Source: a virus. From it: DNA of 53,436 nucleotides. How positions within the stretch are numbered: the stretch's first letter is position 1; the number at the start of each line of letters is the position of its first letter. Positions 1 through 53,436 of the stretch are shown here, in pieces. The stretch lies in IMG/VR virus record IMGVR_UViG_3300030503_000465. One strand, given 5' to 3'. Made by a program: the position numbers and the translations under genes. The notes beneath the pieces were generated by a model, which saw only the letters and a list, made by a program, of their open reading frames with translations, was not told where the DNA came from and did no database searches.

Positions 1-127
1 TTGTTTGTGTGCGGAGTATTGCGGAGTAAATATTATACCCATCCATTACAACGCCGCCGGGTGAGTTAATCCAAACTTGTATACTGTCCGGCTTCATGGC
101 ATCCAATGCCATTAACTCGCTCATGAA
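1..127. repeat. 127-bp terminal direct repeat, copy 1. It is identical to 53310..53436 and indicates a circular or circularly permuted 53,309-bp genome.
   Basis: Base-by-base comparison of window start and end: all 127 nt are identical. Confidence 0.95.
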
Positions 128-235
128 CTTTGCCCCGTCTATTCCTTTTCCTGTGGTTGGGTCATAGCCTATGTCGTCATTTAACAACATAATAGGAACT
201 TTCGCCAACGGGTCAACGGTATATATGAAATCCAT
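1..235 (-). CDS. N-terminal end of the ClpP/S49-like prohead protease-scaffold gene. This is the same gene as 52375..53436, read across the circular junction.
   Basis: ATG at 235..233 encodes MDFIYTVDPLAKVPIMLLNDDIGYDPTTGKGIDGAKF. It is in frame with MSELMALDAM..., the sequence that opens the ORF at the window end. Confidence 0.8.
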   Translation of the reverse strand, partial: MDFIYTVDPLAKVPIMLLNDDIGYDPTTGKGIDGAKFMSELMALDAMKPDSIQVWINSPGGVVMDGYNIYSAILRTQT

Positions 236-261
236 TGGTATAAAAGTAAATTAAAGGTTGT

Positions 262-288
262 AATGTGTTTGGAATGTGTGCACACATT
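262..288. promoter_or_regulatory. Candidate operator: perfect 16-bp palindrome AATGTGTGCACACATT (273..288) plus one more AATGTGT half-site 11 bp upstream (262..268).
   Basis: Read directly. It lies in the divergent gap between the protease start (235, minus) and the plus gene at 303, and it abuts a -7 box. Confidence 0.5.
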
Positions 289-291
289 TAT

Positions 292-299
292 TATATTTG
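292..299 (+). promoter_or_regulatory. Bacteroidota-type -7 promoter box TATATTTG, 3 nt before ATG 303.
   Basis: Exact match to the TAnnTTTG consensus. The same 8-mer recurs before several other genes. Confidence 0.5.
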
Positions 300-302
300 A
301 TA

Positions 303-620
303 ATGATCGAAAACGAGCAATACTACTTAGTAACTGCCGACAACTGGTTTGTTGCGCCAGATGGTGATGAATATAGAGGCGTATGGGGAAAATGTAAGGT
401 GGTTAAGGTCGATGAGGCATTCGGATTTACACCACAACGACCTTCAACTAACTGGTTTCTATATATTGGGGATGGTGAAAATCAGGTTATATTGGCAGGT
501 TGCCAAATTCATTATGCAGTTAGATGTAAAGTAAGACCTATTTGCAAAGATGGGTTACACGATATGCCAAATACTGCGACCGATAAAACCAAAATAAATA
601 AGATATTTTTTACCGAATAG
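303..620 (+). CDS. Hypothetical protein, 105 aa.
   Basis: ORF with an ATG directly after a -7 box. The GTG at 276 used by the ORF track lies inside the palindrome. Confidence 0.6.
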   Translation: MIENEQYYLVTADNWFVAPDGDEYRGVWGKCKVVKVDEAFGFTPQRPSTNWFLYIGDGENQVILAGCQIHYAVRCKVRPICKDGLHDMPNTATDKTKINKIFFTE

Positions 621-683
621 CATTTAAAATCTTAGTAATTAGTAAGGATAAGCATGAATAAGCCTAAACACGACGGTGGCTAA

Positions 684-842
684 TTACTTCGTATTCTTCT
701 TATCCAAAAACTCTCTTACAGCCTGTTTAACAATACTGCTTTTACTTTCGCCAGTTTGTTGCGTCAATGCTTGCAAACGTTTTTTATAAACAGGGTCGGG
801 GTAAAATACTTCTCGTCTGTCTTGTGATACACTTTTAGCCAT
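684..842 (-). CDS. Ribbon-helix-helix (CopG/Arc-like) DNA-binding protein, 52 aa.
   Basis: MAKSVSQDRREVFYPDPVYKKRLQALTQQTGESKSSIVKQAVREFLDKKNTK shows a beta-strand then helix-helix pattern. It is below the ORF-track size cutoff and starts 3 nt after the fibre gene. Confidence 0.65.
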   Translation of the reverse strand: MAKSVSQDRREVFYPDPVYKKRLQALTQQTGESKSSIVKQAVREFLDKKNTK

Positions 843-845
843 ATA

Positions 846-1706
846 TTACGATATTCTCTTAATAAATAACCCTGTGGTTGTTGGTTGCATTAGCGATATT
901 GGATTATTTGGCGAACCCGGGTTAACATCCTCTACCGAGTTTGAACCTACTGAAACTGTGGCATATCCGTTGGTGCTTGAGCCAGGCGTTCCTGCAAACT
1001 TTGACCGGGTTTCCAACTGAGGCAAATCATTTGCCGAAATTGTATGTGTATTAGCCCCTTGTTGCTGCCCCAATGTATCGTACGGCGAAGTTCCTGAATA
1101 ACCAGCCGGTACATAACCTGAATATAACGGGTCTATTTCCCATCCTAATGTTAATGGGTGTATTCCGACACCGGATGAAAAATAAGTAGCTAATAAGCTG
1201 TTTTGAGAACCACTACCTGGCATTTGCCATAAAACGGTTTGCCCGATAGCTCCAACCGGCCTATAAGCCAAATTCACAGCATTCACATAATCAAATGCCC
1301 CGCTCCCTGCCAAAGCGGGGCCAAATACTATTTTACGAATATTGTGGACATTTCTGCTTACACCATCCGTAAATACTGAAGGGTCGGCATCTGCTGTATA
1401 TTGCGTTGTTGTTATAGTACCCTCGGCAACGTTGCTGCCTGATATGGTAAATGTTATCGCATCAACTAAGTAAATTTCGCCATTGAAGAATACAGCCCCC
1501 GCTGATATGGTATAGGTCGTACCACTCCCTGTATTTACGCATCCGTACAATATATATCCTTTGGTTACATCGTAAGATGAGCCTATATTGCCCTGCATTA
1601 AAGCATTAAACGCTTCCTGGTAGGCCAATTGCAGAAATAACAACGTGCCGCCTTTGGGGATGAATGATATTCCGGTTGCAATTGGCGTGGTGTCGAGTTT
1701 TTTCAT
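846..1706 (-). CDS. Tail fibre protein with a tail-collar-like C-terminal region.
   Basis: Gly/Ser/Thr-rich beta protein. The segment GANTHTISANDLPQLE resembles the collar-domain motif. Confidence 0.55.
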   Translation of the reverse strand: MKKLDTTPIATGISFIPKGGTLLFLQLAYQEAFNALMQGNIGSSYDVTKGYILYGCVNTGSGTTYTISAGAVFFNGEIYLVDAITFTISGSNVAEGTITTTQYTADADPSVFTDGVSRNVHNIRKIVFGPALAGSGAFDYVNAVNLAYRPVGAIGQTVLWQMPGSGSQNSLLATYFSSGVGIHPLTLGWEIDPLYSGYVPAGYSGTSPYDTLGQQQGANTHTISANDLPQLETRSKFAGTPGSSTNGYATVSVGSNSVEDVNPGSPNNPISLMQPTTTGLFIKRIS

Positions 1707-1709
1707 GGG

Positions 1710-2381
1710 TTAATAGTAAACAAGTTCGTATGTGATTCCAGCATATACATACATATTTATAAATGATGTTAGTAGCGCTACCGCCGCACTGCCCAAAGCC
1801 GTTACAAGCGTGTTTGGCACATGTACCGTACAGTTATACTGCTCACTTAAGGGTGCATCGCTATTGCCAATTGCACCCCCGCTATCCAAATAGCCGACAT
1901 AGCTACTTTCTGCCTCTGTGTATCCAACCTGAAAATAGTTGGTTATGATTGGGTTCGTAGTAATATAAATATCACTTAACCCAGTGCCCGGTTGCCTAAA
2001 TGTAGTACCAAACCACCTATTTAGCGCATACGTTAAAACCAAATTGTTTCCGTTATATGCTAAACGCTCCACCAGCCCGATAAAAAATTGCTGCTGCATA
2101 TACCAGTTATCGGTATCGGTAGGTATGGATGTATTGCCATCAGCCAGCGAAACAAATATGGCTTTCTTATAGTTTACCTTTACACCTCTCGCATAAGTTC
2201 CTGCCGTCCATGCGCCTACGGTTGATCCGTTACGATAATCACCCAACACAGCATCGCGTAAATATTGCACCGTTGATGTGCAGCAATCCGTTAAAAAAGC
2301 CACAAAGTTTTTAAACCTCTTGTCCGGGGGCAAAAGTTCAATAATTTGCTGATTGTAGTTTACGTCGTATTGGTCGGCCAT
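1710..2381 (-). CDS. Hypothetical structural protein, in a position like P2 gpI, associated with fibre or baseplate.
   Basis: Tightly packed between a J-like ORF and the fibre ORF. I saw no diagnostic motif. Confidence 0.3.
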   Translation of the reverse strand: MADQYDVNYNQQIIELLPPDKRFKNFVAFLTDCCTSTVQYLRDAVLGDYRNGSTVGAWTAGTYARGVKVNYKKAIFVSLADGNTSIPTDTDNWYMQQQFFIGLVERLAYNGNNLVLTYALNRWFGTTFRQPGTGLSDIYITTNPIITNYFQVGYTEAESSYVGYLDSGGAIGNSDAPLSEQYNCTVHVPNTLVTALGSAAVALLTSFINMYVYAGITYELVYY

Positions 2382-2382
2382 G

Positions 2383-2550
2383 TTATTTTACAGGTTCAAA
2401 ATATTGCGCTTTGTCATCCATGTACCATGTTGTTTTTCCAGATACATCTTTTACTTTAAAGGCTGTTGGCTCAACAGCCAAAAGCTCATACTCATCATTT
2501 GTGGCTGAATAAACTACCTTATCGCCGACTTTCATTTCTTCTACTTTCAT
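2383..2550 (-). CDS. Small hypothetical protein, 55 aa.
   Basis: ATG 2550 overlaps the upstream stop (ATGA). The sequence MKVEEMKVGDKVVYSATNDEYELLAVEP... looks like a small beta protein. Confidence 0.45.
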   Translation of the reverse strand: MKVEEMKVGDKVVYSATNDEYELLAVEPTAFKVKDVSGKTTWYMDDKAQYFEPVK

Positions 2551-2717
2551 TTTTCTGTTTTTACTAATTCAAAGGCCGAAACCAAATCGATAGGTACGCA
2601 ATAATGAATATTATCAACGCTCCAAAAATAAAAAGCTGTATCGGTAACCTTTGTTACCCGGTACGCCTTACCGCTATTGGTAATGCTTTTACCCTCTTTC
2701 AAATCTTCTTTTTTCAT
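2547..2717 (-). CDS. Small hypothetical protein, 56 aa.
   Basis: ATG at 2717, translationally coupled to the next ORF. Its K-x-G...Y-x-V pattern is similar to 2383..2550 and 5612..5776. Confidence 0.45.
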   Translation of the reverse strand: MKKEDLKEGKSITNSGKAYRVTKVTDTAFYFWSVDNIHYCVPIDLVSAFELVKTEK

Positions 2718-2719
2718 AA

Positions 2720-3559
2720 TTATTGTGCTATAAAAGTTAAACTATCAGCCAAAGTATCGCCAGTTGTTGTTTCGCTAACAAGATACCCCGCTACCGTACT
2801 ATACGTTCTGCTAATAACCTGGTTATCCTGTATCAAATAAGTGCCATCTGCAAATGATGTTCCATCTGTACGGGCTTTTACGTTAGTAAGTATAACATCA
2901 TTAACGCCTGGTACAGCACGTATGGCTAATTCAATATCAGATAATTTCAGCGTCCCGTTAAATGTTAGTGCGGCTAAAAGTGCGTTGATCGCATTAATAA
3001 CTGTTTCCTGAATAATTGCACTGTATTGCCCCTGGTAGTAAACATTTGCGCCGATATACAATTCATCTGCATTGGCAGATGTAACCACATAATTAATGGT
3101 TGCGCCTATTGCGTCTACATAACTTTGCGCAGCCGATAACTGGTCGCTGGTCAATGCCTGCGGCGGATTTCCGGTTGCCACCTTTATGAGTGTTTGTCCC
3201 GAAACGGTTGTTACTACACTTGCACGGCTTATGATCTGATATGCTGTATTTACGGTAGGGTAAGCGGGCGCGAAATTGATAAGCTGTATAATTTGCGGTA
3301 TGGTTTCATTATACTGAAATAGCAACATTTGATTCTGAAGCCATGCTGCACTTGCGGGTGCTGCGGTTGACGCGATGGTCTCAACCTGTGTAGTGAAAAT
3401 ATCTATCAGGCTCTCCAGAATATTGATAGCCGTAGCAAGAATAAAAGTCAATAACCGGTATATCGCACGTTTAGAGGTTGATGTAAGTCCGCTTAATGTT
3501 GGGTCGGCGGCAATGTCGGCGAGCATGAGATTTTGTATAACTGCGATTGATCTGGCCAT
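2720..3559 (-). CDS. Putative baseplate wedge protein (J/gp47-like).
   Basis: 279 aa. Composition and the position upstream of fibre genes fit, but I saw no firm motif. Confidence 0.35.
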   Translation of the reverse strand: MARSIAVIQNLMLADIAADPTLSGLTSTSKRAIYRLLTFILATAINILESLIDIFTTQVETIASTAAPASAAWLQNQMLLFQYNETIPQIIQLINFAPAYPTVNTAYQIISRASVVTTVSGQTLIKVATGNPPQALTSDQLSAAQSYVDAIGATINYVVTSANADELYIGANVYYQGQYSAIIQETVINAINALLAALTFNGTLKLSDIELAIRAVPGVNDVILTNVKARTDGTSFADGTYLIQDNQVISRTYSTVAGYLVSETTTGDTLADSLTFIAQ

Positions 3560-3560
3560 C

Positions 3561-3752
3561 TTAATTAGGGTCTGATATATTATTGGGATCGCTTAATCCC
3601 TGTATTACTGTTCCTGTAGTATTAGCTATACCGCTATCAAAAGTAATAATACCATTTACAATTATTTCAGCCGAATTCTCAATAGCGATAACGGTATTGC
3701 CATCAACTACCTGTATGCTTTCAATATATTGAACTTTTGTTAGTTGTGTCAT
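3561..3752 (-). CDS. Hypothetical protein, 63 aa.
   Basis: ORF in an operon with 1-nt spacing. Confidence 0.5.
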   Translation of the reverse strand: MTQLTKVQYIESIQVVDGNTVIAIENSAEIIVNGIITFDSGIANTTGTVIQGLSDPNNISDPN

Positions 3753-3910
3753 TATTGTGCGTAAATTAATATCTGCCTGTCATCATGTAATGGCTCAAAT
3801 ACTATTTCTTTCTTAATATCACTATCGAATTGCCTGTCATAAATTTGCACGATTAACTCGTAATCGTTTGGCATCCATTCTATTTGTTGTTTTAGTTCAG
3901 CTACTGTCAT
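3752..3910 (-). CDS. Small hypothetical protein, 52 aa.
   Basis: TAATG overlaps at both ends. Sequence MTVAELKQQIEWMPNDYELIVQIYD... Confidence 0.45.
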   Translation of the reverse strand: MTVAELKQQIEWMPNDYELIVQIYDRQFDSDIKKEIVFEPLHDDRQILIYAQ

Positions 3911-4458
3911 TATTCGCTTTCGGTTAAACCACCTGTTATTACTAATTCAGTCGGCGGTGTACTATTAATGTATATCCCCCTGCCAACATCAAAACCACTT
4001 CCTTTACTATCAGTAAACCCGGTAGTAAATTCAATCAAATATACATAAATATTATCATGCTCATAATCTTGCTCTTCTGCGGTTAAACACATATTACCGC
4101 AAGCGGTGGGCCTGTAATCTGATAAGCAGGCAATAACCTGATCGCGCAAATCAAAAATCGGCAAGTCCTGTGCAAAAGTACCATCCTGCGCATCCGTAAA
4201 CCAATGCTCCAAATGTATGCGGAAAACAATATCCGATTCCGACACGCCATTGCCTAAACGGTTATATGTGGCAGGTTTTATTACCTCAACAAACGCGGCA
4301 GCGTCGGGGTATGCTTCTATTTTACCTGCGGTACGCCATTTACGCTGATTGTTGAAAATACGGGTATATAGCGGTACAGTTTGCGCATCCTGATTCTGTA
4401 CTTGAATGGTGGCAAGTTGGGTTAAGACATCGGTTATCGCGGGTTTAATTCCAGGCAT
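3910..4458 (-). CDS. Putative head-tail joining or tail-completion protein.
   Basis: 182 aa, directly downstream of a Mu gpG-like gene. The call rests on position only. Confidence 0.35.
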   Translation of the reverse strand: MPGIKPAITDVLTQLATIQVQNQDAQTVPLYTRIFNNQRKWRTAGKIEAYPDAAAFVEVIKPATYNRLGNGVSESDIVFRIHLEHWFTDAQDGTFAQDLPIFDLRDQVIACLSDYRPTACGNMCLTAEEQDYEHDNIYVYLIEFTTGFTDSKGSGFDVGRGIYINSTPPTELVITGGLTESE

Positions 4459-4618
4459 TACTCATTTGTGCTGCTGTCATACCATTTGTTGACACGTTAA
4501 TAATTACACCTATGCCGTCTTTGTTAGCTTGCTCAATAGCTTTTACATACTCATCCATTTGCTCCTTAGAGCATCCGCATGTATTTATATTAATCACTAT
4601 CGGCTTTTGCTCTACCAT
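4445..4618 (-). CDS. Small hypothetical protein, 57 aa.
   Basis: ATG 4618 overlaps the upstream gene's end, and the ORF overlaps the downstream start. Confidence 0.4.
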   Translation of the reverse strand: MVEQKPIVININTCGCSKEQMDEYVKAIEQANKDGIGVIINVSTNGMTAAQMSNAWN

Positions 4619-5073
4619 ACCTTATCCATATATCTAACAATCCTGCCCTTTAATATTTTCCTTAGCGCCGGGCTATCACCCATAAACTTGCGCTGCACCA
4701 TTTTCGTAGTGCCATCATTCAAATATCCCGCATAATCAACAACGCTATCATCAATTGCAAGTGTAACCGTAAAGTTAAAACCTTTATTTACAACTTTTGC
4801 ATTACCGGCCAATAATGATACTTCCCGGCGTAAACGACCAGTCCCTGTTAGTATGGGTTTGTCACGCCGGGAAAGTCCTTTTGTTTTCGGGTATTTCCAT
4901 TCAGGTGTGCCCGGTATCCTACGCTGTACTTCTGCCCAATGTCCGCCGTTCCAGCCCTGATCTTTAAAAGCTCCTAAAAAGTATTTTTGAGCATCGTTAG
5001 CAAGCAATACGGGCAATTCCCGTTTTACTTGTGCGATGTTGTCTTTTACTTTTTGGAAGTTGAATTTGCTCAT
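4612..5073 (-). CDS. Virion morphogenesis protein (Mu gpG / HK97 gp10-like).
   Basis: PILTGTGRLRREVS resembles the t-G-x-L motif of the phage virion morphogenesis family. Confidence 0.5.
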   Translation of the reverse strand: MSKFNFQKVKDNIAQVKRELPVLLANDAQKYFLGAFKDQGWNGGHWAEVQRRIPGTPEWKYPKTKGLSRRDKPILTGTGRLRREVSLLAGNAKVVNKGFNFTVTLAIDDSVVDYAGYLNDGTTKMVQRKFMGDSPALRKILKGRIVRYMDKVW

Positions 5074-5336
5074 GGTCGTGGTCTTGCCATATCGGTAATC
5101 GGTTGTGTTTTGATTGGCTTAATAAATGTAAGCACCCCGTCTTTCCCAACAGAGTATGTGCCATTGCGTTCGGGATGTATCTTATCAATAACACCTACCA
5201 CATTGCCACCAATAGGACGTGCAATACCTCCATTGCTAAGTGTTACAGATACGCCTTTATAGCGGGGCTGTTGTTTCTTAGGAATACGCCTCCACACGCC
5301 AACTATAATAACCAATATGACGATTGCTATCCACAT
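5070..5336 (-). CDS. Hypothetical membrane-anchored protein.
   Basis: N-terminal hydrophobic helix MWIAIVILVIIVGVW. Confidence 0.5.
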   Translation of the reverse strand: MWIAIVILVIIVGVWRRIPKKQQPRYKGVSVTLSNGGIARPIGGNVVGVIDKIHPERNGTYSVGKDGVLTFIKPIKTQPITDMARPRP

Positions 5337-5337
5337 A

Positions 5338-5628
5338 CTAATTAACCAACTCCATTTTTGGCTTTTTAAGTTCCCAGTAAATATCTTTAATCATTAGCGT
5401 AGTGCCCTTGCGAACTATCACATCGTCAAAATGAACCGTTTCATCTGAAAAGTCATATTCAGGTATTTGAGCCTTAACAAAAGCACAAAAGTCACCCCAC
5501 ATTTTAGGATGCAATACAATATGTTCTACCTGTTTGCCGAATTTACCGTAATGGTTTATACATTCGGCAACAACATCAACGGCTAAATTACCTGTTGGTT
5601 TATATGGGCGGTTATTTATACTCATCAA
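5338..5628 (-). CDS. Hypothetical protein, 96 aa.
   Basis: ORF in an operon. Confidence 0.55.
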   Translation of the reverse strand: MMSINNRPYKPTGNLAVDVVAECINHYGKFGKQVEHIVLHPKMWGDFCAFVKAQIPEYDFSDETVHFDDVIVRKGTTLMIKDIYWELKKPKMELVN

Positions 5629-5776
5629 CTTCTGTACTTTTATCTAAAACAAATAAATGATTATCACCTAAACGAACTATCAAAACCTTACCATCCTTTT
5701 GTACTTCTTTTACGTAATATGAATTACCGTTAAGTAAAAATTTGCCTTGTGGTTTTATGTCGCTTAGTTTTGTCAT
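5612..5776 (-). CDS. Small hypothetical protein, 54 aa.
   Basis: MTKLSDIKPQGKFLLNGNSYYVKEVQKDGKVLIV... overlaps the next start. Confidence 0.4.
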   Translation of the reverse strand: MTKLSDIKPQGKFLLNGNSYYVKEVQKDGKVLIVRLGDNHLFVLDKSTEVDEYK

Positions 5777-5785
5777 TGTATAAAG

Positions 5786-5926
5786 TTAAATATATTTAAT
5801 TATATATTTTTCTAATTCATTAAAATTTGCACCAAAGGCCATTGCGCATACAATTAACACCCTAACATTTTGTGGCATTCGATTTGCCTTAGACAATAGA
5901 TCAACCAATTTCTCTGTATCAGTCAT
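5786..5926 (-). CDS. Small hypothetical protein, 46 aa.
   Basis: ATG 5926 overlaps the Mu-F-like gene's stop (ATGACTGA). The longer 96-aa ORF-track version would run inside that gene. Confidence 0.35.
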   Translation of the reverse strand: MTDTEKLVDLLSKANRMPQNVRVLIVCAMAFGANFNELEKYIIKYI

Positions 5927-6719
5927 TTTCCGGCACGTTAAACCCAAAATTCCGTTTCGCCTCGCCTTTCGGCACATCCTCAAAATACGGATGGCTTGGC
6001 GGGAATATTTCACCTGTTTTACCCGGATTGTTTTGGAAATCTTCGGGTATGTTATCATCAACCGGCAAATCATCAATCTTGCTTTGCTCCCACGGCGTTG
6101 CGTCGTCAGATGGAATGAGGATGCACATGCAGTTAAAATGTAACAAAGGTGTTGCTACGTCCCATATAGGATTATCGACCGGCGCCGTTAATCCATCAAA
6201 TGGATCGCACTCGGGACAGGCGTTTCCATCTGTACTAAACGTCAACATCGGTAAAATATCTTTATTAGCTTCGATACTCGCCCACTGTTTAGCCATTTGT
6301 GATTGACCTATAGCAGTCGTATATTCTGCTTTTGCCCACGAATCTAAATATGTCCCGGCTATATCTTGGCCTTGTGCATAAAACTTATTAAACGGTTGTA
6401 TTTTGCCGTTTTCATCAGTTAACGCATCGGTAGCAGCTTTAGTGAATTGATAGGTCTTTGCGGCGCTGAATAACCAAACATTTTCCCGTAAGTCGGTTAA
6501 TAACTCTTCGTTTGCGGTTGATACGTTTTTAAGTGTATTGCCAAAGCCCTGATAAACCGCCTTAGTGTAATATTCCCCCAATGCCTTATATAATGGTTCA
6601 GGCAAATTCATTTCAGTTATTACACCGGAATGAATATCTGTGAGCAGGCGCTTCAATTGCCCGTCTGTATATTTGGGTTTTTGGGCGGTCATTTTGGTAA
6701 CATATTTACTAACTTCCAA
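5919..6719 (-). CDS. Minor head protein, Mu F / SPP1 gp7 family.
   Basis: PLLHFNCMCILIP matches the conserved H-p-n-C-x-C motif. The gene lies just downstream of the portal. Confidence 0.7.
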   Translation of the reverse strand: MEVSKYVTKMTAQKPKYTDGQLKRLLTDIHSGVITEMNLPEPLYKALGEYYTKAVYQGFGNTLKNVSTANEELLTDLRENVWLFSAAKTYQFTKAATDALTDENGKIQPFNKFYAQGQDIAGTYLDSWAKAEYTTAIGQSQMAKQWASIEANKDILPMLTFSTDGNACPECDPFDGLTAPVDNPIWDVATPLLHFNCMCILIPSDDATPWEQSKIDDLPVDDNIPEDFQNNPGKTGEIFPPSHPYFEDVPKGEAKRNFGFNVPEND

Positions 6720-6874
6720 AAGTCAACATCTTTATCCGTAAACTCGAAATCATAAGCATTAAAAGTTAACCGCATATTATTGCCGTTCTTTTCAAGTGTA
6801 TGTGAAGATGTTGAGGCTACAATCCTGTCGCCGTCCTGTACTATTAATACGCCGTTTGGGTTATTGAATGTCAT
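6689..6874 (-). CDS. Hypothetical protein, 61 aa.
   Basis: ORF overlapping both neighbours by a few nt. Confidence 0.45.
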   Translation of the reverse strand: MTFNNPNGVLIVQDGDRIVASTSSHTLEKNGNNMRLTFNAYDFEFTDKDVDFWKLVNMLPK

Positions 6875-8268
6875 GCCGTCAACTTATACAACCTATCCAA
6901 TTTATTTTTAATCTTATCAGGCTGTTGCTTTGCGTTCGGGTCTGGCGCCTGAATAATCGGTGCAGGCGGCGGTGGTATTTCAGTGGTTGGTATGCCTGTG
7001 GTTTTAGCAAAATACGCCGCATCCATTACAAGCCCTGCATTTTTCATAGCGACCGCAACATTAGCCAATGCCTGCGCATTTAAGTTGTCGCGTTCAACCG
7101 TTTCCTGCACTTCATCATCATTTAAAAAAACAAACTTAACACCCTGCGGCATCTGCCCTATTTTAAATAATTTAGGAAACAGCATTTTATTTACCACACG
7201 CTCAACAAAGCGCCCATCCTCGATTTGTATTTCACTTAATGCTTTTTGTACAGGGCTTTCATCGCCTCCCTGGTCTGCGCCTAATTTGCCGGGAGTACTA
7301 TCAAGCGCATCGGAATGCCCTAAGATTAACTTACTGATCTTATTCTCACAGCGTTTCTCTAAGTTGTCGTACCCGTTCCATCCAGTCCCCGCTAAAGCGG
7401 CTTCAAGGAATTGTATATCATCCTGCGGGTCGGTTATGGCGTAACCATTTGCGCCCATGTTGGCGATTGCATTTTCCAGTTCGCCACGTTCTGTTTCATC
7501 AGATTTTGTGGTTTTAGCATGAACATACGGCATTGAAAACCGTTCCACAAAATCACCGTTATACCCTAATAGGTTACGAAGGAATATCTCATATAACCCG
7601 ACATTGTAAAACAATCCATATCCGCAAGGCGATGTGCCGGTTTCGCTGGGCGTGTTTACATATACATGCCAGTCTTTTACTTCATCGGCCCGGAAATCCT
7701 GGCCTACAATAGCGTAGTCGTAGCTGGTAACATTATACCTATCCGGCGAAGTGTTCCACCGCTTAACTATGGTTAAGTTTGGTAAATCATTGTCGATAAT
7801 ATCACCTAACGCAATTAGCGAATAACCGTAAAACAAAGCATCTAATGAATAATTCAAAAACTTCAAAAACCATTCACACTCTCCAAGTGCCTGTGTTGGT
7901 ATGTCAAGTGTTTTACCCGACATATCCTGTAGTTCGAACTTGCGCAGGGTGGTTAGCCGCTTACGCTTAAGTGTACACGCTTTAACATGGCCATTTAACG
8001 CCGTGTCTAAATACATGCGCTGCATTTTGATACGCTGCGGATAGTACGCTAACTCTGCTTCGTTAACAGCATCGCGCCACATCCTTACATCGGTTTTTAA
8101 ACGGAGTAGCTGTACTGGCGCTATGTAGTTGCTAAGGTTATGCTTTATTGCAGGTGGTAACTGTTGCTGACCTTGTAATGCCGACGTAGGGCTTTGTACA
8201 CCTTGTATCGGGCTTGCATAGGTCATTTGCTGCGTGGCAAAGTTTTTTTGACGGTTTCTTTTACTCAT
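6871..8268 (-). CDS. Portal protein (Mu gp29 / DUF935-like).
   Basis: 465 aa, located between the terminase and the Mu-F-like gene. Confidence 0.7.
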   Translation of the reverse strand: MSKRNRQKNFATQQMTYASPIQGVQSPTSALQGQQQLPPAIKHNLSNYIAPVQLLRLKTDVRMWRDAVNEAELAYYPQRIKMQRMYLDTALNGHVKACTLKRKRLTTLRKFELQDMSGKTLDIPTQALGECEWFLKFLNYSLDALFYGYSLIALGDIIDNDLPNLTIVKRWNTSPDRYNVTSYDYAIVGQDFRADEVKDWHVYVNTPSETGTSPCGYGLFYNVGLYEIFLRNLLGYNGDFVERFSMPYVHAKTTKSDETERGELENAIANMGANGYAITDPQDDIQFLEAALAGTGWNGYDNLEKRCENKISKLILGHSDALDSTPGKLGADQGGDESPVQKALSEIQIEDGRFVERVVNKMLFPKLFKIGQMPQGVKFVFLNDDEVQETVERDNLNAQALANVAVAMKNAGLVMDAAYFAKTTGIPTTEIPPPPAPIIQAPDPNAKQQPDKIKNKLDRLYKLTA

Positions 8269-8270
8269 AG

Positions 8271-9143
8271 TTAGTACGAATTTACGTTGCCCCCCTTAAT
8301 TTGCCCATACCTAATTTTAAATCCCTGGTTAGGCATCCTCAAAACCAATCCGGGGGTTACTTTACCGTCTCCCGCATCTTTTAACCAGTTTATGGCTTCG
8401 ATATAAGCGTCATGCCTTAATGCTGGTATATTCATGGGGCTGATGCGACGGTGAGCATAGTACAAAACAATATCACAAATAACATTTACCATTTCCTGTG
8501 ATCGGCTGTCGCCTTGTGTCCAGTATGTTATATTTGTGATCGGCGTATTTGCAGGTATGCTATAAGCAACCCCCCCATCCCATTGCGTATACCCCGGCGT
8601 CCCTGGCGCATAGTTTATCGGCGGGTATGGCAATCCGATTTGCAGTAAATACGTTTGGCTATATGTAGCAGACGATTGCAATGCGGTATATACCAAACTA
8701 TTATAAAATACCGTATCGCCAATATTGTAAAATGTGTTGATATTATATGGTAATGCGGGGTATGAGCCGTAATAAATTGTGTATTGAGGTGCTATTAATG
8801 ACCAGTTGGCGGGATTGAAAGCTATTGCGGTTGAACTATTGGTAGCTACGTAAAAACTGCCGCTATAAACAGTGAATTGCCCGGTTGTGTAACTTGCAGT
8901 ATCATCATAAACAGGTGCATCTAAATAAACCCTGCTTCCTGCCTGATAAGCTGCACCGTAATTCCATGAGTTTGTATCGGTAAACTCCGCTTCGGTGTTA
9001 TATTTTTGAGTTAGGTAACTTATGGCTTTGCTCTGCGCTGTTAATAGCCATGTGTTGATAATCTCATAGTTTGAGCCAATGACCTGCTGAAGGTTCAATG
9101 TTTGTATACGCGGCAAAAAATCGTTTTGGATTAGGTATGGCAT
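8271..9143 (-). CDS. DUF1320 (Mu gp36-like) head-tail adaptor carrying an internal aromatic-rich insert.
   Basis: The N-terminus (MPYLIQNDF...AISYLTQKYN) and C-terminus (YIEAINWLKDAGDGKV) fit DUF1320. The middle ~150 aa holds Y-x-x-G-x-x-V-x-Y repeats. Confidence 0.55.
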   Translation of the reverse strand: MPYLIQNDFLPRIQTLNLQQVIGSNYEIINTWLLTAQSKAISYLTQKYNTEAEFTDTNSWNYGAAYQAGSRVYLDAPVYDDTASYTTGQFTVYSGSFYVATNSSTAIAFNPANWSLIAPQYTIYYGSYPALPYNINTFYNIGDTVFYNSLVYTALQSSATYSQTYLLQIGLPYPPINYAPGTPGYTQWDGGVAYSIPANTPITNITYWTQGDSRSQEMVNVICDIVLYYAHRRISPMNIPALRHDAYIEAINWLKDAGDGKVTPGLVLRMPNQGFKIRYGQIKGGNVNSY

Positions 9144-9328
9144 AATTTAAATCCGTAAAGTTTATTGTCCTTTATTTCAACAAAAAAATAGTCATTATCT
9201 ACTCTCCTACCATCTTTCAACTCAATAATAACCCATGATTCACAATCCCACGAACCAGTTGATGATATACCTGCTAACTCAGATATATCACAAATAAATT
9301 CTTCTTTGGTTTCTACTATTGTCGCCAT
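9131..9328 (-). CDS. Hypothetical protein, 65 aa.
   Basis: ORF preceded by a -7 box. Confidence 0.5.
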   Translation of the reverse strand: MATIVETKEEFICDISELAGISSTGSWDCESWVIIELKDGRRVDNDYFFVEIKDNKLYGFKLCHT

Positions 9329-9344
9329 ACCATAACATTTTTAT

Positions 9345-9352
9345 CCAAATAT
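9345..9352 (-). promoter_or_regulatory. -7 box TATATTTG on the minus strand, upstream of ATG 9328.
   Basis: Exact TAnnTTTG match, in the gap after terL. Confidence 0.4.
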
Positions 9353-9384
9353 AAAATTAATATCCGTCAATAACGCAACTTATT

Positions 9385-10866
9385 TTAATATGTATGCTTG
9401 TGGACCGCCTTACCAGTTCTTATTTCTATCTTTTTACCACCCTTTAAGTACTGATTATATTCATCTGAAAAGGCATTCACCATAAAATAACGCTTAGCAT
9501 CGCTTGGATGCCCGAACTCTTCGTAACTAACTTTAGTAACTGGATGTGTTTTTTTTGTTTTCTTTAAAGTACCGTCGCTATCTTCTAAAGCATATTGATA
9601 ATCATATAATGATTTTTTACAGTTCGTGCCGATCCAAATATTTATAACTTCATTTCGCCCTGCATAAATTTCATTTATAAACCCTGCTGATTGGATTATT
9701 GATGGATTAGAACTTTGAATTCTTAGTGTCGGATGGTAGTCTGATAAATATTGCAGTACTTTGGTAAAAAAGTTTTCGCCTTTTTCGAGTTTTGTATCTT
9801 CCTTAATTGACGTTCTATCCCCATATACGAATAATCCCTGCACCCTATCGACCGGAAACCTATCTTTAAACTCCTTACAAGCGTCATAAACCCGGTTTCG
9901 TGGGTCTTCTAAACAAATCTCATCAATTTGGTATGCTTTTTTATCTTTTATTTGCCAAACCAATAATGTTATATAGGGGTTTACATTTTCATCTAATGTA
10001 ATATGAACAGGCAGAGAATCATTCCATTTCAAGACAGCGCTATTTCTGGAACTATTAAAATGTTTCCAAAATTCACCGCCCGTTCGTAGTTTTCCCCATT
10101 CACCAAGTCCATAAATTCTATAGTAATTAGGGTCTTCAATCTCATCCTTTTTAAAATCGTCAATTACGTGCTGGTCTATAAAATTAGGGCCTACTATGTA
10201 TTTATTATCGAGATAGTTGGTTTTTAGTATTACTAAATTACCTTGCTCGTTTACCCATAAATCAGAAATAGGTATATTACACTTAGCGTCTTCGTGATAT
10301 GCATCGGATTTTATTTCAATTAAGTGCTCTTTATCAAAAACATTAACCTTAATCCAATGGTCTTCGCTAACAGGATTAAATATGCCTATTATCTGCTGCC
10401 CAGATTTTCCACGCAACCTTTTGCGTATCTGTTTTAAATCAACCTCATCAAACTGGCTTATCTCCTCTAAAACAACTTTTCTAAAGTTTGATATACCTTT
10501 TATCTTCTCGGGGTCATCAAGCCCTCTAAAGCGTATATATGAGCCTGTAGCTATACATTCAATATAATTCTGTTGGATAATAAACTCATCATTTAAATCC
10601 CAATTGGCAATTACTTTTTTAAAATCTGAATAAATAGAATCTTTAATGTCGACAGCATACTTTCGGAGTATTAGCGTGTTTTCGTCTTCCAATTCCATCA
10701 TTCTTGTTATGGTTAATTGAACAACGGAATAAGTTTTGGACGCTGACGAACCGCCGAATAACCAAATGTATCTTATTAGAATATTACAAAACGCATCTTT
10801 TAAATGCCAATAAACGTTATTAAATAAATCTGGATTAAAGTCAAACTCAATCTCTTTTATTTCCAT
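9385..10866 (-). CDS. terL: Terminase large subunit.
   Basis: 493 aa. The N-terminus has a Walker-A-like FGGSSASKT. The size and the overlap with terS are typical of PBSX-type TerL. Confidence 0.85.
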   Translation of the reverse strand: MEIKEIEFDFNPDLFNNVYWHLKDAFCNILIRYIWLFGGSSASKTYSVVQLTITRMMELEDENTLILRKYAVDIKDSIYSDFKKVIANWDLNDEFIIQQNYIECIATGSYIRFRGLDDPEKIKGISNFRKVVLEEISQFDEVDLKQIRKRLRGKSGQQIIGIFNPVSEDHWIKVNVFDKEHLIEIKSDAYHEDAKCNIPISDLWVNEQGNLVILKTNYLDNKYIVGPNFIDQHVIDDFKKDEIEDPNYYRIYGLGEWGKLRTGGEFWKHFNSSRNSAVLKWNDSLPVHITLDENVNPYITLLVWQIKDKKAYQIDEICLEDPRNRVYDACKEFKDRFPVDRVQGLFVYGDRTSIKEDTKLEKGENFFTKVLQYLSDYHPTLRIQSSNPSIIQSAGFINEIYAGRNEVINIWIGTNCKKSLYDYQYALEDSDGTLKKTKKTHPVTKVSYEEFGHPSDAKRYFMVNAFSDEYNQYLKGGKKIEIRTGKAVHKHTY

Positions 10867-11317
10867 AACCTATTTTGTAGGTGGTTTTGACTTCGGATTT
10901 AACCTCGGACTTATCAGCCAATCCCAAATCTCTGGCTATGATATTGGGGTTAAGTAAGTCTGCCGCTGCGCCAGTAAATTTTTGATTATAAATAGTACGT
11001 TCTATTCTTTCAATTACCTGGACGTATATTTCTTTATCTATCCTTTCTTGTGATTTAAATGCCCTGAAATAATTTGGTGAGCAATCTAAAAATAAACAAA
11101 GTCCATCCAGTGTATATGCTCTCATTTTAGGTAATGTTGCTAACGATATATCACCCTGAAATGCAAATGCCTTGCTTTCGTATAGCGGATTTTCGTCGCA
11201 CCATGTAAAATACTCGCAAGCGGCATCCCAAAGTAATTCAGGTGTTTCGAATAACTTTTCACGGCCATTTGTGGAACGAGCCTTCCAAAATTGATTACCT
11301 GTTTTAAAACTGCTCAT
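10847..11317 (-). CDS. terS: Terminase small subunit.
   Basis: ETPELLWDAACEYFTWCDENP...YTLDGLCLFLD is typical of the small-subunit / DNA-packaging family. The gene overlaps terL. Confidence 0.7.
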   Translation of the reverse strand: MSSFKTGNQFWKARSTNGREKLFETPELLWDAACEYFTWCDENPLYESKAFAFQGDISLATLPKMRAYTLDGLCLFLDCSPNYFRAFKSQERIDKEIYVQVIERIERTIYNQKFTGAAADLLNPNIIARDLGLADKSEVKSEVKTTYKIGYGNKRD

Positions 11318-11398
11318 TAGATAGTAATAAAATCGTGTTTTTCGTTCAAACTTACCAATTATTTTTTACCAATTATGCAAATGGGGATGAAAAAGTTT

Positions 11399-11575
11399 TT
11401 AAAAGGGTAATTCAAACTCATCACAACAATAATCATAGTCAACAATAAAATTACTCAACTTGCACCTGTACTGATAATCAATACCAATTATTAATGGTGC
11501 ATCTTCATCTATTGTAGTAAGGTATTCAATCCTACTATACTGGCAGGATTGGCAATTATCCGTTGTTTCGCTCAT
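11399..11575 (-). CDS. Small Cys-rich hypothetical protein, 58 aa.
   Basis: ATGA overlap with the upstream gene. Contains CQSC...C...CC. Confidence 0.4.
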   Translation of the reverse strand: MSETTDNCQSCQYSRIEYLTTIDEDAPLIIGIDYQYRCKLSNFIVDYDYCCDEFELPF

Positions 11576-12294
11576 GGCCTCTCCATTACCGGTTTAAAAA
11601 ACTTATTACCTGCAAATATAGGGTAATCTTCGGGTTTGCAATAATAGTCGAAAGCGGTTTGTTTGTATGGGTTGCTTTCCATATAACGCTGCGTGATCTT
11701 TATCGAGGCATCCAAAGAAATACTAAACATTACCCAATATCCCTGCTCTCGCAAAGCGGCATGGTATAATGACTGCCAAATATTATGGTTTTCGCTCCCT
11801 GGCTTTAATATTTTTGTGTCTTTATAAAAAATATCATCACTTGTTTTTTGCTCAATATATAAACCTATAAACCCACTTCTCGCGGACTGTACTAATATAT
11901 CAGGGTTTCCACTTTGGAAAGCGTGTGCCTTATGAATTACGCCACCTAAGCGACTACGTTTCTGCGCCACCTTATCGATAGTGTACGGTATTTGAGGATA
12001 TTGTAGTTTAAACCATTTCGCCCATGCGTTCACAATGTTATCTTCTTTGAAACGGTTGGCACGTTTGGCTTTATCCTGGGCATCGGTTAATACGGGTGCT
12101 TTATAACTGCCCTTAACACCCATTATTTTTAGTTGATCCGCCGGTGATAGTTGTTGAAATTCTGCTGGTGTCATATCATAGTTTGTTTTAAAAAAGTTTT
12201 CTGTTGATGTGTCATTAATTAATAACTCCCTTTGCGCTACATAAAGGTCGATGTTGAATGGGGGTTTGGTGAATAAGTCGGGCATAATTGACAA
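11572..12294 (-). CDS. PD-(D/E)xK nuclease (VRR-NUC-like).
   Basis: The motif GNPDILVQ...GLYIEQK reads as D...E-x-K. Confidence 0.5.
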   Translation of the reverse strand: MSIMPDLFTKPPFNIDLYVAQRELLINDTSTENFFKTNYDMTPAEFQQLSPADQLKIMGVKGSYKAPVLTDAQDKAKRANRFKEDNIVNAWAKWFKLQYPQIPYTIDKVAQKRSRLGGVIHKAHAFQSGNPDILVQSARSGFIGLYIEQKTSDDIFYKDTKILKPGSENHNIWQSLYHAALREQGYWVMFSISLDASIKITQRYMESNPYKQTAFDYYCKPEDYPIFAGNKFFKPVMERP

Positions 12295-12575
12295 ACTTTA
12301 GGGCTAAACTTACAAACTTTGTCAATTTACTTACAAACTTTTGACAAACTTTGATATTGTAAATGTTTGATACTTTGATATTTAACTGTTTTTTTACAAT
12401 GTTTACAAACTTTTTACGTCTTTTCGTGTGAAAATGCTTTTTGCTATATTATAAGTCTTAAAGTTTGTAAAGTTTGTAAATTACTTTTTAAGTGCTTGAT
12501 AATCATATGTTTAAGTGTTTAAAGTTTGTAAGTAAGTTTGTAAATATTTGTAAGTTTTTGTTAAACTTTGTCAGG
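12291..12575. repeat. Iteron array: five forward ACAAACTT copies, then an AT-rich spacer, then four to five inverted AAGTTTGT copies. Candidate replication origin or operator cluster.
   Basis: Forward copies at 12291, 12312, 12333, 12344 and 12405. Inverted copies at 12461, 12470, 12522 and 12534. Variants at about 12545 and 12564. Confidence 0.6.
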
Positions 12576-14015
12576 ATTAAATTTAATAAACCGGTAATAT
12601 CTATGTGAACCATCGCTATAATCAGTAGTTGAATAACCATAATGTTGAGCGTATGAAGTAACCCACTTTGTAAATAAATGCTTACTAAAAAACTTTGATG
12701 GTATTATATATTCATCATATTGATCCATAAACTGCCTTATTAGTTCCGACTTTATAAAATCTCCAAAATTAAAATTTATATCACGCATAAATTTTATAAA
12801 ATCTGAATTTGTGGCAGATAATAAACGTTTTTCAGGTAGGTTAATTAGTTCTTGTTTTATTAAACCTTTTTGTAAAAATAATTGACAGCAATTTTTAACA
12901 ATATAATTATCGAACTGCAACCAATCGTCTTTAGTCCAATCATCAAAAAGCATACGACCAAACTCTTGCTCTGGAGATTTTTGTTTATTGTAGTGTTGTG
13001 ATATTTCTATTTCAAATCTTCTTCGCTCATGTGAATTACCAGAGCCCCTTAGAGCATAGTTTGTTGTTAATCCAACTTTTGGCGCATCTACAAAAGGTAT
13101 AAATTGCTGATCCTTGCCTTTCTTTTCAGTAACAACCCCTTCTGTTAAAAAACTAAATAATCGTTCAAAATCAAAGTTTTTATTTACATCCTGGAATATA
13201 ACAAAACGAGTTTCTGGTGTAATTCGCTGATATAAAAAATTACTATCAAAGCTGAAAGTTTTGCCATCAATATTTAAAACGTTTATAAAATAAGATACTG
13301 CTTTAAATACAATTCCTTTGCCAGTTCCACCTTCTGGTAAATCTGAAATAACCTCATCATTTAAGACAACAGCGGGGCAGTAAGATGAGTGTTTGTAATT
13401 GTGTAGTATAAAACCTAATGAACTATTTATAACAGCAATACGCTTGCTTTCTTTGCCTATATTTAATATAAATAATTCAAAGTCAAAAAGCGGGTTTATT
13501 TCTTCTATATAAAATTCACGTTGGATAATTTGACTTTCCCAAATAAAGCCATCAAGTTCAGAATATTCGTGAGTTGTTATACTTGTTGAAGTTATTTTAA
13601 CTATGCAGTTTCTGTAATAAAGCTGCATGGCGTTTTTAATATCCTTTTTAAATATTACATCTTTAGCGGGTAATGTTTGCAGAAAATCGTCTGATAATGC
13701 TTTACCAATATTCTTTAAAAAGAATTGGTGCATATATTTTCTTAGTGTTGCCTCTTCATCGTTGGTGATGAAGTTTATAAGTTCATCAGACAAATCTTTC
13801 TTACCAACCTGTTTGACTATGTTATCAATTATACGTATCAATATCCATCGTTCAACATTAATACGATATAGGAAATAACCTCTTTCAACAAAAAATTCAG
13901 ACAGGCTTATGTAATCAATCTCCCATTTACCAGTTGTTGGATTAGGCGCAGCTAATGTAAAATGGCTATACTCCTTATCAGAGGCGATATGAGCAATTGA
14001 AAGATTTTTACTCAT
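12561..14015 (-). CDS. P-loop NTPase, putative replication initiator or SF3-type helicase.
   Basis: 484 aa with the Walker-A-like LPEGGTGKGIVFKA, adjacent to the iteron array. Confidence 0.45.
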   Translation of the reverse strand: MSKNLSIAHIASDKEYSHFTLAAPNPTTGKWEIDYISLSEFFVERGYFLYRINVERWILIRIIDNIVKQVGKKDLSDELINFITNDEEATLRKYMHQFFLKNIGKALSDDFLQTLPAKDVIFKKDIKNAMQLYYRNCIVKITSTSITTHEYSELDGFIWESQIIQREFYIEEINPLFDFELFILNIGKESKRIAVINSSLGFILHNYKHSSYCPAVVLNDEVISDLPEGGTGKGIVFKAVSYFINVLNIDGKTFSFDSNFLYQRITPETRFVIFQDVNKNFDFERLFSFLTEGVVTEKKGKDQQFIPFVDAPKVGLTTNYALRGSGNSHERRRFEIEISQHYNKQKSPEQEFGRMLFDDWTKDDWLQFDNYIVKNCCQLFLQKGLIKQELINLPEKRLLSATNSDFIKFMRDINFNFGDFIKSELIRQFMDQYDEYIIPSKFFSKHLFTKWVTSYAQHYGYSTTDYSDGSHRYYRFIKFNPDKV

Positions 14016-14812
14016 ATAAATTCTGAAAATAAATAAAAATTACGTCCTGATCTTTTGAATATCTCTTTTACCTGCTCAAGCGTTGCCCCAGTTGCTGTGA
14101 ATTGATCCGCTATTAAAAAATTAGCTCCATTGCTTTGCATCTGTCTTAAAATAGCAGGATAATCATCGCCAACGCACGGCTTAACCTCTATCTTAAGGTC
14201 GTAAAGTCCGCTATGTTTATCGTCCTCGACTTGGAACCAAACATCTATTGATTTTGTCTCAAAAATAGCTGGTTTAAAATGATATTTAATATTTTCATAC
14301 CAAAATTCAAAAGTAATATACTCGTAATGAATAGATGGTTTTTCTATTGTTTCCCTGTAAAGCTTTAGCTTTAAATTTTTTAATTCATCAATAGTCGGCA
14401 TTCTTATTAATTTTATTGGTTCTGGTTCACTTAGCATTTTTAAATTAGGTATAAAAACCTTATATCCAGATGTGTAATATTGATCCGTGTTAAACATCCT
14501 TAAACAATAATCATATTCTATTCGAGGTTTTTTTACTACTATAAAATGATTAATTTTTTTCAGTTTGCAATGAAAATAAAATAACTTTTTACATAATTCA
14601 TCTTCCAAAAATAAATTACATAATTTATTATGTTCTGGTGTCTCGCTCGGCTCATTAAAGTTATTAATTATAACCGTATTAAATTGAGAATACTTTTGTT
14701 TAAACCAATCCTGCGTCTGCAACCAATCTAAGTATTGTTTATCTTGTTGTAAAACTTCTACAGGCTTTCCTTGTTTTTTACCGAAAGGGATGATATTATT
14801 ATTTGGCTCCAT
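14012..14812 (-). CDS. Hypothetical protein with a DUF3820-like N-terminus and a possible PD-(D/E)xK C-terminus.
   Basis: The N-terminal PFGKKQGKPVEVL...YLDWL motif and the C-terminal YDLKIEVKPCVGDDYPAILRQM. Confidence 0.35.
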   Translation of the reverse strand: MEPNNNIIPFGKKQGKPVEVLQQDKQYLDWLQTQDWFKQKYSQFNTVIINNFNEPSETPEHNKLCNLFLEDELCKKLFYFHCKLKKINHFIVVKKPRIEYDYCLRMFNTDQYYTSGYKVFIPNLKMLSEPEPIKLIRMPTIDELKNLKLKLYRETIEKPSIHYEYITFEFWYENIKYHFKPAIFETKSIDVWFQVEDDKHSGLYDLKIEVKPCVGDDYPAILRQMQSNGANFLIADQFTATGATLEQVKEIFKRSGRNFYLFSEFI

Positions 14813-14820
14813 TTTAGATA

Positions 14821-14857
14821 AAAAAGCCGGGAACGTGTAGTGAGTTTACGCCCCGGC
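14821..14857 (-). terminator. Intrinsic terminator on the minus strand.
   Basis: GCCGGG/CCCGGC stem followed by TTTTT on the minus strand. Confidence 0.6.
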
Positions 14858-14881
14858 AATTTATAAGTTGCTAATAAATTA

Positions 14882-14919
14882 GCACGTTTCTTACACTCAC
14901 TACTTTGCAAAAAACGTGC
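14882..14919 (-). terminator. Second hairpin, possibly a tandem terminator.
   Basis: GCACGTTT/AAACGTGC stem followed by T-rich sequence on the minus strand. Confidence 0.35.
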
Positions 14920-14953
14920 CTTAAAAATACTATGACAATATAGTAAAAAATAC

Positions 14954-15340
14954 TCATAATGTTAAATTTTCCTGCCTTTTTATTTCGGCTAATTCCTTTT
15001 TAAGATATTGAACCTCGGCACACAGAGAGCGGTTTCTTAACTTTAATTCATTATTTGCGCAAGATAAATGGTTAAACGTTTCTCCAATTTCCATAAGATC
15101 AAGTAATTTTTCCCTACTATCTTTTGCTCCGGCAGATAATCCATTTTTTTTTACAAAATCAACATTTTTCATTAATAATTCTGATATTATAAATGTAAAA
15201 TCAGTAATTCTAACAGATGGCCTAAGTGTATCTGTTAACTCATTTGTAAGATATAAATTATCAAGTTCTAAATCTGATATTCTACCTTTTAAGCCATTAG
15301 CCCAGCCAGCGGTCGATGTTTTAGTATTATCAAAAAGCAT
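14954..15340 (-). CDS. Hypothetical coiled-coil protein, 128 aa.
   Basis: ORF 1 nt downstream of the helicase fragment. Confidence 0.55.
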   Translation of the reverse strand: MLFDNTKTSTAGWANGLKGRISDLELDNLYLTNELTDTLRPSVRITDFTFIISELLMKNVDFVKKNGLSAGAKDSREKLLDLMEIGETFNHLSCANNELKLRNRSLCAEVQYLKKELAEIKRQENLTL

Positions 15341-15341
15341 A

Positions 15342-15590
15342 TTATCTATTCATTATTATTTTTAAACCTTTTGGAGTTCTTACACGGGATAAGGCGGTAT
15401 AAAGTTGACCTGGAGAAAAGAAAGGCAAGGTCATATCAATAGTAATTTCATCAAAAGTTAATCCTTGCGCTTTATGTATTGATAGGGCGTAAGCCAATTT
15501 AATAGGTAATTGAGTAATACTTCCAATCTCTTGCAACTCAAGTTTATCAACTACTACTTTTTTGCCATCTCTTAGCTTTACATCCGAAAC
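15342..15590 (-). CDS. C-terminal fragment of a PIF1/RecD-like helicase, in a frame +1 relative to the N-terminal part.
   Basis: LSIHKAQGLTFDEITID...LYTALSRVR is the helicase motif V/VI region. This frame is open from 15590. Confidence 0.7.
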   Translation of the reverse strand, partial: VSDVKLRDGKKVVVDKLELQEIGSITQLPIKLAYALSIHKAQGLTFDEITIDMTLPFFSPGQLYTALSRVRTPKGLKIIMNR

Positions 15591-16569
15591 TTAAAACATA
15601 CTCTTTTTTTGTGTTAGTAATAGTTTCTAATGGATATAAAACTTCATTAACCTCAATAAAATAACAATTATCTCCTTTACTATTTGGTTTATAATGAAAT
15701 ATGCCTATCGTTCCATTTACAAGAGGATTATCTTTAGAATTGGAAAGATACATTATTTTAGATCCGTGCTTTACCCGGATGGTACTTTCCATATTAAAAT
15801 CTTCGGCCTTTAAATTTCCATCGACAATGGCTTCAAATAAATGCTCTTGTGCATTAATGCTTTTTAAACCAGCCTCGTTATATTTTTGAACAGTAGAGTT
15901 ATGAGGTGCTAAAACAATACCGTGATAATCCTTACTTAAAAATTGTCTAAAATATTCAGACTTGCCGCCATCTCTTACTATATTTAAATGGTGCAAAAAT
16001 TCCTCATCGTCTTGCCTTTTTACTTCGTCTAATTCAATATCAACACATTTTAGAGAATTATAGCAAAGAGCATTATAAAACTCAACGCCATTATATTTTT
16101 GATAAAGCACACTCATAGTATTATCATTAATAACAGGAGGCAATTGCTTTAGATCGCCAATAAATACGATTTGTAATTGGCTTAATGACTTACAACCATT
16201 TTTTAAAAGCGTCCAATTAATACCATCTAAAATATCGGGCCGCATCATAGAAACCTCATCTATAAAAATGGTATCAATAGCGTTTATTAATTTACGCTTT
16301 TCTGCCTTTAAAAAATTACACGCTTCATAATCTAAAACTCCGAAAGGTGGAAGCGAAAAAAACGAGTGGATTGTTTGTCCGTTAATATTATTTGCAGCAA
16401 CTCCAGTAGGTGCTAAGGCAATTATCTTTCTTCCTTGTTGCTTTAGCAGTTCAATCGCTTCTTTAGTAATAAAACTTTTACCTGTTCCAGCCTTACCACT
16501 TAATGCGATATTTTTACCTGAAATTATCAGGTCAATAAACTTTTTTTGTTTTAATGTAAATTCAGGCAT
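15547..16569 (-). CDS. N-terminal part of a PIF1/RecD-like SF1 helicase.
   Basis: Walker A ALSGKAGTGKSF and Walker B IFIDEVSM. The likely ATG is at 16569 (MPEFTLKQKKF); the ORF-track extension runs into a terminator hairpin. Confidence 0.75.
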   Translation of the reverse strand: MPEFTLKQKKFIDLIISGKNIALSGKAGTGKSFITKEAIELLKQQGRKIIALAPTGVAANNINGQTIHSFFSLPPFGVLDYEACNFLKAEKRKLINAIDTIFIDEVSMMRPDILDGINWTLLKNGCKSLSQLQIVFIGDLKQLPPVINDNTMSVLYQKYNGVEFYNALCYNSLKCVDIELDEVKRQDDEEFLHHLNIVRDGGKSEYFRQFLSKDYHGIVLAPHNSTVQKYNEAGLKSINAQEHLFEAIVDGNLKAEDFNMESTIRVKHGSKIMYLSNSKDNPLVNGTIGIFHYKPNSKGDNCYFIEVNEVLYPLETITNTKKEYVLSFGCKAKRWQKSSS

Positions 16570-16580
16570 AATTGTAAAAT

Positions 16581-16632
16581 AAAAAACCTGTTCCGGGATC
16601 ACGCTCCGGCCAGAACGATCACCCAAAACAGG
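16581..16632 (-). terminator. Intrinsic terminator on the minus strand.
   Basis: CCTGTT...AACAGG outer stem enclosing GC-rich sequence, then TTTTTT. Confidence 0.6.
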
Positions 16633-16649
16633 CTATAAATGTTTTTATT

Positions 16650-16673
16650 AGCTAATGGCCGTTAGCTTTTTTT
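16650..16673 (+). terminator. Plus-oriented hairpin with a T-run, facing the minus-strand terminator.
   Basis: AGCTAA-TGGCCG-TTAGCT followed by T7. Confidence 0.4.
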
Positions 16674-16716
16674 CAATCCCCTAATATACCAAAATCCATT
16701 CACTTTAACAAATCAT

Positions 16717-16884
16717 TCACGCCGCTACCTTTCGCCTAACCAAATCGCGCTGCGCTATTCTCGCCCTGGTCTTACGCCATTCACGGCTATTTGGGATGCA
16801 GTTCTCCAATATCACAAAATCCCTAAACTCCCTGTATCCCCCGTTCTCGTTAATAAGAACGTTTATTTTTGCTTGTAATGTCAT
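16717..16884 (-). CDS. Hypothetical protein, 55 aa.
   Basis: ATG at 16884. Overlaps the preceding ORF by 35 nt. Confidence 0.4.
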   Translation of the reverse strand: MTLQAKINVLINENGGYREFRDFVILENCIPNSREWRKTRARIAQRDLVRRKVAA

Positions 16885-17038
16885 TGACAAATTTCGTGAA
16901 AGTTTCAATATTGGAATTTGTGATCCCTAATTCGTAACGGAGCCGATGTGAACAAAAAGAGCAACCCTCTTTGCCACAATATTGCTCTTTTATGAATAAC
17001 ATGGCATTTCGCTGCTCTTTTGTGATTTCTGCTGTCAT
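16850..17038 (-). CDS. Hypothetical Cys-containing protein, 62 aa.
   Basis: ORF with C-x6-C-x2-C. Confidence 0.45.
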   Translation of the reverse strand: MTAEITKEQRNAMLFIKEQYCGKEGCSFCSHRLRYELGITNSNIETFTKFVNDITSKNKRSY

Positions 17039-17050
17039 AATGATGGGGAG

Positions 17051-17488
17051 TTAGAAAAGTATTCCATTGCGTCTAAAGGCTCCATTTTCAAAAGTCACTT
17101 CTTTTAACTTTGCCTCAATTTCTAAACGGTGAGTCTCTGTAATAAAATTACTTAGAAACTTTAAAGGCCCCAGTATCTTATTTCTTTTAACGGCTGTTTT
17201 GTTATGCAATATAGTGTAAACCTGTTTTGCCGTAAAGCCCTTATCTAAATACCCTTGTATCGCTAATTCAATAATGTGTTTTTTATCAAACCGCTGGTCA
17301 AAAGACTGTTTTATACCCCAGGGAGTTCCTTTAATTACATTTGCCAATATGTCGGAACTACGCATTTTCATCTTGCGTTTATCTTCTTTTTCATTTGGGT
17401 ATTTTAAAGGGAATTCATATTTTAAATCTTCGCAAACAAGTAGTTTCAGCGTAGATGCTGTACAAAGTGTGTTTAATAAATCTTTCAT
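17051..17488 (-). CDS. Hypothetical protein, 145 aa.
   Basis: ORF in an operon. Confidence 0.6.
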   Translation of the reverse strand: MKDLLNTLCTASTLKLLVCEDLKYEFPLKYPNEKEDKRKMKMRSSDILANVIKGTPWGIKQSFDQRFDKKHIIELAIQGYLDKGFTAKQVYTILHNKTAVKRNKILGPLKFLSNFITETHRLEIEAKLKEVTFENGAFRRNGILF

Positions 17489-17745
17489 TTTTTGGCGTTT
17501 AAATATTCGTATTGTAGTTTCTGCGCTTGTGTAAGAGGCTTCTTACTTTCTTTTTGTGATCGAATAGGAGGAGCTATATCTTGCGCTTCTACAGGATCGT
17601 CGCTTAATAGTTCAGGTGAGGTAGGAAATCTTACACCTCTTTGGTTGCGACAAATCCAAACAGTATCATGCAATTGTTTAACAACCTCAACTTCCTCTCC
17701 CTGTTGGGCATATTTACGCAAGTCAACTGCGGCGTATTTTTTCAT
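17485..17745 (-). CDS. Hypothetical protein, 86 aa.
   Basis: ORF with a 4-nt overlap with the next gene. Confidence 0.55.
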   Translation of the reverse strand: MKKYAAVDLRKYAQQGEEVEVVKQLHDTVWICRNQRGVRFPTSPELLSDDPVEAQDIAPPIRSQKESKKPLTQAQKLQYEYLNAKK

Positions 17746-17777
17746 TTTCCTTTAAATTTGTTGTAAGTTTTTGAGGG

Positions 17778-17954
17778 CTATCTATTGTTACTGCCGAAAT
17801 ATTTACGTGCAGCATCCGTAAGCCAACCTAAAATAATCTTAATACCTTCGCTGATCGTATTTACAATAACTTGCAAATCTTCATTATCAAATGTAGGAAA
17901 TTCAATCGCTTTTAGGTCTGCATATAACTTTAATAGCTTTTCTCTATCGGTCAT
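17778..17954 (-). CDS. Small hypothetical protein, 58 aa.
   Basis: ATGA overlap with the upstream stop. Confidence 0.4.
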   Translation of the reverse strand: MTDREKLLKLYADLKAIEFPTFDNEDLQVIVNTISEGIKIILGWLTDAARKYFGSNNR

Positions 17955-18472
17955 TTAATGGTGCATTTCAAGCCATCGGATTGTAATTTATTCGGGGCAT
18001 AAATAGTCGACACCTCGCCGCTATCTTCATCAACAACGGTTAGTTTACCTTTAATGGCTTTTAGAAATTCCTGCCGTTCTTTCAGGTCTGCATCTGCTTT
18101 TTCGGATGTTAAAAGTAATTGATCGTACACACCGTCCTTGCAAACGCTATAATCATAAGTCGTTTTAGTAGGTGCCTGGCCTATCGTAACATCATGCAGA
18201 GTATAACCCTTTTCAATTTTGTTGAGATAATCGCTTTCTGCAAGAGGTCTTAAAGCCTTTTCAAGGTCGGTAAAAAGCAATTTGCCTTTTAAAGCTAAAA
18301 TAAGCCCTTTTAAGCTATCGTAATTTCCTGCCGATACTTCATTGTTTATAGCCTCGATTGCGTTATTAATATTGCTCTTTTTGGCATCTATTAAATGCTC
18401 AAAGCTAATGCCTTGTTGCAACTGCGAGTCTTCTTCCAGCAGTTGCATAAATTGTTCTTTTGAGGCACCCAT
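17951..18472 (-). CDS. Hypothetical protein, 173 aa.
   Basis: ATG at 18472 in a TAATG overlap with the bet stop. The ORF-track start is 6 codons further upstream. Confidence 0.6.
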   Translation of the reverse strand: MGASKEQFMQLLEEDSQLQQGISFEHLIDAKKSNINNAIEAINNEVSAGNYDSLKGLILALKGKLLFTDLEKALRPLAESDYLNKIEKGYTLHDVTIGQAPTKTTYDYSVCKDGVYDQLLLTSEKADADLKERQEFLKAIKGKLTVVDEDSGEVSTIYAPNKLQSDGLKCTIK

Positions 18473-19191
18473 TACGCAACCTCCTCGCAAGCCATATCTA
18501 AGGCTTTTTTAACTTCTTCATTATCGAAAGTCCACCCAGCGCCGTTTGCGGTAGTTTCAACTTCTTCCATAGTTTTGCCATTACGTAGTGCTTTTACAGC
18601 ACTGGTAAAAACCTTGCTTCCAATAACTACGGATGCGAGTTTTATTACAGTATGTGGCACATCTTCCGTAATAGGCTCATTTTGGATTTCATCAGAAGTA
18701 TAAGGCATACCAGCTAATTCATCCGAAAAACATAAACGAAATGCTTGTGATATAGCCACTTTTTTAGTCATAAATGACGCTTTCTCCCAAAACTTAGTAA
18801 CTTTTCCCTCACGGGTTCTTTGCACACATTCATCATATAAGGCTTCCCAAACAAACGGATGTTCCTGGTCTTTGCGATAAATAGTAACGGTTGCCTTTAG
18901 GTCGTTTGAAGCAACGCTTCCTGATGTTACGGCATTCCATCCGTTTAACTGGCCGGTACGCTCTGCCCGTTTGATGTAAACCTCATAACCTGTAATAATG
19001 CTCATCTGATCGCCGTACTTTGAAACATGGATTTCACGCTTAAACGGGTTTAAACCGAACGCTTTGGCAATTGACAGGTAGGCAGTTTTTTCAGCATCGT
19101 TTAATTTAGCTGTTAAGCCCAATGTATCTAAGTAGCTGATTAACTCTTTGTCGCCGGGGGCTTGATTTGTTTTTTGGATTTCTGTACTCAT
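18472..19191 (-). CDS. bet: Red-beta/Bet family single-strand annealing protein.
   Basis: FGLNPFKREIHV, IYRKDQEHP, YDEC and AISQAFRLCF line up with lambda Bet (YGLNPWTKEIY, IYRKDRNHP, MDEC, MIQCARLAF). Confidence 0.8.
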   Translation of the reverse strand: MSTEIQKTNQAPGDKELISYLDTLGLTAKLNDAEKTAYLSIAKAFGLNPFKREIHVSKYGDQMSIITGYEVYIKRAERTGQLNGWNAVTSGSVASNDLKATVTIYRKDQEHPFVWEALYDECVQRTREGKVTKFWEKASFMTKKVAISQAFRLCFSDELAGMPYTSDEIQNEPITEDVPHTVIKLASVVIGSKVFTSAVKALRNGKTMEEVETTANGAGWTFDNEEVKKALDMACEEVA

Positions 19192-19268
19192 GATATTTAT
19201 TTTTTTTGTTTTTATGTAGGCTTAATTGCCTCGGTTGTTAAATTTTTACCCTTTCTTTTGAATTTTAT

Positions 19269-19448
19269 TTACCTTACAAACTTCCCGAATGTTGACCAGT
19301 TCTCGATATGCCTGACAACAGGGTTGAATTTAGGAGTCTCGACTAACTTTTCACCGAATTTCGGCACGTTAAGTTTACGTGGTACAAATACGCCGTGCCC
19401 ATCGGGTATTACGGTTGTTTGGGATTTGATTTGGCGGGGTGGTTTCAT
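19269..19448 (-). CDS. Small basic hypothetical protein, 59 aa.
   Basis: ATGA overlap with the YopX stop. Confidence 0.4.
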   Translation of the reverse strand: MKPPRQIKSQTTVIPDGHGVFVPRKLNVPKFGEKLVETPKFNPVVRHIENWSTFGKFVR

Positions 19449-19870
19449 AGCAATTCAGGGTTTTGGTAGATGTTGCCGATAACTTCAGCAAAAGCATATC
19501 CATAAGTATTTAATTTGTAAACTCCTGTTTCTGATTTAAAACAAGCCCAATCCCTATCCCACTCGACAACATATTTTATTTTTACAGAAGTTAACAGTAT
19601 ATCCCCCTCATAAATCTCAACTCCGTTTTTATCCCTTAAGCCAGTGAATTGCAATTTGTCAGAGTAAGAAAAGTCATTATACATGTCTCCGCAATTGCAC
19701 TCAATAGTGTTGGTTTCACCTATTAGTTGACAATTGCACTCCTCAAGTTCCTCCCAAATATCATCTATAGATTTTACCAGTAGTTTTTCGAAATCATACG
19801 GTTTGCTCAAAACAACAGCGCCGAGATCGTTTCTAAATAAGAACTTGAATTTTATCTCTCTATTTTTCAT
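19445..19870 (-). CDS. YopX family protein.
   Basis: FTGLRDKNGVEIYEGDIL and the C-terminal VIGNIYQNPELL. Confidence 0.85.
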   Translation of the reverse strand: MKNREIKFKFLFRNDLGAVVLSKPYDFEKLLVKSIDDIWEELEECNCQLIGETNTIECNCGDMYNDFSYSDKLQFTGLRDKNGVEIYEGDILLTSVKIKYVVEWDRDWACFKSETGVYKLNTYGYAFAEVIGNIYQNPELL

Positions 19871-19948
19871 ATCTTTTCTTACCTATAAAACCCATGCATT
19901 TGATTTTCGCCATTGGTGTTTTCGTACACCTCAAACCTATCCCCAACC

Positions 19949-20179
19949 TTAAGCATGATTAAACCTCCCCACTTTATTTGCCCTTATATCGGCAGCGTAT
20001 TCCAGCATTTCATTATAAAGCATATTATCATGTAATTCCGATAACAGGTCAGGTGCAATAGCATCGCCTGTATGCACATCTGTCATCTTAAGGATAACTG
20101 CCTCGCCGTGCTGAATCTCAAAGTCTACTATAACTTCGGTATCAGTCTCGTTAATTTCGATAGTAGTGTAAAGTTTCAT
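19949..20179 (-). CDS. Hypothetical protein, 76 aa; first gene of the leftward operon.
   Basis: ORF 20 nt downstream of a perfect -7 box. Confidence 0.55.
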   Translation of the reverse strand: MKLYTTIEINETDTEVIVDFEIQHGEAVILKMTDVHTGDAIAPDLLSELHDNMLYNEMLEYAADIRANKVGRFNHA

Positions 20180-20199
20180 CTTTTTTGTTTTTGGTTAGG

Positions 20200-20235
20200 C
20201 AAATATAATGATATGTTTTGGAATTGCAAGAACTA
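20200..20235 (-). promoter_or_regulatory. Leftward promoter: TAGTTCTTG - N19 - TATATTTG on the minus strand.
   Basis: The -33-like element is at 20235..20227 and the -7 box at 20207..20200. The architecture matches 20283 and 32334. Confidence 0.55.
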
Positions 20236-20282
20236 TTTTAATAATTATTTAGTAAATAGTATAAATCTACTTAATTTTAATT

Positions 20283-20328
20283 TAGTTCTTGTTTTATAAT
20301 TATATAGTTTGTATGTTTGCGGTGTCGA
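20283..20328 (+). promoter_or_regulatory. Rightward promoter: TAGTTCTTG - N20 - TATGTTTG - N2 - GTGTCGA.
   Basis: Read directly. It lies back-to-back with the leftward promoter. Confidence 0.55.
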
Positions 20329-20343
20329 TGATGACAATTAAAA

Positions 20344-21159
20344 ATGTTCAACAAAATTAAAAAGCAAAAAGCACAACTAAAAAACTACAAAGTTGCTACT
20401 GGAAAAGTATTAATAATGCGTTCCTGTGATGAAAATTTAAAATCATATGGCGGTTTCCAATGGCCTGATAGTGGCATTTGCATTGCGCCAGATTTTAAAG
20501 AAACTAAATTATGCGGTAATGGTTTACACGGGTTCTTAAAAGGTGAGGGAGATGGCTCATTGGGCAATTTCGATATATCGGCTAAATGGCTTATATGCGA
20601 GGTTGATGAAAGTCAAATAATAGACCTCGTAGGAAAGGTTAAATTTAAAAAATGTGAAGTTATATTTTGCGGTTGTTTAAAAGATGCCGCCAATATAATA
20701 GCTACCATTTACCCTAATTTAAAAACAATAGGCGGTACAGCAACTGCGGGTTACAGCGGTACAGCAACTGCGGGTGACAGCGGTACAGCAACTGCGGGTT
20801 ACAGCGGTACAGCAACTGCGGGTTACAGCGGTACAGCAACTGCGGGTGACAGAGGTACAGCAACTGCGGGTGACAGCGGTACAGCAACTGCGGGTGACAG
20901 CGGTACAGCAACTGCGGGTGACAGAGGTACAGCAACTGCGGGTGACAGCGGTACAGCAACTGCGGGTTACAGCGGTACAGCAACTGCGGGTGACAGAGGT
21001 ACAGCAACTGCGGGTTACAGCGGTGTTTTGATTATTGAATACTACGATAATATTGCATGTGTTTACAAAAAGAAAGTTGCCTTAATCGGTGAAAATGGCA
21101 TTAAAGCAAATATAAAATATAAACTTAATTCAAAAAATGAATTTGAAGAAATTGTATAG
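20344..21159 (+). CDS. Repeat protein: a Cys-containing N-terminal domain followed by 12 GTATAG(Y/D)(S/R) octapeptides that resemble ice-nucleation protein repeats.
   Basis: The translation shows 12 consecutive octapeptides. The 16-mer AGYSGTATAGDSGTAT resembles the INP repeat AGYGSTxTAGxxSxxT. Confidence 0.7.
   Translation: MFNKIKKQKAQLKNYKVATGKVLIMRSCDENLKSYGGFQWPDSGICIAPDFKETKLCGNGLHGFLKGEGDGSLGNFDISAKWLICEVDESQIIDLVGKVKFKKCEVIFCGCLKDAANIIATIYPNLKTIGGTATAGYSGTATAGDSGTATAGYSGTATAGYSGTATAGDRGTATAGDSGTATAGDSGTATAGDRGTATAGDSGTATAGYSGTATAGDRGTATAGYSGVLIIEYYDNIACVYKKKVALIGENGIKANIKYKLNSKNEFEEIV
20734..21021 (+). repeat. 12 x 24-bp tandem repeat GGTACAGCAACTGCGGGT(T/G)ACAG(C/A).
   Basis: Only two polymorphic positions per unit. 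Confidence 0.95.
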
Positions 21160-21229
21160 TTTCTGAACATTCTATATTAATCTGTTATTGGCGGCTTAGG
21201 TCGCCTTTGGCAGTAAAGACATATTAATT

Positions 21230-21427
21230 ATGGCAAAACTAAAATTACGCAAAAATACAAAGTACCCGTTTAAGCATTTGGATAAAATCGGGGAAAGTTT
21301 TACACTTACCAATTGCATTAAAAAAAATGTAACCGCTGCTTATGCAATGTACAAGGCTAAAAATAATATAGTCTGTACCGTAACCGAATTTGAAAACGGA
21401 AAGATAATCGTACTTAGAACCGCCTAA
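21230..21427 (+). CDS. Hypothetical protein, 65 aa.
   Basis: ORF. Confidence 0.55.
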   Translation: MAKLKLRKNTKYPFKHLDKIGESFTLTNCIKKNVTAAYAMYKAKNNIVCTVTEFENGKIIVLRTA

Positions 21428-21552
21428 TGAACCGCAAGCGAAATAACATCATGCGTAAGCGCCAGGAACAGCGTGTAAAAGCTGCCGGATGGTGGGCTTT
21501 CATAGCGTGGATTTCTGAACCGGATAAATTCTTAAAAATTAATAGAAAATGA
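21427..21552 (+). CDS. Small basic hypothetical protein, 41 aa.
   Basis: TAATG and ATGA overlaps with both neighbours. Confidence 0.35.
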   Translation: MNRKRNNIMRKRQEQRVKAAGWWAFIAWISEPDKFLKINRK

Positions 21553-21770
21553 AAAACCGGAATACATTTAATGATGAATGTACGCGATGCGGCGGTGGCG
21601 ATATTCGTGTACTTACCGATACTAAAGAAGATGGATATGCCCATGATGGTGATGAGGCCGAATGTTTGGAATGTGGGCTAAAAGGAATGGTTTGCGTCGA
21701 CGGTGATGAAAATGGTGAAGGCGAATGTACCTCGCATATTTCATGGGATGATTACGAAGAAGAAGATTAA
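21549..21770 (+). CDS. Highly acidic zinc-ribbon-like protein, 73 aa.
   Basis: CTRC...CLEC pairs, a very high Asp/Glu content, and a C-terminal DDYEEED. Confidence 0.55.
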   Translation: MKNRNTFNDECTRCGGGDIRVLTDTKEDGYAHDGDEAECLECGLKGMVCVDGDENGEGECTSHISWDDYEEED

Positions 21771-21774
21771 TATT

Positions 21775-21861
21775 ATGAAAAGATTATTTTACTGGACACT
21801 CGTTTTTATTATCGCCATGGTATTTTGGCTTGGCGTTTACTTTATAATAACGAAAATATGA
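21775..21861 (+). CDS. Tiny membrane peptide, 28 aa.
   Basis: MKRLFYWTLVFIIAMVFWLGVYFIITKI. Overlaps the next ATG. Confidence 0.3.
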   Translation: MKRLFYWTLVFIIAMVFWLGVYFIITKI

Positions 21862-21983
21862 ACTGGCTGAAAAAACTATTTACCAAAAAGCCTCATAAAT
21901 GTCTTTACACCTATAAGGGAAAGGATATAAATAACCAATTTTGCATTAAATGCGGGAAAATTAAAAATGAAAAAACTTACTAA
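21858..21983 (+). CDS. Small hypothetical protein, 41 aa.
   Basis: Contains C...CIKC. Overlapping start and stop. Confidence 0.3.
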   Translation: MNWLKKLFTKKPHKCLYTYKGKDINNQFCIKCGKIKNEKTY

Positions 21984-22056
21984 ACCACAATGGGTGCTGG
22001 TCGTGGTGATCATTGCCCTTCTTTTCAAAGCTTATTTACAATCAAAAACCATATAA
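21967..22056 (+). CDS. Tiny membrane peptide, 29 aa.
   Basis: MKKLTKPQWVLVVVIIALLFKAYLQSKTI. Confidence 0.3.
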   Translation: MKKLTKPQWVLVVVIIALLFKAYLQSKTI

Positions 22057-22058
22057 TC

Positions 22059-22268
22059 ATGAAAAATTACACATTAGAGGAAACTCTTAAATTTAAAGCC
22101 AATCGGAACAATAAAAGCCGATTTGATAAACTTATCAGGAAGGGACATTACAGGATAAGGGGAGATGGTCGTTATGAGCATTCTATCACGAGAAAAGTAT
22201 TCAACTTTTTTTCAGCAAACAGAACCATGGTAATCGCACCATTATCTTTTCAACCAAAAAACCAATAA
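22059..22268 (+). CDS. Hypothetical basic protein, 69 aa.
   Basis: ATG at 22059. The ORF-track start would overlap the preceding peptide. Confidence 0.5.
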   Translation: MKNYTLEETLKFKANRNNKSRFDKLIRKGHYRIRGDGRYEHSITRKVFNFFSANRTMVIAPLSFQPKNQ

Positions 22269-22270
22269 CC

Positions 22271-22675
22271 ATGTACAATTTTAACAACGAAAAATTCCAC
22301 TGGACAAATTACTTAATTATCCCGTTAATCATTGCAGCTATGTTTTCACCTTTGGCTGGTGGGGCGCAACAACCAAAGCCAACAAAAGATACCGTCGCGC
22401 TATATGATGATTCTGTGGCTCATGTAGCCCCTACACTTATAGGCCACCAAAGCTTCTTACGTCCAAAGAAGGATACTACCCAATGCTATTTTCAAATAAT
22501 AAAAGGCGTTGTAAACGGTCAGCTAATGGGCGAATGGTTTGACGGCTGGGTAATAAAACCGAAAGGAGATCAATTTATTTTTTCCACAGATGATGCCGAT
22601 GAAAAGTACTATGAGCCTATTTATTTGTATCACAACAAAAAAGTAGTAACAGCTAAAGTTATTAACCACTATTAA
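22271..22675 (+). CDS. Hypothetical secreted or membrane protein.
   Basis: N-terminal hydrophobic segment ending in AGGAQQ. Confidence 0.55.
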   Translation: MYNFNNEKFHWTNYLIIPLIIAAMFSPLAGGAQQPKPTKDTVALYDDSVAHVAPTLIGHQSFLRPKKDTTQCYFQIIKGVVNGQLMGEWFDGWVIKPKGDQFIFSTDDADEKYYEPIYLYHNKKVVTAKVINHY

Positions 22676-22930
22676 ATGAAACACCTCACCATAACCGCCA
22701 TCCTCGTAGCAGCTACGTGTACGGCATTTTGTCAAACCCTCCCCAAAACCGTCAAACTCACCCTAACCGATAAACAGGTGATGCGTATCGATTCAGCCAT
22801 TAACTACATGGCAAACAGTACAGACAGCAAAGCCGCGACTAAATGGCTTATGGGTGCTTTTGAGCCCTTTTACGTGCAAGTTAGGGCGCAGTTGGATACG
22901 GTGAAGAAAATACCTGTAAAAACGAAATAA
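22676..22930 (+). CDS. Hypothetical secreted protein, 84 aa.
   Basis: Signal peptide MKHLTITAILVAATCTAFCQT. Confidence 0.55.
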   Translation: MKHLTITAILVAATCTAFCQTLPKTVKLTLTDKQVMRIDSAINYMANSTDSKAATKWLMGAFEPFYVQVRAQLDTVKKIPVKTK

Positions 22931-22934
22931 TAAT

Positions 22935-23192
22935 ATGGCAGAAATAATAATCGAGGGTCACAAGATTGACACTAAAGACATTTGGGATGTTCAATACAAT
23001 TCAGATTCTTGGCGCGTTGATGTTACAATAAAAATTACAGGCAAGCCTAATATTATTATAGGCAGAAAAGTTCCGTGGGAATGCTCGCGCATGACAATGG
23101 AAGGTATTGTTTCCCCTTATAAAAAGCTTTATGAATCGATTAAGCAAAAATGGGAAGCAGATAAATCGGATTTACCTGTATTTAAACTTTAA
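22935..23192 (+). CDS. Hypothetical protein, 85 aa.
   Basis: ORF. Confidence 0.55.
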   Translation: MAEIIIEGHKIDTKDIWDVQYNSDSWRVDVTIKITGKPNIIIGRKVPWECSRMTMEGIVSPYKKLYESIKQKWEADKSDLPVFKL

Positions 23193-23230
23193 ATCACTAA
23201 TTTTACATACACTTAAAAACAAAAACAATC

Positions 23231-23740
23231 ATGGCTAACATTTTTCAAACAATCGAAAACACCATCGCGGGTTGGTTCTCAAAAGCACCACAGGAAGTGC
23301 AGGACGTGTTGACCGCAACCAACAAGTTCCTTAACACCGTAAAAGTCCTTTCTACGAGCGCAACCGGACAAACCATTATCGACTTAGCCGAAGCGTTCTT
23401 TCCTGCCGCTACTGGCATCGTAAGCGGTGCAGAAACGATACTTAGCGACCTGTTAGGCATAACATCGGAAAACCCAGGGCAATTGCTATTACAGGCCGCG
23501 CAAAAAGCCGCATCGTTAACAGGAGCAGCACAGGTAGCAGCTTATAGCAATCTCGCGACAGCCGTAGCCAGCGCAGCCAATATGGCAACGGGTGGAACGC
23601 TTACCCCGCAGCAAATAGTATCAGTTCAGCAATTAGTACACAATCCGAGCGTGTTGTCAACACCAACTGCTGTTACCCCTGCGCAAAATGTAGGTCAAGG
23701 AAATGCATCTACCATCCCAAACGCACAAGTGAACCAATAA
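23231..23740 (+). CDS. Hypothetical Ala/Thr/Gln-rich protein, 169 aa.
   Basis: ORF followed by a terminator. Confidence 0.6.
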   Translation: MANIFQTIENTIAGWFSKAPQEVQDVLTATNKFLNTVKVLSTSATGQTIIDLAEAFFPAATGIVSGAETILSDLLGITSENPGQLLLQAAQKAASLTGAAQVAAYSNLATAVASAANMATGGTLTPQQIVSVQQLVHNPSVLSTPTAVTPAQNVGQGNASTIPNAQVNQ

Positions 23741-23773
23741 AACGTTGGTTCGAGTTTTGGAAATAGATTTTAA

Positions 23774-23800
23774 GCCGTTACGAAAGTAGCGGCTTTTTTT
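23774..23800 (+). terminator. Intrinsic terminator.
   Basis: GCCGTTAC-GAAA-GTAGCGGC followed by T7. Confidence 0.75.
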
Positions 23801-23817
23801 ATTGAACAGGATTTTAA

Positions 23818-24117
23818 TTAACTTTTATCGACTGCAACGCCGAACATCTTAGAAATGCCTTTTACTACGGGTGTAAGAAAAAGGGTAATGAAATAAACGA
23901 TATGTTCTGTAACTTCTTTGGGGAAAATATCATCTGCAATAATCCATGCTACAAGGGCGGTTGAAACGATTAAATAAAGGTCAAACATGGCTGATGCCCA
24001 TTTCGGGGTAGGCAAACTAACCGAAGAAAAGCCAAATGTTGTTGTACTGGGAGTCACTTTATTTGCATCCGTTTGGTTTGCTGGTTCTGTGCCTGGGGTT
24101 GGGGTTTGATCTGCCAT
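23818..24117 (-). CDS. Holin-like membrane protein, 99 aa.
   Basis: Two hydrophobic helices (MFDLYLIVSTALVAWIIA and HIVYFITLFLTPVV), in the same cluster as the endolysin. ATG at 24117. Confidence 0.45.
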   Translation of the reverse strand: MADQTPTPGTEPANQTDANKVTPSTTTFGFSSVSLPTPKWASAMFDLYLIVSTALVAWIIADDIFPKEVTEHIVYFITLFLTPVVKGISKMFGVAVDKS

Positions 24118-24120
24118 GTT

Positions 24121-24128
24121 CAAATATA
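24121..24128 (-). promoter_or_regulatory. -7 box TATATTTG on the minus strand, 3 nt before ATG 24117.
   Basis: The minus strand reads TATATTTGAACATG. Confidence 0.45.
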
Positions 24129-24246
24129 ATAATTATTTATAAGAATTATATTTCCTTTCCCACAACAACCAATAGATATAGCTCTTTCGGCGGCGGAGTT
24201 TATCGAGGCGGCGGTATTGAAGATAATAGTTCATGTTGTAAATACA

Positions 24247-24276
24247 GCCCCGTTCCTAACAGTTCGGGGCTTTTTT
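24247..24276 (+). terminator. Hairpin GCCCCG/CGGGGC with an A-run before it and T6 after it. Plus-oriented or bidirectional terminator.
   Basis: Read directly. It lies just beyond the 3' end of the HNH gene. Confidence 0.5.
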
Positions 24277-24310
24277 ATTCCGAATACCAAATAAGGGTAG
24301 CCAAAAAAAG

Positions 24311-24841
24311 CTAATCGGTCTTGTATCGCTTATAACTAGCATTGGTTAAAATACCCTGAATAATTCCGTCTGTTATGCCGTATTTCTGTATTAGTTTCGA
24401 CCTTTTTTCCCCATTTTTATAAAGCAACCTTATATTTTCTGCATCTTTAAATGTAATTCGTCTTTTTCTAAGTCCAGTTGAAAATGCGTGTTGACAATTA
24501 TCCTGAAAGGAACACCACTCTATATTTTCAATAGAATTATTTAATTTATCTCCATTGATATGGTTAATGCATGGATAGTTTTTTGGGTTTGGAATAAAAT
24601 GTTGACCTATAATTCGATGCAAATAAGTTGTAGAAGACCTATTTCCATTTTTTAAATAAACAACTGTATAGCCTATTTTGATTACCGATTGTGTTATTAT
24701 TTTAGCTTTATGAGTCCTAAGACCATTTAGGTATTTACACTTTATTTCCTTTGATTTTATAATAGCGGATTTTCCATCGTAAAATATAGAATACCTATCT
24801 TCATATCCAATTAAAGGAACCCATTCATTTAAATTATTCAT
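24311..24841 (-). CDS. HNH homing endonuclease (NUMOD4 + HNH_3 + C-terminal helix-turn-helix).
   Basis: EWVPLIGYEDRYSIFYDGK is the NUMOD4 part. HRIIGQHFIPNP...INHINGDKLNNSIENIEW is the HNH part. Confidence 0.85.
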   Translation of the reverse strand: MNNLNEWVPLIGYEDRYSIFYDGKSAIIKSKEIKCKYLNGLRTHKAKIITQSVIKIGYTVVYLKNGNRSSTTYLHRIIGQHFIPNPKNYPCINHINGDKLNNSIENIEWCSFQDNCQHAFSTGLRKRRITFKDAENIRLLYKNGEKRSKLIQKYGITDGIIQGILTNASYKRYKTD

Positions 24842-24955
24842 AAAAAATAAAAATCCTTATACGGGATCAAGTCTGCCAACCATCACCCATACAAGGATTA
24901 AAAGTGTTTTTATCAATCGTGGCAGCGACCGTTTATTATACTAAGATAAGCAAAA

Positions 24956-25201
24956 TTAATCAGGATACCAAATTAAGGTATTTAATACACTATCTATTAT
25001 TTCGGTATTTAAATCAACTTGACCATCTCCATAAACATATGAATAGTTTTGGCTTTTATCGAAATGAACATTATAGTAATTACCAGATACGAATCCATAA
25101 TCTTGTGCCGTAACTGTGGCTTTTATTTTACCGCTTTGCACCTGTGACAATGGTACGGTCGTGCCGGTTGATGTTAGGATTGGGCGGTTATCCTGTGACA
25201 T
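24956..25201 (-). CDS. Hypothetical protein, 81 aa.
   Basis: ORF overlapping the end of the endolysin gene. Confidence 0.5.
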   Translation of the reverse strand: MSQDNRPILTSTGTTVPLSQVQSGKIKATVTAQDYGFVSGNYYNVHFDKSQNYSYVYGDGQVDLNTEIIDSVLNTLIWYPD

Positions 25202-25847
25202 TTGCCAAAGCGTTTAATTGATCCTGTGAACCTGTGAAATAATCACCATCCATGTCGCTATTATTCCAACGATAAGTATTTTGCCAAAATTCGGGTAATC
25301 CCCCTGTATCATAACGAACAGGGCAATTTTCCTGTAAAGATGAAAGCCACATCGGATTGTTTGGAAGCGGCGATGAATGGAAATATTCACGCATGTAATT
25401 ATTGTAGCTGTAAATGATACAGTCACGGGTTGTTTGCTGTTTTACGTAGTTTAAAAAGTCATTCAACCGTTGCAATGCCAATTCCCAATTATCGGCAACC
25501 CATTGATTTTGAACTTGTGTATCGGCATCGTTTTTACCTACAATATCTTCTACATCGATGCAGGGGGGCAAACATCCTACCCCTAAAAAATTAATATTTA
25601 GCGACAAAAAGTTTTTAGCTTGTGCAATTCCATCATAACGAGCATCGAAAAAATGATACGCCCCACGTTTTAGGTTTGGTGTGTTTTTGGCTTCTTGCCA
25701 TGAAGTATTAAATGTCGGGTCTTGATATGTTATGCCCTGTGTGGCTTTAAAAAAGATAAACTGTATACCCTTAGCTGTTAGTTGAGTTAGCGGTATTGGG
25801 TCGTTTAAATGGGACCTGTCAACGCCTGGAATATAATTGTTTGCCAT
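25188..25847 (-). CDS. Endolysin, glycoside hydrolase family 25 muramidase.
   Basis: GVDRSHLN...GIQFIFFKATQGITYQDPTF...GAYHFF matches the GH25 signature. ATG at 25847. Confidence 0.8.
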   Translation of the reverse strand: MANNYIPGVDRSHLNDPIPLTQLTAKGIQFIFFKATQGITYQDPTFNTSWQEAKNTPNLKRGAYHFFDARYDGIAQAKNFLSLNINFLGVGCLPPCIDVEDIVGKNDADTQVQNQWVADNWELALQRLNDFLNYVKQQTTRDCIIYSYNNYMREYFHSSPLPNNPMWLSSLQENCPVRYDTGGLPEFWQNTYRWNNSDMDGDYFTGSQDQLNALANVTG

Positions 25848-26015
25848 AAGTGTGTACCTTAATCTACGATTCAAACTCTTTTTTAACTATGAAACACAGT
25901 AAAGGCCATGTTATGATTATTAATGCCAGTGCAATGTATAATTTTACTTTTTTCATGGCTTCTTATTTACTTTCCCAAATTTATGTATTTTCTTTTTATG
26001 TTTTGAAAGTTTTTC

Positions 26016-26023
26016 TATATTTG
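26016..26023 (+). promoter_or_regulatory. -7 box TATATTTG upstream of ATG 26047.
   Basis: Exact TAnnTTTG match. Confidence 0.45.
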
Positions 26024-26046
26024 GAGTTCATTAACTCTCACAAATT

Positions 26047-26505
26047 ATGAAACTATTTAGAAAGAGAAAAATCATTTACGGTTGTGCCGCACGTGGGGAT
26101 GAACATTCGCCGTATTTAACAAGATGGGAATTGCTTTCTACAAAGCGGTTTGCAATATACTTACACAGGTTTGAACGTTCTGATGACAGGTCAAGTTTGC
26201 ACGATCACCCGTGGAACTTTATCACTATACCATTGAAATATGGATATAATGATTGTACTTATAACGGCGGCAAAGACAAGGATGGAAATCCTGATTTTAA
26301 CAGAAAATTAATGAAGCCATTTCACATTTATTATCGCCCGGCAACACATATTCATTTTGTCGAATTGCATCAGGATATGTTTTTACCCGTAGAGCGTAAA
26401 GCATGGACTTTGGTATTTAGATTCAAATACATAAGGTATTGGGGTTTTTGGCGTAAAGGATTATTTACTGTATTTCATGAGTATTTTATCAAAAACGGTT
26501 GTTAA
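26047..26505 (+). CDS. Hypothetical protein with an HDHPW motif, 152 aa.
   Basis: YLHRFERSDDRSSLHDHPWNF. Function unknown. The gene has its own promoter box and terminator. Confidence 0.6.
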   Translation: MKLFRKRKIIYGCAARGDEHSPYLTRWELLSTKRFAIYLHRFERSDDRSSLHDHPWNFITIPLKYGYNDCTYNGGKDKDGNPDFNRKLMKPFHIYYRPATHIHFVELHQDMFLPVERKAWTLVFRFKYIRYWGFWRKGLFTVFHEYFIKNGC

Positions 26506-26552
26506 TATTAACCGCTCAATTCTAATGTGAGAGTTAATTTTGACGGTTGATT

Positions 26553-26585
26553 AGCCTCTTATGCTTCGGCATGGAGGCTTTTTTC
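26553..26585 (+). terminator. Intrinsic terminator.
   Basis: AGCCTC...GAGGCT stem with an inner ATGC-TTCG-GCAT, followed by a T-run. Confidence 0.75.
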
Positions 26586-26586
26586 T

Positions 26587-26730
26587 TCACGGTATCTTTT
26601 TTGGTAATGGCTTAAACAAAGGAAACTCCATCTGCATCCTCGTAGTATCAGCAGAATATTGAGACTGAGCGTTAGCCACAACGGTGCAAAACAATAACAC
26701 CACTCCAAATAAGATCACGTGCTTAATCAT
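26587..26730 (-). CDS. Small secreted peptide, 47 aa.
   Basis: Signal peptide MIKHVILFGVVLLFCTVVANAQS. ATGA overlap with the preceding small ORF. Confidence 0.4.
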   Translation of the reverse strand: MIKHVILFGVVLLFCTVVANAQSQYSADTTRMQMEFPLFKPLPKKIP

Positions 26731-26824
26731 ACCGCTGCACCCTAACTGCACCCATGCAGGTTAATAATGAACCGAATATGAGGGCGATTATTAGCACGGT
26801 TAAAGATACAAAAAAGCCATTCAC
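26723..26824 (-). CDS. Possible small membrane peptide with a GTG start, 33 aa.
   Basis: NGFFVSLTVLIIALIFGSLL shares a 16-nt identical stretch with the peptide ORF at 29140..29226. It is also in frame with the upstream ORF past that ORF's TAA. Confidence 0.25.
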   Translation of the reverse strand: MNGFFVSLTVLIIALIFGSLLTCMGAVRVQRYD

Positions 26825-26869
26825 AAATGCAAATGGCTCCCAAAATGTAATTACATCTCGATTTGCTTC

Positions 26870-27106
26870 TTAGTAATTATCTTCCTCGGGGACTAATGTA
26901 AAGTCAACGTAATATTGCCGACCGGGAATGATAAAATCATAGGCTTTAGGATTACTAATCATCATTGTGATAGTTCCGCTTGGAGTTGCCTGTGAAAACT
27001 CGTTATCTTCCGTGTTTTTCTTGTTTGAATAAACGGCAGATAATTGCACTTCTTTTGACCCGTATCCGAAATCTTTTACGTAGTCACCTTTAAATTTTGC
27101 TCTCAA
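26870..27106 (-). CDS. Hypothetical protein, 78 aa, with a TTG start.
   Basis: ORF downstream of a minus-strand -7 box. Confidence 0.45.
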   Translation of the reverse strand: MRAKFKGDYVKDFGYGSKEVQLSAVYSNKKNTEDNEFSQATPSGTITMMISNPKAYDFIIPGRQYYVDFTLVPEEDNY

Positions 27107-27140
27107 TTGTTTTTATGATTTGCCTACTACTGGCTCGCTC

Positions 27141-27148
27141 CAAATATA
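27141..27148 (-). promoter_or_regulatory. -7 box TATATTTG on the minus strand.
   Basis: Exact match, upstream of 27106. Confidence 0.4.
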
Positions 27149-27152
27149 AATA

Positions 27153-27198
27153 AAACATTTGTGAAAGTTAAAAATGTTTGGTAGTATTGTGGTGTCGA
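27153..27198 (+). promoter_or_regulatory. Promoter: ..TTG - N20 - TAGTATTG - N2 - GTGTCGA.
   Basis: Same spacing and the same GTGTCRA element as the promoters at 20283 and 32334. One mismatch in the -7 box. Confidence 0.45.
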
Positions 27199-27226
27199 AA
27201 TAGTTCGACCGTAAAAGCTATACATA

Positions 27227-28198
27227 ATGAAAACTCAAATTTACAACTCCTATATGGAGTTCTTGTCACGTGGTGACAAAAAAGAAAACGGTGTATCAAA
27301 ATCATTCGCCGAATTAAACCCAAATTTCGAAACCGATAACAGCACAAACGAAGCGTGTTGGAATTGCCGTGGTTGCCGTGGTTGCAGTGATTGCAGTGGT
27401 TGCCATGGTTGCCATGGTTGCCGTGGTTGCCGTGGTTGCCATGGTTGCCATGGTTGCCGTGGTTGCCGTGGTTGCCGTGGTTGCAGTGATTGCCATGGTT
27501 GCCATGGTTGCCATGGTTGCCGTGATTGCCGTGATTGCCGTGGTTGCAGTGATTGCAGTGGTTGCCATGGTTGCCATGGTTGCCATGGTTGCAGTGATTG
27601 CAGTGGTTGCAGTGATTGCCGTGGTTGCCGTGGTTGCAGTGATTGCAGTGGTTGCCATGGTTGCCATGATTGCCGTGGTTGCAGTGATTGCAGTGATTGC
27701 CATGATTGCCATGGTTGCAGTGATTGCAGTGATTGCCATGGTTGCCATGGTTGCAGTGATTGCAGTGATTGCCATGGTTGCCGTGGTTGCAGTGATTTAT
27801 ATTTTAAAATGAATATCGAAAACCAAGTCGATAAAAAAACAGAATCGGAAAAACCAAGCCACCCAACTTTTGCAGGTATGAAAATACCAATACTGTCCAA
27901 TATACACCAACAAATATTAGAGGCTATCACGCCACCTGAACAACGCTTGAATATGAACGCTTGGCATACTTGCGGAACTACACATTGCCGCGCGGGATGG
28001 GCGGTTCATTTAGCCGGTAAAGAGGGGTATGAGTTGGAGAAAATAGGTGGAACTTGTTTTGCGGCTATGATGATTTTTAAATACTCATCACCAATAAAAG
28101 TTAGCCCTGTTCGGTTTTTTGAAGATAACGAGACAGCTTATCGTGATATTAAGAAATGCGCAACCGCCGAAAAGAGGCGCAATAAAAAGACTGCATGA
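27227..28198 (+). CDS. Cys-triplet repeat protein: a 43-aa N-terminus, then 49 x C-(R/H/S/W)-(G/D/N), then a ~175-aa C-terminal domain with a CGTTHCRAGW motif.
   Basis: The translation shows a cysteine at every third residue for 147 aa. The gene is monocistronic, with its own promoter and terminator. Confidence 0.75.
   Translation: MKTQIYNSYMEFLSRGDKKENGVSKSFAELNPNFETDNSTNEACWNCRGCRGCSDCSGCHGCHGCRGCRGCHGCHGCRGCRGCRGCSDCHGCHGCHGCRDCRDCRGCSDCSGCHGCHGCHGCSDCSGCSDCRGCRGCSDCSGCHGCHDCRGCSDCSDCHDCHGCSDCSDCHGCHGCSDCSDCHGCRGCSDLYFKMNIENQVDKKTESEKPSHPTFAGMKIPILSNIHQQILEAITPPEQRLNMNAWHTCGTTHCRAGWAVHLAGKEGYELEKIGGTCFAAMMIFKYSSPIKVSPVRFFEDNETAYRDIKKCATAEKRRNKKTA
27356..27796 (+). repeat. 49 x 9-bp tandem repeat TGC-(CGT/CAT/AGT)-(GGT/GAT).
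   Basis: Read directly. It uses one codon per amino acid, except that the first unit is TGT-TGG-AAT. Confidence 0.95.
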
Positions 28199-28229
28199 CA
28201 GGTTGATAGCTTAGCCTATCTGCTTTAAC

Positions 28230-28264
28230 AACCCGCCCTACGCAAGTTCGGTGGGTTTGTTTTT
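28230..28264 (+). terminator. Intrinsic terminator.
   Basis: AACCCGCC...GGTGGGTT stem followed by TTTGTTTTT. Confidence 0.7.
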
Positions 28265-28571
28265 ATTTCCTATTCTGTTTTAAATAATCTACATCTTTTT
28301 GTATAAGGGATATCTCTATCTCCTGCGTACCGACCTGGTTTTGAAGCGCCTTAATAGCGAGATCATTGGCGATGGACATTTTATTATTATTATCCTTCAA
28401 CTCATTGATGGCATTCGTTAAGTTGTCGATCTTAGCGTTCATGGTGACTATAAAAATAACCGCAGTTATAATCAACGCAACAAATTGTACTACATCTTTA
28501 AGTTTAAATTCGGTGTCTAATAGGGGTGTTTTCTCGTCCATGAGCCAGTTATATTTTGCTAAAGTTACCAT
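28263..28571 (-). CDS. Membrane-anchored coiled-coil protein, possibly an Rz-like i-spanin.
   Basis: One TM helix (VVQFVALIITAVIFIVTM) followed by heptad-like sequence. Confidence 0.3.
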   Translation of the reverse strand: MVTLAKYNWLMDEKTPLLDTEFKLKDVVQFVALIITAVIFIVTMNAKIDNLTNAINELKDNNNKMSIANDLAIKALQNQVGTQEIEISLIQKDVDYLKQNRK

Positions 28572-28618
28572 AATTTTTCATTTTAAGATTCGGCTAAGTA
28601 TATCAAAAATCGTGCTTA

Positions 28619-29143
28619 TTATTGTTTAATGACTACGTAATCAAAAGATAAGTTATTTGTTCCAATGGTTGGTGCAACCACAAAATTAACCGTAAATCCG
28701 GTAGTGGTTATTGAACTTACATACGATGGCCCGGCTGCAGCCAGTGAACGGGGAATAATCAAAACTGTTATTGGCGTAAATGGCAATGTCCCGCTTGAAT
28801 AAGTGACCGTGTACGATGTGGTGAGCGAAATTCCGCTCGAGGTAACATTTCCTTTTATGGTATTTCCGCTCCCTATTCTCAACCATCTTCTTGTTGAAAT
28901 TCCTGTAACTGCAATTGTAATAAAACCATCATCAATGGCCGTGGAAGAACTATTCCAGTTATAATTACCACCGTTACCATCCGTAGCCGATGTTAATCCC
29001 ATTAAAGTAACTATTTCATTGGTTTGCGGAGTAAAGCCGCGCAAATCAGTAAGCGTAGAAAGCGTCACCAGGGACATCGGGATTTGTTGGGCTTTGGAAA
29101 AAATACAAACAATAAGGAGTGGAATAATAAGTAGCTTTTTCAT
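28619..29143 (-). CDS. Secreted beta-rich protein, associated with the fibre locus.
   Basis: Signal peptide MKKLLIIPLLIVCIFSKAQQ. Also contains the motif GGNYNWNSSSTAIDDGFITI...RRWLRI. Confidence 0.5.
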   Translation of the reverse strand: MKKLLIIPLLIVCIFSKAQQIPMSLVTLSTLTDLRGFTPQTNEIVTLMGLTSATDGNGGNYNWNSSSTAIDDGFITIAVTGISTRRWLRIGSGNTIKGNVTSSGISLTTSYTVTYSSGTLPFTPITVLIIPRSLAAAGPSYVSSITTTGFTVNFVVAPTIGTNNLSFDYVVIKQ

Positions 29144-29226
29144 TTTAATTTACATATTAAGGTTTTAAATATCATGAACATACAGAAAGCATCTGTTATG
29201 AGGGCGATTATTGTTAAAGTGTTCAT
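29140..29226 (-). CDS. Tiny membrane peptide, 28 aa.
   Basis: MNTLTIIALITDAFCMFMIFKTLICKLK. TAATG and ATGA overlaps couple it to both neighbours. Confidence 0.35.
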   Translation of the reverse strand: MNTLTIIALITDAFCMFMIFKTLICKLK

Positions 29227-32117
29227 TATGGAATTACCTCCCAATTTACAGTACTCGTATCCGTAGTATCGGTAGTATTTGCGTTAGTTAAGGCCGTAAT
29301 CGTGAGAGTTCCGCTTGTGCACACCCCGGCATATTGCCATGTGGTTGAGACGGTTCCACCTACGCTAACAAAAGAAATATATGCTTTCGATGTAGTTGTT
29401 AACCCCGAAATGGAAATAGATTTTGTTCCTGCGACTAACGTTGTTTGACCGCTTGATGCCCAGGTCATTGTTCCTGATGCATTTACTACTGGGCTTTGCC
29501 CTGCCGCGCCAACTACCCCCAAAAGGCGCGGTACACCGTTATGGTCAATGGCGAACTTACTCGAACTTCCGACTTGCAAATCCATTAATAATTGGTTCCC
29601 GCTTCCAATGCCCGTTTCGATTCTGTTCACTAAAAGGTCAGTTGCAGCTCCTGTTCCAGTTTGATTATAGGTCGGCGTAATAGCAAAGTCATTGAACTGT
29701 CCGCTTGAATTAGTGATGGTATTACCGCTAACTGATATATTGGCCCCCGCTACAGACCAATTTCTTTGACCGATAGGAAAGTTGGTATTAGCCACACTAT
29801 AGATACCTGATGTCACGACATAGCTCCCTAATACCATATAACCAGTTGTGGTGGTATTACCAAAATTATCAACCATGAACTTACTCATGTTGCTTAGGGT
29901 TAAATTGATTAAATTATGACTTCCCGAACCAAACGTTCCCAAGCTGTTAAGATAAATATCGGTAAAACCTGCCGTACCTGTTTGCGCACCAGTAGGGTTT
30001 ACATATAGACCGTAGTTTGCCGTACCTGATGATGCGGAGTTTGTTAAAGCAAAGGTGTGTAAGCCTGTCCATGTCGGTACAATAGCCTGTGACAAAGCGG
30101 GTGCCGCATCTGAACGCATAGCGGTGGTTAGCGAACCGTTGACAGCAGTTAAACCAATTGTAGCCGTAGGGTTGGCGTAGGTTGCCCCCGTTACTGTAGC
30201 CCAAGTATTGTCCCCCCTCAAATAAGTAGTACTCGACGGTGTACCCGCTGCGGATAAATCAGCTATTGCAATTTGTGAAAAAGCTGGATTGCCAGAAGCG
30301 TTCCCGTGTAAAACTGTTGTAGTCGTCCCCTGGTTAGCGAAGTCGGATGAAGCAAGCCCTAATGTGATATTTGCGGATAATGCTTTGCCGTTTACGGTTG
30401 TTGTTTTGGGTACGTAGGTTGAAACAATATTAGCCTTTGATAAATAAGGCAGTAGACTTTTTTGTGTAGCAAACCCCGTACTTGTCGTATCTGTATTAGC
30501 CGTTGCAACTGTGAATGAACCGCCTAATGAAGTAGATGTACCGTTTAAAGTTATAGCTGAATTAGTAAGGGACGAATTGCCAATATTGGATAGTGTATTT
30601 GTGCTTCCGCTTATAGATTTGTTAGTCAGCGTATTGGTGCTTGACGGCGTTAAATAAGTGCCTATTGGTTGATAAGTCGAAGCCGCAGTCGTTTGTAGTA
30701 AATAAGCCGTCGCCACATCCGTACTATCCGCAAGCGTAGGATTTAGCCGATACGGCGTACTGATGGTCATATCCGAACCCCGTGTTACCCGTATTGTCCT
30801 GCGATATAACGAGTTTTTCCATGATAATCTGTTAAGGCTGTCCGCATAAATCCGCAAATGGTTTGTAACACTTGCAGGGGACGTTTCAGAGGTCAGGTCG
30901 AGATAACCATTGCCGCCTGTACCCGAAAGTGTTTCATTTGGCCATGTAGGGCTGTATGTCGGATCGAGTTGAATAACATTTGACGGTGCTTTTACGCCGT
31001 TTGTGAAAGTATAGGATGTGCCCGCATGCGCCAATATAGCACTATCAATCTCACCTCGTGTGGGTACTACCAATAGTGATGATTGATAATTAGGTTCGGT
31101 GGCATACGCCATTCCTAAGCCGTTTATTGTATTAAAGATAGTTATACCGTTTTGGGCACCATGATTTAGCCCTTGCATTTGAATTTCCTGTGATTTAGAA
31201 CCCTGTGCGAAATACAAGGTTGAGTTTTGGTCGCTCAATGAAATTACACCAGCGTTTACTCCTGATGAAAGCCCCCCTGAAAGTATCGAACTATTGCTCG
31301 ATGGGTCAACAACTAATTCGGTTATCCCGGCTGTTGTATCACCAATATTATTAGGCGTCCCCAAACTATACAACTGCGATTGCAGCACATAACTTCCACC
31401 ACCCGCGCCTGTGCCAAACTTAAACGTGCTGTCAGAACTGTCCCAAACAACCGGTGTTCCTCCTGAAATAATAGCTATTGTCCCCGGGTACATGAGCTTT
31501 ACACTTTTATTCAGGTGAACATTCTGGGCAAATGTTAATGTATTGTATTTTATTTGGTTACCTGATTGATAAAGTGGTACATTATTTATTGCGCCCGGGC
31601 TTGCGTTAGTAGGGGTAACATAAATATTGCTGATCGGGATGGTGTTATCGGGTATGGAAGGCGGCGTGTATGACGAACCCGGAACGCCCATGGCCAATAA
31701 TATCGTATTTGATCTCGTGGCATATAAAATATCCTGCCTGTATTGCCCTCCCGATGTAGGTGTAATAGTGGTGACGGTCGCGCTTCCTTTGCTATAAAGT
31801 GTATCATTTATCCGCCAGGAACCTGAGGGGGTGGTCGCGGTATAAGAGCTGATCGTGGTTGGTTGCAAACCCGATATAATACCGTCTGTGATTGGTTCGA
31901 ATTTGCTATTCGCTTGCACCGATGTATAAAACTGCGACGACCTGTTACCATTGGCTAAGTAGTAGTTTGCCAAGCTGTCCGTACCGTTATAGCGGAATGT
32001 TGGGGTGAAGCTGGTGGATGAAGGGGGTACGCCGGGCGTAAAGTAGGTCTGCTGCCCCCACCCCCACAATGGTAAAAATAGCAGGAATAGGGTGAGGTAT
32101 TTTAGATGTTTAATCAT
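29226..32117 (-). CDS. Large fibre or adhesin-like protein, 963 aa, with an N-terminal signal-peptide-like segment.
   Basis: MIKHLKYLTLFLLFLPLWGWGQQ followed by Ser/Thr/Gly/Asn-rich beta sequence. Confidence 0.55.
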   Translation of the reverse strand: MIKHLKYLTLFLLFLPLWGWGQQTYFTPGVPPSSTSFTPTFRYNGTDSLANYYLANGNRSSQFYTSVQANSKFEPITDGIISGLQPTTISSYTATTPSGSWRINDTLYSKGSATVTTITPTSGGQYRQDILYATRSNTILLAMGVPGSSYTPPSIPDNTIPISNIYVTPTNASPGAINNVPLYQSGNQIKYNTLTFAQNVHLNKSVKLMYPGTIAIISGGTPVVWDSSDSTFKFGTGAGGGSYVLQSQLYSLGTPNNIGDTTAGITELVVDPSSNSSILSGGLSSGVNAGVISLSDQNSTLYFAQGSKSQEIQMQGLNHGAQNGITIFNTINGLGMAYATEPNYQSSLLVVPTRGEIDSAILAHAGTSYTFTNGVKAPSNVIQLDPTYSPTWPNETLSGTGGNGYLDLTSETSPASVTNHLRIYADSLNRLSWKNSLYRRTIRVTRGSDMTISTPYRLNPTLADSTDVATAYLLQTTAASTYQPIGTYLTPSSTNTLTNKSISGSTNTLSNIGNSSLTNSAITLNGTSTSLGGSFTVATANTDTTSTGFATQKSLLPYLSKANIVSTYVPKTTTVNGKALSANITLGLASSDFANQGTTTTVLHGNASGNPAFSQIAIADLSAAGTPSSTTYLRGDNTWATVTGATYANPTATIGLTAVNGSLTTAMRSDAAPALSQAIVPTWTGLHTFALTNSASSGTANYGLYVNPTGAQTGTAGFTDIYLNSLGTFGSGSHNLINLTLSNMSKFMVDNFGNTTTTGYMVLGSYVVTSGIYSVANTNFPIGQRNWSVAGANISVSGNTITNSSGQFNDFAITPTYNQTGTGAATDLLVNRIETGIGSGNQLLMDLQVGSSSKFAIDHNGVPRLLGVVGAAGQSPVVNASGTMTWASSGQTTLVAGTKSISISGLTTTSKAYISFVSVGGTVSTTWQYAGVCTSGTLTITALTNANTTDTTDTSTVNWEVIP

Positions 32118-32152
32118 GCCTTAAAATTAATTGTAATAAAAATAATTATGCC

Positions 32153-32160
32153 TATATTTG
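32153..32160 (+). promoter_or_regulatory. -7 box TATATTTG, 5 nt before ATG 32166.
   Basis: Exact match. Confidence 0.45.
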
Positions 32161-32165
32161 CTAAT

Positions 32166-32336
32166 ATGCAGATAGAAATACCCGACCACGTAAATAAAGC
32201 GGCTTTAGCTAAGGAGTTATGGCCTGAATTAAGCAGGACTGTACGCACCGCAAAGTTCCACAATAAGCTGAATAATTGGTGTAGAATGAAGTTTTCTGAA
32301 CCTGAATTAGAAAAAATAAAAAATATTTTAAAATAG
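32166..32336 (+). CDS. Small protein, 56 aa, possibly a Cro-like DNA-binding regulator.
   Basis: MQIEIPDHVNKAALAKELWPELSRTVRTAKFHNKL... with a weak helix-turn-helix-like pattern. The start was chosen by the adjacent -7 box. Confidence 0.3.
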   Translation: MQIEIPDHVNKAALAKELWPELSRTVRTAKFHNKLNNWCRMKFSEPELEKIKNILK

Positions 32337-32379
32337 TTCTTGCATATATCAAACTATATGCGTTACTTTGAAGTGTCAA
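32334..32379 (+). promoter_or_regulatory. Promoter: TAGTTCTTG - N20 - TTACTTTG - N2 - GTGTCAA.
   Basis: Same element and spacing as the promoter at 20283..20328. Confidence 0.5.
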
Positions 32380-32410
32380 CCAATAAGGGTTACATTAAAA
32401 ATTGCAAAAG

Positions 32411-32581
32411 ATGATACGCACACCACACAACAACAATGACCACGCACAGTTATTAATGATTGAAATAGCAGGTGGTTTAAAAGGAACTCATATAAACGAT
32501 AAAATTGAAGTTCTTAAAAAACTGGCTCAATATATCGATAACAACATAACCAATTTAATATTGGAGCAAGAAGCTGCGTAG
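32411..32581 (+). CDS. Small hypothetical protein, 56 aa.
   Basis: First ATG ORF after the promoter. Confidence 0.4.
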   Translation: MIRTPHNNNDHAQLLMIEIAGGLKGTHINDKIEVLKKLAQYIDNNITNLILEQEAA

Positions 32582-32683
32582 TTACGCAATTCTATTCAGA
32601 CCCCAACCTCGCTATGAAAGTAGCGGGGATTTGGCGGTAAAAAGTAATAACAAATGAATGTTATTACCTAAAACTTGCAAATC

Positions 32684-32986
32684 ATGACACCAGCAGAACA
32701 AAACATTATCAATGCTAAAGAAGCCCACATCGATGCTATTAACAATGCAATTGATGCTATTATCAATCTTGAAGATTTTTGTATATTATCAAATCCTTTA
32801 ATATCAGCTTTATCCAAATTAAATAGTATGAGACATTGCGCCGAAACAGAAATAAATGTCGGTGAAAGAGTTTATGATAGTTTCAATAAAATAGAGGTGA
32901 TTGTATCTGAAATACACACATTAAATTACTTTTTAGAAAATGGCGAAAGTGTTGGCAGGAAGTATTGCTTTCCAGTAGCCATATAG
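32684..32986 (+). CDS. Hypothetical protein, 100 aa.
   Basis: ORF; ATG at 32684. Confidence 0.55.
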   Translation: MTPAEQNIINAKEAHIDAINNAIDAIINLEDFCILSNPLISALSKLNSMRHCAETEINVGERVYDSFNKIEVIVSEIHTLNYFLENGESVGRKYCFPVAI

Positions 32987-33073
32987 CATAACCACAGTTC
33001 CGCAAGTCTGCGGTTGAAACATCAGCGCATACCTCAACAGGTTGCGCTTTTGGCAGTAAAAAACACATACATC

Positions 33074-33205
33074 ATGAAACCATTAGAACCATACAAACAC
33101 GTATTTCACGGCGATGCAACAGGTCTCGAGCAGGCTATCGTTGCGATCGAGTTATTTTTGCTCGCGTTGCCTTTTATTGTTCACTTTAGCCAGTATTTGA
33201 GATGA
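33074..33205 (+). CDS. Small membrane protein, 43 aa.
   Basis: ATG at 33074. C-terminal hydrophobic helix. ATGA overlap with the next gene. Confidence 0.4.
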   Translation: MKPLEPYKHVFHGDATGLEQAIVAIELFLLALPFIVHFSQYLR

Positions 33206-33624
33206 AAACACCTACACAAGAGCAGTTCCAAACTGTGATAGATAATTTGGAAAAGGCTAATACCGCAAAAGCATTGGTTAATATGGGAGAAACTGAAGTA
33301 AATTACTGCGGTTCTCCAATGTGTCACGGCGGGTGGTATGCTTTCTCGAAAGACTTAAGAGATATAGACGAGTTTAGCGATAACGATAGTTACATATCCT
33401 ATTTTATCGGTGCTGAAGAAATGGGAAAGGATTTAGGTTTTAAAGATCAATTTGAATTGATGCAATGGGCTTCATCTAATGATGAAATTTGGGGCAATAA
33501 AAGCGGCTCATATATGTTTAATGGAGAAACCGCTTTTTTAGACGGCATGACACCAATAACATCCCTATCCCAAATTATCGACCATTGGAAAGGCGTAAAG
33601 GAAAGGGCTTTGCAATATGCTTAA
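33202..33624 (+). CDS. Hypothetical protein with a CGSPMCHGGW motif.
   Basis: The motif is shared with the C-terminal domain of the Cys-repeat protein. Confidence 0.6.
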   Translation: MKTPTQEQFQTVIDNLEKANTAKALVNMGETEVNYCGSPMCHGGWYAFSKDLRDIDEFSDNDSYISYFIGAEEMGKDLGFKDQFELMQWASSNDEIWGNKSGSYMFNGETAFLDGMTPITSLSQIIDHWKGVKERALQYA

Positions 33625-33651
33625 GTTTTACACCACCTACGGCCATATAGT

Positions 33652-33936
33652 ATGCGGCGCAGGGTTGGTTATGGTGGTAGTTTTAGCATATATAACATGG
33701 AATTAGATTGCGCAAATACACCTGTAATGAAAGCACATTGTAAAACGTGCCCTTTCAAGATCGTTGACGGCAAACGGTTAGATGCCGAATTAGCCAGCGC
33801 GGTTACGGAACGTACCTTATTTAAGGCGCATCAGCTTTGTCACGGCACGAATAACAAAACCAGGTGTAAGGGTTCTTTTGATTTTAACTTCACCATTTAC
33901 GAACGTATGGGCGTTTCACATTTAGTAGCATTATGA
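33652..33936 (+). CDS. Hypothetical Cys/His-containing protein.
   Basis: CKTCPFK...CHG...C. The start is ambiguous (33652 or 33697). Confidence 0.5.
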   Translation: MRRRVGYGGSFSIYNMELDCANTPVMKAHCKTCPFKIVDGKRLDAELASAVTERTLFKAHQLCHGTNNKTRCKGSFDFNFTIYERMGVSHLVAL

Positions 33937-34148
33937 GTACCGTTAAACAAAAATTCAACATTGTATTTCAGCCCAAAGACCGCCGTTATACTAAACGCAA
34001 AAAGTTTATGATTTCAGCAAATAGGTTGTCAGATTACATCGGCGTTAGTAATGCCGCTAAGGTTACATTTCTTTTGCATAATTCGCTCGATCATAAATGG
34101 CAGATGAGGTTTCGCAAGTATGGTAAGTTGTGGATTTATGGAAAGTGA
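33933..34148 (+). CDS. Hypothetical basic protein, 71 aa.
   Basis: ORF with a 4-nt overlap. Confidence 0.55.
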   Translation: MSTVKQKFNIVFQPKDRRYTKRKKFMISANRLSDYIGVSNAAKVTFLLHNSLDHKWQMRFRKYGKLWIYGK

Positions 34149-34246
34149 TTTAAGGCTATTTTTAGCCCGTGTACGAGCCTGAAAAATTGAAATGATACAC
34201 AATACTAATAAATACAGAAGTTAATTTTACACCAACTATAACTAAC

Positions 34247-34277
34247 ATGGATGCAGGTTCGACCCCTGCCATCCGTT
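34247..34277 (+). other. tRNA-like T-arm minihelix. It is not a complete tRNA.
   Basis: A 5-bp GCAGG/CCTGC stem with the 7-nt loop TTCGACC, stacked on a GGAT/ATCC extension. Confidence 0.4.
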
Positions 34278-34285
34278 CACAACAC

Positions 34286-34311
34286 CCCCGCTTCACAAAT
34301 TGCGGGGTTTT
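34286..34311 (+). terminator. Intrinsic terminator.
   Basis: CCCCGC-TTCACAAATT-GCGGGG followed by TTTT. Confidence 0.7.
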
Positions 34312-34334
34312 AAAAAGAGAGGAAAAAGGAAATT

Positions 34335-34469
34335 ATGAAAAAGATAAAAATAACAGTCTATAAAGTAAACATGTATTGTTATCAATATCGCTATTGGAAC
34401 ACATTGGACGGTAGTTTTATTGGAATGTGCGAAACATTTTTTGATCTTAAAACTTGGTATTCAGCTTAA
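34335..34469 (+). CDS. Small Tyr/Cys-rich hypothetical protein, 44 aa.
   Basis: ATG ORF directly after the terminator. Confidence 0.3.
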   Translation: MKKIKITVYKVNMYCYQYRYWNTLDGSFIGMCETFFDLKTWYSA

Positions 34470-34488
34470 TAAATTTAGAATAATTAAA

Positions 34489-34707
34489 ATGAAAGAAGAT
34501 ATAGAATTATTGATATTAGCACAAGAGCGAAGCCAAGCACTTGAGCGGCAGTTAGTGGACTTAAATCATGCAATTGATGTTTATTGGAATGGTGGCAGAA
34601 CTATGCACGATGAAAAATATTTATGCTTTCAGCAAAAGAAAACTTTTGAGGTATTGAGTTGCAAAGAGTGTAAAAAATATCCTTGTAACTGTAACGAACC
34701 GTTTTAA
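34489..34707 (+). CDS. Hypothetical protein, 72 aa.
   Basis: ATG at 34489. C-terminal CKECKKYPCNC. Confidence 0.5.
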   Translation: MKEDIELLILAQERSQALERQLVDLNHAIDVYWNGGRTMHDEKYLCFQQKKTFEVLSCKECKKYPCNCNEPF

Positions 34708-34753
34708 CTAACCCCCTGCACTTTTGCGGGTAAAAAAGAGGAAAAGAAAGAGT

Positions 34754-35191
34754 ATGAACGATTACCAAAAACTAAAGGCGATAGCCGAACAAATCGTCGA
34801 ACAAAATGAGGCCACCTGTTTAATAAGTGGTTCGATTGCCTTAAAAATGAACGGAGTCAATATTCGTAGAGAACCCATAGATATTGACATTTATCTAAAA
34901 TATGGTGAAGTGTTCAATAAAATTGAAGGTATGAAAATACATCAGACAGAAACCGAAGAAGACTATGAGGCTGAATATTATGAACGGACTGGATATATAG
35001 TTGACGGCATAAAGGTTGATGTTTTTACCCCAATGGAAAAATCACATTGCATCTATGCTACGAGCAACGAGAACGATTTCACATTTGCTTCTCATGTTAT
35101 TATAGGATTAAAGGCGCACCATGCTTTAGGTGATAGTGGTAGCCGGTATAAGCACAAAGATGATATTATGCACATCCTGCTTACCAATTAA
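34754..35191 (+). CDS. Putative minimal nucleotidyltransferase-fold protein.
   Basis: GSIALKMNGVNIRREPIDIDIYL follows the pattern G-S...D-x-D. Confidence 0.35.
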   Translation: MNDYQKLKAIAEQIVEQNEATCLISGSIALKMNGVNIRREPIDIDIYLKYGEVFNKIEGMKIHQTETEEDYEAEYYERTGYIVDGIKVDVFTPMEKSHCIYATSNENDFTFASHVIIGLKAHHALGDSGSRYKHKDDIMHILLTN

Positions 35192-35194
35192 CCC

Positions 35195-35710
35195 ATGAAC
35201 AACCAAGCTAAAGCGAAGTTTCAAATGTTGTATTTGGGACAAAATGTATACAGGTATAATGAACACATTGACCACACCTATGAAGTCGTAGGGGGACACG
35301 CACATGCGGACTATATTAAAGATAGTTATTTACTTCTCCGCTCTGTGGAAGATTTGACGGATGATGAAGCTATTAAATTGGCAACCATTGTTATAGAGGA
35401 ACCATTTGACAGGTATCGCCGATTAACCGTTACAAGGGATAAAAGAGGCGAATACCATTACATTACGGTTTCTCATAAAAATGTAAGATACCGTTTTTGT
35501 ATTGATTGCTTTTTTGTAAATTTTGCTGTTTATGATATGGAAGATACCATTTCAGGCGAAATTGATATGAAGCCTTATGCCTGTATCGACTATCTCCGCT
35601 CCATCGGAATCTGTTTACCAATAACTTGTTTAGACGAGAACAATGTCCCGGTGACTTATGATCCGGTTGAGGAAAAATGGGCGGTGATTGAAAACACTAA
35701 AAATAAATAA
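35195..35710 (+). CDS. Hypothetical protein, 171 aa.
   Basis: ORF. Confidence 0.6.
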   Translation: MNNQAKAKFQMLYLGQNVYRYNEHIDHTYEVVGGHAHADYIKDSYLLLRSVEDLTDDEAIKLATIVIEEPFDRYRRLTVTRDKRGEYHYITVSHKNVRYRFCIDCFFVNFAVYDMEDTISGEIDMKPYACIDYLRSIGICLPITCLDENNVPVTYDPVEEKWAVIENTKNK

Positions 35711-35961
35711 TGATGAAAGTACACGAATTAAAAACCGTCCAACCGTTTTTCGATCAGGTTGCGGATGGCTCAAAGAAGTTTGAATTACGCAAAAATGACC
35801 GCGACTACAAATGGGGTGACATTCTTGTTTTAAGGGAATGGAGCAATGGCGCACAGGTTTATACAGGCTCAAACGTATGTGTTCGGGTAACTGGTGTTTT
35901 AGATCAGTTTGTCGGGCTACAACAAGGCTATTGCATTTTATCAATCAGCAAACCTATTTAG
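35710..35961 (+). CDS. DUF3850 (ASCH-like) domain protein.
   Basis: HELKTVQPFFDQVADGSKKFELRKNDRDYKWGDILVLRE matches the family signature. Confidence 0.8.
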   Translation: MMKVHELKTVQPFFDQVADGSKKFELRKNDRDYKWGDILVLREWSNGAQVYTGSNVCVRVTGVLDQFVGLQQGYCILSISKPI

Positions 35962-35998
35962 CCCCCTAAAAATTAACTTATAAAAGACGGAAAGAAAA

Positions 35999-36229
35999 AT
36001 GAAAAAATATCTAAACTCAATGGAGGATGAAATCAGCGAATTGGTTTCAGAAATGCAATTCGACGCGTGCGAAAGCACATCAAAACTTATCGCTGTTGTT
36101 ATTAATTCAAATGGACAAAAGTTTCAGGCGCATATCTTTGTCACAAAGGACGAAAATGACTTTATAGATAACGAAGATAAGGTGCTAAACTTTAAAATAT
36201 CCGATGGTGATTTAACTATAATTCAATAA
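35999..36229 (+). CDS. Hypothetical acidic protein, 76 aa.
   Basis: ORF. Confidence 0.55.
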   Translation: MKKYLNSMEDEISELVSEMQFDACESTSKLIAVVINSNGQKFQAHIFVTKDENDFIDNEDKVLNFKISDGDLTIIQ

Positions 36230-36234
36230 CCCCC

Positions 36235-36873
36235 ATGCAAACCTACAACTACATCGAAATAAATAAAGAGGCTTTTTTAAAAGCTGAAAATCCGTATAAT
36301 ATGTATACGGGCAACCTCAATCCCGACTGGAAAAAGTTCGAAGCCAACAATCCCCCAATTCCACTTATCAACCCCATACCAGGGAAACTGAAATATTTGG
36401 AAAATGAGGTGAGGGAAGTTTGGCAAATTGAAACAACAAAAGGATGGAGTAAAATAACCGATGAGGAATATGCGATATATAAGGACAGTAATGCTAAGGT
36501 TCGTAAAGCCCTCGAACCCATCCCCGTTAAAGAGGAAGCGAAAAGGGATGCACCAAAGAAAGTTTGCTACTGCGGCTCATTACGTGTAGCTGGCGAAGCC
36601 TTTAAAAAAGCTGAATACGAAGCTGTCATTAATGGTGTAATCGCATTGCTACCGTGCTGTATGTATGTGGATATACAGCGTGAGTTTGGGGCTGAAAGTG
36701 ATTATAAAATAAAGGCGGACGAATTACATAAACGCAAAATAGATATTTGCGACGAGGTGTTTGTACTGAATGTTAACGGTTATATTGGAGATAGCACACG
36801 ATCTGAAATTGACTACGCCAAATCCATCAATAAGCCAATCAATTACTTGGAGGCTTTAACCACTAACCCATAA
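36235..36873 (+). CDS. Hypothetical protein. The C-terminal half may have a nucleoside 2-deoxyribosyltransferase-like fold.
   Basis: CYCGSLRVAG...LHKRKIDICDEVFVLNVNGYIGDSTRSEIDYA. The pattern is recalled from memory, not verified. Confidence 0.25.
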   Translation: MQTYNYIEINKEAFLKAENPYNMYTGNLNPDWKKFEANNPPIPLINPIPGKLKYLENEVREVWQIETTKGWSKITDEEYAIYKDSNAKVRKALEPIPVKEEAKRDAPKKVCYCGSLRVAGEAFKKAEYEAVINGVIALLPCCMYVDIQREFGAESDYKIKADELHKRKIDICDEVFVLNVNGYIGDSTRSEIDYAKSINKPINYLEALTTNP

Positions 36874-36889
36874 ACTAAAATTTGAAAAT

Positions 36890-37084
36890 ATGATAAACGA
36901 CGAACAATTTAAAAAGTATATCGGTGAAATATCCGATAAATACGAGGAAATAAAGGACTACATTTTTGCGAATATTGATATAAGCCAAGATGGCGAACTC
37001 TTAAATAAGCTTGCTGAATTCAGGGATATAACCTGCACTGCACTCCGAGATAGTCATATTAATAAAAACTTTGGAAGTAACTAA
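36890..37084 (+). CDS. Hypothetical protein, 64 aa.
   Basis: ORF. Confidence 0.5.
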   Translation: MINDEQFKKYIGEISDKYEEIKDYIFANIDISQDGELLNKLAEFRDITCTALRDSHINKNFGSN

Positions 37085-37097
37085 CCCAACCCACACC

Positions 37098-37391
37098 ATG
37101 AATAACCAACTAACAAAAGAGCAATACAATGAGTTGCCAGAAGCGCAGAAAGCCCTGTACACCACAGCGCATAACGGATATGAGCACTTTTATGTCCCCG
37201 TTTTAATCCCCCTTGCTGATGTCGTCAGTAGGATAGAGGAAATTATAAAATCATTTAACAGCGGTGTAATAAAAGATGCTGATAAACAAATGTTCGGCTC
37301 TGAATACACTAAAGGTCAAAATACTGCTTATCGAATTGGGGCTAAAATTTTAACTGACCTACTCACCCAACTTAAAACGTTAGCAAAATGA
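37098..37391 (+). CDS. Hypothetical protein, 97 aa.
   Basis: ATG at 37098. Confidence 0.55.
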   Translation: MNNQLTKEQYNELPEAQKALYTTAHNGYEHFYVPVLIPLADVVSRIEEIIKSFNSGVIKDADKQMFGSEYTKGQNTAYRIGAKILTDLLTQLKTLAK

Positions 37392-37795
37392 AAATGGAAA
37401 ATAAACTTGAATTACACCACTTAGCACCGTATCTGCCGTATGGATTAAGAGTTATTAAAGGAAATGGATTTACGGAAATGTTATCAGCCTATAATGACGG
37501 TAAAGATTATATTTCCGTGTTGCAGGTTGTACGAGGGATGGGTAAACCATTATTAGTACCTGTTTCTGAATTAAATGCAAGCAATCAGGATTTTGTTGAT
37601 ATCTGCGAATGGTTATACGGACAAGAACGGGATAATTTTGATGGTATTTATGGAGTGTTTGGTTGGTTTGATATTAAAAAAGACGATTTATTAAATCTAC
37701 CCTATAAAGTTGTTAATAAGCTTTTTGAATACCACTTCGATGTATTCGGACTTATTGAAAAAAGTTTAGCCATTAATAAATTGGAAGCAAAATGA
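37388..37795 (+). CDS. Hypothetical protein, 135 aa.
   Basis: ORF with 4-nt overlaps. Confidence 0.6.
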   Translation: MKMENKLELHHLAPYLPYGLRVIKGNGFTEMLSAYNDGKDYISVLQVVRGMGKPLLVPVSELNASNQDFVDICEWLYGQERDNFDGIYGVFGWFDIKKDDLLNLPYKVVNKLFEYHFDVFGLIEKSLAINKLEAK

Positions 37796-38160
37796 ACCAA
37801 ACAGAGAACCAGGCGCAGCCGGTAAAGGCGGAAAAAATAAAAAATTTAGCCATGCAAAACGAAAAACAGGTGAAAAGCCCGGAAGCTATTATTAGCGAAA
37901 ACTTAGGGCACAAAAGTATGCGGTCGTATACTTACCATGATATGGTTGAGATGATGAAAATTTATCACGCCCAGTTCACCAATGTAGAACCAGTGCAGGA
38001 AAGTTTGGAAGAAATAGCACATAGTTTATTTGACCACAATAAAAGTCCTTATGAAAATTGCCTAATGGGGTTAGCCTACCAACGCTCAATAGAAAAGGAT
38101 GGGTGGATAGCAGTGGAAGATGAGTTGCCGAATGAAACGGGCCATTATTTAGTTAGGTAA
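37792..38160 (+). CDS. 5' part of an interrupted DUF551-like gene.
   Basis: It ends ...DGWIAVEDELPNETGHYLVR*, which is the first half of the DUF551 signature. Confidence 0.55.
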   Translation: MNQTENQAQPVKAEKIKNLAMQNEKQVKSPEAIISENLGHKSMRSYTYHDMVEMMKIYHAQFTNVEPVQESLEEIAHSLFDHNKSPYENCLMGLAYQRSIEKDGWIAVEDELPNETGHYLVR

Positions 38161-38314
38161 CTATATACAAGTTGGGACAAGCAAAAATAAACCTAATTTA
38201 TAACTGATAATCAATAATTTAACCTTATATTTACATATAAAAAGACATTTAAGAAGCTATCCCCCCTATGACGACACGGAGGCGGCGCCGCTGGCCGTGT
38301 AAGAGGGGGCTTAG
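38155..38314 (+). other. 160-nt intervening element inside the DUF551-like gene: an AT-rich part, then a GC-rich hairpin with the palindrome GCGGCGCCGC at its apex.
   Basis: Removing exactly these 160 nt fuses the two halves in frame. Hairpin 38254..38312; palindrome 38282..38291. Confidence 0.45.
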
Positions 38315-38467
38315 TACTTTTCAATATTGAATCGTTCGGTTATATCCCATCCTAAACGGGCGGAAATTGGCGAGTTTTATAAGAATTTTGAAGGTAAGTT
38401 ACAATTCAACCCTCATCAAATGGTAAGCTACTGGATGAAGTTAATCTCACCCCCTAAACAATTTTAA
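38315..38467 (+). CDS. 3' part of the interrupted DUF551-like gene. It has no start codon of its own.
   Basis: The open frame ends ...NPHQMVSYWMKLISPPKQF*, which resembles the DUF551 C-terminus (THWMPLPxPP). Confidence 0.45.
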   Translation, partial: YFSILNRSVISHPKRAEIGEFYKNFEGKLQFNPHQMVSYWMKLISPPKQF

Positions 38468-38469
38468 CC

Positions 38470-38637
38470 ATGACCTACACCCACTCCGAAATCATCCGCT
38501 ATTTCAGCCAGATAGACTGCGTACCGGACATTCAGCGCATAGCTGATTATCTTGCGGATAACCGCGAAAAGTACACCCTCGACGAACTTAATGAGTTTGG
38601 GGATTTATTGAAGGCTTATATTGAGGTATATGATTAA
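38470..38637 (+). CDS. Small hypothetical protein, 55 aa.
   Basis: ATG 2 nt after the previous stop. MTYTHSEIIRYFSQIDCVPDIQRIADYL... Confidence 0.45.
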   Translation: MTYTHSEIIRYFSQIDCVPDIQRIADYLADNREKYTLDELNEFGDLLKAYIEVYD

Positions 38638-39188
38638 GGCTTAATAACCATACTATAAGTATCAGCCGATGTACCATCTCCTTTATCCGGGCTTGTCAAC
38701 ACTATACTCGTTCCCGTATCTTGATACCCTACAGGTGTGTAATTATTCCCGCTTGCATCCCGAAACAATACGGTCGGATTAGTAATACCCGAATAGGCCA
38801 CTGTTAACGATACGGGGGTTGTGCCTGCGGTGATGGGGGTTATTAACCCCCCATCTATATCAGATAAGTTAGCGAGCGCAGTGTATGAGCCATTTATGCC
38901 CCTTATGTAAACATGCTTATCGGATGTATCGGTATTTAAAAATATAGTTCCTACGGTATCCTGTGATACTGGCCTGTTCTCCAATGAATAGTGAGGCAGT
39001 ATCATTGTCTTGAATTTCACATTCCAGTCAACAATGGTATTGGGGCCATTTGGTGTACGCACATAATCGGGTTTAACGACTTGTGAAGATGCCCTCATAG
39101 ATGTGCAAAGCAGTAGAAATACTACGCACGATGCCGAAATGTAACGAGCGCAACCCATCGGACTGCCTTTATGGAATTTCCGTATCAT
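38634..39188 (-). CDS. Beta-rich protein with a signal-peptide-like N-terminus, in the tail module.
   Basis: CARYISASCVVFLLLCTSMRASSQ. The start could be 39188 or 39158. Confidence 0.5.
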   Translation of the reverse strand: MIRKFHKGSPMGCARYISASCVVFLLLCTSMRASSQVVKPDYVRTPNGPNTIVDWNVKFKTMILPHYSLENRPVSQDTVGTIFLNTDTSDKHVYIRGINGSYTALANLSDIDGGLITPITAGTTPVSLTVAYSGITNPTVLFRDASGNNYTPVGYQDTGTSIVLTSPDKGDGTSADTYSMVIKP

Positions 39189-39786
39189 ATTTATTAGGAT
39201 AAATTATTAAATAATAACTGTCAATTAATTCAAATCCTGGTGAAATAATAGTGAAGCTACCAGCTACTGAATTGTAGTTTACATCTACACCCGGTGTTAC
39301 GCTAAAGAATTGAGCGTTTTGTTGTACATATATCACATAACCGGATTTACCAACCAAATAGGGATCGGTAAATGTTAAGCCCCCGTCACTCCATCTTGGG
39401 TCTGTATTATATACTAAGTAATAGTCATATTTACCTGTTCCAGTTTCGGGAACACCAGGAGAGGGTGAAATAATTTGATTTCCGGTAACGGGCAGCCCAT
39501 TGCTTTGTATGCCAAAAACAATATTTCCCAGATCACCGGCAGCGGTCGCATAATTCGTGTTGCTTAACGAGTTGGCCTGATTAGATTGCTGGTTAAACAC
39601 TAATGTATCATCCCATGTAAATTGCTGCCCGGCAAACGGGTAATTGTTGATACTGCCAAATCCGTTATCCTGTATGAGCTTAAACAACGCCGATTGCCCT
39701 GTCGATAGATTATCTATCGTACCATAGGTTATATTGCACACGTCGTAAATGTTCTGATTTGCAAGTGCCGTGTATGTCTGTATCAT
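39169..39786 (-). CDS. Hypothetical baseplate or tail protein, 205 aa.
   Basis: ORF in the baseplate operon. Confidence 0.5.
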   Translation of the reverse strand: MIQTYTALANQNIYDVCNITYGTIDNLSTGQSALFKLIQDNGFGSINNYPFAGQQFTWDDTLVFNQQSNQANSLSNTNYATAAGDLGNIVFGIQSNGLPVTGNQIISPSPGVPETGTGKYDYYLVYNTDPRWSDGGLTFTDPYLVGKSGYVIYVQQNAQFFSVTPGVDVNYNSVAGSFTIISPGFELIDSYYLIIYPNKYDTEIP

Positions 39787-40088
39787 TGCACGTTCGGGTT
39801 AAGCGTTAATTTACCATCGGGGTTTTGTGTTACGATAGGGCTTGCCTGGTAACCATCGGATTGTAACTGCTGTTTAGTGTTAGTAGCTAATTGCTGCATT
39901 TGCCCAGATGAGTTACTATACCCGGATATGCCTATACCATCGGCTGGGTTTTGTTTCCACCATCCGGGGAATGCAGCGCACGTATCCTGTATATGCTGCT
40001 CATCGGATGGCATAATATCAAAATCGCCAACATACGGATCGATGTACATGTCGTTTCCTATAAGTAATATATCGCTGTTAATAGCCAT
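39783..40088 (-). CDS. Small baseplate protein, matching gpW in size and position.
   Basis: 101 aa, directly after the gpV-like gene. The call rests on position only. Confidence 0.35.
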   Translation of the reverse strand: MAINSDILLIGNDMYIDPYVGDFDIMPSDEQHIQDTCAAFPGWWKQNPADGIGISGYSNSSGQMQQLATNTKQQLQSDGYQASPIVTQNPDGKLTLNPNVQ

Positions 40089-40578
40089 GTGTGATATTTT
40101 GATTTTCTAAGTCTGTAACAACCACATCTACTAATGGCGGTATAACCGGCGTAGGTGCCAAAGTGTTAACCTTTGTATTGAGTAAATTAAACGCATCTAT
40201 AATTAAGTTAAAAGCCGTTGCCAATGCCTGTGCTATGGGTATCCCCCCAAATTCCCCGCCGTTAAATTGTATGCCCAATAAAGCTACTAAAAATATTTTA
40301 TCTAATCCGCTATATTGTATAATGTATGGTAAATTTTGCGTAGATGAGATAATAAGAACGGTTGAGCCGACTGTTGGTATAAACATAACACCATCGTCAA
40401 CCTCTGTCATAAAATATGCAGTTATTTGCGTAGGGGCTGCGCCTTTGATCGGCGTACATAAAGCTGTGCGCGATAGCTGGTCAACCTCATTAACGGTCGC
40501 TGTTATCAGGTGAATACTATCCTGTAGGTGCGTACCCGCAAGTTTACGTACTGCTTCTTTTATACTATCGTCACTCAT
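40078..40578 (-). CDS. gpV-like baseplate spike or plug protein.
   Basis: MFIPTVGSTVLIISSTQNLPYIIQYSG resembles the OB-fold motif P-x-v-G-d-x-V-l-v...p-x-v-l-g. Confidence 0.45.
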   Translation of the reverse strand: MSDDSIKEAVRKLAGTHLQDSIHLITATVNEVDQLSRTALCTPIKGAAPTQITAYFMTEVDDGVMFIPTVGSTVLIISSTQNLPYIIQYSGLDKIFLVALLGIQFNGGEFGGIPIAQALATAFNLIIDAFNLLNTKVNTLAPTPVIPPLVDVVVTDLENQNITHGY

Positions 40579-40622
40579 TTATGTGTAAATATAAAAAATA
40601 AAATTAGCAAATACCAAAACAG

Positions 40623-40642
40623 GTGTGTATATTTGTGTGTAT
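40623..40642 (+). promoter_or_regulatory. -7 box TATATTTG (40628..40635), 5 nt before the ATG, embedded in two direct GTGTGTAT repeats (40623 and 40635).
   Basis: Read directly. Confidence 0.5.
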
Positions 40643-40775
40643 GAATGAGAAACCAAAGGTAAAGCGAAATAATTTTACATTATCAGCTGATGCGCAGAAG
40701 TTGATAGACAAAGTACCGCGTCAAAGCAAATCGTACATTGTATCACAGGCTATCATAACATTTTTAAGTAAATAA
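40641..40775 (+). CDS. Ribbon-helix-helix protein, 44 aa; first gene of the plus-strand island.
   Basis: KRNNFTLSADAQKLIDKVPRQSKSYIVSQAIITFLSK. Confidence 0.5.
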   Translation: MNEKPKVKRNNFTLSADAQKLIDKVPRQSKSYIVSQAIITFLSK

Positions 40776-40777
40776 TT

Positions 40778-41503
40778 ATGTGGCAACCAACCCTACTAAC
40801 ACCCGAACAGATACGACGTTGTGAAAATACGATCAGCCCGAATACATTTCACATGATTTGTGGGGATGCGATATTACGCCATAAACCATTATCCGTGGTA
40901 AGATTTGGCGAAGGCGAATTAAAAATTATCAAATGTCTCGAGCAAGGGATTTCGGTACAGGATCATTTTCCAGACGATTGGCGCGTTGACTGGAAAGATA
41001 GGGTCGGCATAAAAGATATACCCGATGGGGAGCTAAAAAGCAGGTTATACAAGGCCCTTAACAATTGCGATTATTTTTCTCCGTTTATTTCGGGAATTAC
41101 GGATGAAAATTTCGACCTTTATTACTTGCGGCAGGAGCAAAGATACTTAGATAATTTCTTTATTAATTTTTGGAACGAAAAGCAAAAAGTAGAGTTATAT
41201 AAGGCGGCGGGGCATGTGTTATTATTGCACCGAAACCCCGACACGGCAAATGCTTTTATAAGAAGGGCGCATCAATTTTTGGGGGTTAAGGTTACTTACT
41301 TCCATCTTTCTAACTGGACGCATTCGGATGACGTTATCAGGCAATGTAACGGCATTGATGCCCCCTTAGTACTATTTAGCGGTGGCCCCGCATCAAAGTA
41401 TATCAGTCCCGAAATAGCCAAGTCGGGTAAGGTCGTTTTAGATGTTGGCAATAGCGTGGATGAGTTTATCCTTTGGGAAACAGAACAAAATAGTAAGAAA
41501 TAA
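40778..41503 (+). CDS. Putative GT-D fold (DUF1792-like) glycosyltransferase.
   Basis: VVRFGEGELKII resembles the RFGDGE motif. The size, 241 aa, fits. Confidence 0.4.
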   Translation: MWQPTLLTPEQIRRCENTISPNTFHMICGDAILRHKPLSVVRFGEGELKIIKCLEQGISVQDHFPDDWRVDWKDRVGIKDIPDGELKSRLYKALNNCDYFSPFISGITDENFDLYYLRQEQRYLDNFFINFWNEKQKVELYKAAGHVLLLHRNPDTANAFIRRAHQFLGVKVTYFHLSNWTHSDDVIRQCNGIDAPLVLFSGGPASKYISPEIAKSGKVVLDVGNSVDEFILWETEQNSKK

Positions 41504-41531
41504 TTAACTTTATAGCATCAATAAAAACATT

Positions 41532-51409: not shown

Positions 51410-52372
51410 TTAATCAGGTACATCAGATGTGTTTAATGAAGTTCCGTATAGTACTGTTTCGCTATTCCATCCAATTTGAACGTCAGCTTTCATTAGCATT
51501 TTGATAAAGAATAACTCTGAATTAGCCTGTAAACGCTGTAACTGCAAACCTTCATCTGCAATAGAGTTTAAACCAACCCAAAGGTTGCTGCTCATGTCGG
51601 GACGGCCTTTAGCTATAAAATAGCAGTTATCAGGAAAGTCCGCAATCTTTTCAACCTTGCGCCCCTTGAACATTGGTATGCCGTCAACGGTAGTATCAAC
51701 GCCTTTATAGGTTTGGTTGATCTGTGATTGAGCATACAGGTCATACGTATTGTATGAGCAGTAAAACTTCATATCAGGATCGTAACGCAAAGCTGGCGGA
51801 ATAACCTGGTATCCGCGCAAAAACTCACCCTGGATATTTGAGGCGGTCAACGTTGTTGGTGAAGATACCGCTATCGTATCTGATGCGTTTTGTGCCTTTT
51901 GCAGAAATCCGTCAAAATAACGGAATATGCTTGGTGCCGCAAAAGTAGTGCTCGAGTTCCATATAGCTTGGTTAAAATATTTAGTGTGGCGTTTTAAAAC
52001 TTCCTGAACAACAACCGATTCAACACTGTACGGTAACGCACGGTCGATAAGGGTATCGTTTAGTTGGGTTGCAAACCAATGGTCTTCATAATCACGCGGG
52101 TTAAACTCGGTATATATCATGTAATCGGCAGGGTCTAAAACCTGTCCGGTTACAGTCATTGTACCCTTACTTTGCGGGGTTGCCTGTCTGTCCTGGATAA
52201 AATCCTGGTAATCGGCATCCCAGCGGGGGATAGTGAACTTCTTTTTTATACCGTCCTTAACATAAACATTACCGCCCTGAATAGTATCGGCACCTGTTAT
52301 TGCTTTAACGATAAACTGCGATGCGGCCTCGCCTGCATACGTGGTGTCTGATATGATAAATCCGTCAGCCAT
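51410..52372 (-). CDS. Major capsid protein.
   Basis: 320 aa, directly downstream of the protease-scaffold gene. Confidence 0.7.
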   Translation of the reverse strand: MADGFIISDTTYAGEAASQFIVKAITGADTIQGGNVYVKDGIKKKFTIPRWDADYQDFIQDRQATPQSKGTMTVTGQVLDPADYMIYTEFNPRDYEDHWFATQLNDTLIDRALPYSVESVVVQEVLKRHTKYFNQAIWNSSTTFAAPSIFRYFDGFLQKAQNASDTIAVSSPTTLTASNIQGEFLRGYQVIPPALRYDPDMKFYCSYNTYDLYAQSQINQTYKGVDTTVDGIPMFKGRKVEKIADFPDNCYFIAKGRPDMSSNLWVGLNSIADEGLQLQRLQANSELFFIKMLMKADVQIGWNSETVLYGTSLNTSDVPD

Positions 52373-52374
52373 GA

Positions 52375-53436
52375 TTAGTTATTGTTTTTTGAGTTATATT
52401 TCGCGGCTATTTGAGCCATTACGATACCTACTGATAACGCCGGGCGATCTCCTTCGATCTTATTAATAACAGGTGCTTTTTTAGTAAGTGGTAAGTTTTC
52501 GATCTGCTCTTTTGTCATATCAAAATCAACCTTTGCCAGTCCTGTCCAGAAGTCAACCGTTTTAGCGTCGTCTTTTATGCGCCCTGCCTGTACGAAACCC
52601 GAAATCATGTTTTTGCACTTTTCAGTGTTCATCGCATCTTCCGCGTCGGCTTTTTCCTTTTTCAAGTCCATAACCTCGGTTTCCATTTTTGTTTTGTCGG
52701 CTGCAAGGGAATCTTTTTCTTTAGACAATGCGTCCTTTTCCTTTTTCAAAGCATCCATCTCTTCGTCGATGTCGTCCTTTGCTTTTTGGAGTTTGGCGAG
52801 TTTGTCCTCTAAGGCTTTCTTTTCATCCTTCGCCTTATTTTCGATGGCAACAATCGAGGCAAGTATGCTATCCTCGCTGGCATCCGCCTGTAAATTTAGT
52901 TTGTTAGTTACTAACTTCATTTTGACTGTTGTTTTAGTGTCAATTAGTTTATTTAAAATTTTATTAGCCTCTTTATGAAAGGCGGTAGTTTCTGTAAATG
53001 ATGAGAGGCGCTTTTTGTTGTGGTCTGCGCTATCCTCTATTTTATCGCACATCCCATAAGCCAATGCTTCCTGTGCAGTGATGTAAGTTTCCTTTTTCAT
53101 CATAGCCAGTATATCATCTTCGGTTTTGCCGCTACGGGCAACCATTTTTGATATACTGTCTTTCATTATCTGCAAGGCTTTCGGATCATCCCCGCCGAAT
53201 GGGTTGTGGTACATTAACCAGCTAAAATCCATCATGGTACGTGTGCGCCCTGCCTGAAATATAACTGCTGCTATGCTCGCCATGCAACCGACACCAACCG
53301 TGTCAACCTTTGTTTGTGTGCGGAGTATTGCGGAGTAAATATTATACCCATCCATTACAACGCCGCCGGGTGAGTTAATCCAAACTTGTATACTGTCCGG
53401 CTTCATGGCATCCAATGCCATTAACTCGCTCATGAA
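52375..53436 (-). CDS. ClpP/S49-like prohead protease fused to a coiled-coil scaffold domain. The true start is 37 codons further upstream, at window position 235.
   Basis: WINSPGGVVMDGYNIY...GCMASIAAVIF is the serine protease core. The C-terminal KEKDALSKEKDSLAADKTKMETE is coiled coil. Confidence 0.8.
   Translation of the reverse strand, partial: FMSELMALDAMKPDSIQVWINSPGGVVMDGYNIYSAILRTQTKVDTVGVGCMASIAAVIFQAGRTRTMMDFSWLMYHNPFGGDDPKALQIMKDSISKMVARSGKTEDDILAMMKKETYITAQEALAYGMCDKIEDSADHNKKRLSSFTETTAFHKEANKILNKLIDTKTTVKMKLVTNKLNLQADASEDSILASIVAIENKAKDEKKALEDKLAKLQKAKDDIDEEMDALKKEKDALSKEKDSLAADKTKMETEVMDLKKEKADAEDAMNTEKCKNMISGFVQAGRIKDDAKTVDFWTGLAKVDFDMTKEQIENLPLTKKAPVINKIEGDRPALSVGIVMAQIAAKYNSKNNN
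53310..53436. repeat. 127-bp terminal direct repeat, copy 2.
   Basis: Identical to 1..127. Confidence 0.95.

Follow-up and report, generated by a model that had tools for sequence, protein, structure and literature searches.

The open reading frame at 20344..21159 (+) of the viral sequence IMGVR_UViG_3300030503_000465, whose 53,436 nucleotides are here called the window, very probably encodes a member of the Bbp36/VR2 family (DUF7666, PHROG 18079) with the three-module architecture of that family. Tentatively, we read the product as a soluble early accessory protein with a recombination-variable rod that takes part in phage-host conflict. The octapeptide repeats and the C-terminal domain resemble those of the bacterial ice-nucleation proteins (INPs), yet ice nucleation is an unlikely function, and a phage-host conflict protein is the more likely description of the family. 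The features discussed below are collected in Table 1.

Table 1. Features in and upstream of the gene, in window coordinates
Feature	Position	Strand	Remarks
Divergent intergenic region	20180..20343	.	164 bp; leftward RecT/helicase module on the opposite side
Sigma-70-like site, TCGACA-18-TATAAT	20328->20299	-	leftward; consensus match only
TATGTTTG, match to TAnnTTTG	20312-20319	+	consensus match only
ATGTTTG...GGTGTCGA pair	20313/20321		upstream of the gene; consensus match only
N-terminal domain	20344..20733	+	aa 1-130; Lys-rich tail (aa 1-20) and beta-rich DUF7666 core
Tandem array	20734..21021	+	12 x 24 bp, in frame; recombination-prone part; INP-like octapeptides
C-terminal non-repeat domain	21022..21156	+	aa 227-271, 45 aa, GVLIIEYYDNIACVYKKKVALIGENGIKANIKYKLNSKNEFEEIV; homologue of the 41-residue INP cap

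In the ORF list of the window the gene starts with ATG and encodes 271 amino acids. The TRF program reports a 24-bp period with 12.2 copies and 95% matches at 20732..21024, and the 12 units with two variable nucleotide positions described in the initial annotation were recovered in the same register. Every unit consists of an 18-bp constant part, GGTACAGCAACTGCGGGT, which encodes GTATAG and is identical in 12/12 units, followed by a 6-bp cassette. The cassettes are TACAGC (YS, five units), GACAGC (DS, four units) and GACAGA (DR, three units), i.e. they differ by T/G and C/A. With up to 3 mismatches allowed, the 18-mer has 12 copies in the window, all of them within the array, whereas none is expected from 100 shuffles.

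The order of the Y and D cassettes along the array is irregular (Y D Y Y D D D D D Y D Y). To look in the sequence for a sign of 16-residue coils or of ordered ladders, the cassettes were examined for a period-2 order and the arrays for a preference for even unit counts. In 96 family arrays the lag-2 signal was absent, and even unit counts were not preferred (38 even vs 58 odd). The random-looking order and the lack of an even-count bias thus give no support to a 'code' on the edge of the rod or to a whole-coil constraint, and the initial reading of the repeats as 16-mers finds no backing in the cassette order.

Structure prediction, which had been proposed at the outset, assigns to each octapeptide a strand of four residues, TATA (AlphaFold2 model of the full protein, pLDDT 87.7, strands assigned by DSSP). 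A Foldseek search of this model against the PDB returned nothing below E 0.7; the weak matches are beta-helix proteins (the CAP C-terminal domain, LbH acyltransferases and MinC). These matches and the homology described below point to a solenoid, as opposed to a meander, as the probable geometry of the repeats. The maximal Kyte-Doolittle hydropathy is 1.38 and there is no TM-like segment in the 271 residues, so the protein is probably soluble. Among the other database searches, the PDB sequence search with the protein gave a chance match alone (E 5.7), PADLOC gave no match and NCBIfam gave noise only. A Pfam match to DUF4774 (E 8e-7), which we take to be an arthropod family, is confined to the repeat region and is probably compositional; a match to CxC1 (E 0.015) was set aside.

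Membership in the Bbp36/VR2 family was overlooked in the initial annotation, as was the RIIB likeness of the N-terminal domain. The whole ORF matches phrog_18079 with E 1.2e-68, and in a tblastn search the N-terminal domain has 41.5% identity (E 4e-15) to Bbp36 of the Bordetella phage BPP-1. The Pfam score for DUF7666 is 22.7 bits and stays below the curated cut-off of 27. More than 3,225 homologues share the three-part layout, and the family comprises about 1,400 clusters at 50% identity. In the 1,382 representatives found by phmmer the DUF7666 domain is nearly always N-terminal. The tail pattern of the family, G..I..WD....Y...G..G...G[IV]....Y, is kept in the window protein, Y259 being invariant and G249 nearly so. 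The family is carried by many bacterial phyla, among them Planctomycetota, Acidobacteriota, Bacteroidota, Actinomycetota, Chloroflexota, CPR and Proteobacteria, and this broad spread suggests a general role that is not tied to cold habitats. The Bbp36 gene and its homologues in the phages Mica and D14O share an early-region location, close to cI/cro and replication genes. A conserved neighbouring gene was not found, the best cluster being present at 14 of 80 loci, which suggests that the protein acts as a stand-alone module.

The family is thus already catalogued, since VR2/Bbp36 was described in the early 2000s and is also listed as DUF7666; it is uncharacterised. We draw on PMC2884959 and on GenBank records for the facts about VR2, short for 'variable region 2', the label given to the hypervariable repeat array in the GenBank record of BPP-1. 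VR2 has 9-20 copies depending on the isolate, and the gene is non-essential and has no link to tropism (PMC2884959). Our literature search returned no mention of DUF7666 and no paper connecting Bbp36 with INPs or RIIB. We note that Caulobacter CCNA_02815, which is named 'ice nucleation protein' and is regulated on phiCbK infection, is a candidate for membership.

The view that the locus is prone to expansion and contraction agrees with two sets of genomes. The near-identical contig L002 (99.98% identity over 10.6 kb, mismatch-free in the flanks of the gene) has 9 units in place of 12, and in four near-identical Rauchvirus BPP1 genomes Bbp36 has 7, 14, 20 and about 21 units with reshuffled cassettes. 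The unit organisation is the same in BPP-1, BMP-1, BIP-1, vB_BbrP_003 and 70 complete IMG/VR genes. In 79% of these 70 genes all units of the array (4-28 units) have exactly the same 18-bp constant part (100% identity), and each array has 2-7 cassette types. Between loci the constant part shows 81% identity and GTATAG is kept, i.e. the differences are synonymous. In other words, the constant part is homogenised and the copy number varies throughout the family.

An improbable alternative is that the array, or the number of its units, stems from faulty assembly and that the real array is heterogeneous or of another length, be it longer or shorter, in which case neither the figure of 12 units nor the 12-vs-9 difference would have a biological meaning. 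The difference falls between two exact 71-bp repeats, both sequences are assemblies, that of L002 being a k=141 short-read assembly, and many IMG/VR and MAG contigs end within such arrays. INP arrays are also known to be mis-assembled from short reads (PMC10727499). This particular difference could therefore be a collapsed assembly loop rather than biology. On the other hand, inspection of the cassette order shows that none of the eight 5-cassette windows in the 12-unit array recurs, so a 141-mer graph should be able to resolve it. Moreover, this type of array is found family-wide and in complete genomes of isolated phages, and BPP-1, BMP-1 and BIP-1 have been reported, from experiments, to differ in copy number (PMC2884959).

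The resemblance to INP repeats is, judging by the alignments, a matter of homology. An INP consensus aligned by BLASTP with the window protein at 43% identity (35 bits), and an InaZ-type C-terminal fragment gave gapless alignments with family members that span the last repeats and continue into the non-repeat tail, with E 5e-15 for family member P0003 and E 2e-8 for the window protein. The comparison of non-repeat parts alone (hhalign, family tail A4 against INP cap A5) gave 97.9% and E 3.4e-13 over 42 columns, by which the tail is shown at the sequence level to be homologous to the INP cap. The cap has a functional role in INPs, and residues of the PbINP cap have been mutated (PMC10727499); the inferred positions F1204, D1208 and Y1230 of PbINP align with I231, D235 and Y259. 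In addition, the sister protein P0138, which shares its N-terminal domain with the window protein, passes the Pfam Ice_nucleation model (39.5 bits, cut-off 27). Nevertheless, the Pfam search proposed in the initial annotation was negative: PF00818 gave nothing at E <= 10 with the whole protein, the repeat region or an idealised YS/DS array, whereas the positive control scored 301 bits. Thus the likeness first noticed in the repeats is borne out there and extends to the C-terminal cap, but it does not include a PF00818 match, the array size, the periodicity or the N-terminal anchor of INPs.

It is against this background that a function in ice nucleation or ice binding has to be weighed, in which Thr-x-Thr arrays on the solenoid would order water, as they do in INPs or in the antifreeze proteins of insects, and aid the phage or lysogen in the cold. 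Besides the homology of repeats and cap, this proposal can draw on the T-A-T in every octapeptide, on the Mica homologue, which the authors of phage Mica annotated as an ice nucleation protein, and on the nearest TerL relatives of the window, Flavobacterium phages (39-43% identity) that include phages of F. psychrophilum. We nevertheless hold it to be very improbable. The array would form about 6 coils, whereas INPs have 50-100 16-residue repeats and act as very large multimers, PbINP for example with 53 WO-coils and 12 R-coils (PMC10727499, PMC12978214). Along with the Pfam match, the protein lacks the SLT half seen in INP coils; it has no membrane anchor, signal peptide or hydrophobic segment and should therefore stay in the cytoplasm. 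Family members are also known from phages and prophages of Bordetella, P. aeruginosa, Actinomycetota, CPR and other hosts, with no link to cold, and their arrays are unstable in unit number and often short, with as few as 4 units.

The N-terminal 130 residues contain 7 Cys and the SYGGFQWPDSG...CGNGLHGF stretch, as expected from the Cys-containing domain of about 125 aa that had been noted at first sight. Twelve residues are invariant in the family (F38, W40, C57, G58, G60, L61, H62, G67, G69, K98, K100 and G110). AlphaFold2 modelled this domain alone with pLDDT 92.1 and pTM 0.85, and a Foldseek search of the model against BFVD returned more than 8 RIIB models with TM 0.55-0.58, rmsd 2.9-4.4 A and E 1.6e-4 to 5e-3. 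In a profile comparison with the C-terminal domain of RIIB by hhalign, aa 18-94 were aligned (E 2.7e-4, probability 42%). Two of 10 RIIB tails matched DUF7666 weakly, and reciprocal sub-threshold HMM matches between the two domain families were enriched (p 1.6e-10 and 5e-25). Single matches in a plain hmmsearch between the two families were not significant (E 0.2-10), and hhalign of the N-domain profile with the single sequence of T4 RIIB covered 14 columns at a probability of 1.6%. Taken together, the modelled fold is well supported as RIIB-like. The likeness concerns one domain, as there is no full-length collinearity, and the HTH that is matched in T4 RIIB at aa 7-50 is not matched in the window protein.

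To the right of the divergent intergenic region no ORF precedes the gene, which the initial annotation placed first after a rightward promoter, and it belongs to the early region of the window. No Shine-Dalgarno sequence precedes its ATG. The upstream sequence includes a match to TAnnTTTG, presumably the -7 promoter box of Bacteroidota. The ATGTTTG...GGTGTCGA pair is found again at 27174/27191, upstream of the Cys-array gene at 27227, and the proposal that both genes have the same class of promoter is plausible in so far as the pair is common to both. Taken singly, ATGTTTG and GGTGTCGA are no commoner in the window than expected by chance, and what stands out is their joint occurrence upstream of the two genes. 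Megablast of 19000-23000 against phage genomes gave no match. The host of the window phage is probably a member of the Bacteroidota.

We also considered the array as a variable region of a diversity-generating retroelement (DGR) and rejected this, given that no template copy of the unit exists elsewhere in the window, that the 10 large ORFs scanned there include no reverse transcriptase and that the cassettes differ by T/G and C/A. The same two negative searches bear on the idea of a structural or receptor-binding virion component whose variable rod shifts the host range. Hypervariable repeats are typical of receptor-binding proteins and BPP-1 is the paradigm of tropism switching, but the gene lies far from the tail and structural genes of the window, and we would give this idea hardly any weight. 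Least credible of all is that the repeats act as DNA, i.e. as replication-origin iterons or a protein-binding array with an incidental ORF: twelve perfect 18-bp direct repeats at 24-bp spacing do adjoin a replication/recombination module, and lambda-type origins sit inside genes, but the peptide GTATAG is kept across phyla while the DNA changes synonymously (81% between loci vs 100% within arrays), the unit is always 8 codons long and in frame with conserved N- and C-terminal domains, unit numbers range from 4 to 28, and bbp36 is dispensable for phage growth (PMC2884959).

The reading that we prefer is that of an accessory protein built of three modules. The first would be a head with the fold of the RIIB C-terminal domain and a CxxGLH...K.K motif. 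The second, a homologue of the INP repeat domain, would be a short rod in the form of a beta-solenoid, in which two GTATAGxx octapeptides make up one 16-residue coil; Thr would point outward and Ala inward on both flat faces, and the variable dipeptide would occupy coil positions 3-4 and 11-12, i.e. the lateral positions. In INPs, the lateral positions of the coils serve the tyrosine ladder and charge-driven multimerisation (PMC10727499). The third module would be an INP-type cap that closes the solenoid. Since the units share 18 identical bp, slippage or unequal recombination can add, delete and reshuffle whole 24-bp units in frame, and such exchange would alter the length of the rod and the mix of its edge residues while the constant part is kept homogenised. 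The geometry of 16 residues per coil and the mechanism of recombination are inferred, and the biological role even more so. The most likely role would be in conflict between phage and host or between phage and prophage, where the rod, by binding or by self-assembly, may serve counter-defence or the evasion of sensing. Taken by itself, this conflict function is a doubtful part of the reading. RIIB, the protector of T-even phages from prophage-induced early lysis, acts against the abortive-infection system RexAB and is in turn a target of sensing by gasdermin/CARD systems (bioRxiv 10.1101/2023.05.28.542683). With regard to mechanism, the analogy with RIIB conveys little.

A wider and still more speculative view, which we consider unlikely as a whole, is that INPs and the phage family descend from a common solenoid-plus-cap ancestor, that the phage family is a possible source of INPs and that the fusion of rod and RIIB-type domain is an effector or decoy in such conflicts. 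The phage family is far more widely spread and its repeats are more diverse, so it could be the source of the Gammaproteobacterial INPs; these would have arisen from a phage-family ancestor by expansion of the array and gain of a membrane anchor. Likewise, an INP-type rod with a reshufflable edge, joined to a RIIB-type domain, might act as a hypervariable decoy or effector where abortive infection is at stake. If true, this would offer a handle on the function of rII and on the origin of INPs. Apart from this, the soluble protein with its predicted six coils would be a 'mini-INP' scaffold that could be expressed and crystallised, with a bearing on the origin of INPs. The head domain links the family to RIIB, a classic phage protein. 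Finally, homogenised constant parts combined with shuffled cassettes make the family a clean natural system for the study of recombination-driven hypervariation of a phage protein.

Compared with known systems, the window protein shares with INPs (InaZ, PbINP; PF00818) the octapeptide register AG-x-x-(G/S)T-x-T, with T-x-T in every unit, and the C-terminal cap, in which three functionally tested residues are conserved or conservatively replaced. It differs in size, with 12 octapeptides as against 50-100 16-residue coils with a 48-residue super-periodicity. The two halves of its putative coil are identical and lack the SLT face, there is no distinct R-coil subdomain, and the N-terminus is a cytoplasmic RIIB-like domain rather than a membrane anchor. 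The phage-borne family is also pan-bacterial, whereas INPs are limited to Pseudomonas, Pantoea and Xanthomonas. With RIIB the protein has in common the predicted fold of the C-terminal domain, the invariant C-x-x-G-L-H and the downstream K-x-[KR] motif, and RIIB, like the members of the Bbp36 family, is an early, non-essential phage protein. RIIB, however, has no solenoid but an HTH at its N-terminus followed by a middle domain, and the identity is just 10-19% in one domain.

Because whole units can be exchanged in frame, the locus would behave like the simple-sequence contingency loci of bacteria, in which perfect tandem repeats are likewise gained or lost by slippage or recombination. In contingency loci, gain and loss of repeats create heritable, reversible heterogeneity of the population. 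The difference is that the 24-bp unit always stays in frame, i.e. the length and the surface of the protein are altered and not the on/off state of its expression. Gp54 of the mycobacteriophage Tweety is likewise encoded in the early region, is non-essential and contains tandem repeats, in frame, that differ in number among related phages, and its authors themselves compared gp54 and its relatives with VR2 (PMC2884959). Its repeat is a tetrapeptide, AA-x-x, of unrelated sequence that is thought to be unstructured, and it has neither the DUF7666 head nor the INP cap.

Bbp36 has the same three-part architecture, the GTATAGxx octapeptide, the C-terminal tail and the early-region position. Its 24-bp unit, too, combines an invariant stretch with a short cassette of about three kinds, and its unit number differs between near-identical genomes, as it may for the window gene, given the two assemblies with 12 and 9 units. 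Bbp36 uses other codons for the constant part and the cassettes YR, ES, NY and EK instead of YS, DS and DR, its host belongs to the Betaproteobacteria and not, as is probable for the window phage, to the Bacteroidota, and BPP-1 carries a DGR, of which the window shows neither a template copy nor, in the 10 large ORFs scanned, a reverse transcriptase.

The repeat gene is an ATG-started ORF encoding 271 aa. Tandem Repeats Finder detected a single array in it (period 24, 12.2 copies, 95% matches), in which 12 units stand in register. The first 18 bp of all 12 units are identical (GGTACAGCAACTGCGGGT, translated as GTATAG), and the units end in the cassettes TACAGC (YS, five times), GACAGC (DS, four times) and GACAGA (DR, three times). 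When the window was searched for the 18-mer with up to 3 mismatches, 12 occurrences were found, without exception inside the array, against a chance expectation of 0. The initial annotation is thereby confirmed as to where the array lies, how many units it has, its two variable nucleotide positions and the encoded peptide, GTATAG(Y/D)(S/R). The Cys-containing N-terminal domain is likewise present, with 7 Cys and the quoted motifs in the first 130 aa; the array is followed by a 45-aa tail without repeats.

Coordinates of the features discussed in the text
Feature	Position	Strand	Description
Octapeptide-repeat gene	20344..21159	+	ORF
Tandem array	20732..21024		Tandem Repeats Finder
Units in register	20734..21021		12 units
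TAnnTTTG box	20312-20319		upstream of the octapeptide-repeat gene
Sigma-70-type site	20299..20328	-	TCGACA-18-TATAAT
Cys-array gene	27227..28198	+	hypervariable-looking repeat gene
Cys array	27364..27794		within the Cys-array gene
Glycosyltransferase gene	41532..42524	+	weak family matches

As had been proposed, this is the first ORF running rightward from a divergent intergenic region of 164 bp; the genes facing it, which run leftward, are a small ORF, a YopX-like gene, RecT and a Dda-like helicase. The TAnnTTTG box upstream of the gene has the pattern of the Bacteroidota -7 promoter box. A promoter class shared with the Cys-array gene had also been claimed: an ATGTTTG/GGTGTCGA pair does occur upstream of both genes, but neither motif taken singly is more frequent in the window than expected by chance, so that the claim is plausible but unproven. 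The leftward sigma-70-type site is near-consensus (11/12 matches), is aimed at the RecT/helicase operon and shares bases with the GGTGTCGA motif upstream of the rightward gene, so that the divergent early promoters may have one regulatory site in common.

The window protein belongs to a large family. It matches PHROG 18079 with an E value of 1e-68, and Pfam DUF7666 at aa 23-107 with 22.7 bits, slightly under the cut-off of 27. A search of 5.8 billion proteins gave more than 3,225 homologues, and those listed are all built alike, from an N-domain (about 115-155 aa), GTATAGxx repeats (4-23 units, median 16) and a tail of about 45 aa. With the N-domain only, phmmer found 1,382 clusters at E <= 1e-3 among 1.84 billion representatives, and in almost all of the best 150 of these matches the domain is N-terminal. 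In cellular genomes the family is found in Planctomycetota, Acidobacteriota, Bacteroidota, Actinomycetota, Chloroflexota, Myxococcota, CPR phyla and Proteobacteria; tblastn against phage genomes gave four homologues. Bbp36 of the Bordetella phages BPP-1, BMP-1 and BIP-1 has an N-domain identity of 41.5% to the window protein (E 4e-15), the homologue of Burkholderia phage Mica is annotated as "ice nucleation protein" on the basis of a BLASTP match to the SwissProt ice-nucleation protein (INP) Q47879, and that of Pseudomonas phage D14O is wrongly named FliK. The BPP-1 record labels the array within bbp36 "variable region 2; VR2". VR2 is a 24-bp element, made of a 19-bp repeat and one of three 5-bp spacers, in 9-20 copies varying by isolate (PMC2884959, citing Liu et al. 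2002 and 2004); it has no link to tropism and bbp36 is non-essential (PMC2884959). The window gene has exactly the VR2 organisation and is a new member of the Bbp36/VR2 family. In the window and in the four annotated phages the gene's location is the early region, with cI/cro and replication genes nearby, and a comparison of 80 loci revealed no conserved neighbouring gene. CCNA_02815 of Caulobacter is a candidate for family membership; the operon CCNA_02815-02816, annotated as "ice nucleation protein" and hypothetical protein, is among the genes with phiCbK TgrL ChIP-seq peaks at promoter regions (PMC10688885).

The number of units varies between closely related sequences. L002, a contig from a metagenome, matches the window at 99.98% identity across 10.6 kb and the array flanks within the gene are without mismatch, yet its array has 9 units instead of 12, a change equivalent to a deletion between two exact 71-bp repeats. 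This difference may reflect genuine recombination or the collapse of a loop during short-read assembly. Many contigs from metagenomes break off within arrays (L018, L027, L029, L033, L045, L057, L066, L076, L078 and many further metagenomic or MAG loci), which calls for caution with unit counts from short-read assemblies; the repeats disrupt such assemblies, and family members are often incomplete in databases. That the unit count of the window is an assembly artefact is unlikely, a judgement that covers the number and not the array itself. Complete phage genomes give independent evidence of variation: Bbp36 has 14 units in BPP-1, about 21 in BMP-1, 20 in BIP-1 and 7 in vB_BbrP_003, with (near-)identical flanks, an identical 18-bp constant part and reshuffled cassettes (YR, ES, NY and EK). 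The NY cassette (AATTAC) occurs in BIP-1 (L006) and in none of the other three phages, and BMP-1 (L005) has one cassette-less unit in which GTATAG abuts GTATAG; the variation thus exceeds plain gain and loss of units.

Homogenisation of the arrays is a family-wide tendency. In 79% of 70 complete IMG/VR genes (arrays of 4 to 28 units, 2-7 cassette types each) the constant 18 bp are 100% identical throughout the array, whereas the major constant unit has an identity of just 81% across loci. GTATAG is kept all the same, so the differences are at synonymous sites. This contrast argues firmly for strong selection on the peptide GTATAG and for a unit turnover that outpaces the build-up of point mutations, i.e. 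for concerted evolution via slippage or unequal recombination. The suggestion of an expansion- and contraction-prone locus is supported by the 7 to about 21 units of Bbp36 in four near-identical Bordetella phages. The cassette order is seemingly random, with no signal at lag 2; 38 arrays have an even and 58 an odd number of units. No second (template) copy of the unit was found in the window, nor a reverse transcriptase among the 10 large ORFs scanned, which speaks against a DGR mechanism.

The Cys-array gene contains about 48 copies of a 9-bp unit encoding C-(R/H/S)-(G/D) tripeptides (CRGCHGCSD...), with a non-repeat C-terminal domain after them; its sole Pfam match is a weak one to collagen. 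Between its array and that of L002 there is a difference of 36 bp (4 units), besides many substitutions, and the L002 gene calls break the gene into two ORFs.

AlphaFold2 (45 family sequences, mean pLDDT 87.7) gives an N-domain rich in beta structure, one strand of 4 residues (TATA) per octapeptide and a beta-hairpin tail. Foldseek found no significant match for the model in the PDB, the weak ones being beta-helix proteins. We know of no solved INP structure, and a PDB sequence search returned none; the 16-residue coil is taken by homology from published INP models.

The Pfam model PF00818 (Ice_nucleation), named earlier as a check, matches neither the window protein nor the repeat region alone nor an idealised YS/DS array, the positive control (INP consensus) scoring 301 bits. 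The likeness to INP repeats is real, as seen from BLASTP of the INP consensus (43% identity, 35 bits) and from the C-terminal caps. The cap comparison started from the presumed resemblance of the InaZ C-terminus to the family tail. A search with an InaZ C-terminal sequence as query retrieved genuine INP fragments, including P0123 (98% identical to the query) and one from Xanthomonas oryzae. P0123 aligns without gaps from the last repeats into the non-repeat tail, both with family member P0003 (36% identity over 80 aa, E 5e-15) and with the window protein (E 2e-8). A profile-profile comparison of the non-repeat tails only, 29 from the family and 4 INP caps, gave a probability of 97.9% (E 3.4e-13, 42 columns). 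The 41-residue INP cap is essential, and the F1204/D1208/Y1230 triple mutation strongly lowers ice-nucleation activity (PMC10727499). Their spacing suggests that in P0123 these residues are F, D and Y within LIFRCWD...PY, which align in the window protein with I231, D235 and Y259, the last of them invariant across the family. Among the best N-domain matches, octapeptides include GTATAGxx, GTSTSGxx, ATVTGGxx, STLTGGxx and AGYGSTVK/AGSRSTVD, and the same cap terminates most of the complete genes. P0138, with an N-domain as in the window protein, passes PF00818 with 39.5 bits (cut-off 27) in 7 stretches. Cap homology, repeat spectrum and P0138 together argue that the solenoid-plus-cap module of the family is homologous to that of INPs. 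Diverse arrays follow the DUF7666 head (P0138, P0146, P0167, P0142, P0139, P0171, P0179), among them HSSTTGxx arrays and, in a few proteins, leucine-rich-repeat-like tails; some of those other than P0138 weakly match the grass antifreeze beta-roll family (LbR_Ice_bind).

The N-domain resembles the C-terminal domain of RIIB. Foldseek of the full model against BFVD retrieved many RIIB proteins, ranked below DUF7666 proteins, and the end of T4 RIIB (...CSRGLHV...VVKVKVHPRDVV...KMRTCQYEVV) parallels CGNGLHG...KWLICEVDESQII...KVKFKKCEVI of the window protein. In hhalign, 30 N-domains against 10 diverse RIIB C-terminal domains gave E 2.7e-4 (probability 42%, 73 columns), and 2/10 RIIB tails weakly match DUF7666. 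Plain HMM searches between the two sets gave no single significant match; reciprocal sub-threshold matches are strongly enriched (7/24, p 1.6e-10; 26/34, p 5e-25). The model of the N-domain only (pLDDT 92.1, pTM 0.85) matches RIIB models of Acinetobacter, Salmonella, Escherichia RB43, Caulobacter, Aeromonas, Vibrio, Pseudomonas and one N4-like phage (TM 0.55-0.58, normalised to the 130-aa query; rmsd 2.9-4.4 A; E 1.6e-4 to 5e-3). It is likely that the two domains have a common fold and a probable remote homology. The N-domain model also matches one domain of many giant-virus "ankyrin repeat"/DUF4116 proteins in BFVD (Tupanvirus, Megavirus, Moumouvirus and Mimivirus; TM about 0.5-0.59). T-even phages overcome RexAB by means of RIIB, a conserved early protein that is itself sensed by bacterial gasdermin/CARD systems (bioRxiv 10.1101/2023.05.28.542683).

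The window is that of a tailed phage, with a Mu-type portal, tape-measure protein, ClpP-type protease, GH25 lysin and terminase. Its closest TerL relatives are in Flavobacterium phages (39-43% identity), its GC content is 38.8% and no Shine-Dalgarno sequence precedes the two gene starts inspected (20344 and 21230), for which reasons the host is probably a member of Bacteroidota. The glycosyltransferase weakly matches Glyco_trans_1_4 and "GT4-conflict" (family 4 glycosyltransferases in conflict systems) and is possibly a further phage-host conflict gene.

In summary, the gene is a stand-alone gene of the early region, with repeats homogenised and cassettes shuffled family-wide and unit numbers differing among near-identical genomes. 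Its product is a soluble protein of three modules, namely a head of RIIB type followed by an octapeptide rod and a cap, both of INP type; we have high confidence in this identity and architecture. The rod would be a flat solenoid whose faces are lined with Thr and whose lateral edges vary. Units would be added, removed and reordered in frame when the identical 18-bp parts slip or recombine unequally, and populations would become heterogeneous in the length of the rod and the chemistry of its edges. The protein may act in phage-host or phage-prophage conflict, the rod either binding or self-assembling and the head serving as the conserved functional end; this function is proposed tentatively. 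True ice nucleation or ice binding is very improbable, a virion or receptor-binding role slightly more so, and a DNA-level role of the array, e.g. as iterons, the least probable of all.

The VR2 phenomenon and loose "ice nucleation protein" annotations are already known. The literature searched contains no mention of DUF7666 and no link of Bbp36 to INPs or RIIB; nor did we see reported there the cap homology to INPs, bridging members that pass PF00818, the RIIB-type head or a quantified family-wide concerted evolution of the constant part. The window protein was rejected as an INP: INPs have 50-100 coils (PMC12978214), whereas it has about 6, and, unlike INPs, it is without SLT face, R-coil block and membrane anchor; no hydrophobic segment is present either. 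In the register AG-x-x-GTAT, the variable dipeptide would fall at INP coil positions 3-4 and 11-12. In INPs, position 3 forms the tyrosine ladder for dimerisation, and positions 11-12 are charged and drive electrostatic multimerisation (PMC10727499).

Follow-up and report, generated by a model that had tools for sequence, protein, structure and literature searches.

The DNA between positions 27227 and 28198 of the analysed stretch (53,436 nucleotides of IMG/VR virus record IMGVR_UViG_3300030503_000465, hereafter the window) is a true coding gene carried by a phage of the Flavobacterium type. Its product belongs to a large phage and prophage family, whose members consist of a small head, a variable repeat module, a linker, and a constant helical "THCRAGW" domain of about 105 aa. 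About half of the family, the window protein among them, has a (Cys-x-x)n array as its repeat module. Selection maintains a Cys at every third residue of such arrays, while slippage or unequal recombination keeps remodelling their DNA in 9-bp multiples. The best explanation of the whole, to which we assign a probability of roughly 0.4, is that the array forms a metal-thiolate rod or solenoid on a constant effector domain, the protein serving as a decoy aimed at the host early in infection.

The N-terminal head, the array, and the C-terminal domain share a single frame, that of a + strand ORF encoding 323 aa plus a stop codon (Table 1), whereas the pipeline gene call had covered the final 129 aa alone (P0001). 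According to an earlier note on this DNA, the protein lacks a signal peptide, which was borne out, and has a C-terminal region of about 175 aa, which was not: the part following the array comprises 133 aa, i.e., a linker of about 28 aa and a domain of about 105 aa. The head (type 1, consensus MKTQIYxSYxEFLxRxDKxxNGVSxxFAxxNPxFExxNxTNxx) did not retrieve any match from Pfam or NCBIfam; with a pLDDT of about 90 over residues 1-40 in AlphaFold2, it is predicted to be a small folded domain. In the full-length model, the head and the C-terminal domain are confident; the array is of low confidence (pLDDT 35-67), though with a regular bridge at each third residue. Probing Pfam and NCBIfam with the protein and its parts yielded at best sub-threshold collagen, adhesin, and HxsA4 matches, which were rejected as composition artefacts of the period-3 make-up. 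The PADLOC profiles of anti-phage defence proteins gave nothing with the protein at E<=0.1, and no phage genome matched the locus in megablast. A tRNA-Cys supply was considered as well, but the window contains no tRNA genes.

Table 1. Features of the gene and of its surroundings (positions refer to the window).
Feature	Position	Strand	Remarks
Promoter-like element, Bacteroidetes type, putative	27158..27189	+	TTTG, 20-nt spacer, TAgtATTG; by eye
Perfect 6-bp inverted repeat GTCGAA-atag-TTCGAC	27194..27209	+	putative 5' leader; ATG 18 nt further
Complete coding sequence	27227..28198	+	323 aa
N-terminal head, 43 aa, type 1	27227..27355	+	ends in CWNC, the start of the array
(Cys-x-x)49 array	27356..27796	+	residues 44-190; 49 units x 9 bp, without indels
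36-bp (4-unit, HHRR) indel segment	27396..27476	+	variation in an independent assembly
Non-repetitive linker, residues 191-218	27797..27880	+	pLDDT 50-60; unconserved in alignments A1 and A2
Conserved all-helical C-terminal domain, residues 219-323	27881..28195	+	phrog_31265 at 4.7e-21
Signature motif W246-H-T-C-G-T-T-H-C-R-A-G-W258	27962..28000	+	invariant columns of A1 and A2
Intrinsic terminator, hairpin 28227..28261 plus U-run	28227..28268	+	dG -15.8 kcal/mol

The C-terminal domain, all-helical and modelled by AlphaFold2 with a pLDDT of 82.8 overall and above 90 over most of its length, carries the invariant motif W-H-x-C-x-T-T-H-C-R-A-G-W. The family pattern M..WH.C.TTHCRAGW...G..G is present in the window protein, together with the phrog_31265 match; residues M243, H247, C249, T251, T252, H253, C254, R255, G257, W258, G264, and G267 are invariant in alignments A1 and A2 and are all found here. 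The motif may be a Zn site or an active loop, and its invariant H-x-C-x3-H-C (H247, C249, H253, and C254) probably binds Zn. Neither Pfam nor the PDB gave a match for the domain; Foldseek gave nothing significant against the PDB and a fragment from phage FL-1 alone against BFVD. A PDB profile search retrieved pentapeptide matches alone, which were traced to the N-terminal columns of the alignment and discarded. Searches of the literature, by motif string as well as by concept, yielded no paper describing the family or such a phage protein, in agreement with the remark in the earlier note that no described one of this kind was known to its author.

The search for homologues of the C-terminal domain retrieved 115 of them. 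At E<=1e-3, the THCRAGW domain is present in 2,632 protein clusters; it is also borne by 480 viral contigs and by the genomes of 94 bacterial species from many phyla. It is joined to a Cys array in 209 relatives and to pentapeptide repeats in 142, with C-terminal domains up to 66% identical between the two architectures; further forms carry hexapeptide-type (PF00132), 12-residue, or LRR-like repeats, or consist of the domain only. Being conserved, and found on its own as well as with pentapeptide repeats, the domain probably represents the functional core of these proteins and is no mere appendage. The window protein has the organization of the Cys-array subtype, in which a type-1 head closing with CWNC leads in frame into the (Cys-x-x)n triplets and then into the THCRAGW domain; the same head was recognised in 132 of the 209 array-bearing relatives and at 59 tblastn places among the fetched loci.

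Tandem Repeats Finder reported a single array (27364..27794; period 9, 47.9 copies, 86% matches, 0% indels, score 512), and the 9-bp perfect-register repeat described before at 27356..27796 is indeed gap-free, the Cys frame being the translated one. The earlier count of 49 consecutive triplets stands (CHG 15, CSD 13, CRG 12, CSG 4, CRD 2, CHD 2, and CWN 1), but not all of them are Cys-X-(Gly/Asp), since the first is CWN and 48 are thus C-[RHS]-[GD]. The use of one codon per residue type matches the codon counts within the array (TGC 48 and TGT 1, GGT 31, GAT 17, CAT 17, AGT 17, CGT 14). The statement that the units differ by single transitions holds for CGT/CAT and GGT/GAT and fails for AGT/CGT, which is a transversion, and for AGT/CAT, which requires two changes. 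The internal order is confined to short motifs (RsSH, three times) and a 36-bp duplication, with no other higher-order repeat. Alternative readings of the array, in another frame or on the other strand (VAVVAM..., QPWQPW..., TAITAT...), were rejected because the Cys frame alone is kept where relatives use different codons.

The same phage is present in two independent metagenome assemblies, one with 49 triplets and one SNP (L166), the other with 45 triplets (L165) and an exact in-frame 36-bp deletion compared to the window; the three assemblies, window included, thus have 49, 49, and 45 triplets. The end points of the indel are ambiguous because a 45-bp stretch recurs 36 bp apart. Relatives with identical flanks likewise differ in length (11 vs 14, 30 vs 50, and 25 vs 28 triplets), and P0050 and P0051 have 4 and 10 triplets, respectively. 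The natural 45-triplet variant and the identical-flank relatives of unequal length agree with the expansion by slippage or unequal recombination proposed in the earlier note, and such rebuilding would account for the single codon per residue within an array, the use of other codons elsewhere, and the length polymorphism among near-identical phages. It might be argued that the array is an assembly artefact or a non-coding repeat, as short-read assemblies often break at Cys arrays and 17 out of 80 viral-locus contigs stop just 5' of the C-terminal domain; this is extremely improbable, given that a second sample recovered the identical 49-unit order and a third a clean 36-bp variant, that the frame is kept in more than 200 relatives, and that every Rfam match to an RNA element lies far under the gathering score. 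Moreover, exact repeats within the array reach 54 bp at most, and ordinary reads of 100-150 nt are thus able to order it.

Wherever a viral locus extended far enough upstream (58 loci), a (Cys-x-x)n array of 10-56 triplets was present in one frame with the head and the C-terminal domain, and the longest array, with 65 triplets, belongs to one Spirosoma genome bin; with hundreds of arrays known, ranging from 3 to 65 triplets, the window represents a typical member of the family, if a long one. Cys occupies 4,375 of the 4,392 in-register family positions (99.6%), against 17 non-Cys residues, and the third position of the triplet, in the family-wide order Asp > Gly > Arg, is restricted to Asp, Gly, Arg, Ser, and Asn. 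As family arrays are usually Cys-Ser-(Asp/Gly/Arg), the His/Arg-rich array of the window is a peculiarity of its lineage. Across 87 arrays, Cys is encoded by TGC or TGT and Ser by AGC, AGT, TCC, TCT, TCG, or TCA, almost always with one codon per array. The orthologue of phage FL-1, annotated in the wrong frame in its GenBank record, has the same head and an array written as TGC-TCC-GAT, compared to TGC-AGT-GAT in the window. A single codon within each array, together with different Cys and Ser codons between arrays, points to selection acting on the peptide and to slippage regenerating the DNA. The existence of arrays of 3-4 triplets and of domain-only proteins implies, in turn, that a long array is not needed for the core function.

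Concerning the surroundings of the gene, the flanking minus-strand ORFs reported in the earlier note look real: ORF 26870..27106 matches phrog_6978 (4e-11), ORF 28263..28571 has a weak phrog_3999 match (7e-4), and ORF 28619..29143 has a Phage_tail_beta entry in the precomputed Pfam table and a weak tail-spike PHROG match. The gene is thereby surrounded by opposite-strand lysis and tail genes, outside any early module. The terminator, previously placed at 28230..28264, was recovered as a hairpin starting 27 nt past the stop codon (z = -3.8; none of 200 shuffles equalled it); a consensus terminator scan missed it because its loop exceeds the length allowed by the scan, and it may serve both convergent genes. 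The gene's own promoter, placed before at 27153..27198, is putative; a sigma-70 scan did not find any + strand site 5' of the gene and the Bacteroidetes-type element (TTTG at 27158-27161, TAgtATTG at 27182-27189) has one mismatch to TAnnTTTG, a pattern whose exact form occurs at chance frequency within the window. The next same-strand gene upstream matches a PHROG labelled "cysteine dioxygenase"; a link with it was rejected, as this gene is absent from the other fetched loci and has no Pfam or PDB support.

The lysis and tail surroundings on the minus strand were observed in the window only. In relatives, the gene lies in early recombination/replication modules, co-directional with their genes, and its neighbours include Prim-Pol, Dam, C5-methylase, SNF2, YqaJ, ERF, DnaB, NinG, and YopX, plus a RecT-like gene with a weak, sub-threshold match; in phage RpY1, it adjoins a cI-like repressor. 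No conserved partner gene emerged, the widest-spread neighbour cluster being present in 12 of 155 loci. The description of the gene as a moron is therefore questionable, relatives carrying it co-directionally in early operons and its sequence outside the repeat matching the window in GC content (39.4% and 38.8%, respectively). The array itself has 54% GC compared to 39% for the window.

Among the closest described proteins are those annotated as "putative pentapeptide repeat proteins" in the Ralstonia phages RSK1, RpY1, and their relatives, which have a homologous THCRAGW domain (41-46% identity to the window protein) and share the head-repeat-linker-domain layout and the early-region location; their repeat module, however, is an A(D/N)LXX beta-helix (PF00805) and not Cys-x-x, and the window protein has no PF00805 match, whereas the sister proteins do. 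The DNA mimics MfpA, Qnr, AlbG, and McbG carry their repeats at the equivalent place in the architecture, which is an analogy alone, with no sequence or significant fold likeness. Indeed, Foldseek matches of the full model have E values of 1.4-9.5, none of them significant, and some are beta-helices (MfpA, AlbG, SV2C, P22 tailspike). The arrays are mildly acidic, with a median net acidic charge of +0.05 per residue and 25% of them not net acidic, so that close DNA mimicry would require the charge of metal-bound thiolates.

In our preferred reading, the array would be a thiolate-rich rod or solenoid stabilised by metal, most likely Zn, which would fill the structural slot taken by pentapeptide, hexapeptide-type, or other modules in sister proteins. 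The protein would be made early in infection and would bind a host factor, serving as a decoy or scaffold for it, as pentapeptide-repeat DNA mimics do, leaving array length and surface residues free to vary. Given the low pLDDT of the array and the fold matches with E > 1, the rod or solenoid is argued from architectural position, whereas metal binding is a speculation from general chemistry, i.e., the Cys (here also His) content, the CxxC spacing, and the cytoplasmic nature of the protein. A bolder version, according to which the arrays represent an unrecognised, genetically encoded metal-thiolate (Zn or Fe-S) polymer or solenoid fold, interchangeable with pentapeptide beta-helices as a rapidly evolving decoy on a new effector domain (THCRAGW) and aimed early at a host nucleic-acid enzyme or defence, appears unlikely to us.

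In principle, the array might instead work, as speculated in the earlier note, as a metal or redox sponge, that is, a metallothionein- or phytochelatin-like sink for Zn, Cu, or Fe, or a thiol/ROS buffer, with a capacity proportional to copy number. Metallothioneins, phytochelatins, and DnaJ-type CxxCxGxG zinc knuckles combine dense Cys and CxxC spacing with thiolate-metal chemistry, and the array resembles them in its CxxC density and in the Gly/Asp after the Cys pair, with no homology found; none of them is known to keep strictly to a period of 3 along as many as 195 residues. The 53 Cys of the 323-aa protein, the 17 His of its array, the CxxC spacing all along it, the conservation of Cys while the other two positions drift, the free variation in copy number expected of a tunable capacity, and the "cysteine dioxygenase" match upstream are in line with a sponge. 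We nevertheless consider it rather unlikely, because Cys-free repeats replace the array on close C-terminal domains, domain-only forms and functional members with just 3-6 triplets exist, which fits poorly with a sink as the purpose of the family, neither Pfam nor NCBIfam gave a metallothionein match, and the upstream neighbour was found in no other fetched locus and has no Pfam or PDB support. A tolerated low-complexity spacer, inflated by slippage into a flexible or disordered linker with no specific role other than keeping head and C-terminal domain apart, would explain the low AlphaFold2 confidence in the array, its length of 3-65 triplets, variable even between identical flanks, and its replacement by other repeat types; it is quite unlikely, as neutrality would neither keep a costly, reactive residue such as Cys at this level across phyla and independent codon sets nor limit the third position to five residues.

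Collagen-like phage tail-fibre proteins and bacterial Scl/Lcl proteins share with the array a period-3 repeat, frequent Gly, and sub-threshold profile matches (Pfam Collagen, and collagen-like adhesin or tail-fibre PHROG or NCBIfam entries), and tail-fibre-like genes adjoin the window gene. A triple helix of the collagen (Gly-X-Y) type, like that of phage tail fibres, can nonetheless be given hardly any credit: the Collagen (PF01391) score is 21.5 against a cut-off of 27.2, the gene is opposite in strand to the tail genes and sits in early modules in relatives, and the invariant residue of the family arrays is Cys, not Gly, the latter being optional (31 of 48 third positions here, with Asp and Arg equally common in the family), an occupancy that contradicts this reading. 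In a RiPP-like substrate, Cys(-Ser) would be converted into thiazol(in)e/oxazol(in)e rings, as in sonorensin/heterocycloanthracin or microcin B17, to give a rigid poly-azole segment, possibly directed at a topoisomerase; gyrase is a common target of microcin B17 and of the pentapeptide proteins McbG, Qnr, and AlbG. The heterocycloanthracin/sonorensin precursors (TOMM class; TIGR03601, PF27784) are the sole described Cys-Xaa-Xaa tandem arrays and the nearest described likeness, including Cys-Arg-Gly units and whole-tripeptide indels among strains, and their low-complexity genes are overlooked or mis-called by gene finders (Haft 2009, PMC2674419). A faint precomputed PF27784 Bacteriocin_sonorensin match on four relatives, and a consensus Cys-Ser-X that would give thiazole-oxazole pairs, go in the same direction. 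Those precursors, however, are Bacillus leader-plus-core peptides of 50-90 aa that need a cyclodehydratase, a dehydrogenase, and a docking protein, whereas the window protein is a phage product of 323 aa with an internal array flanked by folded domains, the 133-aa region behind it containing the conserved one. The NCBIfam heterocycloanthracin model gave no match at E<=1, no YcaO, cyclodehydratase, McbC-type dehydrogenase, or other TOMM maturation gene was found in the window's ten longest unannotated ORFs or among the conserved neighbours of the 155 loci, and two thirds of the window units lack Ser. Furthermore, members occur in so many phyla that a maturase cannot be available in every host; a RiPP-like substrate is, on these grounds, highly unlikely.

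If the family is what it appears to be, it is a widespread class of phage proteins that has remained hidden, because its C-terminal domain is not covered by any profile library and because the Cys array is dropped or read in the wrong frame by gene finders, which routinely fragment these genes. Phage genomes need a repeat-aware re-annotation. A strict polymer with Cys at every third residue, up to 195 residues long and selected in many phyla, has its described structural or biochemical precedent in small bacteriocin precursors only. The family could yield a new metal-binding or solenoid fold, a host-takeover or anti-defence mechanism, and a length-tunable Cys scaffold for biotechnology.

The Cys-rich gene and its neighbours are listed in the table below. 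Translated in the ORF frame, the array consists of 49 Cys-x-x units, as the earlier note had read it; its further statement that every unit ends in Gly or Asp holds for 48 of them (CHG 15, CSD 13, CRG 12, CSG 4, CRD 2 and CHD 2), the leading unit being CWN. The codon tally agrees with the claimed use of one codon per residue type (TGC x48, GGT, GAT, CAT, CGT and AGT), and GC content is 54% in the array vs 39% in the window. The terminator already proposed was recovered as a hairpin, and the promoter proposed along with it is putative. The region following the array comprises 133 aa instead of about 175. A perfect inverted repeat (GTCGAA-atag-TTCGAC), 18 nt before the start codon, could represent an operator or a leader hairpin.

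Features of the Cys-array gene, its surroundings and automated calls cutting the gene (window coordinates unless a locus is named)
Feature	Coordinates	Strand	Remarks
GH25 endolysin	25188..25874	minus	
152-aa ORF	26047..26505	+	one gene upstream
Small ORF	26870..27106	minus	
Inverted repeat	27194..27209		
Cys-array gene	27227..28198	+	complete ORF, 323 aa; sole open frame reported at the locus
49 consecutive C-x-x triplets	27356..27796	+	residues 44-190; translation in ORF frame
9-bp tandem array	27364..27794		47.9 copies, no indels; single array reported by Tandem Repeats Finder
Automated call, window (P0001)	27809..28198		
Terminator hairpin	28227..28261		dG -15.8 kcal/mol, z = -3.8
102-aa ORF	28263..28571	minus	
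Tail beta protein	28619..29143	minus	
963-aa tail-fibre-like gene	29226..32117	minus	
330-aa ORF	41532..42524	+	
Automated call, contig L165	1097-1504		
Automated call, contig L166	985-1428		
Automated call, relative L004	3487-3948		

The pipeline call P0001 starts after the array and covers the last 129 aa only; looking up this fragment retrieved two contigs of the same phage from other ENA samples, L165 and L166, whose comparison partly stood in for the read mapping suggested for checking copy number and length variants. L166 (99.97% identity to the window over 3.3 kb) harbors 49 units in unchanged order with one SNP (A27489T, CSD to CSV), and L165 harbors 45, its gene being otherwise identical but for exactly 36 bp (four units, HHRR) missing within 27396..27476. 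The array is therefore reproduced by an independent assembly and also has a natural length variant that stays in frame; recovery of all 49 units in a second contig and so clean a variant make an assembly artefact extremely unlikely. Furthermore, standard reads are able to order the array, since no exact repeat within it exceeds 54 bp. In 17 of the 80 viral loci fetched (L006, L007, L017, L019, L023, L026, L032, L034, L041, L044, L048, L057, L063 and others), the open frame reaches the contig end just upstream of the C-terminal domain, which suggests frequent breaks of short-read assemblies within Cys arrays; copy numbers in databases may thus be underestimates.

The orthologue of Flavobacterium phage FL-1 shares the N-terminus of the window protein (MKTQIF...CWNC), and its Cys-x-x array is written in other codons (e.g., TGC-TCC-GAT), the remaining frames of both arrays giving unrelated peptides. 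Each of 87 arrays uses essentially one Cys and one Ser codon, while the choice differs from array to array (TGC or TGT for Cys; AGC, AGT, TCC, TCT, TCG or TCA for Ser), with AGY dominant in 19 arrays and not in 68. As AGY and TCN are not interconvertible by a single synonymous step, what is conserved is the pattern of the peptide rather than the DNA. Of 4,392 in-register positions, 4,375 are Cys; the middle residue of the pooled units is Ser in 76% (the remainder being Tyr, Arg, Phe, Trp and others), and the third follows the order Asp > Gly > Arg > Ser, Asn, Tyr. Judged from sequence, these data show that the window gene is translated and under selection. They also show that slippage changes the array in steps of 9 bp, which bears out the expansion mechanism put forward earlier, as does the exact 36-bp in-frame loss. 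The His/Arg-rich make-up of the window array is unusual within the family; His-rich arrays (CHGCHGCHGCHG) were also observed in L098, a Chamaesiphon genome bin, and in the relative L050, so that this variant arose more than once.

The last 133 aa of the window protein retrieved 115 homologues sharing the invariant motif M..W-H-x-C-x-T-T-H-C-R-A-G-W...G..G, none with a Pfam annotation for this domain. When 1.84 billion representatives were searched with a profile, 2,632 clusters matched at E<=1e-3, of which 719 also reached E<=1e-30; relatives occur in 480 IMG/VR viral contigs and in 94 of 185,579 species genomes (Bacteroidota, Proteobacteria, Planctomycetota, Acidobacteriota, Cyanobacteria, Patescibacteria and others). 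Of the 80 viral loci, 58 include sufficient upstream DNA, and every one of these has an in-frame (C-x-x)n array (10-56 triplets). The longest array has 65 triplets (a Spirosoma genome bin); the window's 49 are near the top of the range, not unique. Median length is 28.5 triplets in arrays read from DNA vs 13 in pipeline-called proteins, since gene finders fail on long arrays.

Many "domain-only" database matches are probably truncated gene calls. In L004 the true 262-aa ORF is split into a 78-aa fragment and a bogus minus-strand gene, and spurious ORFs called over arrays include two in the +2 frame, of 135 and 147 aa, and one of 153 aa on the minus strand. In the GenBank record of FL-1 (L001, KY421186.2, 2503-3319), CDS APZ82901.1 translates the Cys array in the wrong (VAPIAP) frame, and APZ82918.1 corresponds to a C-terminal fragment. 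This record has one extra A in the invariant THCRAGW codons around 3105-3110 (ACT CAA TTG TCG; expected ACT CAT TGT CGT), so that the FL-1 copy is a frameshifted pseudogene unless the extra base is a sequencing error.

According to its gene content (Mu-like portal, tape-measure protein, Clp protease, and a terminase about 43% identical to Flavobacterium phage terminases), the window belongs to a tailed phage of Flavobacterium type, in which the gene lies on the plus strand between minus-strand genes. Relatives carry it in the same orientation as early genes (Prim-Pol, Dam, C5 and N6/N4 methylases, SNF2, YqaJ, ERF, DnaB, NinG, YopX and a weak, sub-threshold RecT-like match), and in phage RpY1 it adjoins a cI-like repressor; neighbour clusters of the fetched loci revealed no single conserved neighbour. 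The 152-aa ORF upstream matches phrog_4786 "cysteine dioxygenase" (1.8e-30), lacks matches in Pfam and PDB and was found in no other fetched locus; its proximity to a Cys-rich gene may be a coincidence. The 330-aa ORF, unrelated to the Cys-array gene, weakly matches group-1 glycosyltransferases and "GT4-conflict", a glycosyltransferase family of conflict systems.

Two head types precede the arrays, MKTQIFxSYxEFLxRxDKxxNGVS...CWNC (window) and TWIxDxNGNxCSVxYFGSxxAAxxALxSLxxC. The C-terminal domain follows Cys arrays in 209 proteins and pentapeptide repeats in 142, with up to 66% domain identity between the two architectures; in other proteins it stands behind a hexapeptide-type module (PF00132), behind 12-residue or LRR-like repeats, or alone. 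These architectures show that the repeat module is exchangeable and the domain autonomous. Further modules were seen in L155, P0044, P0099, P0100 and P0022: 12-residue (ATVARVLGIASD), LRR-like (LSSLTSLEGVTLA), hexapeptide-type (GKGAWVGEGATV, PF00132) and an APTAQT-type run. Two identical pentapeptide-type copies (L160, L161) lie about 37 kb apart on one Xanthomonas sp. NCPPB 1128 contig and may represent two related prophages or a duplication. The fold searches that had been proposed gave a confident AlphaFold2 model for the head (pLDDT about 90) and the all-helical C-terminal domain (above 90 for most), with low confidence for the array (35-67); Foldseek and sequence searches found no similar solved or viral structure for the domain.

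Among described systems, the Cys-Xaa-Xaa bacteriocin precursors of Bacillus (Haft 2009, PMC2674419) come closest, and the faint marking of a few relatives with PF27784 "Bacteriocin_sonorensin" is due to their resemblance to such precursors. Membership in that group fails on size, array position, lack of a profile match and lack of maturases among ten long ORFs of the window and the conserved neighbours in 155 loci; membership of the window protein among collagens or pentapeptide-repeat proteins also fails. The repeat is unprecedented and the C-terminal domain lacks a detectable structural or sequence match. The gene is real and reproducible and belongs to a widespread family on which literature searches found no paper, in line with the earlier note, which knew of no such phage protein.

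As for what the array does, a pure metal or redox sponge is unlikely, and a merely tolerated spacer distinctly more so; RiPP-like heterocyclisation of the array appears very improbable, and a collagen-like helix hardly credible. The reading that we prefer, at a tentative probability of about 40% and with all of its mechanistic content inferred by us, assigns the two parts different roles. The C-terminal domain, which carries a candidate H-x-C-x3-H-C zinc site, would be the effector, and the array would form a metal-thiolate rod or solenoid in the role of the pentapeptide beta-helix of sister proteins. Early in infection, the protein would probably target a host factor as a decoy or scaffold.
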